Assembly (NCBI GenBank): GCA_963747235.1
Contig: CAVVEU010000033.1
Span: 1 to 64,000, forward strand
DNA length: 64,000 nucleotides
Origin: an uncultured Candidatus Rokubacteria bacterium
GTDB taxonomy: Bacteria > Methylomirabilota > Methylomirabilia > Rokubacteriales > CSP1-6
Direction of reading: 5' to 3'
The position numbers were made by a program, and so were the translations under genes. Positions 1 through 64,000 of this stretch are shown one piece after another. Each line of letters opens with the position of its first letter. The stretch's first letter is position 1. The notes under the pieces are model-generated. The model made no database searches. It saw only the letters and a program-made list of their open reading frames with translations, and had not been told where the DNA came from.

Positions 1-894
1 CGCGATCTCGTCGGCTACGCCGGCAATCCCCCTCACCCGCAGTGGCCGGGCGGGGCGCGGATCGCGGTGAACTTCGTCATGAACTACGAAGAAGGCTCCG
101 AGTACAACGCCGCCGACGACGGCTTCTCCGAGGGCACGCTCACCGAATCGGGCGCGGCCAACTACGGCGTGAAGGGCCGCGACCTCGCCGCCGAGGGCAT
201 GTTCGAGTACGGCAGCCGGGTCGGCTTCTGGCGCGTGCAGCGCATCTTCAAGGAGCGCGGGCTGCCGCTCACCGTGTTCGGCTGCGCGCTGGCGCTCGAG
301 CGCAACCCGGCGGTGGCCGCGGCCATCCGCGAGTCGGGCTGGGACGTGTGCTCGCACGGCTGGCGCTGGGTCAAGCACTACGAGCTCGAGCGAGGACGAG
401 GAGCGCAAGCACATCCGGATGGCGGTCGAGTCCATGAAGAAGACGGTGGGCGAGCGGCCGCTCGGCTGGTACTGCCGCTACGGCCCCAGCGTGAACACCC
501 GGCGCCTGGTGGTCGAGGAGGGCGGATTCCTCTACGACTCCGACGCCTACAACGACGAGCTGCCCTACTGGGTGCGCGTGAACGAGAAGCCGCACCTGGT
601 CGTCCCGTACAGCCTCACCGCCAACGACTCCAAGTTCGGCAGCGGCGGCTTCTTCACCGCCGACGACTACTTCACGTTCGTGAAGGACGGCTTCGACGTG
701 CTCTACCGCGAGGGCAAGACCCAGCCCAAGATGATGTCGCTCGGGCTGCACCTGCGGCTGATCGGGCACCCGTCGCGCGCCGCCGGCCTCGAGCGCGCGC
801 TCGACTACATCGGCAGCCACAAGGACGTGTGGTTCACCCGCCGCCTGGACATCGCGCAGCACTGGGTCAAGACGCACCCCGCCCCGCGCGCTGA
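1..894 (+). CDS. puuE: Allantoinase PuuE / polysaccharide deacetylase family (5' partial, frameshift near 390, true stop uncertain)
   Basis: Frame 1 reads RDLVGYAGNPPHPQWPGGARIAVNFVMNYEEG...FEYGSRVGFWR...CSHGWRW; continues in ORF 419 frame with GWYCRYGPS, YDSDAYNDELPYW, MMSLGLHLRLIGHPSR. Confidence 0.8.
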   Translation, partial: RDLVGYAGNPPHPQWPGGARIAVNFVMNYEEGSEYNAADDGFSEGTLTESGAANYGVKGRDLAAEGMFEYGSRVGFWRVQRIFKERGLPLTVFGCALALERNPAVAAAIRESGWDVCSHGWRWVKHYELERGRGAQAHPDGGRVHEEDGGRAAARLVLPLRPQREHPAPGGRGGRIPLRLRRLQRRAALLGAREREAAPGRPVQPHRQRLQVRQRRLLHRRRLLHVREGRLRRALPRGQDPAQDDVARAAPAADRAPVARRRPRARARLHRQPQGRVVHPPPGHRAALGQDAPRPAR

Positions 895-924
895 GCGTCG
901 CGGCGCGTCCGCGGCGCGACGCGG

Positions 925-1698
925 CTACGCGGTCGCCGCCTTCAGATCGTCGAGCTGCTTGCGCACGCCCGCGACCATCGACGCCAGGTCGGAGCAGAGC
1001 ATCACGAGGTCGAAGCCGCGCTTCACCGAGCCGGCCGCGAATGCCGCGGACGCGCAGTGCATCGCCGCCTTCTTGCCGTGCTTGTGGGCCGCGTCGCGGA
1101 TCCGGTCGCACGTCGCGATGTGCAGCGGGTCCGGATTGTCGCCCCGCGGCGCGAGCCCGAGCGCGAACGAGAGATCGGCGGGGCCGATGTAGATGCAGTC
1201 GAGGCCCGGGGTGGCGCAGATCGCGTCCAGGTTGGCGAGGCCCTCCTTGGTCTCGATCATCGCCATGACCACGATCTCGTCGTTGGCCTTGGCCACGTAG
1301 TCGGCGCCGCCGTAGTGCACCGCGCGGACCGGCCCCGAGGAGCGCACGCCCACCGGGGGATAGCGGCAGGCCGCCACCGCCTTCGCGGCGTCCTCGGCGG
1401 TGTTGATCAGCGGCACCAGCATGCCGTACGCGCCGAAGTCGAGCGCCTTCATGATCGCGGCCTGGTCGTTCGAGGCCACCCGCACCACCGGCACCGTGTC
1501 GGTCTGGGAGACCGCCTGCAGCATGGGCCAGAGGTTGGCCATGTCGGTGAGGCCGTGCTGCATGTCGATGACGAGGGCGTCGAAGCCCTGCCGGGCCATG
1601 ACCTCCGCGGTGAACCCGTTGGACACCGAGAGCCAGCCCATCGTCACGCACTTGTTCTCGCGCCACATCTGCTTGATCTTGTTCGGCCGCATCGTCAC
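925..1698 (-). CDS. HpcH/HpaI class II aldolase family protein
   Basis: GFDALVIDMQHG, MIET, IYIGPADLS motifs. Confidence 0.9.
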   Translation of the reverse strand: MTMRPNKIKQMWRENKCVTMGWLSVSNGFTAEVMARQGFDALVIDMQHGLTDMANLWPMLQAVSQTDTVPVVRVASNDQAAIMKALDFGAYGMLVPLINTAEDAAKAVAACRYPPVGVRSSGPVRAVHYGGADYVAKANDEIVVMAMIETKEGLANLDAICATPGLDCIYIGPADLSFALGLAPRGDNPDPLHIATCDRIRDAAHKHGKKAAMHCASAAFAAGSVKRGFDLVMLCSDLASMVAGVRKQLDDLKAATA

Positions 1699-1776
1699 AC
1701 CTCGTCTGAAAGGTTAGCCAGAGTTGCCCGGCGGCGGGCGAAGCGTATCACAGCCTTTGGTGGTATAACACGCGCC

Positions 1777-2568
1777 ATGGATCTCGAGCTCACGGACAAG
1801 GTGGCGATCGTCGGCGGCGCCAGCAAGGGCCTCGGGCGGGCTTGTGCGGAGGTGCTGGCCGAGGAAGGCTGCCGCGTGGCGATCTGCAGCCGGTCGAAGG
1901 ACGATCTGGAGAAGGCCGCGAAGGACATCCGGGGCGCGACCGGCCGCGACGTGCTCGCCTTCGCGGGCGACCTGGACCGGCCCGAGACCATCCGCGGCCT
2001 CGTGGCGGCCACCGTGGAGCGGTTCGGGCGGATCGACATCCTGGTCAACAACTCGGGCGGGCCGCCGCTGGCCCAGGCCCAGACCGCCACCGAGGAGCAG
2101 TGGGCCACCGCGGTGGAGCGGTCGCTCTTCTTCTTCGCCCGCATGTGCCGCGAGGCGCTGCCGCATCTCAAGCGGCAGAGCGCCGGCCGGATCATCAACA
2201 TCCTGGCCAGCACCGTGTACCAGCCCATCCCCAACCTCGTGCTCTCCGGCGTCACCCGCATGGGCGTGGTGGCCTTCGCCAAGACCCTGGCGGATGAGGT
2301 CGGGCGCGACGGCATCCTGGTCAACAACGTGTGCCCGGGCTCGCTCATGAGCGAGCGGATGCAGTCGAACGTGGCGGCCCGGGCCAAGCAGCTCGGCATC
2401 ACGCTGGAGGAGGCGCTGGCCCAGCGCGCGGCCGAGACCGCGGTGGGACGCCTCGGAGAGCCGCGAGAGCTGGCCCACCTGGTGGCGTTCCTCGCCTCCG
2501 GCAAGTCCAGCTACATCACCGGGACCACCATGCTCGTGGACGGAGGTCTCGTGCGCTCCGTCCTGTAG
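1777..2568 (+). CDS. Short-chain dehydrogenase/reductase (SDR)
   Basis: MDLELTDKVAIVGGASKGLG, DILVNNSGGP, SYITGTTMLVDGG; start placed at ATG 1777. Confidence 0.9.
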   Translation: MDLELTDKVAIVGGASKGLGRACAEVLAEEGCRVAICSRSKDDLEKAAKDIRGATGRDVLAFAGDLDRPETIRGLVAATVERFGRIDILVNNSGGPPLAQAQTATEEQWATAVERSLFFFARMCREALPHLKRQSAGRIINILASTVYQPIPNLVLSGVTRMGVVAFAKTLADEVGRDGILVNNVCPGSLMSERMQSNVAARAKQLGITLEEALAQRAAETAVGRLGEPRELAHLVAFLASGKSSYITGTTMLVDGGLVRSVL

Positions 2569-2577
2569 GACGCCCCG

Positions 2578-3792
2578 ATGTCCCGCCAAGCTCACGCTCA
2601 GGGAAGCGCCGGCCCGGCGCGCGCGCGCATCGACGGCGTGCTCCGCCAGTCGGTGGACGCCAAGCAAGTCCCCGGGGTCGTCGCGATGGCGGCCACCGAC
2701 AAGGGCGTGCTCTACGAAGGCGCCTTCGGCCCGCGCGTGCTGGAGCCCGGCGCGGCCGCGATGACGCCCGACACCGTCTTCCGCATCGCGTCCATGACCA
2801 AGGTGATCACCTCGGTCGCGGCGATGCAGCTCGTCGAGCAGGGCAAGCTCAAGCTGGAAGACCCGGTGCCGAACATCGATCCCGCGCTGGGCTCGCCCCA
2901 GGTGCTCGACGGGTTCGACGCCTCCGGCGCGCCGAAGCTCCGGCCCGCGAAGCGGCCGATCACCCTGCGGCACCTGCTGACCCACACCGCCGGGTTCAGC
3001 TACGACATCTGGGACGCGAACACCGGGCGCTACATCAAGGCGTCGGGCATGCCCTCGCGGGCGACCGCCAAGGTCGCGTCCATCCGCACGCCGCTGATCT
3101 TCGATCCGGGCGACCGCTGGGAGTACGGCGTCAACACCGACTGGGTGGGCCGCATCGTCGAGGCGACCAGCGGGCAGCCGCTCGACGCCTACTTCCGCGA
3201 CAAGATCTTCGGGCCGCTCGGCATGAAGGACAGCGGCTACGTCACCACGCCCGAGCAGCGCGCCCGGCAGGCGCGGCTGCACCTGCGCCAGGCCGACGGG
3301 AGCCTCCAGCCGCAGCCGCTCGAGGCGGTGGCGGTGGCCGGCGAGTTCTGGTCGGGCGGCGGCCCGCTCTACTCGACGGGCCGCGACTACATCGAGTTCT
3401 TGCAGATGCTGCTGCACGGCGGGAGCTGGAAGGGCGCGCGCGTGCTGAAGCCGGAAACGGTGGCCCTGATGCAGCAGAACCACACCGGCGGCATCCCCGC
3501 CGGCATCATGAAGACGCAGATGCCCGCCCTGTCCAACGACGTCAATCTCTTCCCCGGGGCCGAGATCCGATGGGGGCTCGGCTACATGCTGAACGTCGGG
3601 CCCGGGCCGAACGGCCGGAGCGCGGGCACCGTGAGCTGGGGCGGGATCTTCAACACCTACTACTGGCTCGACCCCGCGAAGCGCGTCACCGGGCTGATCA
3701 TGACGCAGATCCTGCCGTTCGCGGACTCGCCGGCGCTCAAGCTCTACGGGCAGTTCGAGGACGCGGTGTACGCGGCGCTGCCCTCGGCCTGA
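2578..3792 (+). CDS. Serine hydrolase, beta-lactamase class C / esterase family
   Basis: FRIASMTK (SxxK), HLLTHTAG, WEYG, WGGIFNTYYWLDP. Confidence 0.9.
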   Translation: MSRQAHAQGSAGPARARIDGVLRQSVDAKQVPGVVAMAATDKGVLYEGAFGPRVLEPGAAAMTPDTVFRIASMTKVITSVAAMQLVEQGKLKLEDPVPNIDPALGSPQVLDGFDASGAPKLRPAKRPITLRHLLTHTAGFSYDIWDANTGRYIKASGMPSRATAKVASIRTPLIFDPGDRWEYGVNTDWVGRIVEATSGQPLDAYFRDKIFGPLGMKDSGYVTTPEQRARQARLHLRQADGSLQPQPLEAVAVAGEFWSGGGPLYSTGRDYIEFLQMLLHGGSWKGARVLKPETVALMQQNHTGGIPAGIMKTQMPALSNDVNLFPGAEIRWGLGYMLNVGPGPNGRSAGTVSWGGIFNTYYWLDPAKRVTGLIMTQILPFADSPALKLYGQFEDAVYAALPSA

Positions 3793-4867
3793 GCAGCCAG
3801 CCGTAGACGATCGAGTCCGGGCGCACCGTGTGTCCGGTGCGCCCGGACTCGTAGATCGCGAGCGCCACCTGCAGCATGTGCCGCGCGGCCCGCACGTCCT
3901 GGGCCGGCTGGCGCCCGTCGAGCACCCCGTCCACGAAGTCCGCCGCCGCGCCGTCGAAGCCGAGCCGCCAGTCCATCGGCACCTGGTAGCTCACGGTCTC
4001 GGTGCCGCGGATCACCTGCACCGGCGGCAGGTCGAGCATCTCCCCGCTGCAGCGGGTCACCCAGATGATGCCGCGGCTGCCGTGGATCTCGAAGAACTCG
4101 TCCACGCGGACGTACCGGCCGCGGATGACCATCTCGGGCGCGTGGGTGTAGTCCATGATCCCGAGGCAGTCGCGGTCCTTGAAGCGCCACGTGGCCACGC
4201 TCGGCGTCTCCAGGATGAAATCCTCGCCGCGCGTGACGATGGCGGAGACCTCGCCGATCTCGCCGATCCAGTAGGCGGCGGTGCCGTACTTGTGCACGCC
4301 GTCGTCGAACAGCACGCCACCCGGGTTGCGCGCCGGGTCCCGGCGCCAGACCATGGCGTCCGGCTCCATGTCGAGCGTGATGCCCTCCACGCGCTGGGCG
4401 CGCGTGGTGTGGATGCGCACCAGCGACGGCTCGCCGATGGCGCCCGCGTCGAGCAGCGCCTTGGCCTTCACGATGGGCGGGTAGTAGAGGAAGTTCTCGG
4501 TGACGCGGAAGATGGTCCGCGCGCGGGCCACCGCGGCCGCGATGCGATCGGCCTCGGCCACCGTGATCGCCAGCGGCTTCTGACACGACACGTGCTTGCC
4601 CGCGTCGAGCGCGGCCACGATCTGATCGGCGTGCATCCACGTGGGCGTGAGCAGCTCCACCGCGTCCACCGCGCGGTCGTCGAGCACCTGCGCGAAGTCG
4701 GAATAGAGGCGCGGCGTGATCCCCCACTCGGCGGCCCGCCGCTTCGCCCGCTCGGGCAGCGCGTCGCAGAGCGCGACCACGTCGCAGCGCGGGTGCTGGA
4801 GATAGCCGGGCGCGTTGAGCCGCGAGATGTTGCCGCATCCGACGATGGCCAGCCGCAGGCGGTCCAC
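3737..4867 (-). CDS. Gfo/Idh/MocA family oxidoreductase
   Basis: RLAIVGCGNI Rossmann fold, GKHVSCQKPLA, GGVLFDDGVH; the 3' end overlaps the convergent gene and may be shorter. Confidence 0.88.
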   Translation of the reverse strand: MDRLRLAIVGCGNISRLNAPGYLQHPRCDVVALCDALPERAKRRAAEWGITPRLYSDFAQVLDDRAVDAVELLTPTWMHADQIVAALDAGKHVSCQKPLAITVAEADRIAAAVARARTIFRVTENFLYYPPIVKAKALLDAGAIGEPSLVRIHTTRAQRVEGITLDMEPDAMVWRRDPARNPGGVLFDDGVHKYGTAAYWIGEIGEVSAIVTRGEDFILETPSVATWRFKDRDCLGIMDYTHAPEMVIRGRYVRVDEFFEIHGSRGIIWVTRCSGEMLDLPPVQVIRGTETVSYQVPMDWRLGFDGAAADFVDGVLDGRQPAQDVRAARHMLQVALAIYESGRTGHTVRPDSIVYGWLLRPRAAPRTPRPRTARRA

Positions 4868-4881
4868 GAGAGCGGCCCGCG

Positions 4882-5430
4882 TCAGGCCGGGAGCTTGTCG
4901 CCGTCGGGCGGGGCCGCCACCTCGAAGGCGTTGACCACCCCGCACAGCATCGCGAAGTAGCTCGCGGCCGCCGTCATCTCCACCAGCCACCGGGGGTCGT
5001 GCCGCCGGGCCAGCGCGTCGAAGGCCGCCTGCTCCACCTTGTTGGTGCGCATGAGCTGGCGCACGTAGACCACGATGTCGCGCTCGTCGGCGGGGAGGGC
5101 GGCCGCGTCGCCCCTGGCGCGCAGCACGTCGAGGGTCGCCTCGCTCACCCCGTTCCGCCGCGCCTGCGCGGTCTGGGCGGACCAGACGTAGGCCGCCTCG
5201 CGCTCCCGCACCGCGGCCAGGATGGCCACCGAGCGGAGCTTGCCCTCGACCGAGCTCTCGTCGCGGAAGAACGTGACCAGGGGCAGCAGGCGCTCCGCGA
5301 GCTGCGGGCTGTGCAGCAGCATGCTGAACGGTCCGCGCACGCCGCCGAAGACCTTGACGACCTGGTCGACGACGCCGTGGTGGGCGGCGGGGACATCTGA
5401 CTTGCCGGTGATGGGGGCGATGCGTGGCAT
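4882..5430 (-). CDS. Carboxymuconolactone decarboxylase (CMD)/AhpD-like protein without Cys motif
   Basis: GPFSMLLHSP, RSVAILAAVRE..AAYVWSAQ, EMTAAASYFAM pattern typical of CMD-like proteins. Confidence 0.75.
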   Translation of the reverse strand: MPRIAPITGKSDVPAAHHGVVDQVVKVFGGVRGPFSMLLHSPQLAERLLPLVTFFRDESSVEGKLRSVAILAAVREREAAYVWSAQTAQARRNGVSEATLDVLRARGDAAALPADERDIVVYVRQLMRTNKVEQAAFDALARRHDPRWLVEMTAAASYFAMLCGVVNAFEVAAPPDGDKLPA

Positions 5431-5452
5431 GGAGCGCTCCTCTCTCGGGTGA

Positions 5453-6751
5453 TCAGCCGCGGGTGAGCCCGCGCAGCACGTCGAAGTACTCCGGGAACGT
5501 CTTGGACACGCAGGCCGGGTTGACGATGCGGATGCCCGGCGCGCGCAGGCCGGTCACCGCGAAGCTCATCGCGATGCGGTGGTCGTCGTAGGTCTGCACG
5601 TCGGTGGGCCGGGGCGTGCCGGGATGGATGGTCACCGAATCCCACGCGCTCTCCACCTCAATCCCCATGCGCCGCAGCTCGGTGGCGGCGGCCACCGGCC
5701 GGTCGCTCTCCTCGAAGTGGGTCTGGGCGATCCCGCGCACCGTCACCGGCCCGTCCGCGAAGGGCGCGATGGCCATCAGCGTGGTCGCCACGTCGCCCAT
5801 CCGGGTGAAGTCGGCGTCTACGCGCGCGAAGCCGCGCGGGCCCCCGCACCGTGATCGTGTCGAGCTCCGACGGTGACCTCGCAGCCCATCCGCGCGAGCA
5901 CGTCGAGCAGGCCGAGGTCGCCCTGCGCGGAGTCGGTGCCGAGCCGCGGCACCACCACGCGGCTGCCGGTCACCGCGGCGGCCGCGAAGAAGTAGGACGC
6001 GGCCGAGGCATCGGGCTCCACCGCGTACACCCGTCCCTGGTAGCGCTGCCCGGCCGGGCACGCGGAAGCGCCGGTCGCCCTCGCGCTCGGCGCGCACCCC
6101 GAAGGCCTCCATGGTGGAGAGCGTCATCGTGATGTAGGGCGCCGAGACCAGCTCGCCCTCCACCTCGATCTCCACGTCGTGGCGGGCGTAGGGCGCGGCG
6201 AGCAGGATCGCGCTGAAGTACTGGCTCGAGATGTCTCCGCGCATGCGCGTGCGGCCACCGTCGATGCCCTTGGCCCGCACCACCACCGGCGGGCAGCCGG
6301 TGCCCTCGCGGCTCTCCGCGTCCACCCCGAGCGCGCGCAGGCCGTCGAGCAGCGGCTGGATCGGGCGCTTGCGCATGGCGGGCGAGCCGTCCACCACGAA
6401 GGTCCCCTGCCCGAGGGCGACGGCGGCGGTCAGGAAGCGCGCGGCCGTCCCCGCGTTGCCGATGTCGAGCGTGGCCTCCGCGGCGGGGAAACGGCCGTCC
6501 ACGCCCTCCACCGTGAAGGCGTGCGCCGCCTCGTCGGCCGTCACCCGCACCCCGAGCGCCTCGAGGGCCCGGTGCATGTAGCGCGTGTCGTCCGACCAGA
6601 GGGCCTGGGTGATCTCCGAGCGCCCGCGGGCCAGCGCGGCGACCAGGAGCGCGCGGTTGCTGTAGCTCTTCGACCCCGGCAGGGCCACCTCCGCGTCGAA
6701 CGGCCGCGTGATCGGCTCGACGGGCCGGACGGGGGCTGGTGTCTCCGCCAT
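5453..6751 (-). CDS. aroA: 3-phosphoshikimate 1-carboxyvinyltransferase (EPSP synthase); two compensating frameshifts near 6055 and 5860
   Basis: [63 protein letters not shown]. Confidence 0.93.
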
Positions 6752-6787
6752 GATTGGCGCATCATACCGCGTAGGAGGCCCGCTCCG

Positions 6788-7663
6788 ATGGCCATCACGA
6801 TCCGACAGGTCGGACCCTGCCTCGCCGGCGAGGTGGACGGCATCGACCTCGCCAAGCCGCTCACCCCGGAGGAGGTCGCCGCCATCCACGCCGGCATGGA
6901 CCGGTACGCGGTGCTGGTCTTCCACGGCCGGCCCGTCACCCCCGACCAGCACATGGCCTTCACGCTGGCGCTGGGCCCGATCGAGAACGCGGTCGGCACC
7001 GGGCTGCGCGCCGAGTATCGCCTGCCCACCGTGTTCGCGGACGTGTCCAACCTCGACAAGGACGAGCGGGTGTTCGCGCGAGACAGCCGCACGCGCCTCT
7101 TCGGGCTCGGCAACCGGCTCTGGCACTCCGACAGCTCGTTCAAGCCGATTCCCGCGAAGTACTCGCTGCTGCACGCCTACAGCATCCCGTCGCGAGGCGG
7201 CAACACCGAGTTCGCGGACATGCGCGCGGGCTACGACGCCCTCGACGAGGAGACCCGCGCGCTGTGCGAGGACCTGATCTGCGAGCACTCGCAGCTCTAC
7301 TCGCGCCAGATCCTCGGCTTCACCGACTTCACCGACGACGAGCGCGAGCGCTTCGCCCCGGTGCGCCAGGTGCTGGTGCGCACCCATCCGGTGACCGGGC
7401 GCAAGTCGCTCTATCTCTCGTCACACGCCGGCGGCATCATCGGCTGGCCGGTGCCGGAGGCGCGCGCCTTCCTGCGCGACCTGGTCGAGCACGCCACCCA
7501 GCGGCAGTTCGTCTACTCGCACCGGTGGCGGGTCGGCGACCTCGTGATGTGGGACAACCGCCAGACCATGCACCGGGCGCGGCCCTTCCCCGAGCACGAG
7601 CCGCGCGACGTGCGCCGGACCACCCTGGCGGGCGACCGGCCGACGGTGGCGCAGCTCAGCTGA
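6788..7663 (+). CDS. TauD/TfdA family Fe(II)/2-oxoglutarate dioxygenase (TfdA-like)
   Basis: LWHSDSSF (HxD), GGNTEFAD, WDNRQTMHRA. Confidence 0.92.
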   Translation: MAITIRQVGPCLAGEVDGIDLAKPLTPEEVAAIHAGMDRYAVLVFHGRPVTPDQHMAFTLALGPIENAVGTGLRAEYRLPTVFADVSNLDKDERVFARDSRTRLFGLGNRLWHSDSSFKPIPAKYSLLHAYSIPSRGGNTEFADMRAGYDALDEETRALCEDLICEHSQLYSRQILGFTDFTDDERERFAPVRQVLVRTHPVTGRKSLYLSSHAGGIIGWPVPEARAFLRDLVEHATQRQFVYSHRWRVGDLVMWDNRQTMHRARPFPEHEPRDVRRTTLAGDRPTVAQLS

Positions 7664-9131
7664 CGCGCCAGCTCTTGTCCACGTAGCGGCGGCCGTCCAC
7701 CGTCGAGATCTGCAGCGCGGCGCGGTAGGCGCCCGGCCGCCGCGGTGTGGATGCGCGTCTCCGCCGCGACCTGCTCCGGGTCGGGCCCGCCCGCGAGCGC
7801 CTCGGTCACCGCGCGACCGTCCAGGCCGCGCCTCGCCCTCGACACCGAGCAGGGCGAGCACGGTCGGCGCCACGTCCACGTTGCCGGCCGGCGCGGGCGC
7901 GGTGATCCCCTTTTTCACGCCCGCGCCCCAGGCCAGGAACGTGTTGCGCACGTTCCACGGGCTCATGCTGCCGTGGTCGCTCACGTAGGGCGCCCCGCCC
8001 GCGCTCACCGCCGCGAGATCGGTGCCGGGCACCCCGAAGGCGCTGCGCCGGGAGGTCCACGGGAACGTGAAGAGCAGGTCGGGGCCGCGGTCGCGGTTCG
8101 CCAGCCCGATCAGCTCGAGCGGGAAGGCGCCGTCCACGCGCCCGGCCGAGAAGACCACCCCGCCCCAGTCCTGCGCCTGGATGAAGCGGGCCAGCCGCGC
8201 GACCCGCTCCGGATCACGGTCCTGCACGTGGAGCGCGACCGCCTGGCCGCTGCTGGCCAGGATCACGTCGGTGGAATCGGGCGCCGCCTTCAGCTTGGCC
8301 TCGATCAGGGCGCCCGCCACGTCCACCCCCGCGGTATTGGTGGTGAACCCGTGGTCGGAGACCACCAGCACGCTGGTGGAGCCGGCGTCGAGCCCCGCCA
8401 GCACCCGCGCGATCTCCCGGTCGCCGTTGCGGAGCGCCTCGCGCGCGGCGGGCGAGCCCACGCCGACGTGATGCTGGCTGTGGTCCGGCTCGGTGAGCCA
8501 GTTGATGACGACAGCGGGCGCGAGCTCGGGAAGCACGTACTCGCGCAGCACCCGCTGCGTCCAGTTGACCGAGTCGTCGAAGCGCGCGCCGCCCGGCTGC
8601 TTCACCGGCGCCGGGCCCGAAGCGGGCCAGCACCGCCTCGCTGACCGCGGCCGGATACGCCACCGTCTTGCCCGGATCGAGGTAGCCGTTGACGAGCGTC
8701 GCCCACCCCGTCGGGCGCCTTCGGGTTCAGCAGGAACGCGCTGCCCGTCGAGCCCGAGCTGACCCCGGCCAGCGCGAGCCCGCGGGCGTGGAGCCGCTCG
8801 GCGAGCGTCGCGCACCTGGAGGACGCGGCCGCCGGTCGGCCCGCTCGAGCGCGAGGAAGTTGCGGTAGTTGCCGGTGTCGAAGGCGCGCCGCTCGTCCAC
8901 CGCGGGCACGAACATCTGATTGCCCACCAGGCCGTTGGTGCCCGGCTGCGTCCCGGTGGCGATCGCGGCCGCGTTGACGCGGGTCACGGTGGGGAAGACC
9001 GCGTGGCTGTTCACCAGGTCCACGCCTTCCGCGCGCAGCCGGAAGAGGGTGGGCGTGTCCTCGGCGGTGATGGAATCGGGGCGGAGCCCGTCCACCACGA
9101 AGACGAGGACGAGGGGCCGCGCGCCCGGCAC
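7656..9131 (-). CDS. Alkaline phosphatase superfamily / nucleotide pyrophosphatase-phosphodiesterase (several frameshifts)
   Basis: VFVVDGLRPD, FPTVTRVNAAAIATG, EPDHSQH, VVSDHGF, DHGSMSP, NVDVAPTVL spread over three frames. Confidence 0.8.
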
Positions 9132-9650
9132 TAGGCGGGGTCGATCCCCACGATCTCGTTGAACCGGCCGAAGCCGATGTAGAGCGTGGTGTGCGCCACC
9201 AGCTCGATCACCTCGGCCTCGGAGAACTGGGCGCGCACCTCGGCCCAGAGCGCGTCATCCACCTTCTGGTGATCCACCGCGAGCTTCTCGGCGAAGCGGA
9301 CCGCGGCCCGCTCGCGCGGGGTGAGGAGCGTCGGAGGTCTCGTCGTTGATCGCCGCGATCTTCTCTTCGGTCGCTCCCGCATGCCGGGCCCCGGCATAGC
9401 GCGCCTTGAGTCAGTAGCGACAGGCGTTGAGCCCCGCGATCTTGATCCGCACCAGCTCGCGGATCACCGGGTCGATGGTCCCCTCGCGCGCGAGCGCGCC
9501 GCGAAAGGTGGCCAGCGCCTTCACCACCGCCGGGTTCCGCGCGTAGGTGCGGGTGCTCGCGGAGGTGCCGATCTGCTGCTCGGACTCCTCGCACATGTGC
9601 CGGATCTCGGCGTCGAGCTCGTTGATTTCGAGCGGCTGCATGCGTGGCAT
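9131..9650 (-). CDS. AhpD/CMD-like peroxidase-related protein, probable selenoprotein (CxxU; UGA at 9413-9411; extra base near 9331)
   Basis: RELVRIKIAGLNACRY-TGA-LKARYAGARHAGATEEKIAAI continues in frame, then LTPRERAAVRFAEKL...FSEAEVIELV...GFGRFN; GGAGG RBS before ATG 9650. Confidence 0.8.
9381..9397 (-). promoter_or_regulatory. Putative bacterial SECIS hairpin
   Basis: ATGCCGG-GGC-CCGGCAT stem-loop beginning 13 nt 3' of the in-frame UGA. Confidence 0.6.
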
Positions 9651-9668
9651 TGACGCCTCCTTCAACCA

Positions 9669-9749
9669 CCCCTCACCCTGCCCTCTCCCCTGAGGGGAGA
9701 GGGTTTCGAGATCCCCTCTCCCCGTTGGGGAGAGGGCCAGGGTGAGGGG
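9669..9749. repeat. boxC-like palindromic repeat, inverted pair
   Basis: CCCCTCACCCTGCCCTCTCCCC-TGA-GGGGAGAGGG then CCCCTCTCCCC-GTT-GGGGAGAGGGCCAGGGTGAGGGG. Confidence 0.9.
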
Positions 9750-9755
9750 CCTGGG

Positions 9756-10001
9756 TTATCCTCCCGCGATCGCGGGGAGGAGGAAGACTTCGCTGTTGGG
9801 GCCGATGGGCTCGAGCAGGGCGTCCTGGAAGATCTGGCCGTCGATGGCGACGGCCAGGCCCGACTCGAGATGGGGCGCGAGCGCCGGATGGAGCTCGCCG
9901 AGCTGCCGGAAGAGCTGCTGGACGGACGTCGCCGAGAGATCGAACTCGGCGACGCCCCCCGTCACCTGCGCGAGGTTGCCGATCAGCACCACTCGCGCCA
10001 T
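9756..10001 (-). CDS. MoaD/ThiS family sulfur-carrier protein
   Basis: 81 aa, AVAIDG, C-terminal LLPAIAGG. Confidence 0.88.
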   Translation of the reverse strand: MARVVLIGNLAQVTGGVAEFDLSATSVQQLFRQLGELHPALAPHLESGLAVAIDGQIFQDALLEPIGPNSEVFLLPAIAGG

Positions 10002-10012
10002 GCGGTCGCGGC

Positions 10013-12308
10013 TCAGGCCTTGTTGAGGCCCTTCTCCTTGAGCGCCTTCAGCACCTTGGGCGGCGACATCGGCAGCTCGGTGAAGCGGATGCCGGTGGCG
10101 TTCTCCATCGCGTTGGCGATGGCCCCGAGCGGCGGGACGATCGGCGTCTCACCGACGCCGCGCACGCCGTAGGGATGCTTCGGGTTGGCGACCTCGACCA
10201 GGATCGCGTCGATCATCGGCACGTCCGAGGCCACCGGCATGCGGTAGTCGAGGAAGCCCGCGTTCTGCAGCTTGCCGTCGGCGCCGTAGATGTACTCCTC
10301 GTTGAGCGCCCAGCCGATGCCCTGCACCGCGCCGCCCTGGTACTGTCCCTCGACGTAGGCCGGATGCAGCGCCCGGCCCGCGTCCTGGGCCACCGTGTAG
10401 CGCAGGATCGTCGCGCGCCCGGTCTCCGGATCCACCTCGAGGTCCACCAGGTGCGTGCCGAAGCTCGGGCCCGCGCCCTGGGCGTTGATGCGGCCGACGC
10501 CGCCGATGGGCCCACCGGTCTTGCCGGCGGTCTTGGCGAAGTCCGCGACGGTCATCGGCTTCACCTTCTCGGCCAGCGCGCCGAGCGGCCGCACCGCGCC
10601 GTCCTTGCACTCGACCTGGTCGGGCTTGGCCTCCCAGAGCTTGCAGGCCCGCGCGGAGAGATCGGCCTTGATCTGCTTGGCCGCCTCCACGATGGCCATC
10701 GAGCCCGAGAAGGCCGAGCGGCTGCCGCCGGTGAGGAAGTTGAACCCGAGCGAGCCGGTGTCGCCGATGATCGGCCGCACCTTGTCGTAGGGAACGCCCA
10801 GCTCGTCCGCGACCACCGAGGACAGCGAGGCGCGCAGCCCGCCGATGTCCGGCGTGCCGGCCATCAGCGAGACCGTGCCGTCCTCGTTGACGGTGAGCGA
10901 GACGGTGGTCTCGCCGCCGATGTTGAACCAGAAGCCGGAGGCCACCCCGCGGCCCTGCCACTTCCGCAGCGGGGTGTTCCAGTGCTCGGTCTTCTTGATG
11001 GCGTTGAGCGTCTCCTCGAGGCCGATGGGGCCGAACTTGGGGCCGTAGGCCGCCTTCGTGCCCTCGCGCGCCGCGTTCATCATCCGCAGCTCGATCGGGT
11101 CGAGGCGCAGCTTCTTGGCGATCTCGTCCACCACGCTCTCGACCGCGTACTCCGAGATCGGCGCGCCGGGGGCCCGGTACGCGGCCACCTTCGGCCGGTT
11201 CGAGACCACGTCGTAGCCGATCACGTGCACGTCCGCGATGTCGTAGGGGGCGTAGGCGCACATGGTGCCGGGCTGCACCGGCGAGCCCTGGAAGGCGCCC
11301 GCCTGGTACTTGAGCTCCGCGAAGGCGGCCACGAACTTGCCGTCCTTGGTGGCGCCCATCTTGACCCGCACGGTGGCGCCGGAGGTCGGGCCCGCTGGCC
11401 TTGAACACGTCCTCGCGCGACATGACCATCTTCACCGGGCGCTTGGCCTTCCGGGACAGCGCGATGGCGAGCGGCTCGAGGTAGACCACCGTCTTGCCGC
11501 CGAAGCCGCCGCCGATCTCGGTGGCGGTGACGCGGACCTTGCCGATGTCGAGGCCGAGCAGCCGCGCGCAGTGGGCGCGCACGATGTAGTGGCCCTGGGT
11601 GGTGGTCCAGAGCTCGGTGGAGCCGTCCTCGGACACGGTGGCCAGCGCGGCGTGCGGCTCGATGTAGCCCTGGTGCACCGGCGCGGTCTTGAACTCCCGT
11701 TCGATGATGACGTCGGCCTTCTTGAAGCCGGCCTCGACGTCGCCCAGCTTGATCTCGACGCGCTTGGCGATGTTCGAGGGCTTGTCCGGCTTGGGCTCGA
11801 CGCCGACCGTGAAGAGATCGTCGTGGAGCAGCGGGGCGCCGGGCTTCATGGCCTCGACCACGTCGATGACGTGGGGGAGGATCTCGTACTTGACCTCGAT
11901 CAGCTTGACCGCGGCCCGGGCGATGGCGGTGGTGGTGGCGGCGACCGCGGCCACCGGGTGGCCTTCGTAGAGCACCTTCTCGCGGGCCATCACGTTCCGC
12001 ACCACGTCCTTGTAGTTCATCATCATCTCGCCGGCCGGGATGAACTCCGACGGCTGGTCCCCGAAGTCTTCCCGGGTGATGACCGCCTTCACGCCGGGCA
12101 GCGCTTCGGCCTTGGACGTATCGATCGAGACGATGCGCGCGTGCGGGTGCGGGCTGCGCAGCACGCGGCCGATGAGCTGGCCGGCCAGGTTGAAGTCCGC
12201 GCCGAAGCGCGCGCGCCCGGTGACCTTGTCCACGCCATCGGGACGGATCGTGCGGGTGCCGACGTAGTGCTGCCCGTTCGCCTGGGAGTGCCCGTTCGTC
12301 TCGGCCAT
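10013..12308 (-). CDS. Xanthine dehydrogenase family molybdopterin-binding (large) subunit; frameshift near 11395
   Basis: DKVTGRARF, LRSPHPHARI, HQGYIEPH, IGGGFGGK, AYRAPG, EGQYQGGAVQGIG, GVRGVGE. Confidence 0.92.
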
Positions 12309-12310
12309 AT

Positions 12311-12787
12311 TTATCCCTTTCTCATCGCCGCGGCCGTGTCCATCACCGCGGTCACGATCTTGTCGTACCCCGTGCACCGGCAGAGGTTGCCGGCCAGCCA
12401 GAAGCGCACCTCGTGCTCGCTCGGGTTCGCGTTCTTCTCGAGCAGGGCCTTCGACGCCACCAGGAAGCCCGGCGTGCAGATGCCGCACTGGAGCGCGGCC
12501 GCCTCCAGGAAGCGCCGCTGCAGCGGATGCAGCGACTCGCCCTTGGCCAGGCCCTCGATGGTCTCGATCTTCCGGCCGCTCACCTCGCAACCGAGCACGA
12601 GGCAGGAGCAGACGAGGCGGCCGTCCAGCATCACGCTGCACGCGCCGCAGTCGCCGGAGGAGCAGCCTTCCTTGCTGCCGGTCAGGTCGAGCGTGTCGCG
12701 GAGCACGTCGAGCAGCGTGTCCTCCGTCTCGCACAGGAACTCCGCCGGGTCACCGTTCACGGTTGCCTGGATGTGATGCTTGGCCAT
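12311..12787 (-). CDS. (2Fe-2S)-binding small subunit, CoxS/XdhC-type
   Basis: GSKEGCSSGDCGACSV..SC, QCGICTPG, GNLCRCTGY. Confidence 0.93.
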   Translation of the reverse strand: MAKHHIQATVNGDPAEFLCETEDTLLDVLRDTLDLTGSKEGCSSGDCGACSVMLDGRLVCSCLVLGCEVSGRKIETIEGLAKGESLHPLQRRFLEAAALQCGICTPGFLVASKALLEKNANPSEHEVRFWLAGNLCRCTGYDKIVTAVMDTAAAMRKG

Positions 12788-13647
12788 CAGTTCGCCCTCG
12801 CTCGGTCCAGCGCGATCAGGGCGGTCCGCCGGGTCAGCACGGCCGCCACGTCGGTACGGAATTCGATGGTGCCGCGCTTGTCGTCGATCGGCCGGCAGGC
12901 CGCCCGCGCCGCCGCCTCGAGCCGGTCCTGCGCCGCCTTGTCGAGCCGGCTGCCGACGATGGCCTGGGCTGCCTCGGAAACGAGCAGCACGCGCGCGGCC
13001 ACCGCGCCCAGGCTCACCCGGGCCGCGGTGATGGTGCCACCGGCATCGAGGGTCAAGCTTACCCCGGCCCCCACCACCGCGATATCCATTTCGGTGCGCG
13101 GGATGAAGCGGAGATAGGCGTCGCTCGAGCGCGCGGGCCGGGGCGGCAACAGGAACGACACGACGATCTCCCCCTTGGTCAGCGCCAGCTTGCGGGGGCC
13201 GAGCATGACGTCCTCGACCGGCAGGTCCCGCCGGCCCTTGGGTCCGACCAGGGTGGCCACCGCGCCCGCCGCGATCAGCGCGGGCACGCTGTCGGCGGCC
13301 GGCGAGCCGTTGCAGAGATTGCCGCCCAGGGTGGCACGGCCCTGTATCTGGGTCGAGCCGATCAGGTTGGCCGCCTCGACCACGCCCGGCCACGCCTGCT
13401 TGAGCTTGGCGTGCTCCTTCAGCTCCGCCCCCGTCACCGCGGCCCCGATCCGCCAGCCGCCCTTCTCCTCGGTGACCGTCCGCGTCTCCGCGATCTTCTT
13501 GATGTCCACGATCAGCTCGGGGTCCACCATGTCGGCGCGCATCTGTACCAGGAGGTCGGTCCCCCCGGCCAGCACCCGCGCCTCGCCCTTGGCTCCCGCG
13601 AGCAGGGCCACGGCCCCCTCCAGTGATTCCGGTGCTTCGTATCGCAT
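12787..13647 (-). CDS. FAD-binding medium subunit, CoxM/XdhB-type
   Basis: LAGGTDLL, IGSTQIQGRATLGGNLCNGSPAADS, PIDDKRGT. Confidence 0.92.
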   Translation of the reverse strand: MRYEAPESLEGAVALLAGAKGEARVLAGGTDLLVQMRADMVDPELIVDIKKIAETRTVTEEKGGWRIGAAVTGAELKEHAKLKQAWPGVVEAANLIGSTQIQGRATLGGNLCNGSPAADSVPALIAAGAVATLVGPKGRRDLPVEDVMLGPRKLALTKGEIVVSFLLPPRPARSSDAYLRFIPRTEMDIAVVGAGVSLTLDAGGTITAARVSLGAVAARVLLVSEAAQAIVGSRLDKAAQDRLEAAARAACRPIDDKRGTIEFRTDVAAVLTRRTALIALDRARAN

Positions 13648-13687
13648 CGTGTTGGGTCTCCTATTATGCTCCGGCCGACATCATACC

Positions 13688-15233
13688 TCAGCGGGCGCGG
13701 AGCTTGAGGTCCTCGTAGGGGGACATGTAAAAGCCCGGGATCGCGGTGGCCATGATGTCGTCCACGCGCGGGCCCACGCCGATGGGAAAGCCCAGGTGAT
13801 AGACCGGCGCCTGGGTGACCTGCTCGTGCAGGATGCGCTGGATCTGGTGCAGGATCGCCTCCCGCTTCTTCCGGTCGAGCTCGCCGGCCTGGCGCCGGAA
13901 GAGGTCGTCCACCTCCGGGAGCGCCCCGTAGGCGAAGGCGCCGTTCTTCGTGACGAACGACTCGAGCCGCGTCGCCGCGTTGCCGGAGACGCCGCTGATC
14001 GTCAGCACCACGCCCTTGAGCTTCTTCTCGCGCCACGACGTCATGAAGGTGCCGCGCTCCATGCTGCGCACCCGCGTGCGGATGCCCACCGCCTGCAGCC
14101 ACCCCTGGATGGTCTCGCCCATCGAGTTGTAGGGCGGGAACGGGGTCAGCTCGCCGCCGTCGAAGCCGTTCGGGAAGCCCGCCTCGGCCAGGAGCTTCTT
14201 CGCGCGCGCCGGATCGTGCGGGTGCGGCTCGAAGGGCAGCGCGAACTCGAAGTCACGCGGCACGGTGCTCCCGACGGGACGCGAGAGGCCGAGGGTCTCC
14301 GCCTCGTTCAGCGCCTGCCGGTCCAGCGCGAGGCTGGCGGCCAGCCGCACGCGCTTGTCGGCCCAGGGCGACTTCGGATCCCACTGATCCGGGAAGTCGA
14401 GCCAGAAGATGCCGAGCAGCGGCGCGGCCAGACGCAGGCCCGGCGTGCGCTTGATGTCCTGCGCGGTCGGCCCGGTGAGCAGCATGGCCAGGTCCACCTC
14501 GCCGCTCTTGAGCGCGGCGGCGCGGGTGGTCTCGTCGGGCAGGCTGCGGAAGACGATCCTCTTGATGGACGGGGTCTTCCGCCAGTAGCCCTCGAAGGCC
14601 TCGACGACCAGCTCCACGCCCGGATTGAAGCTCACGAACTTGTACGGGCCGGCGCCCACCGGAGCCTTCCGGAAGCCCTCCTCGCCGACGCTCTCGAAGT
14701 ACTTCTTCGGCACCACCCAGCCCGCGCTGGCCGTGAACGTGCCGTAGAAGGCCCCGAAGTCGGGCCACGGCTGCTTGAAGACGAACTTCACCCGATTCGG
14801 CGCGGGCGTCTGGATCTCCTTGACCGCGTCCTTCAGCACCTTGGCGGCGCCGCCCCGGTAGCGCTCGAAGGAGAACTTCACGTCCTCCGCGGTGACCGGA
14901 TCGCCGTTGTGGAACTTCGCGGGCCGCAACACGAACTCGGCGGACAGCGTAGTCCTTCGCCATGGCCCACGACTGCGCCAGGCTCGGGCCCGAGCCCACC
15001 CCGGGCATCGGCTTGATCAGCCCGTCGTGGAGCACGTAGAGCAAGAAATAGGGCGTGATGGTGCTCTCGCCCTCCGCGGGATCCAGCCACCGGGTGACCG
15101 GGCTGAAGTGCATCGCGATGGTGAGCGTGCCCTCGGGCGCAGCCGTCGCCAGGGATACCCCCAGCAGGCCCAGCATGGCGCAGAGGATCGCCCCCACCAG
15201 GACAAGGCGGGAGATAGGTCGAGGAAGGGTCAT
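13688..15233 (-). CDS. ABC transporter substrate-binding protein, peptide/nickel family 5 (frameshift near 14945)
   Basis: Signal peptide, LHDGLIKP, KFHNGDPVTAEDVKFSFER, PVGAGPYKFVS, DKRVRLAASLALDR. Confidence 0.88.
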
Positions 15234-15327
15234 GGATCGAGACTCTTGAACGTTCGCGCCCCCCTTGTCAAGGGCATGCACGGTCGAGGGTTCTCAGGCA
15301 CAATGACCCCCTGGACATCGAGCCCCC

Positions 15328-16758
15328 GTGCGTACCTGGCTCCTGACCGCCGTCCTCGCCATCGCCCTGGTCGCGCCGAGCCCCGCCGCGGCCGCCGAGC
15401 CCCTCTCGTGGGAGACCGGCGAGGGCAAGAGCTACGTCATTCCCGCGCTCGAGATCGGCGGGTTCCTCACCGGCATGAACCAGGTGAACCGCCACCTCAT
15501 CGATCCGAAGGAATACGGCAGCGACGGGCACTCGATCTGGCGGAACCTGCGGGAGCCGCTGGTCATCGACCGGGACCCGTTCAGCATCAACCAGCTCGGC
15601 CATCCCTACCAGGGCAACATCTACTTCGGCTTCGCGCGCTCGGCCGGCCTCGACTTCTGGCGGTCGCTGGCCTACAGCCTGGGCGGCAGCCTGCTCTGGG
15701 AGATCGCCGGGGAGACCACGCCGCCCGCCCTCAACGACCACATCAATACCGCGATCGGCGGGGCCTTCATCGGCGAGGCCGCCTTCCGGATGGCCAGCCT
15801 GCTGCTGGAAGGCGGCGGCGAGAAGCCCGGCTTCTGGCGCGAGCTCGGCGCCGCGATCATCTCCCCGCCCACCGGGTTCAATCGCCTCGCCTTCGGCGAT
15901 CGGTTCGACGCGGTCTTCCCGAGCCGGAACCCGGAGATCTTCATCCGTTTCCGGCTCGGCGCCACGCTGACCAACGAGGTGAACAACGATATCGACAAGG
16001 ACGTGAAGCGGCAGGAGGGCGCCGCGGACTACTCGATCACCTACGGGCTCCCGGGCAAGCCCGGCTACGAGTACAAGCGCCCGTTCGACTACTTCCACTT
16101 CGAGTTCACCGCGGTCCCGAACGCGGGCGACATCACCGACGCCATCGAGAACGTCTCGATCCGCGGACTGCTCGGGGGGCGGCGCTACGACCTGGGCCGC
16201 GACGACTTCCGCGGCGTGTGGGGCGTCTTCGGCAACTACGACTACTTCTCGCCGCAGATCTTCCGGGTGTCGAGCACCGCGGTCTCCATGGGCACGGTCT
16301 TCCAGTGGTGGCTCACGCGCCACGTCGCGCTGCAGGGCACCGCGCTCGCCGGCATCGGCCTCGGCGCGGCGGGGACCGTCGGGGACCGGGCCGAGCGCGA
16401 CTATCACTACGGGCTGACGCCGCTCACCCACCTCGGGCTCCGCCTCATCTTCGGTGAGCGGGCGATGGTGGAGGCGACGGGCCGCCAGTACTACGTCGCG
16501 GGGACCAGCTCGAACCAGGAGCGCGGCGTGGACACCAGCCACTTCAGCCAGGACGTGATCCTGCGCGGCAGCGTGGGGCTGACGGTGCGCCTCTTCGGGC
16601 CGCACGCCCTCGGGATCCAGTACCTGGTCACGAGCCGGAACACCGGCGCCCCCGACCTGCGCGAGCGGCACCAGTCGGTGCAGACCGTGACGCTGTCGTA
16701 CAACTTCCTCGGCCACACGCGCTTCGGCGCGGTGGAGTGGCGACCCGGCGCCGACTGA
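15328..16758 (+). CDS. DUF3943 domain exported protein, probable outer-membrane protein
   Basis: Signal peptide; DPFSINQLGHPYQG..YFGFARSAG..SLLWEIAGETTPPALND; beta-strand-rich C-terminal half. Confidence 0.75.
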   Translation: MRTWLLTAVLAIALVAPSPAAAAEPLSWETGEGKSYVIPALEIGGFLTGMNQVNRHLIDPKEYGSDGHSIWRNLREPLVIDRDPFSINQLGHPYQGNIYFGFARSAGLDFWRSLAYSLGGSLLWEIAGETTPPALNDHINTAIGGAFIGEAAFRMASLLLEGGGEKPGFWRELGAAIISPPTGFNRLAFGDRFDAVFPSRNPEIFIRFRLGATLTNEVNNDIDKDVKRQEGAADYSITYGLPGKPGYEYKRPFDYFHFEFTAVPNAGDITDAIENVSIRGLLGGRRYDLGRDDFRGVWGVFGNYDYFSPQIFRVSSTAVSMGTVFQWWLTRHVALQGTALAGIGLGAAGTVGDRAERDYHYGLTPLTHLGLRLIFGERAMVEATGRQYYVAGTSSNQERGVDTSHFSQDVILRGSVGLTVRLFGPHALGIQYLVTSRNTGAPDLRERHQSVQTVTLSYNFLGHTRFGAVEWRPGAD

Positions 16759-16786
16759 GGCGACCCCGCGTCACCCGGCCGCCGCG

Positions 16787-17486
16787 TCACCCGGCCAGAT
16801 GGCGCTCGAGGAGCACGCGGAACTCGACAGGCACCGCGAGGCCGCCCATCAGCTCGCCGGTGTCGGCGTAGTAGGGCCGGCCGAGCGTGGTGCCATCCGC
16901 GAGCCAGATCGTGAGCCAGTACTCCGGCTCGCCGGCCGCGTGCGGGGTCGGCCGGCGCATCGTTCCGCGGAGCATCATCCCGACGAGCGCCTCGACGTCC
17001 TGGGCCGACGCGACCGGCGCGGGCCGCGTCGCCTCCCTCGGCGCGCGCGGCCCGTCGCGGCGCTGCACGTCGATCGCGCGCACGCGGCCCGCGATGTCCC
17101 AGAGGTCGCGGCCGACCCGGGCCCGCGGGTTGCGCCAGGCCTGGTAGAGGAAGAGCCGGTCCCGCCAGGCCGCGGCGAGCCGGAACTCGGTCGCGTACCC
17201 ACGCACCGCGTACATCCGGGTCCCCGCGGGCATGAAGGCGGCCCCGGCGTCGACCCCGTACGAGCACGCCCGGGAATCCTCGCCGATGGAGCAGCCGACG
17301 GTGCCGAACTCCACGCCCAGGTCGGCCCGCGTCAGCTCGCGGCCCGGCTCGTCGATCAAGCGAATGTAGTCGATGCCGTCGAAGGTGACGAAGTCGAGCG
17401 TGGTCGACGTGCCGGCCCCGTCCGCGACGCGCGACGAGCCCGACCGCGAGCGCCAGCGCGCTCAGGCCGAGGCTCCGGCCCCTCAC
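16787..17486 (-). CDS. Hypothetical exported/lipoprotein (frameshift near 17420)
   Basis: GTG overlaps upstream stop; hydrophobic N-terminus RGRSLGLSALALAVGLVA; then DFVTFDGIDYIR...; fills the gap between two genes. Confidence 0.55.
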
Positions 17487-18871
17487 GCGAGCCAGCCCGC
17501 CTCGTGCGTCCCGGCCGGGACCGGCGGGGAAGCCCAGAACGGCGCCGTCTCGGACAGGCGCGCGGCGGGCGTCACGTGGGTGAGCCGGCCGAACGGGCTC
17601 TCGCAGCTCGCGAGCAGATCGCCGACATCGGCCGCGGTCTGGTCGGCCACGTGGCGCCCGGGCACCCGCCCGAGCGCGTCCACCCAGCGCCCGGTCTGCA
17701 CGAGCGAGACGCGCACGAGATAGCTCCCGCCCTCGCGGGCGCGGCGCGCGAGGGCCATGAGGGCGCCGAACGCGGCCAGGTACCCGGTGGCATGATCCAC
17801 GACCTGCGCGGGGAGATGGAGCGGGCGGCCGAGCCCGCCGCCGAATCCCTGCTCGTGGGCGAGCCCGCTCACCGACTGGATCAGCGTCTCGAAGCCGCGC
17901 CGCTCGCGCCATGGCCCCGCGTGCCCGTAGGCCGAGAGCGTGACGAAGACGATCCCGGGCCGCCGCCGCGCGACCTCCTCGGGGGCGAAGCCATGCCGCG
18001 CGAGCGCGCCGGGGCGATAGGACTGGGCGAACACGTCGGCGCGCCCGATCAGCGTCCGCAGGCGGTCGGCGTCGGCGGGCCGGCGCAGATCGAGCGAGGC
18101 GGCGCGCTTGCCGAGCCCGAAGTCGATCACGTGCGACGGCAGGTTCGGCAGGTGCGGCGCGGAGACGTGCAGCACGTCCGCCCCGTGCGAGGCCAGCATC
18201 CGCCCGCCCTCGGGCCCCGCGATCACTCGCGTGAGGTCGAGCACGCGCACGCCGGCGAGCGGCCGGTCCCCGGCGCCGAAGGGCTCGGGCGCCGAGTCGC
18301 CGATGCGGACGATCTCGAGCAGCGGCAGCTCGGCCACCGCGCGCGCGTGGGGATGCGCGAGCCATTCGTCCTTCGGGCGGACCATGCCCGCGGGCAGCCC
18401 GGCCGCGTTCAGCTCGTCTTCCAGGTCCTGCGCCTTCCACGTGGCGACCGCCGCAGCCATGGACTCGCGCGTCTCCTCGCAGCCCATGAAACGCACGTGG
18501 CCCGCGCGGTGGTGCGGCAGGTTCGCGTGGATCTGGATCCACCGGCCGTCGGCGGTGGGATAGAAGCCGAAGAGCGGGCTGTGGCCGTCGGGCGCGGGCC
18601 CGCCGTTCACGCGCAGGTAGCGCTCGCTGCGGAAGGCCGCGATGGCCGCGCGCATGTCCACCGCGACCGATTGCGCGCGCCCGGTGCGGAGGCGCCAGAG
18701 CTCGCCGGCCGCGAGCCCGGTGGCCGCGATCACCGCGGCGGCCGCGGTGCCGATCCGCACGTCGGTCGGCAGCATCGGATCGTCACCGGTCACGCTCGCC
18801 CGCTCGAGCGCCGCGGGGTCGCCGCCGCCGGCCGCCCAGACCTGCTCGAGCGCCCCGCGCGGGGTCGTCAT
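17483..18871 (-). CDS. CaiB/BaiF family III CoA transferase (long type)
   Basis: MTTPRGALEQVW; PLAGVRVLDLTRVIAGP, ADVFAQSYRPG, LPAQVVDHATGY. Confidence 0.9.
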   Translation of the reverse strand: MTTPRGALEQVWAAGGGDPAALERASVTGDDPMLPTDVRIGTAAAAVIAATGLAAGELWRLRTGRAQSVAVDMRAAIAAFRSERYLRVNGGPAPDGHSPLFGFYPTADGRWIQIHANLPHHRAGHVRFMGCEETRESMAAAVATWKAQDLEDELNAAGLPAGMVRPKDEWLAHPHARAVAELPLLEIVRIGDSAPEPFGAGDRPLAGVRVLDLTRVIAGPEGGRMLASHGADVLHVSAPHLPNLPSHVIDFGLGKRAASLDLRRPADADRLRTLIGRADVFAQSYRPGALARHGFAPEEVARRRPGIVFVTLSAYGHAGPWRERRGFETLIQSVSGLAHEQGFGGGLGRPLHLPAQVVDHATGYLAAFGALMALARRAREGGSYLVRVSLVQTGRWVDALGRVPGRHVADQTAADVGDLLASCESPFGRLTHVTPAARLSETAPFWASPPVPAGTHEAGWLA

Positions 18872-20059
18872 CAGATGACTCCCGCGCTTGGCGAGGTCCG
18901 CGATCTGGTCCTTCGAGTAGCCGATCGACGTGAGGATCGCCTCGTTGTCCTGTCCCAGCTCCGGGGCCGGGGTGCGAATGGGCTGGCGCCGCTCGCCGTG
19001 CGAGACCGGGTGCCCGAGGATGGTGAGGTCGCCCAGCTCGGGCGAGTGGACCGGCTGCGCCATCTCGAGGTGCTGCACCTGCGGATCGGCGAAGGCCTCG
19101 TCGATGCGGTAGATCGGCCCGCAGGGCACGCCGGCCTCGTTCATGATCCGCACCCAGTCCGCGCTGGACTTCTGGCGGGTGACCGGCATCAGCACCTCCA
19201 TCAGCACGTCGCGGTTCTTCGAGCGCGCGCTCGAGGTGGCGAAGCGCGCGTCGGTGCGCAGATCCGGGCGCTCGATGGCCTTGCAGAAGCGCTCGTAGAG
19301 CTCGTCGCCGGAGGCCGCGATGTTGACGTGGCCGTCCCGGGTCTCGAAGACGCCGGTCGGAATGCCGGTCGGGTGGTTGTTGCCGGCCTGGGGCGCGACC
19401 TCGCCGCTCATCAGCCAGCGGGAGGCCTGGAAGTCCAGCATGGAGAGCATCGCCTCGAGCAGCGAGGTGTGCACCCACTTCCCCTCCCCGGTCGTCTCCC
19501 GCTCGATCAGCGCGACCAGGATGCCCTGGGCGAGCAGGATGCCCGAGCACAGGTCGGCGATGGGAATGCCCACGCGCACCGGCCCCTGCCCGGGAATGCC
19601 GGTGATGGACATGAGGCCGCCCATGCCCTGGGCGATCTGGTCCACGCCGGGCCGGTCGCGATAGGGCCCGCTCTGCCCGAAGCCCGAGATGGAGCCGTAG
19701 ATCAGGCGCGGGTTGATCGCGCGCAGGCTCTCGTAGTCGATGCCGAGGCGCCGCTTCACGTCCGGCCGGTAGTTCTCGACCACGACGTCCACGTCCTGCG
19801 CCAGCCGCTTGAAGATGGCCACGCCCTCGGGCTCGCGCAGGTTGAGCGTCATGGCCTGCTTGTTGCGGTGCAGGTTCTGGAAGTCGAAGCCGTGGCGGTT
19901 GCCGCCCATGCCGTCGCCCGAGCGGCCGCCCGGCATCTCGATCTTGATCGCGCGGGCGCCCCAGTCCACGAGCTGCCGGACGCAGGTGGGGCCCGCCCGC
20001 GCCCGCGTGAGGTCGAGCACCGAGTACCGCGCCAGGGGGAGAGCTGTGTTCTTGGCCAT
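18871..20059 (-). CDS. CaiB/BaiF family III CoA transferase
   Basis: VLDLTRARAGP, NRNK-like LHRNK, DVVVENYRP, GIPIADLCSG, PAPELGQD; TGATG overlap at 18871 hidden by an extra G. Confidence 0.9.
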
Positions 20060-20121
20060 GGTGGTCCTGATCCTATCGCTTCTCGGGGCGCGCCCACCAG
20101 CGCCCTCAACCCTCGACCCCT

Positions 20122-21693
20122 TCAGCCCTCCACGATGGCCGCGGCCCGCTCCACCTCGGCCGGGCTCTCGCCGGTGCGCGGCCGGCGGCGAAGGAACATC
20201 ACGAACGGGATGACCGCCGCGAAGATCCACGCGAGGCGCCAGAAGTTGTCGATGAACGAGAGCGCGAGCGCCTCGCGCTGCACCATCTCGTAGAGATGCG
20301 CCCACGCCTGCTGCTCGGCGGTGCTCGGATCGGCCCCGCGCGTGGTGTAGATCCCGACCAGCGTCTGGTAGCGGTCCCACACCTCGGGGTCGTAGAGGCT
20401 CACGTGGGCGGCCAGCCGCGCCTGGTGCACCTGCGAGCCGCGCTCCAGCATCGTGGCCACCGCGGCGATGCCGATGCTGCCGCCGACGGTCCGGGTGAAG
20501 TTGAAGAGCCCGGAGGCGTGGCCCAGCTCGCGCCGCGGCACCGCGCTGAGCGCCATGGTGGACAGCGGCACGAACGTGAAGCCGATGCCGAGCCCCTGGA
20601 CGAAGCGCGGCCACATGATGTGCCAGTAGCTCGCCTCCAGCGTCAGCGTGGCCATCAGGTACATCGCGTAGGCGTTCAGCGCGCAGCCGGTGGCGATGAC
20701 CCAGCGGGGATCGATGCGGGGCATCAGCACCCCCGCGATCGGCATCGTGATCAGGGTGGCCACGCCGCCCGGGGCGAGCACCATCCCGGCGAGCATCGCG
20801 GTGTAGCCCATGAGGATCTGGGTGTAGAGCGGCGAGAGCACCATGATCCCGTAGAACGCGATGCTGATGACGAACATGGCGGCGGTCGCCACCGCGAACG
20901 TCGAGTGGCGCAGCACCCGCAGATCCACCACCGGCTCCTCCGCGTAGAGCTCGCGCGCGACGAGGACGACCAGGGCCACCGCCGCCATGATCCCGAGCCA
21001 CACGATGAGCGGCGAGGCGAGCCAGTCCTCGCGCTGGCCGCGGTCGAGCACGAACTGGAGCGCGGAGACCCCGATCACGAGCAGGACGAGGCCGGGCACG
21101 TCCACCCGCCGCACCGCCGGCCGCGTCTCGGTGGTTTCGGGGAGGAAGAGCCAGCCCATCACCACCGCGGCGGCCCCGACCGGCACGTTGATGTAGAACA
21201 CCCAGCGCCAGCTCCAGTTGTCGGTGATCCAGCCGCCGAGCGTGGGCCCGATGATCGGCGCGAACATGACGCCGATGCCCCAGATGGCCATCGCCATCCC
21301 GCTCTGGCGCGCCGGGAACGTCTCGATCATCGTGGACTGCGAGAGCGGCACGAGCGGCCCGCCGGCCAGCCCCTGCAGGAACCGCGCGAGCACGATGACG
21401 GCCAGGCTCGGGGCCGCCCCCACCGCGGCCGAGGTGATCGTGAAGGCCGCGGTGGCCACGATGAAGAGGCGCTTGCGGCCGAGGAGGTCGGTCAGCCACC
21501 CGGTGATGGGCAGGCTGATCGCGTTGGCGACGAGGAACGAGGTCAGCACCCAGGTGATCTCGTCCACCCCGGCGGACAGGCTGCCTCGCATGTGGTCGAG
21601 CGCCACGTTCGCGATCGTGACGTCGAGGACCACCAGGAACGTGGCCATCATGGTGGTGATGGCCACGATCGCCCGCAGCAACCGCGGGCTCAT
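20122..21693 (-). CDS. DHA2 family MFS drug efflux permease (EmrB/QacA-like)
   Basis: VLDVTIANVAL, WVLTSFLVANAI, GPTLGGWITDNWSWRWVFYINVPVG. Confidence 0.93.
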   Translation of the reverse strand: MSPRLLRAIVAITTMMATFLVVLDVTIANVALDHMRGSLSAGVDEITWVLTSFLVANAISLPITGWLTDLLGRKRLFIVATAAFTITSAAVGAAPSLAVIVLARFLQGLAGGPLVPLSQSTMIETFPARQSGMAMAIWGIGVMFAPIIGPTLGGWITDNWSWRWVFYINVPVGAAAVVMGWLFLPETTETRPAVRRVDVPGLVLLVIGVSALQFVLDRGQREDWLASPLIVWLGIMAAVALVVLVARELYAEEPVVDLRVLRHSTFAVATAAMFVISIAFYGIMVLSPLYTQILMGYTAMLAGMVLAPGGVATLITMPIAGVLMPRIDPRWVIATGCALNAYAMYLMATLTLEASYWHIMWPRFVQGLGIGFTFVPLSTMALSAVPRRELGHASGLFNFTRTVGGSIGIAAVATMLERGSQVHQARLAAHVSLYDPEVWDRYQTLVGIYTTRGADPSTAEQQAWAHLYEMVQREALALSFIDNFWRLAWIFAAVIPFVMFLRRRPRTGESPAEVERAAAIVEG

Positions 21694-22985
21694 CGCAGCT
21701 CGATAACGGGGACGACCGACATGCCGGGCACCAGCAGCGCGTGCCCGTTCTGCCCCGGCTCGAGCACGAGCTTCACCGGGACCCGCTGGACGACCTTGAC
21801 GAAGTTGCCGGAGGCGTTCTCGGGCGGCAGCAGCGAGAAGCGCGAGCCGGTGCCGCTCTGGATCGAGTCCACCCGCGCGCGGAACACGAGGTCGGGGTGC
21901 GTGTCCACCGACACCCACGCGCGCTGGCCCGCGCGCACGTGGGTGAGCTGGGTCTCCTTGTAGTTGGCGATCACCCACACGCTGGCCGCGTCCACGATCG
22001 CGAGCAGCGGCTGGCCCGGCTGCACGGTCTGCCCCACCTCCACCGTCCGGCGGGTGACGCGGCCGGCGACCGGCGCGGTGATCGACGCGTATTCCAGATT
22101 CAGCTCGGCCTCGCGCAGGGCGGCGCGCGCCTCCGCCACCTGCGCCTCGGCGCTCACCGCCTCCGCGCCCCGGATCGTCACCTCGCGCCGCCGGCTGCGG
22201 GCCTCGGCGAGCGCGGCCTCGGCCCCCTCGAGCAGCCGCCGCGCCTGGATCAGCGCCACCTCCTGCGCGGCCACCTCGGCTTCGGCCTGGGCGACCTCGG
22301 CGTGCGCCACGTGCACGCGCTGCCGTGTCGCCTCGACGGAGGCCTCGCCGGTCCGGAACGCGGCCTCGGCGTGGTCGAACTCCTGCCGCGCGATCAGCCC
22401 GCGATCGAGCAGCTCCCGCATGCGCCGGTGATCGAGGCGCGCGCGCTCGAAGTCCGCCTGGCGCGCCGCGACGTCGGCCTGCGCGGCCTGGACGGACGCC
22501 CGCCGCGCCACGAGGCGGCTGCGCCGCTCCTCGAGCGTCCGCCGCGCGCCGTCGATGCCGAGCGCCGCCCCCGCCACGGTCGCCTCGGCGCGCGTCACCT
22601 GGCTGCGGGTGGACTCGTCCGTCATGGGCACACCCTCGGTGGCCATGTGGTGCCGGCCCGCCACCGTCGCGAGCGCCGCCCGGGCCTGGTGGACCTTCAC
22701 CTCCAGGTCCCGCGGATCCAGGCGCGCCAGCGGCGCGCCCGGCCGGCACCTCCTGGTTGTCGCGCACGAGGACTTCCAGCACGGTGCCTCGCACCCGGGC
22801 GCTGACCGGCGAGACGTGCCCCTCGACGAAGGCGTCGTCGGTCGAGACGTGACGGCTCCAGTAGCGCCAGGCGTGGACGCCGTACGCGCCGGCGGCCAGC
22901 ACGACGAGGCCGATGAGGACGAGGCCCAGGACGCGCCAGCGCCGATGCCGCGCGGGCGGCGGGGAACGCGTCTCGCGCGTCGAGG
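21690..22985 (-). CDS. HlyD/EmrA family membrane fusion protein (frameshift near 22740; start codon not resolved)
   Basis: TM segment, VSTDDAFVEGH, ANYKETQL, FSLLPPENASGNFVKVVQRVPVK. Confidence 0.88.
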   Translation of the reverse strand, partial: PRRARRVPRRPRGIGAGASWASSSSASSCWPPARTASTPGATGAVTSRPTTPSSRGTSRRSAPGCEAPCWKSSCATTRRCRPGAPLARLDPRDLEVKVHQARAALATVAGRHHMATEGVPMTDESTRSQVTRAEATVAGAALGIDGARRTLEERRSRLVARRASVQAAQADVAARQADFERARLDHRRMRELLDRGLIARQEFDHAEAAFRTGEASVEATRQRVHVAHAEVAQAEAEVAAQEVALIQARRLLEGAEAALAEARSRRREVTIRGAEAVSAEAQVAEARAALREAELNLEYASITAPVAGRVTRRTVEVGQTVQPGQPLLAIVDAASVWVIANYKETQLTHVRAGQRAWVSVDTHPDLVFRARVDSIQSGTGSRFSLLPPENASGNFVKVVQRVPVKLVLEPGQNGHALLVPGMSVVPVIELR

Positions 22986-22989
22986 TCGG

Positions 22990-24722
22990 TCAGAGCTGCC
23001 AGTCCTGGTACCAGGTGGACTCGGCGCCGATCCCCTCGCGCTGCACCGACACGTCGATCAGGTACGGCCGGTTCTCGCGCGTGATCTTGTCCATGCCGCG
23101 GCGGAGCGCCGGCTCCAGCTCCTTCACGGTGGTGACCGCCTCGCCGTCCACGCCCTGCGAGCGGGCCAGCGCCACGTGGTCGGTGGCGGGGGCGCTGAGC
23201 CAGAGGCCGGGGTACTTGCCCTCGCGGATCATCTTGCTGTCCGGCATCTCCTTGGCCCAGTTGTGCCGCACGATCTGGTAGCTCTCGTTGTTGGACACGA
23301 TCGTGAGCACCGCGGTGTTGTAGCGCGCCATCGTCCAGAACCCCGACGCGCTGTAGCCGAGCGCGCCGTCGCCGAGATGCAGGACGACCGGCCGCTCGCG
23401 CCCCACCGCGATCTTGGCGCCGATGGCCGCGCCCACGCCGAAGCCGAGCGAGCCGCCGCCGCTGCGCGTCCAGTCCATGCCGCCGTGGCCGAAGGCCATC
23501 AGCGTGGTCCGCGCGGTCGAGCTCTCCTGCACCATCACCGTGTTCTTCGGCAGGATGGAGGCCAGGTGCGCCTCCAGCACCGCCGGGTGCACCGGCGAAT
23601 CGTGCTCGTGCTCGCGCACCAGGTTCTCTTCCCGCTCGATCAGCATCGCGGCGTAGGTGCGCACCTTCGCGCGCTGGGTGGCCCACGCCCCCGCCTTCTC
23701 CGCCCCGTGCACGCGCCCGAGCGCCAGGGTGATGGCCCTCAGGGTCTCGGTCGTCTCGCACTGCGCGGCCAGGTCCAGCGGGTAGTGCCGGCCCATCAGC
23801 AGCGGGTTCGGCCCGATCTGCATGATGACCGGCTCGTTCACGCTGCCGTGCACGCCCTGGCAGCCCACGAGGAAGATCAGGTCCGGCTTGAGCCCGGTGG
23901 CCTTCTCGAAGTCCTTGGACACCGGATAGTTGCCGCAGAAGAGCGGATGCCGCGTCGGGAAGTTCGGGAAGATCTGCCGGCTCGCGAACACCGGCGCCTC
24001 CAGCGCCTCGGCCAGCCGCACCGCCTCGGCCTGCCCGCCCTCCCGCCAGACATCATCGCCGAACATCAGCACCGGGCACTGCGCCTCGCCCAGCCGCTTG
24101 GCGATCGCCGCCACCGTCTGCGCCCGCGCCGGCCCCGGCCGCTCGATCTGGTACCCCGCGCCCTCGCCGATCGTCGCCTCGAGCCCTTCCGTGTGCAGCA
24201 GCTCCGCGCTGATCGAGAGGTACACGGGCCCGTCGGCGGCGTGGTGGCCTCGCGCAGCGCACGGATGGTGGCCACGCTGATGGCCTTGGGGTTCGTGTGC
24301 ACCTGGTAGGCGCAGCGCGCTTCCTTGGTGATCGGGCGCATGGACTCGGCCTGGCTCAGCCCGGGGAACGGGGCGAGCCCGCGGTAGTCCTGGAGCTCCG
24401 AGGCCCAGTCGCCCGCGATCACGAGCAAGGATGAGCCCGCCACCTGCGCGTTGAAGAGCTGGCCCGCGAGCTGGTAGGAGCCGCCCATGACGTGCGCGAT
24501 GACCACGCCGACCTTGCCGCTGACGCGGTGGTAGCCGTCGGCCATCGCGGCCACCAGGCCCTCGTGCTTGCCGACGACCAACCGGTTGTCGCCATCCTCG
24601 GCGATGGCGGCGAAGAGACCGGTCTCGGCGGACCCGGGATTGGTGAAGAGATACTCCACGCCCGCGTCCTTGAGCGTCTGGAGGAGCAGCATGCCGCCGG
24701 TGCCGGTGATGGTCTTGCGCAT
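22990..24722 (-). CDS. Thiamine pyrophosphate-dependent enzyme (benzoylformate decarboxylase/acetolactate synthase-like); frameshift near 24230
   Basis: YLFTNPGSAE, HEGLVAAMADGY, GGGSLGFG, LGDGALGY...SNNESY. Confidence 0.88.
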
Positions 24723-24754
24723 GGTTGGCCTCGGTGTCGTCGGTTCGAGAGGGA

Positions 24755-24792
24755 CCCCCTCACCCTGCCCTCTCCCCCGAAGGGGGAGAGGG
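24755..24792. repeat. boxC-like palindromic repeat
   Basis: CCCCCTCACCCTGCCCTCTCCCCC-GAA-GGGGGAGAGGG, intergenic. Confidence 0.9.
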
Positions 24793-24804
24793 AGGAGCAA
24801 GGGA

Positions 24805-25230
24805 CTAGTGAGCGGCGGCGACGGCCTCGGGCATCTTCTCCACCGCCACCGTCGGGTGCACCGCGGGCGAGTAGATCTCGAGGATCTCGAGGTCGTCGGT
24901 GCACTCGAGCTCGTTGTGGACGATGCCGGCGGGCTGGAGCACGCAGTCGCCGGGGCCGAAGGTGCGCTCGCCCTGGCCCTCGTAGACGAACTTGATCGTG
25001 CCCTTGAGCACGTAGAACATCTGGAAGTCGCACTCGTGCTTGTGCAGCCCGGTGGTGTGGAGATCGTGGGTGTCGCCGCCCTGCTTCACGCGGACGATGT
25101 GGGCGCGCATCTTGCCGTGGGTGGCGTCGGCGATGCCGAGGTCGCGGTACTCCATGAAGCTGCGGAGGCCCTGCTGGTAGACGGCGTCCTTGGCCAGGCT
25201 CGCGCTGAACTTCTGCTTGGGCTCGCTCAT
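24805..25230 (-). CDS. Cupin domain protein
   Basis: GLRSFMEYRDLGIADAT, GLHKHECDFQMFYVLKG, QPAGIVHNE. Confidence 0.85.
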   Translation of the reverse strand: MSEPKQKFSASLAKDAVYQQGLRSFMEYRDLGIADATHGKMRAHIVRVKQGGDTHDLHTTGLHKHECDFQMFYVLKGTIKFVYEGQGERTFGPGDCVLQPAGIVHNELECTDDLEILEIYSPAVHPTVAVEKMPEAVAAAH

Positions 25231-25250
25231 GTCGATCTCCTCCTCTGCGA

Positions 25251-25967
25251 TCAGACGGTGCGCTGCAGGAAGCTGGTGGTCAGGGGCCAGCTCAGGTCCG
25301 CGTAGTACGGCTGGAAGCCCGGGTTGTCCGGGTGGCGGAAGCCGTGGTTGGCGTCGGAGAAGAAGTGCCACTCCACGAGCTTGCCATTCTGGATGAAGCT
25401 CTGCCAGAGCGGGCCCTGGATGGCCGGCGTCGCGATGTAGTCCAGGCCCGCCGCGAAGACCAGCGAGGCGCACTGGAGCGTCTTCGCCAGGTGGAAGGCA
25501 TGCCGAGGCCGGTGCGAGGTCTCGGGCTCGTCGCGCACCGAGGGGTAGTAGAGCACGATCGCCTTCACCGACGGGTGATCGGACGCGAACGGGATCAGCA
25601 GCCGCCCGCCCATGCAGTGGCCGATGCAGCCGGTGCGCGCCGGATCGGTGTGCATGCGGTCGATCAGGTAGCGCCAGGCCTCGTCCATCTTGCCCAGGAA
25701 CTCGTCGTCGCCGTGCTTGGCCTGCAGATCCGCGCCCATGCCGATGTGGGTGGTGCCCGCGATGCCGAACATGTTGAAGAGATCGGGCGCGAGCACGTTG
25801 AAGCCGAGGCACGCGAGGCGATAGGCGTCGATCTTGTAGTCCGCGGTGACGCCGTGGGCGTGGTGCACCATCAGGATGCCCGGCCGCTGGCCGGGCGCGT
25901 CCGGATGCGCCATGTAGCCCGGGATGCCGTCCTGCTCCGGGGTGAGCATTCTCGCGACGACGTTCAT
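25251..25967 (-). CDS. Dienelactone hydrolase family protein
   Basis: GHCMGG nucleophile elbow, APDLF, FSDANHGF. Confidence 0.88.
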   Translation of the reverse strand: MNVVARMLTPEQDGIPGYMAHPDAPGQRPGILMVHHAHGVTADYKIDAYRLACLGFNVLAPDLFNMFGIAGTTHIGMGADLQAKHGDDEFLGKMDEAWRYLIDRMHTDPARTGCIGHCMGGRLLIPFASDHPSVKAIVLYYPSVRDEPETSHRPRHAFHLAKTLQCASLVFAAGLDYIATPAIQGPLWQSFIQNGKLVEWHFFSDANHGFRHPDNPGFQPYYADLSWPLTTSFLQRTV

Positions 25968-26793
25968 GTCCGCTCCTTGATCGACACGCGCCAGTGGATG
26001 CGATCTTCCTCCGGGGGATAGTCGCCCGCCGCCTTGTGGTACGAGCAGCGGTTGTCCCAGATCACGATGTCGCCCTTGCGCCACCGGTGCGTGTAGCAGC
26101 CCTCGGGCTGGATCATGCGCTCGGTCAGCTCGTCGATCAACGCGTCGCTCTCCGCCGCCTCGAGCCCGTCGATAGAGAGGATCTTGCCCGGGTCGAAGTA
26201 GAGGCCCCGGCGGCCGGTCTCCGGATGCGTGCGGATGATCGGGTGGAAGACCGGCGTCCAGTCGCGGTCCTCCGCGTTGAGCAGCGCGGTCGCCTTCCGG
26301 CGGCCGCCATAGGTGAAGGCGCCCTTGCGCCCTCCAGGCGCTCCTTCAACCGGGGCGGCAGCGCGTCGTAGGCCGCGTACATGCTGGCGAAGTGCGTGTC
26401 GCCGCCGCGGCTCGGCACCGCGAGGGCGTAGAGCTGCGTCGCCTTGAAGGGCACCTCGTCATAGGCGCCGTCGGTGTGCCAGCCCTCGGCGCCGCGGCGG
26501 TAGATCGCCAGGTCGAGCGCGCCGTCCGCGCCGAACTTGTTCACGCCGAGCAGGGTGACCTCGGGGCGCTCCGGGTGGCGCGTCATCTTCGAGGGATGCG
26601 GGACGACCTGGCCGAAGCGGCGGCTGTAGGTCACGAAGTCGTCGAGCTCGAGCTCCTGCCCGGGCACCACCGCCACGTTGTGATCGAGCCACGCGCGGTA
26701 GATCCGGGCGAAGCCCGCGTCGTCGAGCCTCCGGACGTCCACGCCCAGGATCTCGGCACCGATCTGCGGCCCCAGCCGGCGCACCTCGATCAT
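25964..26793 (-). CDS. TauD/TfdA family dioxygenase (frameshift near 26325)
   Basis: GWHTDGAY, GGDTHFASMYAAY; second frame HRWRKGDIVIWDNRCSYHKA..RIHWRVSI. Confidence 0.88.
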
Positions 26794-26794
26794 G

Positions 26795-28102
26795 TTAGTG
26801 CTCGCCGAGCCCGGCGCTCGCCCGCGCGAGCCACTTCTGGTCCCGCGGCGAGGCGCGGCGCGCGAGGCGCCGGCGCACGAGGCGCAGGGCGTCGTCGTAG
26901 CGCGCGAGCTCGAGGTAGCACGCCACCATGGTCTCCTCGAAGAGCTCCCACTGGGCGTGGCTGCCGCCGATGCGGTGCATCTCGTGCTCGACCGGCTCGA
27001 AGTGGGCCAGCGCCCCCGCGAAGTCGCCCGCCGTGAAGGCGGCCGTCCCCTGCACCAGCGGCAGGACGACCCGGCCCGCGATCGGATTGCCCTTCGCGTC
27101 GAGCGCCCGCAGGCCGTCCATCATCTTCGCCAGCGCCGCCTCGTCGCCGCAGGCCGCGTAGGCCAGCGCGGCGTGGCACTCGCCGAAGAGGTAGCCGGGC
27201 CGCGAGACGCGCCCCGCGATGTCGGCCAGGGTCCGCCACGGCAGCGCGCCCGGGCTCGCCGCGTCGAGCCGCACGCGCCAGAGCAGCGCGGTGCCGTCGG
27301 TCATGGTGGAGCGCGCGTTGCTCGCGGCCAGGATGTCGCGCTCGAACAGCGCGAGCGCCTGCGCGTAGCGGCCCTCGTGCAGCGCGAACATCGCCTGGTG
27401 CCAGGCGAGGTGGCAGTGGAAGTGGGCGCGCCGGTCGTAGCCGGCCATCCAGTCGTCCAGGAACGCGGAGCCCGCCTCGATGTCGAGCGTCTCGAAGGCG
27501 ATGTGGGCCAGGTTGTGGGCGGCGCTCGCGTTGCGGGGATACTGGTCGAGCGACGCCAGGGACAGCCGCCGCGACTCCTCGAAGCGGTCCACCTCGTGAT
27601 AGGTGAAGGCGAGCGCGGACTGGAACCACCAGTCGTCCCCGTAGGCGGGCGCGAGCCGTTCGAGAAACGCCACGCGGTGCTCCTCGCGGTCGCTCCGCCC
27701 GGCCAGGGCGATCGCGCTGCTCGCCTGGTTGACCAGCATCGCGTCGCGCGGGAACTCGGCCACGTGCTCGTCCACCAGCGCGAGGCCGCGCGCGGTCTCT
27801 CCCGCGATGAACGCGCTCACCGCCTCGACGTGCTGCCGCTCGCGCCGCGTGGCACCGTCCACCGTCTCGCGGGCGCGCGCGGTGGCGGCGCGCGCGGCCG
27901 CCGCGTCTCCCTGCACCGCGGCGAGGAGCGCCCGCCCCACGTGCGCCAGCGCCAGCCGCTCGTCGGCGGCGAGCGCGGCCGCGAAGCGCTCCTCCGCGCC
28001 GGGGCCGTAGGCCAGCAGATCGTCCATGCCCTCCTGGAACCGATCGAAGGCGGTGGGCGACGACGTGGTGACGGTCAGGCCGTAACGGTCGGTCGAGGGC
28101 AT
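26795..28102 (-). CDS. TTC38-like tetratricopeptide repeat protein
   Basis: DRYGLTVTT, AAHNLAH, HCHLAWH, IGGSHAQWELFEET. Confidence 0.8.
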   Translation of the reverse strand: MPSTDRYGLTVTTSSPTAFDRFQEGMDDLLAYGPGAEERFAAALAADERLALAHVGRALLAAVQGDAAAARAATARARETVDGATRRERQHVEAVSAFIAGETARGLALVDEHVAEFPRDAMLVNQASSAIALAGRSDREEHRVAFLERLAPAYGDDWWFQSALAFTYHEVDRFEESRRLSLASLDQYPRNASAAHNLAHIAFETLDIEAGSAFLDDWMAGYDRRAHFHCHLAWHQAMFALHEGRYAQALALFERDILAASNARSTMTDGTALLWRVRLDAASPGALPWRTLADIAGRVSRPGYLFGECHAALAYAACGDEAALAKMMDGLRALDAKGNPIAGRVVLPLVQGTAAFTAGDFAGALAHFEPVEHEMHRIGGSHAQWELFEETMVACYLELARYDDALRLVRRRLARRASPRDQKWLARASAGLGEH

Positions 28103-28115
28103 GGGGGGTCGAGCC

Positions 28116-29490
28116 TCAGGTCAGCAGGGCCAGCGGCTCCTCGATCAGGTCCGCGAGCGCGCCCAGGAACTGGGCGCCGCGGGCGCCATCGAGGGCACGG
28201 TGGTCGCAGGACAGCGTGAGCGTCATGGTCGGCTGCACGGCCGGCTGGCCGTTCACGGGCACCACGCGGTCGGCGATGCGGCCGACGGCCAGGATCGCGG
28301 CCTGCGGCGGATTGACGATGGCGCTGAAGGCGTCCACGCCGTACATGCCGAGATTGCTGATCGTGAACACGCCGCCCTGGATATCCGCCGGACGCAGCTT
28401 GCCGGCCTGGGCGCGGGCCACCAGGTCCTCGCGGCGCGTCGCGATGTCCTTGAGGCCGAGCGTGTCGGCCCGCGCGATCACCGGCACCACCAGGCCGTCC
28501 TCCAGCGCGACCGCGAGGCCGATGTTGATCTCGGCGTGGCGCTCGAGCGCGCCGTCCTTCCACGAGACGTTGACGCGCGGGTGCTGCGCCAGCGTCGCCG
28601 CCACCAGCTTCACGAGCAGGTCCGAGTACGTGATGTGCGCCCCGGTCTGCTTGCGCGCCGTCCCGAGCCACGCCACCAGCCGCGCCACGTTGACCTCGCG
28701 CACCAGGTAGAAGTGCGGCGCCGTCGTCCACGACGCGGTCATCCGCTCGGCCATGATCCGCCACACCGTGCCGACCCCCTCTCCCCTCTGGGGAGAGGGC
28801 AGGGTGAGGGGCCCGGTGGTGAGGGGCCGGTGGTGACCGGGCGCCGCGACGGCGGGCACATCCGCCACCAGCACCGCGCCGCCCGGCCCCGACCCGCGCA
28901 GCGCGCTCAGATCCACGCCACGCTCCGCCGCGAGCCGCCGCGCCTTCGGCGACGCCGCGACGAGTCGCACCACCATCGCGCCATTGGTCGGCGCCAGCTT
29001 CCGGCTCTCCACGAACGCGAGCACGTCGGCCTTCTCGATCTTGCCGCTCGCGGTCTTGATGCGCGCGAGGTCCACGCCGTGCTCCTCGGCGATGCGGCGG
29101 GCGAGCGGGGAGGCCTTCACGCCCTCGCCCTCGGCCCCTCACCCTGCCCTCTCCCCGGGAGGCGGACCCGTGGCACCCTGCGGCGCCCGTCAGCCCTGCC
29201 CTCTCCCCACGGGGAGAGGGCAGGGTGAGCGGCACGGTGCGAGGGCTGTCGCCCGGCTCGGCGATGAGGGCGATGGTCTGGCCGACCGGGATGACGTCGC
29301 CTTCCTGCGCGGTGACATTGCTCAGGATGCCGGAGGCGGGCGACTCGATCTCGACCGTGACCTTGTCGGTCTCGATCTCGACGATGGGCTCGCCCTTCCG
29401 CACGGTATCGCCGGGCGCCTTCATCCAGCGCACGACCTTGCCGGTCTCCTGCGCCAGCTCCAGCGCGGGCATGATGACGTTGGTCGGCAT
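28116..29490 (-). CDS. Dihydrolipoamide acyltransferase (E2) of an acetoin/pyruvate-type dehydrogenase complex; two subunit-binding domains, repeat insertions, frameshift near 29135
   Basis: Lipoyl motif EIETDKV; KASPLARRIA and AASPKARRLA; TISNLGMYG, PPQAAIL, DHRALDG. Confidence 0.92.
28776..28811. repeat. boxC-like repeat inside E2 coding sequence, in frame
   Basis: CCCCTCTCCCC-TCT-GGGGAGAGGGCAGGGTGAGGGG encoding PLTLPSPQRGEG; adjacent partial GGTGAGGGG copy. Confidence 0.9.
29135..29229. repeat. boxC-like repeat (one full plus one half unit) inside the E2 lipoyl-to-PSBD linker
   Basis: CCCCTCACCCTGCCCTCTCCCC...CCCTGCCCTCTCCCC-AC-GGGGAGAGGGCAGGGTGAG encoding PLTLPSPRGERAG...RGEGRVRG. Confidence 0.88.
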
Positions 29491-29516
29491 CGCTAGACTG
29501 CTCCCCTCACTTTTGG

Positions 29517-29552
29517 CCCCCTCACCCTGCCCTCTCCCCCGAGGGGAGAGGG
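29517..29552. repeat. boxC-like palindromic repeat
   Basis: CCCCCTCACCCTGCCCTCTCCCC-CGA-GGGGAGAGGG between E1 beta and E2. Confidence 0.9.
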
Positions 29553-29554
29553 TG

Positions 29555-30541
29555 CTAGGCCTTGCGGCATAGCGCGCGGGCGGCCTCGAAGACGGTCTGC
29601 TCCGAGGGCACCGTGAGGTCCTCCAGCACCGGCGAGAACGGCACCGGCACGTCCATCGCGCCCATGCGCTTCACCGGCGCGTCGAGATAGTAGAACGCGC
29701 CCTCCGCGATGACCGCGGCGATCTCGGCGGTGACGCCGTAGCGCTCGTAGCCCTCGTCCACCACCAGGGCGCGCGAGGTCTTCTTCGCCGAGTCGATCAG
29801 CGCCTGCTTGTCGAGCGGCCACGTCGTCCGCGGGTCGATGACCTCCGCGCTGATGCCCGCGTCCTCCAGGAGCTTGGCCGCGCCCAGGGCCACGCCCACC
29901 ATGCTGCTGGTGGCCACGATCGTGATGTCCGTGCCCGCGCGCTTCACCTCGGCCACGCCGAACGGGATCGTGTAGTCGCCCTCGGGCACCGGGCCCTTCA
30001 GGCGGTACATCATCTTGTCCTCGAAGATGACCACCGGGCTGTCGTCGCGGATCGCGGTCTTCATGAGCCCCTTGGCCTCGTAGGGGCCCGAGGGCAGCGC
30101 GACCTTGAGGCCGGGCACGTGGCTCACCCACGCGTGGAGCGACTGCGAGTGCTGGGCGGCGGAGCGGCGCGTGGCCCCGAGCGTGGTGCGGAAGACGATC
30201 GGCACCTTGATCTTGCCGCCCGACATGTAGTGCGCCTTCGCGGCCTGGTTCACCATCTGGTCCATGGTGAGCGTGATGAAGTCGCCGAACATGACGTCCA
30301 CGATGGGCCGCATGCCGGTCATGGCCGCGCCGACGCCGATGCCCGCGTAGCCGGGCTCGGAGATCGGCGTGTCGATCACGCGCTCGGTGCCGAACTCCTG
30401 CACCAGCCCGACCAGGGTCTTGAACGGATGGCCGGCCTCGGCGATGTCCTCCCCGATGATGAACACGCTCGGGTCCCGGCGCATCTCCTCGGCGATGGCT
30501 TCCTTGACCGCTTCCCCGTACGTCAGCTCTCGCTCGGCCAT
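29555..30541 (-). CDS. 2-oxoacid/acetoin dehydrogenase E1 beta subunit (AcoB/PdhB-like)
   Basis: IIGEDI, RVIDTPISE, DQMVNQAAK, AAQHSQS. Confidence 0.93.
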   Translation of the reverse strand: MAERELTYGEAVKEAIAEEMRRDPSVFIIGEDIAEAGHPFKTLVGLVQEFGTERVIDTPISEPGYAGIGVGAAMTGMRPIVDVMFGDFITLTMDQMVNQAAKAHYMSGGKIKVPIVFRTTLGATRRSAAQHSQSLHAWVSHVPGLKVALPSGPYEAKGLMKTAIRDDSPVVIFEDKMMYRLKGPVPEGDYTIPFGVAEVKRAGTDITIVATSSMVGVALGAAKLLEDAGISAEVIDPRTTWPLDKQALIDSAKKTSRALVVDEGYERYGVTAEIAAVIAEGAFYYLDAPVKRMGAMDVPVPFSPVLEDLTVPSEQTVFEAARALCRKA

Positions 30542-30557
30542 GTTCCTTCTCCTTCGG

Positions 30558-31533
30558 CTAGTCGATGACGCGGTCGGCCCGGACCAGGATCGACGGAGGC
30601 ACCGTCAGCCCGATCCGGCGCGCCGCCGTCATGTTGATCGTCAACAGGATCCGGCTGACCTGCTCGATCGCGAGCTTGCTCGCGTCCGCTCCCTTGAGGA
30701 TCTTGTCCACGAACGTCGCCAGGCCCTTGAAGCTGTCGATCACGCCCGGCCCGTAGCTCGCGAGGCCCCCCGCGTCGGTGAACTCGCTCCAGCCGAACAT
30801 GCTGGGGATCTTCTCGCGGGCCGCGAACTCCGCGATCTCCGCCCGGCGCACGAGCGTGAGCGAATCGGGGAACACGATCATCGCCCCCGGGCGGCTCGCG
30901 CGGATCTTCTCCATGACCGCGGGCAGCTCCGCCGGGCTCCGGGCCAGGTGGCGGGTGATGGTGGCGCCCACCCGGCGGGCCGCGTCCTCGGTCACCCGGT
31001 ACTCGGCCAGCTCGCCCGCGTGCTCCGGGTTCGACAGCAGCGCCATCTGCGTGGCCTGCGGCACCAGCTCCTTGAGCAGCTCGATGCGCTTGCTGGAGAG
31101 CTCGAGGGCCATGAAGGTGATGCCGGTCATGTTGCGGCCGGGCTTGGCCAGGCTGTCCGCGAATCCGGCCGCCACCGGGTCGCCGCTGTAGGCGAACACC
31201 ACCGGCACGCGCGCGCGGGCGGTCTTGAGGTAATCCACCGACGGGCCGCGCGAGGCCAGGATGTCCAGGCGCTCGGCCAGCAGCTCGTCCACCAGCCCGG
31301 GCAGCCGCGTGAAGTCGCCGTTCGCGAAGCGCGGGATCAGCACGAAGCTCTTGCCCTCGACGTGGCCCAGCTCCTGGAGGCCCAGCCGCAGGTTCTCGAG
31401 TCCCGCGTCCGGCGGGCTGACGTAGGCGAGCCATCCGATGACGGGCCGGACCCGGCGGGCGCTGGGCCAGCGCGCGGGAGGCGCCGAGGGCCACCAGCCC
31501 CGGCGCCAGGGCCAGCACGGCCCGGCGCGACAT
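30558..31533 (-). CDS. ABC transporter substrate-binding protein (ABC_sub_bind type); frameshift near 31445
   Basis: MSRRAVLALAPG signal; VIGWL, GDPVAAGFADSLAKPGRNMTG, KRIELLKELVP, GGLASYG, LVRADRVID. Confidence 0.85.
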
Positions 31534-31617
31534 CCCGCTCCCCTGCCCGAGCCCAACCCGCGACATCGCGCCCCTCCGAGTCCGGTGTGCCCTACGTGTG
31601 GCTGCCGGCTGCTTATC

Positions 31618-33131
31618 CTATCCCAATCGCGGCGGCTCCGGGGCCCCGCGGGACCGGCCGCGGGCGGAGCGACCGGGCGTCGTTGCGGCAGCGCGATGGC
31701 CCGCAGGCTGTCCATATCGATCGCGGGCATGTCGAGGCTGAGGGCGCGCAGCACGCCGTTGGCCAGCTCGTTGTACCCGGTGAACGCGCGCCGGAGCCGC
31801 GCGCGCCAGGCCACGAGCCCGCCGTTGGCGTGCAGCTCGAAGGCCGACTCGCGGCCGTCGAGGGCCGAGGACACGTGATCGGCGGCGAGCTGGAGCAGGG
31901 CCGCGCGCTGCAGCGCGGTGTACTGGCCCCCGCCGAAGGACTCCTCGAGCCCCGCCCCGACCTCGGGCGACGTCAGGTCCTTGTCCGACGGCGCCACCAC
32001 GAGCGACGAGCCGGGCACGATCCGGAGGATCTCCGCCATGCGCTGCCGCGCCTTCTGCATCGCGATGCTGCCCGCCGCCACGTGGCCGCGTCCGGGCACG
32101 CAGTAGCCCGCGGTCGAGACGTCGGGGTCGAGCTCCGCGGCGGTCTGGCAGCTCCGGACGGTCTGGACGTCCACGACGAGATCCATCAGGTGCTCGATCG
32201 TCGGCTCGTGATCCTTGAGCCCCATCGCGTGCGCGCAGGCGAGCGCGAGCCCCAGCGTGAACTCGGCCTTGGCCAGCCAGGCGTAGAGCTGATGCCAGAA
32301 GCACCAGGCGGCGATCGGGTCGGGCGACGGCTCGGTGAGGAACACCCGGTCCCACGGGACCAGCACCTCCTCGAGCCACATCTGCCCGTCCAGCTCGTCG
32401 AAGCGGCTGCTCAGCGGAGCCAGGAACGGGTTCGCGTGGCGGGCCGAGACCTTCCGGCAGACCACGGTGACGCCGGGCGCGTTCACCGGCACGACGAACG
32501 TGGCCCGGTGCCCGTCGCGGTCCACCCCGGAGTGCGCGCCGATGTACACGTCCTCCGCGTAGACCGGGCTCGTGTGCATCCCCACCTTGCCGCTCAGCAC
32601 GAGACCGGCCCCGGTCTCGCGGACCACGCGGAGCGCCGCCCGTTGATCCGCGTCCTCGCGAAGCCGGTAGCCGATGGTGGCGGCGCCCGCGGAGAAGGTC
32701 AGGAAGCGGCCGGTGCGGACGATCAGGTCACGATACGCGGCGGCGGCGGCGATCTGCTCCGGAGAGACATTGCGCTGCTGGACCACGTCGAGGATGCCGA
32801 GGGCGATGAGGTTCCCGTAGCCGGGCGTGTGGGTCATGTTGCCCGCGGTCAGGAAGATGGTCCGGGCGTAGCTCCGGCCCATCGCGCGCAGATCGGCCGA
32901 GGTCCGCGGCAGCGTGAACGCCCACGGCATCCGCGGGCCGCCGCCGTCGGCCGGCGCGAGCAGGACGTCCCGCCACGCGGGGTCGTGGTGGCGGTCGTAC
33001 CAGGCGACGTACTCGTCCACCATCGGCCGCGTGGCCGGATGGAGCGTCACGTCCTCGACGAGCCCCTCGCCGATGACCCAGACCCGGCGTCCGTCACGCA
33101 GGGCTTCACGATACTCACTCCCGGTTCTCAC
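31618..33131 (-). CDS. 4-hydroxyphenylacetate 3-monooxygenase (HpaB)-like flavin-dependent oxygenase component, divergent; true stop uncertain
   Basis: RTGSEYREALRDGRRVW, VEDVTLHP, VPVNAPGVTVVCR, PLSSRFDELD, VLVPWDRVF. Confidence 0.8.
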
Positions 33132-33260
33132 ACGCTGGCCTCGGCGCGTATCCTATCCCAAGACCACGCGCTCGGCATGCCCGCGGGGCGCTCCGGCTTG
33201 ACAGTCCCGCGCGCGCCCGGGTACTGTGCCGCCACCCACACTTCCCGGGAGGGAGAACCC

Positions 33261-34866
33261 ATGAAGCGCTTCTCGACAATGCTCGCCGTGTCGCTGGCCG
33301 TCTCGATGGTGGTCGTGGCCTGCGCGTCCATGCAGTCCGGAGGCGGCGATCTCGTGGCCCGGGCCGTCACGGCCCAGGGCGGCGCCGACGCCCTGGCCGC
33401 CGTCAAGACCATCTCCTACAAGGCGACGGTGCGACAGTGGGAGCCCGAGCAGTCCGCCAAGGCCGGCGGCGAGATGCGCCTGGCCGGCGACTCGACGGTG
33501 GTCTCGGTCACCGACGTGGCCGCGGGCGTCACGCGGACCGACTGGGTGCGCAACTTCCAGTACCCGGCCCCGCGCACCTTCACGTTCACCGAGATCGTCG
33601 CCCCGCAGGCCGGCTACGTGGCCGGCATCGACAGCAACGGCCGCACCAAGCAGAGCCGCGAGGCGAATCCGCCGGCGCATTCGATGTCGAGCCTCCGGCT
33701 CGCCACCGCCCAGCGCGAGCTGCTCGCCGCCTCGCCCCTGCTCGCGCTCGAGATGTCGAAGAGCCCGGACCGCGTCACGGGCGCCTCGAGCGTGACGGTC
33801 GGCGGCGTCCGGCATCCCGCGGTGGACTACCGGGTGGGCGGCCATACCCTGACCGTCCTCTTCGACCCGGCCACCGGGCTGCCCGCCCGCGTGCGCGCGC
33901 TCGACTACGACAACATCTGGGGCGACGTGACCTGGGACCTGGTGCTGGCCGACTGGCAGACGGTCGGGACGACCCGCATCGCGACGTCCCGCAAGTACGA
34001 GCTGAACGGCCGCACCGTGATGGACGTGAAGCTCAGCGACGTCACCCTGAACACGCCCGTCGCGGCGGACCGTCTCGCGATTCCCGCGCCCTTCCTCGCC
34101 ACCGCGCGCGCGGCCGGCGACCGCCGGCGTGCCGTACCAGTGGATCATCCGGCGGCAGTTCATCGGCGTATACCTCGATTCGGACCAGCCGAGCTACGAC
34201 ACGCAGAGCTCGCCCGGCCTCAAGCTCCAGGAGCTGGCCCCCGGCATCCAGCACGTGGTGGGCGGCTCGCACAACAGCCTGATCGTCGAGATGAAGGACC
34301 ACCTGATCGTGTTCGACGCGCCGGTCTCGGACTGGCAGTCCACCTGGACGATCAGCGCCGCGCGCGGCAAGTACGTGCGCAAGCCGGTGAAGTACCTCGT
34401 GCTCACGCATCACCACATGGACCACGCGGGCGGCATCCGGGCCTACGCCGACGCGGGAGCCACCATCGTCACCGGCCAGGGCACCGCCGAGCACTTCAAG
34501 CGCGTGCTCGCCGCGCCCTTCACCCGCAACCCCGTGATGAGCCCGAGCGACCTCACCCGCACCCCGATCGTCGAGGTGATGGGCAAGCACGTGCTGAGCG
34601 ACGGGACGCGCCAGGTCGAGCTGTACGTGATCGACCCCAACCCGCACGCGGACGGCCTGCTGATCGGCTACGTCCCCGACGCCAAGCTCGGCTTCGTGAC
34701 CGACATCTGGAGCCCCGGCGCCGGACCGCTGCCGGACAAGCTGAACCCGGGCCTGGCCGCGCTGGTGGCGGGCGTGAAGAAGGCGGGCATCGCCCCGGCG
34801 AAGTTCGCGGGCGGGCACGGCGGCGCGGCGGACTACGCGCCGCTGGCCGCGCTGGAGGGCAAGTAG
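33261..34866 (+). CDS. Metallo-beta-lactamase-fold hydrolase with lipoprotein-like signal (frameshift near 34110)
   Basis: VVVACAS lipobox-like signal; THHHMDHAGG; PNPHADGLL; GGHG. Confidence 0.82.
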
Positions 34867-36535
34867 CTAGCCCGGGACGCGCCGGAGCCTCACGCCCTTC
34901 AATCGCTCCAGGGTGACGACGGCGCCCGCCACGGCGCCGTCGTCGCCGCGCTCGAACCGGAACACGTGGCGGTACGCGATCCCCGGCGCCGTCGGGCGGA
35001 CGAGGAAGATGTCGGGCGCGATCGGCTCCATGACGAACCTCAGGGCGCGGGCCGCGCCCGGCCCGTACTCGACGGTCAGCGCGCCATCCCGGATGCGGAT
35101 GGAGTGCCGGCTGCCGATCTCGGAGCTCTCGTAGCGGCCGGTGAAGGGCCCCAGCGCATCGGTGGCATAGCGTGGCGCGCGGGCCTTGCGCAGCGCGATT
35201 CGCTGGCCGCCGAGGTTCATCCGACAGATGACGTCGCCCGGGCGCGGGCCGAGCTCCATCCGAAGCTCGACGGGAACCGTCGCCCGGTAGTCGTCCCCGT
35301 CCCGGAAGACGCCGCTTCCCTCGCCGTAGAGAAAGACCGGGTCGCCCAGCGTTTCGCCACGAAGGACGCCGTCCTCGACCGTGAGCGCCACCCATTCCCC
35401 GGTCTCGAGATCGACGTAGCTGCCTTCCACCGCTGACATCTGCCCGCCCGTGAGCGCCGTCTCCGCGGAACGCCGTCCGGCCGCGGCGGCCGGATGCGGC
35501 TCGGGAAAGTCGTCGCCGATCAGCTCCGCCATGATCGAGGCGGCCAGCGTCGCGGGACTCGTGTCTTCCCGATTCGAGAGGATCACCACCCCGAGGTCGC
35601 GCGCCGGCACGTAGGCGACGTGCGCCTTGTACCCGGGCTGGCTGCCGGTATGGCAGAGCACGGTCAGCCCGCGATAGCGCCGCACCGCCAGGCCCAGCCC
35701 GTAGTGGATCGGCGTGCCGTCCCGCAATCGCGTCCGCTCGGCCATCGCCGCGGTCACGGCGACGCCGTTGACCGTGCCCGTCCGCAGGGCCAGGAGCCAG
35801 CGGGTGAGATCCCCGAGCGTGGTCGTGAGGGTGTCGGCCGCGATGCCGAGGAGATCGCGGGACCGCGACCACCCGCCGCGGCCATCCGGCACGTAGGGCT
35901 CGGCCAGGTCCGGCACGAAGACGCCGTCGTGGGGGCGCGCGCTCGTCGCGGTCAGGCCGAGCGGCTCGTAGAGCGCGGCGCGGCGAAACGTGTCGGCGGG
36001 CATGCCGCTCACGCGCGCGATCAGCTCGTCCAGCAGCAGCACGTTGACGTTCGCGTACATGTACTGGGCGCCGGGCGGCGCGCTCACCGCGGTCTGTCGA
36101 TACGCCAGGTCGAGCAGCTCCCGCGTCCTCGACGGCCCGGACGTCCAGACCCCGCGCAGCCGCTCGATCTCGAGCACGTCCCGGAGGCCGCTCGTCATCG
36201 ACAGGAGATGGCGGATCGTCACCGCGTTCGCCCCGGGCAGCTCGGGCCGGCAGCTCGGGAATATATAGACGGATGTCGTCGTCGAGGCGCAGCGCGCCCC
36301 GCGCCGCCAGCACGAGCACCGCCGCCGCGACGAAGGTCTTCGAGACCGAGACGATGTGGAACCGCGTCTCCGGACCGATCGGGATCCGGGGCTCGAGGCT
36401 GGATAGCCCGACGTACCGCTGCGCGATGACCTCGCCGCCGCGGATCACCGACACCGCGACGCCCGGCTCGTCGGCGCCCTGCTCGGTCAAGCGCTCGACG
36501 AGGGCCAGCACGCGATCGTCGGCGGCCTGAGGCAT
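34867..36535 (-). CDS. Serine hydrolase, D-aminopeptidase/beta-lactamase-like (frameshift near 36240)
   Basis: FHIVSVSKTF (SxxK), HLLSMTSG, YMYAN (YxN), HTG triad. Confidence 0.85.
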
Positions 36536-36620
36536 CGGCCGAAGGGTGCTCCGGACCGGCGGGCGGAGTCAAGGGCGGGCCTCGACCCGCACCGGGCGGC
36601 TGTGGTAAGCATGGCGGCCT

Positions 36621-37814
36621 ATGGACAAAGCGCTCGCCGGCATCCGAGTCGTCGATCTGACGAACAACCAGGCGGGGCCGTCGTGCGGCCAGATGCTGGC
36701 GTGGCTGGGCGCCGACGTGATCAAGGTCGAGGAGCCGGGCAAGGGGGACGTGGCCCGGTACTCCCAGCGCGATCGCCCCGGCGAAGACGCGCTGTTCTTC
36801 CTGTCCTTCAACGGCAACAAGCGGAGCCTGACGCTCAACCTGAAGCACGCGCGCGGCCAGGAGGTCTTCCGCGCGCTGCTGAAGAAGGCCGACGTGCTGC
36901 TGGAGAACTTCGGCCCCGGCGTCATCGAGCGCCTGGGCTTCGGCTACGACGCGGTCCGCGCGCTCAACCCGCGCCTGGTCTACGCGAGCATCAAGGGCTT
37001 CGGCTCCTACGGGCCCTATCGCGACTACAAGAGCTACGAGCCGATCGCGCAGGCGATGGGCGGGGCCATGAGCGTCACCGGCTTCCCGGGCGGGCCGCCC
37101 ACCTTCACGTGGCCGTCCATCGGCGACTCCGGCACCGGCATGCACTGCGTGATCGGCATCCTCGCCGCGCTGATGCAGCGGCACGCCAGCGGCCAGGGGC
37201 AGCAGGTCGAGGTGTCCATGCAGGACGCGGTGGTCAACCTCATCCGGGTGAGCCTGCGCGACCACCAGCGCTTCGGGAAGGTCATGGAGCGCACCGGCAA
37301 CCAGCTCGGCGCGGGCGTGCCGGGCACGACGTACCGCTGCCACCCGGGCGGCCCCAACGACTACGTGTTCATCTTCGTGCAGCAGCAGATGTGGCACCCG
37401 CTGCTGCGCGCGATCGGCCGCGAGGACCTGATCGGCGACGCGCGCTACGAGGCGCCGGACGCCCGCTGGCGCAATCGCGCCGAGGTGGACAAGCTGGTCG
37501 AGAGCTGGACCTCCGAGCGCCCGAAGCACGACGTGATGAAGATCCTGGGCGAGGCCGGGGTACCGTGCGGGGCCTGTCTCGACACCGGCGAGGTGCTGAC
37601 CGACCCGCACCTGCTCGCGCGCGAGATGATCGTGGAGGTCGAGCACCCGGTGCGCGGGCGGTACCTGACCGTCGGCAACCCGATCAAGCTCTCCGCCTCG
37701 CCGACCACCATCGAGCCGTCCCCGCTGCTGGGCCAGCACCGCGAGGAGATCCTCGCCGAGCTGGGCTACACCGAGGCCGACATCCGCGCGCTCGCCGCCG
37801 AGGGCGCGATCTAG
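36621..37814 (+). CDS. Formyl-CoA transferase-like family III CoA transferase
   Basis: QAGPSCGQMLAWLGADVIKVE, NGNKRS, ENFGPG, SIGDSGTGMH. Confidence 0.9.
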   Translation: MDKALAGIRVVDLTNNQAGPSCGQMLAWLGADVIKVEEPGKGDVARYSQRDRPGEDALFFLSFNGNKRSLTLNLKHARGQEVFRALLKKADVLLENFGPGVIERLGFGYDAVRALNPRLVYASIKGFGSYGPYRDYKSYEPIAQAMGGAMSVTGFPGGPPTFTWPSIGDSGTGMHCVIGILAALMQRHASGQGQQVEVSMQDAVVNLIRVSLRDHQRFGKVMERTGNQLGAGVPGTTYRCHPGGPNDYVFIFVQQQMWHPLLRAIGREDLIGDARYEAPDARWRNRAEVDKLVESWTSERPKHDVMKILGEAGVPCGACLDTGEVLTDPHLLAREMIVEVEHPVRGRYLTVGNPIKLSASPTTIEPSPLLGQHREEILAELGYTEADIRALAAEGAI

Positions 37815-38302
37815 ATCAGAAACGACAGGTTCGGCAGCGGCTCGGCCGCGTTGATCAGCACGACCTTCTTGAGGCTCATCCGCAGCGCGCCGTCCACGCG
37901 CCGCAGGTGATGCGTGGCGCGCCCCACCCACCAGTGCATCTCGGCCTTGGCCTGGACGGACAGCTCGGCCAGGATGAAGTTCGAGCCCGCGACGAGCTGG
38001 CCGTCCCGTCCATCGACCACCTCGATGTTCGAGATGAGGCGCCGCATCAGGGACGCGGGCTCCTGGCTGTAGCGGTGGCCGGTCTGCAGCAGCTTGATCC
38101 GGGTCTCGAGGCGGGCGCGGTTGTCGTAGATGTGCGAGATGCGCGTCTCCGGATCGGCGTCGGGATCGGTGCTGGCCGGCACCCAGTAGACCGCGTCGTC
38201 GGTCCAGAGCGCGAGCCACTCGGCGTAGCGGGCCTCGTCGGCCAGGCGCGCCTCCCGATAGAGGAACTCGACGACCGCCTGGTGGTCCTGGTCGCTGACC
38301 AT
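37811..38302 (-). CDS. Aromatic ring-hydroxylating oxygenase beta subunit
   Basis: FLYREARLADE..Y.EWL.LWTDD..YWVP, SQEPAS..RRLISNI, KKVVLIN. Confidence 0.9.
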   Translation of the reverse strand: MVSDQDHQAVVEFLYREARLADEARYAEWLALWTDDAVYWVPASTDPDADPETRISHIYDNRARLETRIKLLQTGHRYSQEPASLMRRLISNIEVVDGRDGQLVAGSNFILAELSVQAKAEMHWWVGRATHHLRRVDGALRMSLKKVVLINAAEPLPNLSFLI

Positions 38303-38316
38303 CGCGGCGGCGCGCG

Positions 38317-39589
38317 CTACGCCTCGGTCATGACCGCGCGGTAGTGCCGCCAGAGCGCCCGGTTCGTGGTCTCGTCGGTGACGTGGGAGACCGCGCGGCC
38401 CTGGTCGTCCACGTACTCGCGGTTGAGGCCGCGGCTGAGCAGCAGCCACTCCGGCGTGCGCGCGCGCAGGCCCTGCTGGTTGCGGGTGGCGATGATCAGA
38501 TCCTCCGGCATCAGGAAGGACGCGGGGCCCATGCCCGCCTCGGCCATCCGCAGCAGGCGCCCGTTGAACTCGGGCACGCCCTTCCAGAACATCGGCGTGT
38601 GCCAGTGCACGCACTCCTCCACGTCCAGCGGCTCGACGATCGCGATGTTGGTCTCCCCGAGAAATAGATTGGGGAAGATCAGCGCGTGCGCGGGGCCCTG
38701 CATGATTCGCTGCCGCGCCAGCTCGGGCCCATCGCGGCGCTCGAGGGCGGCCACGAAGTCCGCGACCACCGAGCCCGAGGCGCCGCCGAACCACTCGAAC
38801 GGGTCCCGGTAGCCGGGCGACCAGTCGATCTCGATGTGGCCGTGCCCCCAGTCGCGCACCACCGCCTTGATGGCCTTCTCGTCGCCGACCACGCGCTGGT
38901 ACTGCATGCGCACCGTCTTGAAGAGCGCGAGATGCACGAAGCCCAGATGGTAGCCGTCGCTGTCGTTCTCGGGCAGCGTCTTCCAGTTGGCCGCGCAGCG
39001 ATGCTTCACCCAGCCCGCGGTCAGCTCGATCTCGCCCACGGGGGAGAGATCGCACGAGCGGTCGATCAGCCGGGTCGCGGCGCCCAGGTGCTCGAGGAGC
39101 GTGATGCCGGTCGGCGCGAACGACGCGAAGACGAACCCCCGGTAGCTCGACACGCGCGGGGCCGCCTCGAGGCCGTACTCCCGCTTGTCGAGCGCCGCGT
39201 AGCCGCCCGGATAGGGCACGCCCGTGAGCGCGCCGTCCAGGTCGTAGGTCCAGCCGTGGTAGGGGCAGGCGAACGTGCGGGCGTGGCCGCGCTCCGCCGG
39301 GCACAGCATCGTCCCGCGGTGCCGGCAGCGGTTGACGAAGACCGAGACCGCGCCCTCGCGGCCGCGGACCATGATGACCGGCTGGGCGCCGATCCGGCGG
39401 GTGACGTAGTCGCCCGGGCGCGGGATCTCGCTGGCGTGGCCGACGAAGACCCACCCGCGGTGGAAGATCCGATCCATCTCGTCGGCGAAGATGCGCGGGT
39501 CGGTGTAGAGCGAGGCATGAATGCGATCGTCCTGCACCAGCGTCTTGTAGTCGACGCGGGGGCGGGGCTCGCCCGTCAGGCGTAGACAT
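38317..39589 (-). CDS. Rieske aromatic ring-hydroxylating oxygenase alpha subunit (frameshift near 39560)
   Basis: NRCRHRG...CPYHGWTY Rieske motif; ANWK..ENDSDGYHLGFVH; IFPNL. Confidence 0.92.
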
Positions 39590-40559
39590 CCTCGTCCACC
39601 TGGCCCGGGGCGGGGAACGGAGCGGCCAGCGCGAACTGCACGCCGCTCTCGATCTCGGTCTTCACGTCCGCCTGGATGCGGTCGAAGACGGACTGCTCGG
39701 CGAGCCGCTGCTGCATGAGGCGCGAGGACAGCGTCTCGAGCGGATCGCGGTTGGTCATCCAGTCCCGCTCCTCGTCGCGGGTCCGGTACTCCCGGTTCAC
39801 GTCGCCCACGTGGTGGCCGTAGTACCGGTAGGTCTTGCACTCGAGGAAGGCGGGGCCCTCGCCGCGACGCGCCCGCTCCACCAGGCGCTTCATCGTGGCG
39901 TGCACCGCCTGCACGTCCTGCCCGTCCACGCTCTCGGCGTGCACGCCCATCGCGCGCGGGCGGGCCAGGATCTCCCCGCCGATCGTCTCGGTGCCGGGGG
40001 TGTACTCGCCGTAGAGATTGTTCTCGCACACGTAGATGACGGGCAGCTTCCAGAGCGAGGCCATGTTCATGGCCTCGTAGAGCAGGCCCTGCCCGAGCGC
40101 GCCGTCGCCGAAGAAGCACACCGCGACCTGGCCGCTCTTGCGCATCTTGGCGGAGAGCGCGGCGCCGGTGGCGAGGCCGGCGGAGCCGCCCACGATGGCG
40201 TTGGCGCCGAGGTTGCCCGTCTCGGGATCGGCGATGTGCATGGAGCCGCCCTTGCCGCGGCAGTAGCCCGCTTCCTTGCCGAGCAGCTCCGCGAACATCC
40301 GGCTCACCGAGGCGCCCTTGGCCAGGCAGTGGCCGTGGCCGCGATGCGTGCTGGTGATGTAGTCGTCGCGCTTGAGCGCCTCGCAGACCCCGACCGCGAC
40401 CGCTTCCTCCCCGACGTAGAGATGGGCCAAGCCCGGCATCTTCGCGCCCTTGTAGAGCTCGTTCACCTGCTCCTCGAAGGCGCGGATCTTGGCCATCTGG
40501 CGGTACATGTGGAGGTGCTGCTCCAGGTCCATCCGCGGCTCGGTCATCTGGGTGCTCAT
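39576..40559 (-). CDS. 2-oxoacid/acetoin dehydrogenase E1 alpha subunit (AcoA-like)
   Basis: STHRGHGH, GKGGSMH, FFGDGA...CENN, TYRYYGHH. Confidence 0.93.
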   Translation of the reverse strand: MSTQMTEPRMDLEQHLHMYRQMAKIRAFEEQVNELYKGAKMPGLAHLYVGEEAVAVGVCEALKRDDYITSTHRGHGHCLAKGASVSRMFAELLGKEAGYCRGKGGSMHIADPETGNLGANAIVGGSAGLATGAALSAKMRKSGQVAVCFFGDGALGQGLLYEAMNMASLWKLPVIYVCENNLYGEYTPGTETIGGEILARPRAMGVHAESVDGQDVQAVHATMKRLVERARRGEGPAFLECKTYRYYGHHVGDVNREYRTRDEERDWMTNRDPLETLSSRLMQQRLAEQSVFDRIQADVKTEIESGVQFALAAPFPAPGQVDEDVYA

Positions 40560-40648
40560 CGGTCTGCCCTCCCTTGGGCTCCGGCTCTGTGGCGGGAGTA
40601 TACATTGGACCGGCCCGGCTCGCGGAGGCCGTGCTACGGTCGGGATCG

Positions 40649-42143
40649 GTGGCGCCCGAGGCCGCATCCGCTCGCCCAGCACCGTCTCTCCAAGTCCCGC
40701 GCCATGGCGGGACTGCAGTGCCACAAACTGCTCTGGTGGATGGCGCACGAGCCGGCCGCGACCGAGCTCGACGTGGACGACGCGCAACAGGCCGTCTACG
40801 ACCAGGGCCACCGGGTCGGCGCGCTGGCCCGGACCTATGTGCCGGGCGGCGTGCTCGTGGACCTGCCGCATAACGCCTACGAGCCGCGGCTCGAGGCGAC
40901 GCGGCAGGCCCTCGCGCAGGGCGCCCCCGCGGTCTACGAGGCGGCCTTCCGGGCCGACGGCGTCTTCGTCTCGGTGGATATCCTCGAGCGCCGGGAGCGC
41001 GGCTTCTGCCTGACCGAGGTCAAGTCCACGACGGGCGTGAAGCTGCAGCACGTGGCCGACGTGGCGGTCCAGGCCCACGTGCTGCGGCGGAGCGGGCTCG
41101 ACATCGGCCGGATGGAGGTCATGCACCTCAACCGCGCCTGCACGTATCCGGACCTGAGCAATCTCTTCACGCGGGCCGACGTGACGGAGTCGGTCGAGGC
41201 GCGGCTGGCCGCGGTCCCGGGTGAGATCGCGGCGATGACCGCCATGCTCGCGGGCCCCCTGCCGACCGTGGCGACCGGCCCGCACTGCGCAAAGCCCTAC
41301 GCCTGCCCGTTCACCGAGCGCTGCTGGCCGGTGCTGCCGCCGTACCACGTCGGCACGCTTCGCGCGATGCAGCGGCGCCTGCTGGAGCTGGACGAGCAGG
41401 GGTACCGCAGCATCCTCGACCTGCCGGAGGACCTGCCGCTCGGGCCGATCGCCGATCGGCAGCGACGGGCGGTGCAGGCGGGGCGCGTCGTGGCGGAGCG
41501 CACGCTCGGCGCGGCCCTCGGCGCGTTTGCCGCGCCGCTGGCCTTCCTCGACTTCGAGACCGTCGGGCTCGCCATCCCGGTGTGGGACGGCTGCCATCCC
41601 TACGACGCGGTGCCCGTGCAGTTCAGCGCCTACGTGCCGGCCGCGGACGGGGCGCTGCACGCCCACGCCTGGCTCGCGGACGGACCCGGCGATCCGCGCC
41701 CGGCGGCGGCCGAGCGGCTCCTCGCCGCCTGCGAGGGCACCGGCGCCATCGTGGCGTATGGCGCGGGCTTCGAGCGCGAGCGCATCCGGGAGCTCGCGGC
41801 GGCGCTGCCGCACCTGGCTACCCGCCTCGAGACCCTCGCGGGACGGCTGGTGGACCTGTTGCCCGTGGTGCGCAATCACGTTTATCATCCGGACTTCGGC
41901 GGCAGCTTCTCGCTCAAGCGCGTGCTGCCCGCGCTGGTGCCCGAGATGAGCTATCGCGGGCTCGCGATCGCCGATGGCGAGACGGCGAGCCTCGAGCTGG
42001 GGCGCCTGCTCTTCCACGGGGACGCGATGGAACCGGAGGAGCGGGCACGGCTGCGCGCGGATCTGCTCGCGTACTGCCATCAGGACACGTGGGGGTTGGT
42101 CAGGCTGCTGGAGCGGCTGCGCGGCCTGGCGGAGGGAGCATGA
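40649..42143 (+). CDS. DUF2779 domain protein: Cas4/RecB-like PD-(D/E)XK nuclease fused to an RNase H-like domain (start inferred, frameshift near 40675)
   Basis: LSKS..GLQCHK.LW, VDIL..LTEVKST, DVAVQ..VL, HCAKPYACPFTERC, FLDFET, PVQFS, YHPDFGGSFSLKRVLP, LLAYCHQDT. Confidence 0.85.
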
Positions 42144-43138
42144 CCGGACCGATCGACGTCCACACGCACATCTTCGCGAGCGGCTGGCCGGATTTCGCGG
42201 CGCGCCACGGCGGCGACCGCTGGCCGCGGCTCGAGGGCGACCCGGCCACCGGGTGCAAGCTCTACCTGGGCGCGACGTTCAATCGCAACCTCACGCCGCA
42301 CGCCTTCGACCCCGCGCGCCGGCTCGAGCAGATGGACAAGACCGGCGTGGATCGCCAGCTCCTCTCCCCCGCCCCGCCGACCTTCTGCTACTGGGCGCCC
42401 GGGCCCGCCGCGGCCGAGTGGTGCCGGATGCAGAACGACGCGATCGCGGAGCTGGTCAGCCGGAGCCCCGCGCGCTTCCTCGGCGCGGGCGGGCTACCGC
42501 TGCAGGCGCCCGACCTGGCCGTGAAGGAGCTGGAGCGCGTGGCCACCGTGCTGCGCTTCCCCGCGGTGGAGATCGGCGCCAATGTCGGCGGCAACGATCT
42601 CGACGATGCGAGCCTGGCTCCGGTGTGGGACGCGGCGGCCGCGCTCGGCATCGCGATCTTCGTCCACCCGCAGGCGCCGATCCTGGGCGATCCGCGCTTC
42701 CGCAAGAACAACCTGACGCAGGTCGCGGGGTTCCCGCTCGAGACCGCGCTCGCGATGACGCGGGTGATCTTCGGCGGCGTGCTCGACCGCTGGCCCACCG
42801 TGCGCTGGTGCTTCGCCCACGGCGGCGGCGCCTTCGCGTACATCTTGCCGCGGCTCGACCAGGGCTGGAGCGCGATCCCGGACGCGAAGCACGCGCTCGC
42901 CCAGCCTCCCAGCGCCTACGCGCGGCGGGTCTGGGTGGACTCGCTGACGCTCTCACCCAAGGTACTGGCGTTCGCGCTCGACACCTTCGGGTCCGAGCGC
43001 ATCGTGCTCGGGAGCGACTACCCGTTCAAGATGGGTGTGGACGATCCGGTGAGCGCGCTGGACGCGCTCGCGCTGGACGCGGCCACGCGGCAGCGGCTCA
43101 TCGTGGACAATGCCCGGCAGTTCCTCGCCCTACCATGA
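42140..43138 (+). CDS. Amidohydrolase family 2 (ACMSD-like decarboxylase)
   Basis: IDVHTH, IFVHP, FAHGGG, LGSDYPF; ATGA overlap with the upstream gene. Confidence 0.9.
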   Translation: MTGPIDVHTHIFASGWPDFAARHGGDRWPRLEGDPATGCKLYLGATFNRNLTPHAFDPARRLEQMDKTGVDRQLLSPAPPTFCYWAPGPAAAEWCRMQNDAIAELVSRSPARFLGAGGLPLQAPDLAVKELERVATVLRFPAVEIGANVGGNDLDDASLAPVWDAAAALGIAIFVHPQAPILGDPRFRKNNLTQVAGFPLETALAMTRVIFGGVLDRWPTVRWCFAHGGGAFAYILPRLDQGWSAIPDAKHALAQPPSAYARRVWVDSLTLSPKVLAFALDTFGSERIVLGSDYPFKMGVDDPVSALDALALDAATRQRLIVDNARQFLALP

Positions 43139-43145
43139 GGAGATC

Positions 43146-44168
43146 ATGAACTTCGGGACCTTCCTGCTGATGCAGTCGCCGTCCGCCAAGTCCTCCAAGG
43201 AGATCTACGCGCGCGCGGTCGAGATGGCCCTGGCCGCGGAGCGCCTGAACTTCAACAACATCTGGCTCGCCGAGCACCACTTCTCGACCTACGGCTATCT
43301 CTCGCGTCCGGTCCAGCTCGCCACCTACCTGGCGGGGCGGACCACCCGCATCCGGGTGGGCACCGCGGTCATCGTGGTGCCGCTCCACCACCCGCTGGTG
43401 GTCGCGGAGGAGATCGCCACGCTCTCGCTTCTCGCCCCGGGGCGGCTCGACATCGGACTCGGCCGCGGCTACCAGCACTACGAGTTCGAGCGCTTCGGGC
43501 TCGAGCTCGAGAGCGGGCGCGCCCGGTGGGAGGAGTCGGTGGACGTCATTCTGAAGGCGCTCGCGGGCGGTCCGTTCAGCTACGAGGGCAAGCTCTACCG
43601 GATTCCCGAGACCACGATCTTCCCGCAGATGGAAGGGCCGCGGCCGCCCATCTGGATCACCGCCCAGAGCCCCGACTCCGTCGAGGGCGCGGTGCGCCGC
43701 GGCTTCAACGTGCTCACCGGCGGCTTCGGGGTGCCGGTCGAGCGCATGGCCGAGTTCCGCAAGCTCTTCGACCGGGTGGTGGCCGAGGTGAAGCCGCCGC
43801 AGCCGCTGCACGTCGGCGTGCAGCGCGCGGTCTACGTGACCACGAGCGACGCGGACGCCCGCGCCGCCGCCGAGGAGGCGCGCTGGAACATGCGCGTGAC
43901 GCTCAGCCTCCGCAATCACTACGAGCGCGTCGAGGACGGCCGCGCGATCCCGGTGCCCGCGCCGACGGAGCCGGACGTGGACGATCTCCTCGACCGCTAC
44001 CTGGTGATCGGCACGCCCGAGACCTGCATCCGCCAGATCGAGCGCCTGCGCCGCGACGTGGGCATCACCCACTTCAACTGCAGCTTCTGGTTCGGCGACC
44101 TCGACCAGGCGCGCGTGCTGCGCTCCATGGAGCTCTTCGCCCGCGAGGTCATGCCCGCCTTCGCGTAA
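43146..44168 (+). CDS. LLM class flavin-dependent oxidoreductase (luciferase-like)
   Basis: WLAEHHF, HPLVVAEEIATL, GRLDIGLGRGY, SMELFAREVMP. Confidence 0.92.
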   Translation: MNFGTFLLMQSPSAKSSKEIYARAVEMALAAERLNFNNIWLAEHHFSTYGYLSRPVQLATYLAGRTTRIRVGTAVIVVPLHHPLVVAEEIATLSLLAPGRLDIGLGRGYQHYEFERFGLELESGRARWEESVDVILKALAGGPFSYEGKLYRIPETTIFPQMEGPRPPIWITAQSPDSVEGAVRRGFNVLTGGFGVPVERMAEFRKLFDRVVAEVKPPQPLHVGVQRAVYVTTSDADARAAAEEARWNMRVTLSLRNHYERVEDGRAIPVPAPTEPDVDDLLDRYLVIGTPETCIRQIERLRRDVGITHFNCSFWFGDLDQARVLRSMELFAREVMPAFA

Positions 44169-44177
44169 TCCGGCGAG

Positions 44178-44262
44178 CCTCTCACCCCAGCCCTCTCCCC
44201 AGAGGGGAGAGGGAGCCGGCAGGAAAACCCTCTCCCCTCTGGGGAGAGGGCGGGGTGAGGGG
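44178..44262. repeat. boxC-like palindromic repeat, inverted pair
   Basis: CTCACCCCAGCCCTCTCCCC-AGA-GGGGAGAGGG...CCCTCTCCCC-TCT-GGGGAGAGGGCGGGGTGAGGGG. Confidence 0.9.
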
Positions 44263-44300
44263 TCGAGTGGTGAGGGGGCCTGTGCTATTCTCCCCGGCGC

Positions 44301-45542
44301 ATGACAGACCGGGGCTCGCGCCACGAATGGCCGGGCGCGTCATTGACGCGCGTGCCGTACTGGGTCTACCAGGACGAGGCGAACTACCGCGCCGAGCTGC
44401 GACGCATCTTCGAGGGGCCGGTCTGGAGCTACCTCTGCCTCGCCTCCGACCTCCCCAAGGCGGGTGACTACCGCACCAGCTTCCTCGGCGAGATGCCGGT
44501 CATCGTGGTGCGGGGCGCGCAGGGCGAGGTCCACGCGTTCGAGAACCGCTGCGCGCACCGGGGCGCGCTGATCGCGCTGGACGACAGCGGGTCCACCGGC
44601 AGCCACTTCCAGTGCGTCTACCACGCGTGGACCTACGATCTGACCGGCAACCTGGTCGGCATCGCATTCGAGAAGGGCAGCAACGGCAAGGGCGGCATGC
44701 CCGCGTCCTTCTGCAAGGCGGACCACGGGCCGCGCCGTCTGCGCACCACCGTGCTCGCCGGCCTCGTCTTCGGGACGCTCTCGCCGGACACCCCGCCCAT
44801 CGAGGAGTACCTGGGCGCGGAGGTGCTGGGCCGGCTCCGGCGCGTGCTGCACAAGGAGGCGCGGGTGATGGGCCGCTTCACGCAGGCCCTGCCCAACAAC
44901 TGGAAGCTCTACGTGGAGAACGTGAAGGACACCTACCACGCGAGCCTGTTGCACACCTTCTTCGGGACGTTCCGCATCACCCGGCTCACCCAGGGCGGCG
45001 GGATCCTGGTGAGCCCGGACGGCGGCCACCACGCGAGCTACACCATCCAGCGCGCGGACGACGCCCACAGCACCGCCTATCGCGACCAGGGCATCCGCTC
45101 CGAGCACCAGAACTACCGCCTCGCCGATCCGAGCCTGCTCGACGCGGTCAACGAGTTCGGCGACGACATCCAGCTCCAGATCCTGACCGTCTTCCCGAAC
45201 TTCGTGCTCCAGCAGATCCACAACTCCCTCGCGGTGCGCCAGGTGCTGCCCAAGGGCCCGGGGGCGATGGAGCTGCACTGGACCTATCTCGGCTTCGCCG
45301 ACGATGACGCGGACATGCAACGCCGCCGCATGAAGCAGTCGAACCTGGTCGGCCCCGCGGGCTACGTCTCGATGGAGGACGGCTGCGTGGGCGGCTTCGT
45401 GCAGCGCGGGGTCGCGGCGGCGGGGGACGAGCTCTCGGTGGTCAACATGGGCGGCGAGGGCGCCGAGTCGCAGGAGACGCGCGCCACCGAGGCCTCGGTG
45501 CGCGGCTTCTGGAAGGCGTACCGGCGGTACATGGCGGACTAG
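44301..45542 (+). CDS. Rieske oxygenase alpha subunit, anthranilate/salicylate/terephthalate (AndAc/NagG/TphA2)-like group
   Basis: [55 protein letters not shown]. Confidence 0.9.
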
Positions 45543-45543
45543 G

Positions 45544-46005
45544 ATGCTGGCCGAGCGCGTCTCCCAGCTCAACGCGGAGTACGCGCGGGCCATCGACGAC
45601 GACCGGCTGGAGAGCTGGCCGGACTTCTTCACCGATCCCTGCGTCTACAAGATCACCTCGGCCGACAACTACCGGCGCGGGCTGCCCGCCGGGATCGTCT
45701 ACGCCGACTCCCGGGGCATGCTGAAGGACCGGGTCACCGCCCTGCGCGAGGCCAACATCTACGAGCGGCAGGCCTACCGGCACCTGGTCGGCCTCCCCGC
45801 CATCCGCGCGGGCGCGGGCGATCTCGTGCACGCGGAGACGCCGTTCCTGGTGGTGCGCGTGATGCGCGACGGCAGCATGGATCTCTTCGCCACCGGCCGC
45901 TACGTGGACACCATGGTGGACGAGGGCGGCGCCCTGCGCTTCCGCGAGCGCCTCGTGGTCTGCGACAGCAGCCGCGTGGACACGCTGCTCGCGATTCCCC
46001 TCTAG
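45544..46005 (+). CDS. Rieske oxygenase beta subunit (AndAd/TphA3-like)
   Basis: [41 protein letters not shown]. Confidence 0.88.
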
Positions 46006-46029
46006 CCCTCGATCCCGGGAGAGACCCGC

Positions 46030-46896
46030 ATGCCCACGCCCCTCCGCGCCCTGATGCAGGGTCCGCTGCCCGTCACCGCGCCCCTCGTGCTGAACCCGCT
46101 CATGGCCCGCATGGTCGAGGCGGCCGGCTTTCCGGCCGGGTACCTGGGCGGCGGCGCCACCGGCTATCAGAAGGTGGCGCTCGAGGCCAATCTGAACCTC
46201 ACCGAGATGTGCCAGGCCGCGCTCGACATCGGCGCGGTCTCGCGGCTGCCGCTCATCCTGGACGGGGCGTGCGGCTACGGCGACCCGATGCACATGCACC
46301 GCACCATCGGCATGAGCGAGGCGGCCGGCTTCGCGGCCATCGAGATCGAGGACCAGCTCGTGCCGAAGCGCGCGCACCACCACATCGGGATCGAGCACAT
46401 GATCCCGGTGGAGCTGATGGCGGCCAAGGTGGCGACCGCGGTGGCGGCGCGGCGCAACCCGGACTTCCTCATCATCGGGCGCACCAACGCGGTGCGCGCC
46501 AGCACGATGGACGACGCGCTCCGCCGCGGGGAGGCCTATCGCAAGGCGGGCGCCGACGTGCTGCTGCTCTCGATGGCGCACACGCCCGAGCAGCTTCGCC
46601 TCATCGGCGAGCGGCTCGGCGGCCCGCTCATGTACCTGGCGGGGCGCGGCGGCCTCGCCGGCTCCGGCATGACGCTCGCGGATCTCGGCGCGCTCGGCTT
46701 CCGCATCGTGGCGGATCCGTCCACGCCGCTGCTCGCCGCGTTCGCGGCGTGGAAGAAGGTCTACGCGGATCTGGCTTCGGGCTTCGGCGCGGGCCAGGCG
46801 AAGGCCGACTGGGGCCCGCTCGAGCACGAGATGCTGGGCGTGATCGAGCTGGAGAAACTGCTCGCGGTGGAGCGCCGGACCGTCGAGAAGGGGTAA
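46030..46896 (+). CDS. Isocitrate lyase / PEP mutase family protein
   Basis: [29 protein letters not shown]. Confidence 0.87.
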
Positions 46897-46942
46897 AGAA
46901 ATACAGCTTTTTAATCAGATAGTTGCGGAGATATAGGTGGAG

Positions 46943-46974
46943 CTATACACAGACCTATCCACAACTGTGGATAG
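46943..46974. promoter_or_regulatory. Three DnaA-box-like 9-mers
   Basis: CTATACACA 46943, CTATCCACA 46955, TGTGGATAG 46966 (each one mismatch to TTATNCACA), next to an AT-rich stretch at 46894-46925. Confidence 0.6.
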
Positions 46975-46999
46975 CTGCGCGCCCACCTTGGGGTGCGAT

Positions 47000-47242
47000 T
47001 TACCCCTTGGCCAGCTTCTCGACTTGTCGCCGCGAGAGGCTGGCCAGCCGCGAGAGCAGCGCGTTGACCTTTCGTTCCGACACCTGGTCCACGAGGATCA
47101 GCTTCTTCGACTTCGTGCGGGTCGCGAGGTACGCGACCCAGTCATCCAGATCCGGCGTGCCGCGCCACGCGATGGTGAGGCCGCTCAGCCGGAGCTTCCG
47201 ACGCCCTTCCACCTTCGCCAACGGTTTGCGACTCGCCTGCAT
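47000..47242 (-). CDS. Hypothetical small basic protein (80 aa)
   Basis: Closed ORF with GC-biased third positions filling the gap; no family recognised. Confidence 0.6.
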   Translation of the reverse strand: MQASRKPLAKVEGRRKLRLSGLTIAWRGTPDLDDWVAYLATRTKSKKLILVDQVSERKVNALLSRLASLSRRQVEKLAKG

Positions 47243-47300
47243 GGAAGTGGAGCCTAGTGAAGTCGGTAGTGATGTGTCAAGCCGATGACAAAGAAAGTTT

Positions 47301-47319
47301 TGTGAATAGCTGTGGATAA
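47301..47319 (-). promoter_or_regulatory. Two DnaA-box-like 9-mers
   Basis: TGTGAATAG 47301 and perfect TGTGGATAA (= TTATCCACA) 47311. Confidence 0.62.
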
Positions 47320-47354
47320 ACCTCTATCATCCTGACTTCAAGGAGGAGACCGCG

Positions 47355-48104
47355 ATGCGACTCAAGGGCAAAGTGGCCATCGTCACCGGCGCGGCGCACG
47401 GAATGGGCGAGAGCGAAGCGATGATCTTCGCGCGCGAGGGCGCGAGCGTGATCGTCGCCGACGTGGACGCGGACGGGCAAAAGGTCGCGGCGAACATCAC
47501 CGGCGCGGGCGGGAAGGCGCAGTTCGTGAAGCTCGACGTCGCGAGCGAGGCGGACTGGGAAGCCGCCATCAAGACCACCGTCGCCGCGTACGGGCGGCTC
47601 GACATCCTCGTCAACAACGCGGGGATCAGCGGCACCCACGATCCCGACTACGAGAGCACCGCGGCGTGGGACCGGCTGATGGACATCAACGCCAAGAGCG
47701 TCTTCCTCGGCATGAAGCACGCGGTGCCGGTCATGCGGAAGGGCGGCGGCGGGTCCATCGTGAACATCTCGTCCATCTCCGGCTTCGTGGGGCAGGACAA
47801 GATCCACATGGGCTACAACGCCTCCAAGGGCGCGGTGCGGATCATGACCAAGTCCGGCGCGGTGCAGTACGGCAAGGACGGGATCCGCGTGAACTCGGTG
47901 CACCCCGGCTTCCTGCCCCCGATGCGGACCTCGAAGGGCTCGGCCGATCCGGCCTGGCGGAAGCCGCTGCTCGACTCGGTGCCCCTCCGCCGCGAAGGCC
48001 GGATCGAGGAAGTGGCCCACGCGGTCCTGTTCCTGGCCTCCGACGAGGCCTCGTACATCTCCGGGACCGAGCTGGTGGTGGACGGAGGCTTTCTCGCGGT
48101 CTGA
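47355..48104 (+). CDS. SDR family oxidoreductase (classical, YxxxK)
   Basis: TGAAHGMG, NNAG, YNASK, NSVHPG; AGGAGG RBS. Confidence 0.93.
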   Translation: MRLKGKVAIVTGAAHGMGESEAMIFAREGASVIVADVDADGQKVAANITGAGGKAQFVKLDVASEADWEAAIKTTVAAYGRLDILVNNAGISGTHDPDYESTAAWDRLMDINAKSVFLGMKHAVPVMRKGGGGSIVNISSISGFVGQDKIHMGYNASKGAVRIMTKSGAVQYGKDGIRVNSVHPGFLPPMRTSKGSADPAWRKPLLDSVPLRREGRIEEVAHAVLFLASDEASYISGTELVVDGGFLAV

Positions 48105-50479
48105 TGGCCACCCGGCGGATCCAGGGCTTCTGCGCGCTCTGCCGCTCGCGCTGCGGCTGCGTCTCGGTCGTGGAAGACGGGCGGCTGGTCGCGGTCGAGC
48201 CTGATCCTTCGCATCCCACCGGCGCCAGCCTCTGCGTGAAAGGCCGCGCCGCCCCGGAGCTGGTCTACGCGGAGGACCGGCTGCTCTACCCGATGCGCCG
48301 CACGCGGCCGAAGTCCGACCCGGACGCGGGCTGGGAGCGCATCAGCTGGGACGACGCGCTCGACTGGACGGCCGCGAGAATGCGCGAGGTCGCGCGGCGG
48401 CACGGGCCCGAGGGCGTGGCCTTCGGCTGCACGACCCCGGCGGGCACCGCGGTCTCCGACGGCTTCCTCTGGATCCTCCGTCTCATCCGCGCCTTCGGGA
48501 GCCCGAACCTGGTCTGGGGCGAGGAGCTGTGCGCCTGGCACCGGGACTTCGTCACCCCGTTCACGTTCGGCGTGGACATCGGCACGCCCGACTTCGAGCG
48601 CACCGGCTGTCTCCTGCTCTGGGGGCACAACCCGTCGGCCACGTACCTGGCGCAGGCCACCGCCGTCCAAGATGCGACTACGCGCGGAGCGGCCCTGGTC
48701 GTAGTGGACCCGCGCCGCGCGGGGGCGGCGGCCCGGGCGGATCAGTGGCTCCGCGTGCGCCCCGGCACCGACGGCGCGCTCGCGCTGGGGCTGGCCTCCG
48801 TCATGATCGCGGAGGGCTGGTACGATCGCGACTTCATCCGCGACTGGTCCAACGGCGCGTTCCTGGTGCGCGCCGACACCGGCCGCCTCCTCACCGCCGC
48901 CGATCTCTCCGCGGTGGGCAGCCCGGCGCACTACGTCGCGTGGGATCGCGCCGCGGCCCGGCCGGTCGCGTACGATCCGGCCACCGCCGACTTCATCGAG
49001 CCGATCGGCGATCCGCAGCTCGACGGGACCGTGCGGTGCATGACGCGCTCCGGCCCCGTCACGTGCGTGCCCGCGTTCGAGACCTACGCCACGCTCTGCC
49101 GCGAGTACCCGCCCGAGCGCGTGGAGGGCATCACCGGCGTCCCGGCCGCCCAGATCGTCGCGACCGCGCGGCTCCTGTGGGAGCGCCGCCCGGTCTCCTA
49201 CTTCCACTGGACCGGGCTCGAGCAGCACACCAACGCGAGCCAGACCGTGCGCGCGCTCTCGCTCCTCTACGCGCTCACCGGCTGCTTCGACGCGCCCGGC
49301 GGCAACGTGCGGCCGAGCCGCCCCGCGGTCAACGACCTGGCTCCGCTCGCGCTGCTCCCGGAGCGGCAGCGCGCGAAGGCGCTCGGCCTGGCCGGGCGGC
49401 CGCTCGGCCCCGCGCGCCAGGGCTGGCCCACCGCGGCCGATGCCTATCGCGCCATGCTCCACGGCGCGCCCTACCCGGTGCGCGGCATGGTCGGCTTCGG
49501 CACCAACCTGCTGCTCTCCGCGCCCGGCGCGGCCACCGCGCGCGCGGCGCTCACGAGCCTCGACTTCCTGGTCTACGCCGATCTCTTCCTGACGCCCACC
49601 GCCGCGCTGGCGGACATCGTCCTGCCGGTGTCCACCGCGTGGGAGCGCGAGGGCCTGCGCGTGGGCTTCGGGCCGACGCAGGACGGCGAGCAGCACGTGC
49701 AGCTCCGGCCCGCGGTGGTGGAGCCGCGGGGCGAGGCGCGCTCGGACATCTGGATCGTCTGCGAGCTGGCCCGGCGCCTGGGCCTGGGCGAGCGGTTCTG
49801 GGGCGGCGACGAGGACGCGGGCCACCGCTTCATGCTCGAGCCGACCGGTGTCACCGTCGAGCAGCTCCGCGCCAGTCCGGGCGGCGTGCGCACCGCGGTC
49901 GAGCCGCGCTTCAAGCGCTACGCGGCCCGCGGCGCCAATGGCCCGGTCGGCTTCGCCACGCCGAGCCGGCGGGTGGAGATCTTCTCCGCGCAGCTCCAGC
50001 AGCACGGCCAGTCGCCGCTGCCCGAGTTCGTCGAGCCCGCGGCGAGCCCGGTCAGCCGCCCCGACCTCGCCGAGCGTTTCCCGCTCCAGCTCACCACCGC
50101 CAAGGTCGTGCAGTTCTGCCACAGCCAGCACCGGAGCCTGGCGCGCCTGCGGCGGCACAGCCCCGACCCGCAGGTCGAGCTGCATCCGGACGCGGCCGAG
50201 GCCCGCGGCATCGCGAGCGACGACTGGGTGCTGATCGAGACGCCGCGCGCCACCATGCGGGCGCGGGCGCACCTCAATCCGAGCCTCGCCCCCGACGTGG
50301 TCTGCGCCCAGTTCGGCTGGTGGCAGGCGTGCGAGCCGCTCCAGCTCGGCGGCTACCCGGCGGAGGGCGCGACCAGCGCCAACTACAACAACCTGATCGA
50401 TCCCGACGCCGCCGATCCGATCAGCGGGACGGTCGCGCTGCGGTCCTATGTCTGCCAGGTCCGCCGAGGAGAGCCGTGA
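48104..50479 (+). CDS. Mo/W-bisPGD (DMSO reductase superfamily) oxidoreductase with N-terminal 4Fe-4S cluster
   Basis: CALCRSRC..LCVKG, RLLYPMRR, LWGHNP, VRPGTDGALALG, ADIVLP, FATPSRRVE, HSQHR. Confidence 0.9.
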   Translation: MATRRIQGFCALCRSRCGCVSVVEDGRLVAVEPDPSHPTGASLCVKGRAAPELVYAEDRLLYPMRRTRPKSDPDAGWERISWDDALDWTAARMREVARRHGPEGVAFGCTTPAGTAVSDGFLWILRLIRAFGSPNLVWGEELCAWHRDFVTPFTFGVDIGTPDFERTGCLLLWGHNPSATYLAQATAVQDATTRGAALVVVDPRRAGAAARADQWLRVRPGTDGALALGLASVMIAEGWYDRDFIRDWSNGAFLVRADTGRLLTAADLSAVGSPAHYVAWDRAAARPVAYDPATADFIEPIGDPQLDGTVRCMTRSGPVTCVPAFETYATLCREYPPERVEGITGVPAAQIVATARLLWERRPVSYFHWTGLEQHTNASQTVRALSLLYALTGCFDAPGGNVRPSRPAVNDLAPLALLPERQRAKALGLAGRPLGPARQGWPTAADAYRAMLHGAPYPVRGMVGFGTNLLLSAPGAATARAALTSLDFLVYADLFLTPTAALADIVLPVSTAWEREGLRVGFGPTQDGEQHVQLRPAVVEPRGEARSDIWIVCELARRLGLGERFWGGDEDAGHRFMLEPTGVTVEQLRASPGGVRTAVEPRFKRYAARGANGPVGFATPSRRVEIFSAQLQQHGQSPLPEFVEPAASPVSRPDLAERFPLQLTTAKVVQFCHSQHRSLARLRRHSPDPQVELHPDAAEARGIASDDWVLIETPRATMRARAHLNPSLAPDVVCAQFGWWQACEPLQLGGYPAEGATSANYNNLIDPDAADPISGTVALRSYVCQVRRGEP

Positions 50480-51243
50480 GCACCCTCGAGCAAGCCATCG
50501 ACGCGTTCTGGACCGCGGCCCGCACCCGGACCGCCCCGCCCGCCGAGTGGATGAACCGCCTGAGCCGCGAGGAGGCCTATCGCGTGCAGCTCGGACTGCT
50601 CGCGCGCCACGTGGCGGCGGGCGAGCGGCAGGCCGGCTGGAAGGTCGGCCTCACCTCGAAGGCGATGCAGATCCAGCAGAAGGTGCACGAGCCGGTGCTG
50701 GGCTTCCTCCTGGCGAGCGGCGAGCGGCCGAGCGGCACGCGCTTTCAGTTCGCGGAGCTGATCAATCCCGGCTTCGAGAACGAGCTCTGCCTGACGGTGG
50801 GGCGCACGCTGCGCGGACCCGGCGTCACCAATGATCAGGCGCAGGCCGCGCTGACCGCGATGGCGCCCGCCTTCGAGATCATCGAGAAGCGCGGCGACTT
50901 CGCGGCCGATCTGAACGTGAGCCTGGCCGACAACGCGCAGCAGCGCGCCTACGTGACCGGCGCGGCGGTGCCGGTGCCCGCGGGCTTCGACCTGGCCACG
51001 GTGGCGCTGGAGCTCTCGGTGAACGGCGGCGCCCCCGACCGGGCCACCGGCGCGGAGGTGCTGGGCACGCCCGCGGCCTCGATCGCGTGGCTCGCCAACA
51101 AGCTCGCCGAATTCGGCCTGGCGCTCGAGGCCGGCATGAAGGTGATGTCGGGCTCGTTCACCCGCCAGTACGCCATCACCCGCGGCGACCACATCGCCGC
51201 CACCTTCACGCCCGTCGGCCCCGTCCGCGCCGACTTCGTCTAG
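50476..51243 (+). CDS. 2-keto-4-pentenoate hydratase / FAH superfamily
   Basis: GWKVGLTS, ENELCL, PAFEIIE, ADN, WLANKL, MSGSFT. Confidence 0.88.
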   Translation: MSTLEQAIDAFWTAARTRTAPPAEWMNRLSREEAYRVQLGLLARHVAAGERQAGWKVGLTSKAMQIQQKVHEPVLGFLLASGERPSGTRFQFAELINPGFENELCLTVGRTLRGPGVTNDQAQAALTAMAPAFEIIEKRGDFAADLNVSLADNAQQRAYVTGAAVPVPAGFDLATVALELSVNGGAPDRATGAEVLGTPAASIAWLANKLAEFGLALEAGMKVMSGSFTRQYAITRGDHIAATFTPVGPVRADFV

Positions 51244-51249
51244 CCCTCG

Positions 51250-51290
51250 CCCCTCTCCCCCGCCGAGGGGGAGAGGGCAGGGTGAGGGGG
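51250..51290. repeat. boxC-like palindromic repeat between convergent genes
   Basis: CCCTCTCCCCC-GCCGA-GGGGGAGAGGGCAGGGTGAGGGG. Confidence 0.9.
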
Positions 51291-51293
51291 CGA

Positions 51294-52256
51294 TCAGGCG
51301 ACCAGGACAACCTTGCCGTGGTGGCCGGCTTCCATCACCACCTCGTGGCTCCGCGCGGCCTGCGCCAGCGGGAGCTCCTGGGCGATGACCGGCCGGAGCG
51401 AGCCGTTGCGTAGCCCCTCGACGAGCTGGGCGTGGATGCCCGCGAGCTGGGCCGGCGTGGCGTGGTTGAGCGCCATGCCGAGGATGGCCGCGTCCTTGTT
51501 CATGGCGATGCGCGCGTTGATCTCGGTGTTGCCGCGGTTGCCGATGACCACGATGCGGCCCCGCAGCGCGATGGCGCCCAGATCCTTCTGGAGATTCACG
51601 TTCGCCAGCATCTCCATGATGATGTCGGGCCCGCGCCCGCCCGTCAGCTTGACGCACTCCTCGAGATAGCCCGCCGCGCTGTGGTCGAGCACGTGGTGCG
51701 CGCCCTGCTCCGCGACCAGGCGCCGCCCCTTCTCGGTGCTCGCGGTGCCGATGACGGTGAGGCCGCGCGCCCGCGCGAGCTGGACCGCGCCGATGCCGAC
51801 GCCGCCGCTGGCCCCGTGGACCAGCACCGTCTCGCCCGCCTCGCCGTGGGCGCGGTTGAAGAGCGCGTGATACGCGGTCGCGTAGGGCACGTTCATGGCC
51901 GCGCCCTGCGCGAAGCTGGCGCCGGCGGCCAGCGGGTGCACCTGCCCCTGCTCGCACACCGCGTACTCGGCGTAGGCGCCCGTGGCGGTGCCACCCACGT
52001 AGACGCGGTCGCCCTTCTTCACCGCGGTGACTCCGGAGCCCACCGCTTCGATGACGCCGGCCGCATCCCCGCCCGGGGTGTAGGGCAGCTTGGGCCCGCG
52101 GTTGTCGGTATTGCTGCGCAGGTAGGTGTCCACCGGATTGATGCCGACGGCGTGGTTGCGAACCAGCACCTGGCTGGGCCCCGGCTGGGGCGTGGGAATC
52201 TCCTCGAGCTTCAGGACCGCCGGACCACCGTACTCGGAGACGCGGATCGCTTTCAT
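51294..52256 (-). CDS. NADPH:quinone reductase (zeta-crystallin, MDR family)
   Basis: GINPVDTYLR, PYTPG, LVHGASGGVG, GKVVL. Confidence 0.92.
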   Translation of the reverse strand: MKAIRVSEYGGPAVLKLEEIPTPQPGPSQVLVRNHAVGINPVDTYLRSNTDNRGPKLPYTPGGDAAGVIEAVGSGVTAVKKGDRVYVGGTATGAYAEYAVCEQGQVHPLAAGASFAQGAAMNVPYATAYHALFNRAHGEAGETVLVHGASGGVGIGAVQLARARGLTVIGTASTEKGRRLVAEQGAHHVLDHSAAGYLEECVKLTGGRGPDIIMEMLANVNLQKDLGAIALRGRIVVIGNRGNTEINARIAMNKDAAILGMALNHATPAQLAGIHAQLVEGLRNGSLRPVIAQELPLAQAARSHEVVMEAGHHGKVVLVA

Positions 52257-52291
52257 GGGATGGGCTCCTTTCGGCCCCAGAGTCTACCTCA

Positions 52292-53014
52292 TCAGGACGC
52301 GGGTGGGTCGGGGGTTCCCATCCAGAACGGCGAGGTCTTGCCGATCCGCTCGAGATAGGCCCGGCGCTCCGCGGCGCGGCGTGGATACCACGACGAGAGA
52401 TAGTCGCCGTCCAGCATGTGCCGGCGGCTCTCGGTGCCGAAGAAGCCGACCAGCTCCGTGAGGGAAATGAAGCCTTGCTCCGACCGCGGCTCGAACTGGC
52501 TCCAGCGCCGCGCATGCTCTTCCGACCGGAAGAGGTTCATCCCGGTTCAGAGGTAGTACGATCGCCCGCGCGACGACCCGAACCCGAAGGCGAGATGGCC
52601 GATGATGGAGGGCGGATCCACCCAGGTGACGCGCCCGTCGCGCATCTCTACCGTGACGGGGTCGCCGCAGTCGAGGCACGACGCGTCCACCCGGACGGTC
52701 TCGCCCGGGAACAGCCACGTCGCGGACGTGGCCTCGAACCCGCACTGGGCGAACCAGCGCTGCTCTCCCCGCACCGTGATCCGGTACTGGGTGGGCAGGT
52801 TGTTCAGCGGCGGGAACGAGGCGATGTAATCGGTCTCGGGATGGAGCCAGCCGATCGGGTACGCCTGCATGACGTCGCGCAGCAGGCTCCGTCCTTCCTC
52901 GGCGGCCAGGCCGAGGGCCCGCGCCAGCTCCGCGTAGTGCGGGGCCCGGCCGGTGTCCACCAGAGTTCGCATGATGCGCTGGAACGCTTGATCCATCAGT
53001 TGCGTGTCGGACAT
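52292..53014 (-). CDS. MerB-like organometallic lyase, probable selenoprotein (240 aa; Sec156 from UGA 52549-52547)
   Basis: N-terminal HTH (GRAPHYAELARALG), WFAQCGFE, VRVDASCLDCGDPV, then YYL-TGA-TGMNLFRSEEHARRW in one frame; matches the MerB layout YAWCALD...SHC...FCCHVHFFAS. Confidence 0.82.
52517..52534 (-). promoter_or_regulatory. Putative bacterial SECIS hairpin
   Basis: CTCTTCC-GGTC-GGAAGAG beginning 12 nt 3' of the UGA; extendable by ATG/CAT pairing across a bulge. Confidence 0.75.
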
Positions 53015-53021
53015 GGCTTCT

Positions 53022-53057
53022 CCCCTCACCCTGCCCTCTCCCCTCTGGGGAGAGGGG
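53022..53057. repeat. boxC-like repeat overlapping the RidA 3' end
   Basis: CCCCTCACCCTGCCCTCTCCCC-TCT-GGGGAGAGGG; encodes PLPRGERAG-stop on the minus strand. Confidence 0.9.
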
Positions 53058-53451
53058 GAGGATCGGGCAGCACGGCGATTGCGGAGATCTCGATGAGGGC
53101 GCCCTCGCGGAGGAGGCCCGCGACGATGACGCCGGTGGCGGTCGGGAAGCGGCCCTTGAAGAACTCGCGGCGCACCTCGGCGGTCTTGGCGTAGCTCTCG
53201 GTGGTGGTGACGTACTCCGTGGTCTGCACGATGTGCTCGAAGCCGCCGCCCGCCGCGGCCAGAAGCTTCGCGAACTTCTCGAAGATATAGCGGGTCTGGG
53301 CCGCGATGTCGCCGGGCCCGACGATCTTGCCGCTCTCGTCCCCCGCGGTCATGCCCGAGATGAACAGCAGGTTGCCCGCGCGGACGGCGGGCGAGAACGT
53401 GTAGCGGGCGGGCCAGGGGCTCGGCCCCGTGATCACCTCGTAAGCTGGCAT
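53026..53451 (-). CDS. RidA/YjgF family protein
   Basis: FSPAVRAGNLLFISG, AEVRREFF..FPTATG, LIEISAIA; GAGGAGG RBS before ATG 53451. Confidence 0.9.
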   Translation of the reverse strand: MPAYEVITGPSPWPARYTFSPAVRAGNLLFISGMTAGDESGKIVGPGDIAAQTRYIFEKFAKLLAAAGGGFEHIVQTTEYVTTTESYAKTAEVRREFFKGRFPTATGVIVAGLLREGALIEISAIAVLPDPPPLPRGERAG

Positions 53452-53477
53452 CGCGATCCTCCTCGGGCGTGGGCCCA

Positions 53478-55103
53478 TCACCGCCCCCGCAGCAGGAACC
53501 GCTGGATCTTGCCGGTCTCGGTCTTCGGGAGCTGATCGAGAAACTCGATCTCCCGCGGGTACTGGTGCCGGCCCACGTGGGTCTTCACCACGTCCACGAT
53601 CTCGGTCTCGAGCCCGCGCTGCGCCGCGCAACCCGGCTTGAGGACGACGAAGGCCTTCACGATCTGGCCTCGCAGCGCGTCGGGCTTGCCCACCACCGCG
53701 GCCTCGGCCACCGCCGGGTGCTTCAGGATCGCGCTCTCCACCTCGAAGGGGCCGATGCGGTAGCCCGCGCTCTTGATGACGTCGTCGGCGCGGCCCTCGA
53801 ACCAGAAGTAGCCCTCGGCGTCGCGGCGAGCCAGATCGCCGCAGGTCATCCACTCGCCGCGGTACGTCTCTCGGTCGCGGTCCTCGTCCTTCCAGTAGCC
53901 GAGCGAGTAGTAACCCTCCGGGTCCGGCTTCATCCCGACGTGGCCGACGACGTCCGGCCCCACCTCGCGGCCGGCGTCGTCCACCACCGCGATCTCGCAG
54001 CCGGGCAGCGGCAGGCCCATCGAGCCCGGCTTGACCGTCATCTCCACGGTGGCGAAGTTGCCGATCGGCAGGCCGAACTCGCTCGAGCCGTACTGGTCGC
54101 GCACCGTGACGCCCCAGTGCTCGCGGAAGAAGCGGACGACCTCCGCGTTCAGCGGCTCGCCGCAGCTACTCGCGCTGCGCAGGCGCGACGCCCCGCTGCC
54201 GGCCCCATCGGCGCCGAGCGCCATCACGCCGCGCAGGAGCGTGGGCGTCGTGGCGAGGTTGGTCACCCCCAGCTCGCGCAGCCGCGCGACGCAGAACTCG
54301 GGCGTGGGCGCGGCCTCGTGCGAGAGCACGGGCACGCCCAGGGCGAGGGCACCCATGTAGCAGACCAGCCCGTAGCCCCAGCCGGGATCGCCGGTCGGCC
54401 AGAAGACGTCGTCGGCCAGTAGATCCGCGCCGTGCACGAGATGGGGATGGATCGCGACGAGGAAGTTCGCCGCGATCTTGACGCCCTTGGGCGGCCCGGT
54501 CGAGCCCGACGTGTAGAGCAGCACCGCGGGATCTTCTCGACGGACGTCGGTCAATCGGGCCACCTCGGGCTGCCCGTGCATGATCCGCCAGAAGTCCACG
54601 TCGCCCGGGGCGCCGCCGGCGCCGCCCGCCACCGTGACGACCGTGACCCCGTCCGGCAGCGGCGCGGGCAGCCGCCCGCGCTGCTCCCACTGCGTGACCA
54701 GCACCCGTGCGCCGCTGTGGCGGACCCGGAACTCGATGGCGTCGGGTCCGAAGCCGGTGAAGATCGGCACGTAGACCGCGCCCACCTTCCACGTCCCGAT
54801 CATCGCGATCAGCATCTCGGGAATGCGGGGCAGGAAGCCCGCGACCCGCTCGCCGGGACCCACGCCCAGCTCCCGCAGCACGTTGGCGAACCGGGCGGTC
54901 AGCCGCGCCAGCTCGTCGAACGTGTAGGTCCGCGCCTCCCCGCGCTTGCCGAACCATCGGAGCGCGGCACGGCCGGAGCCGGCGTGGCGGTCCACGATCG
55001 CGCGGCCGAGATTCACCGGCGCGCCCGCCGCTGCGCCCATGGCGCGGGCGCTCTCCTCCCAGCGGAAGGCCTGGCACGCGTCGCGATGGGTCGGGCGGCT
55101 CAT
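53478..55103 (-). CDS. Acyl-CoA synthetase (AMP-forming, short/medium-chain type)
   Basis: YTSGSTGPPKG, DQYGSSE, GRADDVIKSAGYRIGPFEVES, LPKTETGKI. Confidence 0.93.
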   Translation of the reverse strand: MSRPTHRDACQAFRWEESARAMGAAAGAPVNLGRAIVDRHAGSGRAALRWFGKRGEARTYTFDELARLTARFANVLRELGVGPGERVAGFLPRIPEMLIAMIGTWKVGAVYVPIFTGFGPDAIEFRVRHSGARVLVTQWEQRGRLPAPLPDGVTVVTVAGGAGGAPGDVDFWRIMHGQPEVARLTDVRREDPAVLLYTSGSTGPPKGVKIAANFLVAIHPHLVHGADLLADDVFWPTGDPGWGYGLVCYMGALALGVPVLSHEAAPTPEFCVARLRELGVTNLATTPTLLRGVMALGADGAGSGASRLRSASSCGEPLNAEVVRFFREHWGVTVRDQYGSSEFGLPIGNFATVEMTVKPGSMGLPLPGCEIAVVDDAGREVGPDVVGHVGMKPDPEGYYSLGYWKDEDRDRETYRGEWMTCGDLARRDAEGYFWFEGRADDVIKSAGYRIGPFEVESAILKHPAVAEAAVVGKPDALRGQIVKAFVVLKPGCAAQRGLETEIVDVVKTHVGRHQYPREIEFLDQLPKTETGKIQRFLLRGR

Positions 55104-55126
55104 GATCCGGGGTGCGGCCATCGAGA

Positions 55127-55167
55127 ATACCGCACTCGGGGGATACCGCACTGGGGGATACCGCACT
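55127..55167. repeat. Triple direct repeat ATACCGCACT (periods 16 and 15 nt) in a divergent promoter region
   Basis: Copies at 55127, 55143 and 55158. Confidence 0.85.
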
Positions 55168-55234
55168 TGCGCGAAACCGGCGGACGGGATACACCAGTGG
55201 GCGAACGGCACCCCGAGACCAGGAGAGACCGCCC

Positions 55235-56044
55235 ATGAGCGAGACCGTGACGAGCCAGGCCGAGACCCTGCTGATGGAGAAGGACGGCCCGATCGGCTGG
55301 ATCACCTTCAACCAGCCCCACAAGCGCAACGCGGTGAGCCAGGAGATGTGGCAGCGCATGCCGGAGTACGTGCGCGAGCTCTCCGCCGACCCCGCGATCC
55401 GCGTGGTGATCCTGCGCGGGGCGGGCGAGACCGCCTTCGTGGCCGGCGCCGACATCTCCCAGTTCAAGGACCGCCGGCGCAACGCGTCCGACGAGGAAGA
55501 GTACCGGCGCATCTCGGCGGCCGGCTCGGAGTCGCTGACCACGCTCGGCAAGCCCCTGCTCGCCATGATCCACGGCTTCTGCATCGGCGGCGGCGTCGGC
55601 ATCGCGATCACCTGCGACATGCGCATCGCGGCCGACGACGCGCGCTTCGGCATCCCGGCCGCCCGCCTGGGCCTGGGCTATCACTACCGCGGGATGGAGA
55701 AGCTGATGCACCTGATCGGCCCCGCGTACACGAAGGAGCTGTTCTTCACCGCGCGCACCGACTTCAGCGCGCAGGACGCGCTGCGCATGGGGCTGGTGAA
55801 CCAGGTGGTGCCGAAGGCGGACCTCGAGCGCTTCACCCGGGACTACGCGCTGATGATGGCGCGCAATGCCCCGCTCACCCTGCGCTCGGCCAAGACCACG
55901 GTGGAGCAGCTCCTGAAGCCGGCCGCCGACCGCGACCTGGCCATGCTGGACCGGCTGATCACCGACTGCTTCAACAGCCAGGACTACCAGGAGGGCGTGA
56001 AGGCCTTCTCGGAGAAGCGCCGGCCTCAGTTCCAGGGCCGCTGA
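55235..56044 (+). CDS. Enoyl-CoA hydratase/isomerase
   Basis: AFVAGADISQF, GFCIGGG, FGIPAARLGLGY, SQDYQEG. Confidence 0.92.
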   Translation: MSETVTSQAETLLMEKDGPIGWITFNQPHKRNAVSQEMWQRMPEYVRELSADPAIRVVILRGAGETAFVAGADISQFKDRRRNASDEEEYRRISAAGSESLTTLGKPLLAMIHGFCIGGGVGIAITCDMRIAADDARFGIPAARLGLGYHYRGMEKLMHLIGPAYTKELFFTARTDFSAQDALRMGLVNQVVPKADLERFTRDYALMMARNAPLTLRSAKTTVEQLLKPAADRDLAMLDRLITDCFNSQDYQEGVKAFSEKRRPQFQGR

Positions 56045-56058
56045 CCGGACGCGGCGCC

Positions 56059-56580
56059 ATGCTCGTCGAGGCGAAGCTCACCCAGCTCGGCCTGACCCTG
56101 CCCGATCTCGATCAGCACTACCGCGGGAACGCCTCCGGGGCGCGCTTCATCTCGCACCTGGCGGTGGGCAACATGCTGTATCTCTCGGGCACCACGCCGG
56201 TGAAGGACGGCCGGCCGTACCTGCCCGGCATCGTCGGCGCGGAGCTCTCGATCGAGCAGGGCTACGAGGCCGCGCGCTACGCCGCGATCACGAGCCTGTC
56301 CGCCGTCAAGTACGCGCTCGGCGATCTCGACCGCGTGCAGCAGGCGGTGCAGCTCATCGGCTTCGTCAACTCCGCGCCCGGCTTCGGCCAGCAGCCGCGC
56401 GTGATCAACGGCGCCACCGATCTGCTGGTCGAGCTCTACGGCGACCGCGGCAAGCCGACCCGCGCGGCCATCGGCTGCCAGGGCCTCGCCATCAACCACT
56501 CGGTGGAGATCGTGCTCACCGTGCTCTTCACCGGCGAGGACGTCAAACCTCCGCTCGCCCGCGATCACTACGCCTCGTAG
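56059..56580 (+). CDS. RidA/YjgF superfamily protein (Rid1-3 type)
   Basis: LYLSG, GDLDRV, GFVNSAPGF.QQPRVINGATDLL, RAAIG. Confidence 0.85.
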   Translation: MLVEAKLTQLGLTLPDLDQHYRGNASGARFISHLAVGNMLYLSGTTPVKDGRPYLPGIVGAELSIEQGYEAARYAAITSLSAVKYALGDLDRVQQAVQLIGFVNSAPGFGQQPRVINGATDLLVELYGDRGKPTRAAIGCQGLAINHSVEIVLTVLFTGEDVKPPLARDHYAS

Positions 56581-56583
56581 ATC

Positions 56584-58191
56584 GTGACCCTCGTGGGCGG
56601 CGCGACGCGGCCGGCGAGCCGGACCCTCCCCCATCTCCTCGACGAGCTGGCCGCGCGCCAGCCGGATCACGAGCTGATCGTGGGGGCCGGGCAGCGCCTC
56701 AGCTACGCGGAGACGCGGGAGCGGGCGCGGCGGCTCGCCAAGGGGCTCCGGCGCCTCGGCGTCGTCGCGGGGGACCGGGTCGCGCTGATCATGACCAACC
56801 GGCCGGAGTGGCTGCTGATCGACTTCGCGGTGACAATGCTGGGCGCGACGCTGGTGCCGATCAGCACGTGGTCGCGTCCGCGCGAGCTCGAGTACGTGCT
56901 GGCCCACTGCGGCGTCAGCACGCTCATCACGATCCCGCGGCTCGGCGCGCAGCGGTTCCTCGACGCGGTGAGCGAGATGGGGGGCCCGGGCTCGGCCCGC
57001 CTGCCGGACCTCCGCCGCGTGGTCGTCGCGGGCAGCGAGCGCGCGGCGGGGACGATCGCGCTGGACGACCTGGACGCGATGGGTCGCGACGTGCCCGACG
57101 CGGAGATCGACGTCGCGCAGCGAGCGGTGACGCCGGAGGACGTGGCCTGCATCCTCTACACCTCCGGCACCACCTCGACGCCCAAGGGCGTGCAGCTCTG
57201 CCACGGCGGCCTGATCGAGAACATGTGGAACATCGGCGAGCGGCAGCACCTGACCCCGGCCGACCGCATGTGGATGGGCATCTCGCTCTTCTGGAGCTTC
57301 GGCGCCAACGCGCTGGTCGCGGTGATGAGTCACGGCGGCACGCTGGTGCTGCAGGAGCAGCTCGACGCCGGGGAGGCGCTGGCCCTGATCGAGCGCGAGC
57401 GCTGCACGGTGTACTACGGCACGCCGAACATCGCGCTGGCGCTCACCGAGCATCCCGACCGGGCGCGGCGCGATCTGTCATCGCTCCGCACCGGCGCCGC
57501 CATCGGCCCGCCCGCGGCCATGCAGATGGTGATGGACCTGGGCGCGCGCGAGATCTGCAATGTCTACGGGCTCACCGAGTGCTACGGCAACTGCTCGGTG
57601 ACCGACGCGCACGACTCGCCCGAGGTGCGGCTGACCACCGTGGGCTATCCCCTGCCCGGCATGGAGATCCGCGTGGTGGACCGCGAGAGCCGGAAGCCGC
57701 TCCCCGCCGGCGAGGTCGGGGAGATCCTGGTGCGCGGGCTGCTCACGCCCGGCTACTACCGCGATCCCGAGAAGAACGCGGCGTCGTTCGACGCCGACGG
57801 CTTCCTGCTCACCGGCGATCTCGGGTTCATCGGCGACGACGGGCGGCTGCGCTTCCGCGGGCGCATCAAGGAGATGGTCAAGACCGGCGGCATCAACGTG
57901 GCCCCGGTCGAGGTCGAGGAGGTGCTGCTCGGGCATCCGGCCGTCGAGCAGGCCTACGTCGTCGGGCTGCCCGATCCGCGCAAGGAGGAGATCCTGGTCG
58001 CGGTGGTGGTGGCGAGGCCGGGCCACGCCGTCGATCCCGCCGCGCTCCGCGCGCTCTGCCGTGACGCCCTCGCCGCCTACAAGGTCCCGCAGGAGATCCA
58101 CGTGATGGCGCGGGAGCATCTGCCGCTCACGAGCACCGGCAAGGTCCAGAAGTTCAAGCTAGCCGAGCAGCTCGCGGCGGCGCGCCCCTAG
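56584..58191 (+). CDS. AMP-binding acyl-CoA synthetase (long-chain type)
   Basis: YTSGTTSTPKG, YGLTE, TGDLG, GRIKEMVKTGG, TGKVQK. Confidence 0.92.
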   Translation: MTLVGGATRPASRTLPHLLDELAARQPDHELIVGAGQRLSYAETRERARRLAKGLRRLGVVAGDRVALIMTNRPEWLLIDFAVTMLGATLVPISTWSRPRELEYVLAHCGVSTLITIPRLGAQRFLDAVSEMGGPGSARLPDLRRVVVAGSERAAGTIALDDLDAMGRDVPDAEIDVAQRAVTPEDVACILYTSGTTSTPKGVQLCHGGLIENMWNIGERQHLTPADRMWMGISLFWSFGANALVAVMSHGGTLVLQEQLDAGEALALIERERCTVYYGTPNIALALTEHPDRARRDLSSLRTGAAIGPPAAMQMVMDLGAREICNVYGLTECYGNCSVTDAHDSPEVRLTTVGYPLPGMEIRVVDRESRKPLPAGEVGEILVRGLLTPGYYRDPEKNAASFDADGFLLTGDLGFIGDDGRLRFRGRIKEMVKTGGINVAPVEVEEVLLGHPAVEQAYVVGLPDPRKEEILVAVVVARPGHAVDPAALRALCRDALAAYKVPQEIHVMAREHLPLTSTGKVQKFKLAEQLAAARP

Positions 58192-59238
58192 CGAAGCTTG
58201 GCGGCGGCGAGGCGGGGGAAGACGGTGTCGCGGAACGCGGCGATCTCGCGAACCGGCGGCGTGAAGGTCTCGAGCGGCATCAGGTAGAGGTTCTGCACGC
58301 CGAGCTTGGTCAGCTCCGACGATGCGCGCGGCGCAGTCCTCCGCGGTGCCGATCAGCCCCATCGCCTCGCAGAGCTGGGCCACCACCTCGTCGGGCACGA
58401 AGGACGTGGCGGCGATGGCCGCCTCCCAGTCGTGGGCGTGGGAGAGATCGGGGTAGATCTTCCACACCGCGTCCGGGATCGTGAGCGGCGGCAGCTTCAG
58501 GCCCGCGGGCTCGAGCCAGTAGCCGCCCCAGCGCAGGATGCCCCAGTGCACCGAGGTGGGCCGCGCCTGGCGCAAGGCCTCCGCGGTGGTCGGCAGCGCC
58601 GCGGTGCGCACCGCCCAGATGACCTCGAGGTCCTCGACCTTGCGCCCCGCGCGCTTGGCCCCGCGCTCGAGCAGCTCGAGCGCGCGCTGCACGATGCCGC
58701 GATTGCTGCCCACCAGCAGCAGCACGCCGTCGGCGACCTCGCCCGCGACCTCGATGGCCTTGGGCCCGGAGGCGGCCATCAGCACCGGGATGCGGCGGCC
58801 GCCCGCGTAGCCCAGGCGCCCCGCGACCTCGCCGAACCGCGCGCTCTCGCCCGCGAGCAGGGTCTTGATGGTGGCGATGGACTCGCGCATCTCGGCGAGC
58901 GTGGCCGCCTTCCGCCCGATGGTGGTGGCCGAGGTGTAGCCGGTGCCCATCACGAACTTCACCCGGCCCGGCGCCAGCTCCTCCACCGTCTGGATGGCGC
59001 CGGCCAGCACCGAGGCGTGGCGCGTGAACGGGTTGGTGACCGCCGGGAAGAGCTGCATTCGCGAGGTATGGGTCGCGGCCTGGCCGAGCGTGACGAAGGT
59101 GTCGCGCGAGATCATCTGGCTGTCGAGGATGCCGGCGCCGTCGAAGCCCGCCGACTCGATGGACTGGATCAGGCGCATCAGCTCGGGCATGGGCGCGGTG
59201 CCCGGCACCCGGATGTGGACGCGAACCGGCGCGGTCAT
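58188..59238 (-). CDS. LLM class oxidoreductase, Mer/F420-like (frameshift near 58315)
   Basis: GILDSQ..RDTFV, AVTNPFTRH, MAASGPKAIEVAGEVADGV. Confidence 0.87.
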
Positions 59239-59254
59239 GGTGATCTCCTGGTCG

Positions 59255-60010
59255 TCATTCGTAGCGGGGCCGCCGCTTCTCGCGGAACGCGGCCACGCCC
59301 TCCGTGAAGTGCGCGCTGGCCCGCACCTGGTCGCCCAGCTCCTGCTCGAGCGCCTCGCGGCCGCGCGCGTGATCGGCGATGGTCGCGCTGATCTGCCGCT
59401 TCACCGCCTGCACCGCGGACGGGCTGTTGGCCGCGATCGCCTCCGCGGTCTCGAGCGCCCACGCCATCAGGCCCTCGGCGGGGACCACGCGGTTGATCAG
59501 CCCGAGCCGCGCGGCCTCGGCGGCGTCGATCAGCCGCCCGGTGAGCAGCAGGTCCATCGCGTGCACGTGGCCGATCTGCTGCGGGAGCTTGAGCGTGGCG
59601 CCACCGAACGGGTAGATGGACCACTTCACCTCGGGCAGGCCGAAGCGGGCGTGCGGCGCCGCCGCGCGGATGTCGGTGGAGAGCAGGAGCTCCACCCCGC
59701 CGCCCACGCAATCGCCGTTGACCGCGGCCACGATCGGCTTCGTGTACGCGTCCTGCTTGAGCAGCGCGTGGCCCACCACGCGGGCGGTGTCCGGGGAGGC
59801 GCTCAGGTCGCCGCTGATGTCGGCGCCCGCGCAGAAGGCGCGCGCGCCCGCGCCGGTCAGCACGATGGCGCGGCAGCTCCCGCGCTCGAGCTCGTCCCAG
59901 ACGCGCCCCAGGTCCGCCATCATCGCCCGCGACATCGCGTTGAGCCGCGGCTGGTTGTCGATGGTGACGATCACCACGTGCGGGCCGTGCGCCTCGACGC
60001 GGATCTCCAT
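59255..60010 (-). CDS. Enoyl-CoA hydratase/isomerase
   Basis: AFCAGADI, AVNGDCVGGGVE, FGLPEVK. Confidence 0.92.
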   Translation of the reverse strand: MEIRVEAHGPHVVIVTIDNQPRLNAMSRAMMADLGRVWDELERGSCRAIVLTGAGARAFCAGADISGDLSASPDTARVVGHALLKQDAYTKPIVAAVNGDCVGGGVELLLSTDIRAAAPHARFGLPEVKWSIYPFGGATLKLPQQIGHVHAMDLLLTGRLIDAAEAARLGLINRVVPAEGLMAWALETAEAIAANSPSAVQAVKRQISATIADHARGREALEQELGDQVRASAHFTEGVAAFREKRRPRYE

Positions 60011-60017
60011 CGAGGCG

Positions 60018-60995
60018 TCAGCTCCCGAGCGTGACGACGACCTTGCCGAGGGCCTTGCGATCGGTCAGCAGGCGGATCGCCTCCACCGCCCGCTCGAGCG
60101 GCAGCCGGTGGCTCACGTGCGGCTTGAGCTTGCCCGCCGCGTACCAGCCGAGCAGGGCCTGCACGGACGCGCGCAGCTTGTCGGGGGCGTTGAAGCGGTA
60201 GTGGCGCAGCGAGCAGCCGAGCGCCGAGCGGTTCTTGACCAGCAGCCGGTTGGCCGGGATCTGCTGCACGCCGCCCACGAAGCCGACCAGGAGCATGCGC
60301 CCACCCCAGCCGAGCGACGACAGCGCGGCGTCGGCCAGCTCGCCGCCGATCGGGTCGAAGCAGACGTCGGCGCCCCGATCCCCGGTGAGCGCCATCACGC
60401 GCTCGGTGAGGTTCTCGGTCGCGTAGTTGATCCCCTCGTCCGCGCCGTGCTCGCGCGCCACCGCGAGCTTCTCGGCCGTGCTCGCGCCCGCGATCACGCG
60501 CGCGCCCATGGCCTTGCCGATCTCCACCGCGGTGAGCCCGACCCCGCCCGCCGCCCCCAGCACCAGCAGGGTCTCGCCCGCCTCGAGCCGGCCCTGCCAG
60601 CGGATCGCCACGTCGCTCGAGATGTAGGCGATGGGGAACGCGCCCGCCTCGTCGAAGGACATGCCGTCGGGGATCGGGAAGGTCTCCGACTCCTTGGCCA
60701 CCGCCTGCTCGGCGAGCCCGCCCCACGCGAGCGTGGCCATCACGCGGTCGCCCGGCTTGAAGCGGGTCGCGCCCGCCCCGCAGCGCGCCACCACGCCCGC
60801 GGTCTCGAGCCCCGGGCTGAACGGGAAGGGCGGGCGCGTCTGGTACTTGCCCGCCACCATGATGGAGTCCGCGTAGTTCACCGAGGTGGCGCGCACGTCG
60901 ATGAGCACCTCGTCGGCGGCGGGCGCGGGCGGGGCGATCTCCTCCACGGTCAGGCCGTCGATCGGTCCCCACGCACGACAGATCAGGGCGCGCAT
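60018..60995 (-). CDS. NADPH:quinone oxidoreductase (MDR family)
   Basis: VNYAD..GKYQ..PPFPFSPG, LVLGAAGGVG, PANRLLVKN. Confidence 0.92.
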   Translation of the reverse strand: MRALICRAWGPIDGLTVEEIAPPAPAADEVLIDVRATSVNYADSIMVAGKYQTRPPFPFSPGLETAGVVARCGAGATRFKPGDRVMATLAWGGLAEQAVAKESETFPIPDGMSFDEAGAFPIAYISSDVAIRWQGRLEAGETLLVLGAAGGVGLTAVEIGKAMGARVIAGASTAEKLAVAREHGADEGINYATENLTERVMALTGDRGADVCFDPIGGELADAALSSLGWGGRMLLVGFVGGVQQIPANRLLVKNRSALGCSLRHYRFNAPDKLRASVQALLGWYAAGKLKPHVSHRLPLERAVEAIRLLTDRKALGKVVVTLGS

Positions 60996-61138
60996 CGCGG
61001 TGGAGTATAACTCAGCGTGCCACGTGGCGCTGCTCGCCGATCCGCGCGTGCCGCGTGCCCATCTGGGGCCTGATTTACTCGATCGAGACCGTGTATACTG
61101 GGGCCCTCGGTCGCAATGACCGCGAGGAAAGGATCACC

Positions 61139-61360
61139 GTGCCCCGGACTCCCACGAAGTCGTACAGCTGCAGTGTTGTGTCGGAAACCGTTTCCATCTC
61201 GCTGCGCCGCCGCCAGTCGCTCGGCGGCCACGGCAAGCTCTTCGTCCGTTGCAGCGAGACCGAGTGCCAGTACATCGACACGAACGAGCCGCCCTGCCCG
61301 CTGACCCTCCAGCTCTTCGAGGCGGAGATCGCGGAGCGGATGGCCCAGCGCACGGAGTAA
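61139..61360 (+). CDS. Hypothetical 73-aa four-cysteine protein
   Basis: GAAAGGA RBS then GTG 61139; TATACT -10-like hexamer at 61094; Cys 11, 38, 43, 53. Confidence 0.65.
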   Translation: MPRTPTKSYSCSVVSETVSISLRRRQSLGGHGKLFVRCSETECQYIDTNEPPCPLTLQLFEAEIAERMAQRTE

Positions 61361-61524
61361 CGCCCAGCGTTATTTCTTCGCGCCGGCCGCCGGCCGCGTG
61401 TATGCTGTAATCACTGCAACATCGCAGACCGCGTTTCCCGTCCTCTTCCGCATCGTGGGGCGCGCCAAGAAATCCGCGGAAGACTGTACGGGCCCGGCTG
61501 TGCCCGCAAGAGGTTACTCGCTCC

Positions 61525-62799
61525 ATGTCTTTCTCCGAATTCCAGCTTCATCCCGACCTGCTCCGTGGCGTCGAGGCCCTGGGCTTCCAGGCGCCGACCG
61601 CCATCCAGCGTGACGCCATTCCCCCGGCCATGGCCGGGCGCGACGTGCTCGCCTGCGCCATGACCGGCAGCGGCAAGACCGCGGCGTTCCTGCTGCCGAT
61701 TCTGCAGCGGCTGATCGGGCTTCCCCGCGGCACCACGCGTGCCCTGATCATCGCCCCCACCCGCGAGCTCGCGGCCCAGATCGACGAGCACCGCGGCCAG
61801 CTCGCCCGCCACACGCGGGTCAGCGGCGCGGCCATCTTCGGCGGCGTGGGCATGGGCCCGCAGGAGTCGGCGCTCCGCCGCGGCGTGGACATCCTCGTCG
61901 CCACGCCCGGCCGGCTGCTCGACCACATGCGCTATCCCTACACCAAGCTCGACGGCCTCCAGGTGCTGGTGCTGGACGAGGCCGACCGCATGCTCGACAT
62001 GGGCTTCCTGCCGGACATCCAGCGGATCCTGAAGCAGCTCCCGGCGCGCCGGCAGACCCTGCTGCTCTCCGCGACCATGCCCGGGCCCATCGCGGCGCTC
62101 GCGAGGCAGATCCTCCACGACCCGGTGGCCATCCAGATCGAGCGGCCGTCCGCGCCCGCGGTCGGCGTCACCCACACCGTGTACCAGGTGCCGCAGGAGC
62201 TGAAGTCGGCGCTGCTGGTCGAGCTGCTCAAGCAGCCCGGCACGCGCAGCGTGCTCGCCTTCACGCGCACCAAGCACCGGGCCAACCGGCTGGCCGACTA
62301 CCTGGCCCGGCACGGGGTCAAGGCCGACCGCATCCACGGCAATCGCAGCCAGGCGCAGCGGACCCAGGCGCTGGCCGGCTTCAAGGACGGGCGCTTCCAG
62401 GTGCTGGTGGCCACCGACATCGCGGCCCGCGGCATCGACATCGACGCGCTCAGCCACGTGGTGAACTTCGACGTGCCGGGCATGCCCGACGAGTACATCC
62501 ACCGGGTGGGCCGCACCGCGCGGGCCGAGGCGGTGGGCGACGCGCTCACGCTGGTCTCGCCGGACGAGGAAGGCGACCTGCGCGGCATCGAGCGGGCGGT
62601 GGGCTCGCGCTTCACGCGCGCGCAGCTACCCGGCTTCGACTACACCAAGCGGCCGGCCGACAAGCTGGAGATCCCGCTGGCCGAGCGCATCGCGCAGATC
62701 CGCGCCCGCAAGGCCGAGGATCGCCAGCGCGCCCGCGCCAACGCCGAGCGGCGCGCCGCGCACGGCGCCCGTCCCGCCCAGGTCACCCGCGGCCGTTAG
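61525..62799 (+). CDS. DEAD-box RNA helicase (RhlE-like)
   Basis: Q motif, TGSGKT, PTRELA, TPGRL, DEAD, SAT, ARGID, HRVGRTAR. Confidence 0.95.
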   Translation: MSFSEFQLHPDLLRGVEALGFQAPTAIQRDAIPPAMAGRDVLACAMTGSGKTAAFLLPILQRLIGLPRGTTRALIIAPTRELAAQIDEHRGQLARHTRVSGAAIFGGVGMGPQESALRRGVDILVATPGRLLDHMRYPYTKLDGLQVLVLDEADRMLDMGFLPDIQRILKQLPARRQTLLLSATMPGPIAALARQILHDPVAIQIERPSAPAVGVTHTVYQVPQELKSALLVELLKQPGTRSVLAFTRTKHRANRLADYLARHGVKADRIHGNRSQAQRTQALAGFKDGRFQVLVATDIAARGIDIDALSHVVNFDVPGMPDEYIHRVGRTARAEAVGDALTLVSPDEEGDLRGIERAVGSRFTRAQLPGFDYTKRPADKLEIPLAERIAQIRARKAEDRQRARANAERRAAHGARPAQVTRGR

Positions 62800-62806
62800 T
62801 CAGCCT

Positions 62807-62855
62807 GGGGTCAGGTCTTGAATTGCGACATTGTCGTATTTCAAGACCTGACCCC
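62807..62855. repeat. 49-bp REP-like palindrome between convergent genes (possible bidirectional terminator or stabiliser)
   Basis: GGGGTCAGGTCTTGAA-TTGCGACATTGTCGTAT-TTCAAGACCTGACCCC, 16-bp perfect arms. Confidence 0.85.
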
Positions 62856-63968
62856 GAAGCGGTCGTAGCGTAGACCCTTCCAGAGTGACTCGAGCGCGTC
62901 CTGGCCCAGGGCGAGGCGCGCGAGGATGTCGCCGATCATCGGGCTCAGCGCGAAGCCGTGGCCCGAGAAGCCGGCGGCGACCAGCAAGCCGCCGATGCCG
63001 GGCACCGGGCCCAGGATGGGCAGGTCGTCCGGCGTGAAGGCTTCGAGGCCCGCCCAGCTCCGCGCCAGCGCGCAGGCGCGAACCGGTGGAAACACCGCGC
63101 GCGCCGTCTCGAGGCTCGATCCAACGCTCTCCTCCAGCATCTCGTAGCGATTCCCCACATGGTCGGTGATCCGCGCGGGCCAGCCGCCGCCGATCAGGTA
63201 GGCGCCGTCGTCGAGCTGCTTGAGGCTCAGCCGGCGGTCGAAGGCGCCCAGCACCGGCCGGAGCGCGGGCGCGCCCGGCGCGGTGAGCAGCATCTGGAGC
63301 GGCCGCGTCTCGATCGGCAGCGTGAGGCCGACCCCCGCGAGGAGCGTCGCGCTCCACGCGCCGGCCGCCACGATCGCCACGTCGCAGGCCTCGCGCGCAC
63401 CGGCGCCGCGCTCGACGCCCACCACGCGGCCGCCCTCGACCACGAGCGCGCGCACGCCGACGCCCTCCTCGACCCGCGCGCCGAGCCGCCGCGCGGCGTG
63501 GGCGAAGGCCTCCGTCGCGGGCACGGCCTCGGCCTGGCCGTCGGTCGGCGCGTGCACCCCGCCGAGGCAGCCCTCCGCGATCCCCGGCGCGAGCGCGCGC
63601 GCCGCCTGCGCGTCCACGATCTCCACCGGCACCCCGTCGGCGCGCTGCTCCGCCACCCAGGGCCCCGCCGCGCGCCAGGCCGCCTCGTCGAGCGCCAGCC
63701 GCAGGCCACCGGTGCGCCGGTAGCAGGTCGGCGCCTCCAGCTCGCGATCGAGCCCGGGCCAGCGCGCGAGGCTCGCGAGCGCGAGCGCCCGCTCCGCCGG
63801 GTCGCGCCCCATCGCCCGCACGCCGGCCGCGCTGGCCCCGGAGGCGGCGGCGCCCACGCGGGCGCGCTCCAGCACGGTGACGCGCGTGCCCGGATCGGCG
63901 CGGCGCAGGTGAAAGGCGGCGGAGAGCCCCATGAGGCCGCCGCCCACGATCACGACCCGGGTCGCCAT
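62841..63968 (-). CDS. FAD-dependent oxidoreductase (D-amino acid/glycine/sarcosine oxidase family)
   Basis: IVGGGLMGLS, AASGASAAG, VAAGAWS, WAGLEAFTPDDLPILG, GFSGHGF. Confidence 0.92.
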   Translation of the reverse strand: MATRVVIVGGGLMGLSAAFHLRRADPGTRVTVLERARVGAAASGASAAGVRAMGRDPAERALALASLARWPGLDRELEAPTCYRRTGGLRLALDEAAWRAAGPWVAEQRADGVPVEIVDAQAARALAPGIAEGCLGGVHAPTDGQAEAVPATEAFAHAARRLGARVEEGVGVRALVVEGGRVVGVERGAGAREACDVAIVAAGAWSATLLAGVGLTLPIETRPLQMLLTAPGAPALRPVLGAFDRRLSLKQLDDGAYLIGGGWPARITDHVGNRYEMLEESVGSSLETARAVFPPVRACALARSWAGLEAFTPDDLPILGPVPGIGGLLVAAGFSGHGFALSPMIGDILARLALGQDALESLWKGLRYDRFGVRS

Positions 63969-64000
63969 GGCGCCCGAGTCTAGCAGACTGGCCTTTCGGG

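Follow-up and report, generated by a model that had tools for sequence, protein, structure and literature searches.

An uncultured Candidatus Rokubacteria bacterium carries, on the minus strand of contig CAVVEU010000033.1 (of which positions 1 to 64,000 form the window analysed here), two short open reading frames that raise the question of whether they are separate genes or two halves of a single gene in which a UGA codon specifies selenocysteine (Sec), and, in the latter case, what the protein would do. An earlier note on this DNA had joined them into a Sec-containing relative of MerB. The two listed ORFs (52547..53029 and 52292..52540) indeed lie in one frame, separated by TGA-ACC-GGG, and translation from position 53014 to 52295 gives 240 codons that are open except for a single in-frame TGA. 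The frame assigned to the first ORF stood, but not its GTG start at 53029; the ATG at 53014 is the likelier start, as it leaves 155 codons ahead of the TGA, like the homologues. The Rid-family gene upstream stops 11 nt ahead of this ATG, and GGGGAGAAG precedes the start codon, while the second listed ORF begins at Met159. The suspicion that gene callers split the gene in two was borne out by the databases: a protein search gave 554 matches to the family at E <= 0.001, 118 of the 120 best database matches end at the TGA, and recorded C-terminal fragments of 72-108 aa start at residue 159. What had been listed as two short "hypothetical" genes is thus a single one, coding for a MerB relative in which the catalytic Cys position is a UGA (Table 1).

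Table 1. Positions of the MerB-like gene, its functional codons and RNA elements, and the adjoining genes within the window.
Feature	Position	Strand	Basis or remark
MerB-like selenoprotein CDS, complete read-through	52295..53014	-	240 codons; translation, PF03243, AF2 model
Likely start ATG	53012..53014	-	homologues begin at the same Met, 155 residues before the TGA
Cys91 codon, equivalent to MerB Cys96 (first metal ligand)	52742..52744	-	alignment; invariant in alignment A4
Glu94 codon, at the MerB Asp99 (proton donor) position	52733..52735	-	alignment; Glu in at least 90% of A4
In-frame UGA, codon 156, very probably read as Sec	52547..52549	-	aligns with MerB catalytic Cys159
Possible lower stem with 3-nt AAC bulge	52509..52545	-	predicted in many homologues; weak in this window
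bSECIS core, 7-bp stem CUCUUCC/GGAAGAG, apical loop GGUC (52524-52527)	52517..52534	-	folding, conservation
Terminal stop TGA	52292-52294	-	end of the read-through frame
PIG3-type NAD(P)H quinone oxidoreductase, downstream	51294..52256	-	context; same strand; not a conserved partner
Rid-family protein, upstream	about 53026-53460	-	context; same strand
AMP-forming acyl-CoA ligase, upstream	53478-55211	-	context; same strand

The organomercurial lyase MerB (EC 4.99.1.2) is represented by the structures PDB 3F0O, 3F0P and 1S6L, and MerB2 by 5C17. The read-through protein scored 60.3 bits against PF03243 over residues 73-189, a match that spans the TGA and passes the gathering threshold of 27 bits, and the N-terminal part alone scored 36.9 bits. 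In the AF2 model of the read-through protein (pLDDT 93.1, pTM 0.88) the fold is that of MerB (Foldseek E 1e-10, TM 0.58-0.69), and all 11 matches in the PDB at E <= 0.001 were MerB or MerB2, with 19-23% identity to MerB over the structural alignments. HMMER alignment to solved chains of MerB (3f2g, 1s6l) and MerB2 (5c17) placed C91 on Cys96, E94 on Asp99 and U156 on Cys159, which is the register that the earlier note had proposed. The motifs it quoted, AQC91-GFE94 and U156-TGMNLFRSEEHARRW, are present in the translation as written, and the C91-to-U156 spacing of 65 is near-identical to the 63 of MerB.

The register of Cys, acid and chalcogen is thereby retained, whereas the protein differs from MerB in that Sec stands in place of Cys159 and Glu in place of Asp99, Cys160 is absent, and the gene lies outside a mer operon. 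The exchange of Asp99 for Glu94 is chemically conservative, although not an identity. Scores against the NCBIfam MerB equivalogs fell short of their cut-offs (33.2 bits against 193 for NF009710 and 29.1 against 200 for NF033555). The extra C-terminal tail that had been noted exists, and the model predicts a folded structure for it (residues 190-230, pLDDT 95-97); in alignment A4 it is confined to the Rokubacteria-type subclade. The N-terminal 55-70 residues are weakly winged-helix-like, with Foldseek matches to LexA, MntR and DtxR at E > 0.3 and a Pfam match to HTH_AsnC at E 0.04-0.08. Loci of the Poriferisodalis type have a 153-aa C-terminal extension, for which a Pfam search found no family match.

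All six full-length homologues examined have Cys at the UGA position, and it is to such more distant homologues that Cys is confined. These Cys-containing members (e.g., P0125, P0136, P0142) are similar to the Sec forms in length, in the C-G-x-E motif, in the C-x-x-M around position 156 and in the C-terminal region, but they have Cys instead of Sec and do not conserve the hairpin-coding residues R-S-E-E, which in a protein-level comparison were invariant in the Sec forms and altered in 6/6 Cys forms. The loss of the hairpin in the Cys forms is judged at the protein level only, since a metagenome search with P0125 as the query returned Sec-form DNA, all 52 spanning loci being Sec forms. One database protein, P0002 (78% identical, 217 aa), has Cys at 156 next to an intact LFRSEE; it is a protein record, and its Cys represents either a TGC or a TGA translated as Cys. 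In a tree of 39 sequences the Cys forms sat on long branches (1.2-5.1) with weak placement, so the direction of the change between Sec and Cys is not fixed by this tree.

A sister lineage, comprising two genomes of the same bacterial family (G073 and G075), has TGA as the codon of either ligand, at 91 as well as at 156. This variant belongs to the same protein family, with U156 in the context R-U-AGMNLFRSEE and the same hairpin-coding peptide, and differs by the second UGA, at codon 91 (WFAQ-U-GFEA); the tree groups it with Chloroflexota-type sequences.

The neighbours of the gene are those claimed previously, namely an AMP-binding acyl-CoA ligase, a Rid-family protein and a PIG3-type quinone oxidoreductase. 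The quinone oxidoreductase adjoins the gene in 17 of 80 loci, all of them of at least 85% identity, and the Rid gene and the acyl-CoA ligase do so in 15 and 14 of the 80, respectively, in the closest relatives only. We compared the neighbourhoods of the 80 loci and found no cluster that recurs beyond single clades, and a Pfam search on ten recurrent flanking ORFs identified only a luciferase-like monooxygenase and a P450/ABC1 frame. Since the neighbourhood is unconserved beyond close relatives, context provides no clue to the substrate. A genome-wide PF03243 search gave a single match, the MerB-like gene itself (52.9 bits, one TGA inside). The claimed absence of mer genes also held for MerA and MerT in the genome (88% complete), where the best match to the MerA model scored 299.9 bits against a cut-off of 454.45 and MerT had none; the classical route of Hg detoxification is thus missing from it.

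The best explanation of the locus as a whole, and in our judgement a probable one, is a single gene, outside a mer operon, for a 240-residue cytosolic selenoprotein of the MerB fold. The selenolate would be put at the position of MerB Cys159, facing Cys91 and beside Glu94. If the analogy with MerB holds, an organometal(loid) would have its metal or metalloid bound by the Cys/Sec pair and its leaving carbon protonated by the carboxylate. On this analogy we give the lyase chemistry, a carbon-metal(loid) protonolysis, about an even chance, and regard an organomercurial as the substrate as doubtful. A passage in PMC11639659 reports that selone mimics of MerB cleave the Hg-C bond faster than their sulfur analogues.

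It is also possible, if on the unlikely side, that the protein is a genuine MerB-fold selenoprotein but no carbon-metal lyase, in which Cys91 and Sec156 would serve as a high-affinity site for binding or handing over soft metal(loid)s, as in a chaperone, in sequestration or in a sensor, or would form a redox-active selenenylsulfide. Such a role fits a genome with neither MerT nor a MerA above the cut-off and a gene with an unconserved neighbourhood, and it would accommodate the weak winged-helix likeness of the N-terminal residues; the Glu at the proton-donor position counts in the same direction, and against a MerB-like lyase. Passages of Haft & Gwadz (bioRxiv 10.1101/2022.07.06.499078) furthermore describe the Hg site of MerB as taking other metals, with a single change turning it into a copper binder. 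However, an acid at this position is nearly invariant and would be superfluous in a pure binding site, the geometry of the MerB catalytic triad is wholly retained according to the alignment and Foldseek, and the HTH-like matches are under any significance threshold.

We also compared the MerB-fold Sec lyase proposed here to SaoL, which the same passages describe as the lyase of a nine-gene clostridial locus termed Selenocysteine-Assisted Organometallic (SAO), with a Sec that superposes on MerB Cys159 (10.1101/2022.07.06.499078). SaoL shares with our protein the MerB fold (PF03243) and database records that are truncated at the UGA, and its model NF040728 is the best NCBIfam match of the read-through protein. 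With the Sec of both proteins aligning with Cys159, the gene could be a SaoL orthologue displaced from the SAO locus, which is highly unlikely because the match scored 37-39 bits against a cut-off of 140, covered residues 13-137 only and ended ahead of the Sec. Passages of the preprint and of a review give SaoL a C-U dipeptide at the metal site, and the preprint names Asp102 as its acid, in contrast to L155-U156 and Glu94 here; in the 31 Sec-form rows of A4 the Sec follows L, I, M, A, R or S, and never Cys. SaoL hosts are described there as exclusively anaerobic, whereas those here belong to Methylomirabilota, Acidimicrobiia, Chloroflexota and other lineages of soil and sediment. Nor is there an SAO neighbourhood, in agreement with the earlier note: the neighbours in the window are unrelated to metal transport, and no neighbourhood is common to the 80 loci. 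The Rokubacteria-type members moreover have the additional C-terminal tail, predicted to be folded, unlike SaoL. Given that the cut-offs of the SaoL and MerB equivalogs were failed and that both the CU motif and a conserved neighbourhood are missing, these sequences define a second Sec-containing MerB-like clade, apparently an uncatalogued one.

Codon 156 is TGA in 79 of 79 spanning genome loci (an 80th is cut short) and in all 52 metagenome loci that reach across it (another four being too short), and it is kept down to 45% identity across related loci. The MAG labels of the loci that bear it include Methylomirabilota/Rokubacteria, Actinomycetota, Chloroflexota, Myxococcota, Nitrospinota and Tectomicrobia. 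A codon common to 131 independent assemblies is not a read error, and the TGA is thereby confirmed as genuine. The gene was found in 87 of the 251 genomes of the phylum Methylomirabilota, about a third, and all full-length matches across the phylum at 40% identity or more have the TGA. One metagenome locus, L155, has a 1-nt deletion just past it.

The homologues run on beyond the UGA in DNA, as expected for a read-through gene, with 62-93 further open codons in 69 loci and 193-217 in 10 more. Pairwise divergence at first, second and third codon positions was 0.135/0.093/0.405 before the TGA and 0.135/0.138/0.368 after it, in a set of 50 of the 79 loci, reached by leaving out all loci under 72% identity as well as five that carry an insertion of two codons. 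This third-position-dominated divergence indicates purifying selection on either side of the TGA and a downstream frame that is translated.

A rival reading is a pair of genes, in which the TGA would be a true stop and an 82-codon ORF would be translated by coupling from the ATG at 52540 (Met159), the product being a split MerB. The ATG two codons past the TGA is invariant (80/80), and gene callers yield exactly these two products, most best matches ending at the TGA. This arrangement is nevertheless very improbable. The internal codon is TGA in 131/131 sequences, whereas the terminal stop varies among the 79 genome loci (TGA 59, TAG 13, TAA 7), being TAG or TAA in 20. The Cys homologues are continuous and keep Met at 159 in 4 of 6, so that Met159 is a residue of the family and not a start. 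A split form would also be without the residue equivalent to Cys159, the second catalytic residue, and the synonymous sites of a hairpin downstream of the TGA are frozen.

This hairpin, CUCUUCC-GGUC-GGAAGAG, is perfect and starts 12 nt past the UGA, as had been read from the letters; its loop is separated from the UGA by 19 nt. On its own it folds at -9.1 kcal/mol, a value that 1 of 200 shuffles matched. The bSECIS model in the legend to Fig. 2 of PMC13188914 specifies a loop of 3-9 nt, a stem of 4-16 bp, a G within the first two nucleotides of the loop, a distance of 16-37 nt to the UGA and an MFE <= -7.5 kcal/mol, and the hairpin satisfies all the constraints quoted there (loop 4 nt, stem 7 bp, spacing 19 nt). 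It is conserved in nucleotides: codons 161-165 (CTC TTC CGG TCG GAA) are identical in 80/80 sequences (Ser 76/76), whereas codon entropy averages 0.93 bit over the other conserved degenerate codons (n=55), a single one of which is below 0.15. The six inner stem pairs are paired in 131/131 sequences, and their sole change is a compensatory C-G to U-A in two possibly related loci (synonymous TTC>TTT with GAA>AAA). The apical loop is GGUC in 126 sequences, GGGC in four and GGGG in one.

A covariation test on the 80 loci found the upper stem to be invariant, without covariation. In the lower stem 72.6% of the cells were paired, no better than in shuffles, and covariation was again not found in these loci. 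Support for the SECIS thus comes from the invariance of synonymous sites and the compensatory change. An Rfam scan of positions 52200-53100 at E <= 10 gave chance-level matches only, none of them at the hairpin.

The genome contains selA, selB, selD and tRNA-Sec, the set that the earlier note had named as a check. SelA scored 500 bits on contig C14, where its gene is adjacent to selB; the SelB wing domain (73.8 bits) was found within a 756-aa frame beside selA, and tRNA-Sec (anticodon tca) is located next to both genes at C14:45384-45481. The selD gene is on C27 (227.8 bits against a cut-off of 125). Some genes are split across frames elsewhere in the assembly, among them a selD-like one on C8 and MerA-like pieces. 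[quoted passage not shown]

The genome also encodes an FDH-like selenoprotein, whose UGA falls within the motif HQARV-U-HSATV. Its predicted SECIS loop differs from that of the MerB-like hairpin and lends no support to a common SelB motif. A genome-wide scan for a TGA followed by a GG-loop hairpin gave 136 candidates, a background too high in this GC-rich genome for a shared SECIS motif to be derived.

We conclude that UGA156 is very probably read as selenocysteine. SelB and tRNA-Sec would be recruited by the GGUC-loop hairpin 12 nt downstream and would decode the UGA as Sec. A pseudogene or assembly error, with a nonsense mutation or a miscalled base in a Cys codon, can be dismissed as exceedingly improbable, in spite of the frame-split genes elsewhere in the assembly and the deletion in L155, by the recurrence of the TGA across independent assemblies, the purifying selection on either side of it and its presence in all full-length phylum matches at 40% identity or more.

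In the databases searched, the family is stored as a 155-aa stump, sometimes accompanied by an 82-aa "hypothetical", and hundreds of records would be mended by a family HMM that marks the Sec position, as judged from the 554 matches and the 87 of 251 phylum genomes. With the present clade there is a second lineage of MerB-like selenoproteins, in soil and sediment bacteria that are not strict anaerobes. The second Sec lineage, together with a form in which both metal ligands are Sec, argues that Sec at this site was selected for metal chemistry. As a tentative proposal, the family may be a large, mer-independent clade of Sec-dependent carbon-metal(loid) lyases that occurs in roughly one in three Methylomirabilota genomes as well as in several other phyla of soil and sediment, has a di-Sec sister form, and removes methyl groups from methylmercury or a different organometal(loid) at the trace concentrations that occur in nature. 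If so, the mercury or metalloid cycle would have a biological sink that has gone unrecognised, and one invisible to merB-based surveys, since every database truncates the gene. Surveys of methylmercury demethylation that count merB would miss or misjudge such Sec genes, and estimates of the demethylation potential of soils would change if the proteins are active.

With 18 nt that hardly vary between phyla, the SECIS element is unusually invariant and hence convenient for tests of recognition by SelB. The public sequencing runs listed were soil, sediment and permafrost metagenomes, along with six RNA rows of small share.

On the evidence of its sequence, the MerB-like frame is a real, single selenoprotein gene. 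The earlier note had joined two ORFs into one protein, and both pieces are indeed present in the mechanical ORF list as parts of one 240-codon frame, of which the in-frame TGA is the sole interruption (see table). The perfect hairpin that it placed 12 nt after the UGA is also there, as are the neighbours that it named: a Rid-family gene upstream, the stop codon of which lies 11 nt before the ATG of the selenoprotein gene, an acyl-CoA ligase beyond it, and a PIG3-type quinone oxidoreductase 35 nt downstream, all on one strand.

Coordinates of the selenoprotein gene, of the di-Sec genes and of the selenocysteine machinery (C8 and C14, contigs of the window's own genome; L160 and L161, loci in genomes G073 and G075)
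Feature	Location	Strand	Remark
Read-through frame, 240 codons	ATG 53014 to 52295	minus	translation
In-frame TGA, codon 156	52547-52549	minus	sole interruption of frame
Hairpin CTCTTCC-GGTC-GGAAGAG	52517-52534	minus	sequence; begins 12 nt past UGA
Terminal stop TGA	52292-52294	minus	sequence
First split ORF	52547..53029	minus	mechanical ORF list
Second split ORF	52292..52540	minus	mechanical ORF list; begins at Met159, two codons past TGA
Di-Sec MerB-like gene	L160, G073:C37:9448-10304		TGA at codons 91 and 156
Di-Sec MerB-like gene	L161, G075:C102:28501-29375		TGA at codons 91 and 156
selA	C14		500 bits
selB	adjoining selA		756-aa frame with SelB wing domain
tRNA-Sec, anticodon tca	C14:45384-45481		beside selA/selB
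selD			227.8 bits, cut-off 125
FDH-like molybdopterin enzyme	C8:590841-591800, outside the window		TGA in HQARV-U-HSATV, classic selenoprotein motif

Among the best 120 database proteins, 118 cover 62-64% of the query, that is, they end at the TGA, and two cover 98-100%, of which P0006 is a frame-shifted reading and P0002 (217 aa) is a protein-level record with Cys at position 156. A search of all proteins gave 569 matches at E ≤ 0.001, including many N-terminal stumps and several C-terminal pieces of 72-108 aa that start at residue 159, as expected from the suggestion that gene callers split the gene in two. The family is widespread and systematically mis-annotated.

Codon 156 is TGA in all 79 spanning loci among 80 from species-representative genomes, and in all 52 spanning loci among 56 from metagenomes scanned with a Cys-form homologue as the seed, at identities to the window protein down to 45%. 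Since the back-translated search patterns carried no TGA requirement, and one of them had Cys at codon 156, the sampling did not favour TGA. As their terminal stop, the 79 genomic loci use TGA in 59 cases, TAG in 13 and TAA in seven. Nor do the homologues end at the UGA: the downstream frame is open for at least 62 codons in all 79 loci (62-93 codons in 69, 193-217 codons in ten Acidimicrobiia loci). Divergence at the three codon positions was 0.135/0.093/0.405 before the TGA and 0.135/0.138/0.368 after it in 50 of the 79 loci, after removal of loci with less than 72% identity and of five that have an insertion of two codons, and the third position dominates on both sides. Cys occupies the UGA position in all six full-length, more distant homologues examined (23-45% identity, alignment A2). 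A few loci have peculiarities of their own. A 1-nt deletion immediately past the TGA shifts the frame in the metagenome locus L155 (about 3001-3511), and the genome locus L054 has an additional in-frame stop near its 5' end (3839-3890), so that the gene may start 17 codons further on. Ten Poriferisodalis-type Acidimicrobiia loci (L080-L090, ~4445-5098) have a conserved extension of ~145 aa after the Sec codon, with no Pfam match, which may be a fusion or an overlapping gene.

The hairpin is strongly conserved. Codons 161-165 (CTC TTC CGG TCG GAA) are identical in 80/80 sequences, and in 76/76 where Ser is retained, despite the six-fold degeneracy of Leu, Arg and Ser; outside codons 157-170, codon entropy averages 0.93 bit over 55 conserved degenerate positions and falls below 0.15 at just one. 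The six inner stem pairs are intact in 131/131 sequences (87 distinct), the sole departure among these pairs being a C-G to U-A double change in two metagenome loci, in which TTC>TTT is synonymous and GAA>AAA is not. The R-S-E-E peptide that the hairpin encodes is invariant in the Sec forms yet altered in 6/6 Cys forms, which points to a constraint on the RNA rather than on the protein. The apical loop is GGUC in 126 of the 131 sequences, GGGC in four and GGGG in one. A GGUC-type loop is also found in the SECIS of E. coli fdhF; the predicted hairpin loop of the FDH-like selenoprotein gene in the window's genome differs from the one described here.

Folded alone, the hairpin has a free energy of -9.1 kcal/mol, matched by 1/200 shuffles, and the 42 nt from the UGA reach -16.2 kcal/mol, matched by 9/200. 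The stability of an 81-nt segment around it is not unusual (z -0.25), and folding stability by itself is therefore no proof. The consensus bSECIS model, as summarized in the Fig. 2 legend of PMC13188914, has an apical loop of 3-9 nt with a G within the first two positions, an upper stem of 4-16 bp, a UGA-to-loop distance of 16-37 nt and a minimum free energy of at most -7.5 kcal/mol. The hairpin is within all of these limits, with a loop of 4 nt that starts with GG, a stem of 7 bp, a distance of 19 nt and the free energy of the isolated fold. A formal pair count in the first 80 loci gave no covariation in the stem, a possible lower stem paired no better than shuffles, and Rfam had no match for the hairpin. 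All of the weak, chance-level Rfam hits fall on another, G+C-rich hairpin of 10 bp (CCCCTCTCCCC-AGA-GGGGAGAGGG-like; 53034-53056, minus strand) within the 3'-terminal part of the Rid-family ORF, ~20 nt ahead of the selenoprotein-gene ATG, which may be an attenuator, an mRNA stabiliser or without a role.

The window's own genome (5.57 Mb in 42 contigs, 88% complete) contains selA, selB, selC and selD. The in-frame TGA in the classic motif of the FDH-like enzyme indicates that the Sec trait is in use in this genome. Genes similar to selD and to pyridine-nucleotide-disulfide oxidoreductases match their models in overlapping frames, two or three per gene (C8:303114-303868, C8:295111-296288, C27:46033-46945), which suggests assembly indel errors or real frameshifts. 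A large molybdopterin oxidoreductase (Fe4S4, Molybdopterin and Molydop_binding domains) at 47666-50479 on the plus strand of the window, ~2 kb from the selenoprotein gene, is a non-Sec form without an in-frame stop.

The read-through protein matches the Pfam MerB family (PF03243) with 60.3 bits over residues 73-189, spanning the TGA; the N-terminal piece by itself scores 36.9 bits and the C-terminal piece has no match to this family. HMMER searches against solved structures recovered MerB2 (5c17, E 1.4e-7) and MerB (3f2g, 1s6l and others), in alignments that pair C91, E94 and U156 with Cys96, Asp99 and Cys159 of MerB, as had been proposed. An AlphaFold2 model from a 37-sequence alignment has a mean pLDDT of 93.1 and a pTM of 0.88, with confidence dropping solely in the final ten residues and in the loop that precedes U156 (75-78). 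Foldseek gave 11 PDB matches at E ≤ 0.001, every one of them a MerB or MerB2 structure (best 1.1e-10, TM 0.58-0.69), and the next-ranked are winged-helix regulators (E > 0.3). No second MerB-family gene was found in the genome.

Against a cut-off of 140, the protein reaches 37-39 bits with the SaoL model; with the two MerB models it reaches 33 bits (cut-off 193) and 29 bits (cut-off 200). It belongs to the Pfam family and to neither curated equivalog. It has L-U where SaoL has C-U, and its gene lies outside SAO and mer loci, as the earlier note had stated. In the Haft & Gwadz preprint and in tables of 2022 and 2026 reviews, SaoL is the sole MerB-like selenoprotein that we found in print. Full-text literature searches did not retrieve the present clade, which supplements may list.

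Profile searches of the genome found neither MerT nor a MerA that reaches the cut-off. The window gene order is seen in just 14-17 of the 80 loci compared, every one at least 85% identical, and there are otherwise no recurrent neighbours beyond single clades. The function is therefore argued from the active site, where a pair of Cys and Sec takes the register of the metal-binding residues of MerB, and where the proton-donor position holds a carboxylate that is nearly invariant. According to a passage in a review (PMC11639659), Hg-C bonds are cleaved faster by selone mimics of MerB than by their sulfur analogues. By analogy with MerB, the most likely chemistry would be Sec-assisted protonolysis of a carbon-metal(loid) bond, to which we give an even chance; methylmercury would be one candidate substrate, and a rather improbable one. 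The main rival is that the same Cys/Sec pair serves a metal-binding or redox role instead of a lyase reaction.

In a sister lineage, both metal-ligand codons are UGA: two di-Sec genes, from two genomes that share the bacterial family of the window, have them in the motifs WFAQ-U-GFEA (codon 91) and R-U-AGMNLFRSEE (codon 156), and their stop is probably a further TGA, at codon 219. This lineage, too, enters the argument from the active site. A 39-row tree places the window sequence in a well-supported Rokubacteria clade and the di-Sec forms among Chloroflexota-type sequences. The Cys forms are on long branches, so that any order of Sec/Cys exchange read from this tree would be tentative.

The family has a match at E ≤ 1e-10 in 87 of the 251 genomes of the window's phylum (including the unpublished G216), in 33 of the 104 high-quality ones and in 18 of the 20 in the window's genus, with TGA in all full-length phylum matches that are at least 40% identical. 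As selA is present in 215 of 251 genomes (including the unpublished G076 and G034), its co-occurrence with the family is not discriminating. Seven loci (L011, L018, L021, L023, L026, L033, L060) have 80-93% identity to the window gene, share its flanking genes in most cases, and come from MAGs labelled Acidoferrum, Nitrosotalea, Nitrosocosmicus, Verrucomicrobiia, Dormiibacterota, Limnocylindria and Deferrimicrobiaceae. Contigs that keep the window's synteny at 86-93% identity bear the names of unrelated phyla, even of an archaeon; such labels probably reflect binning errors, not transfers.
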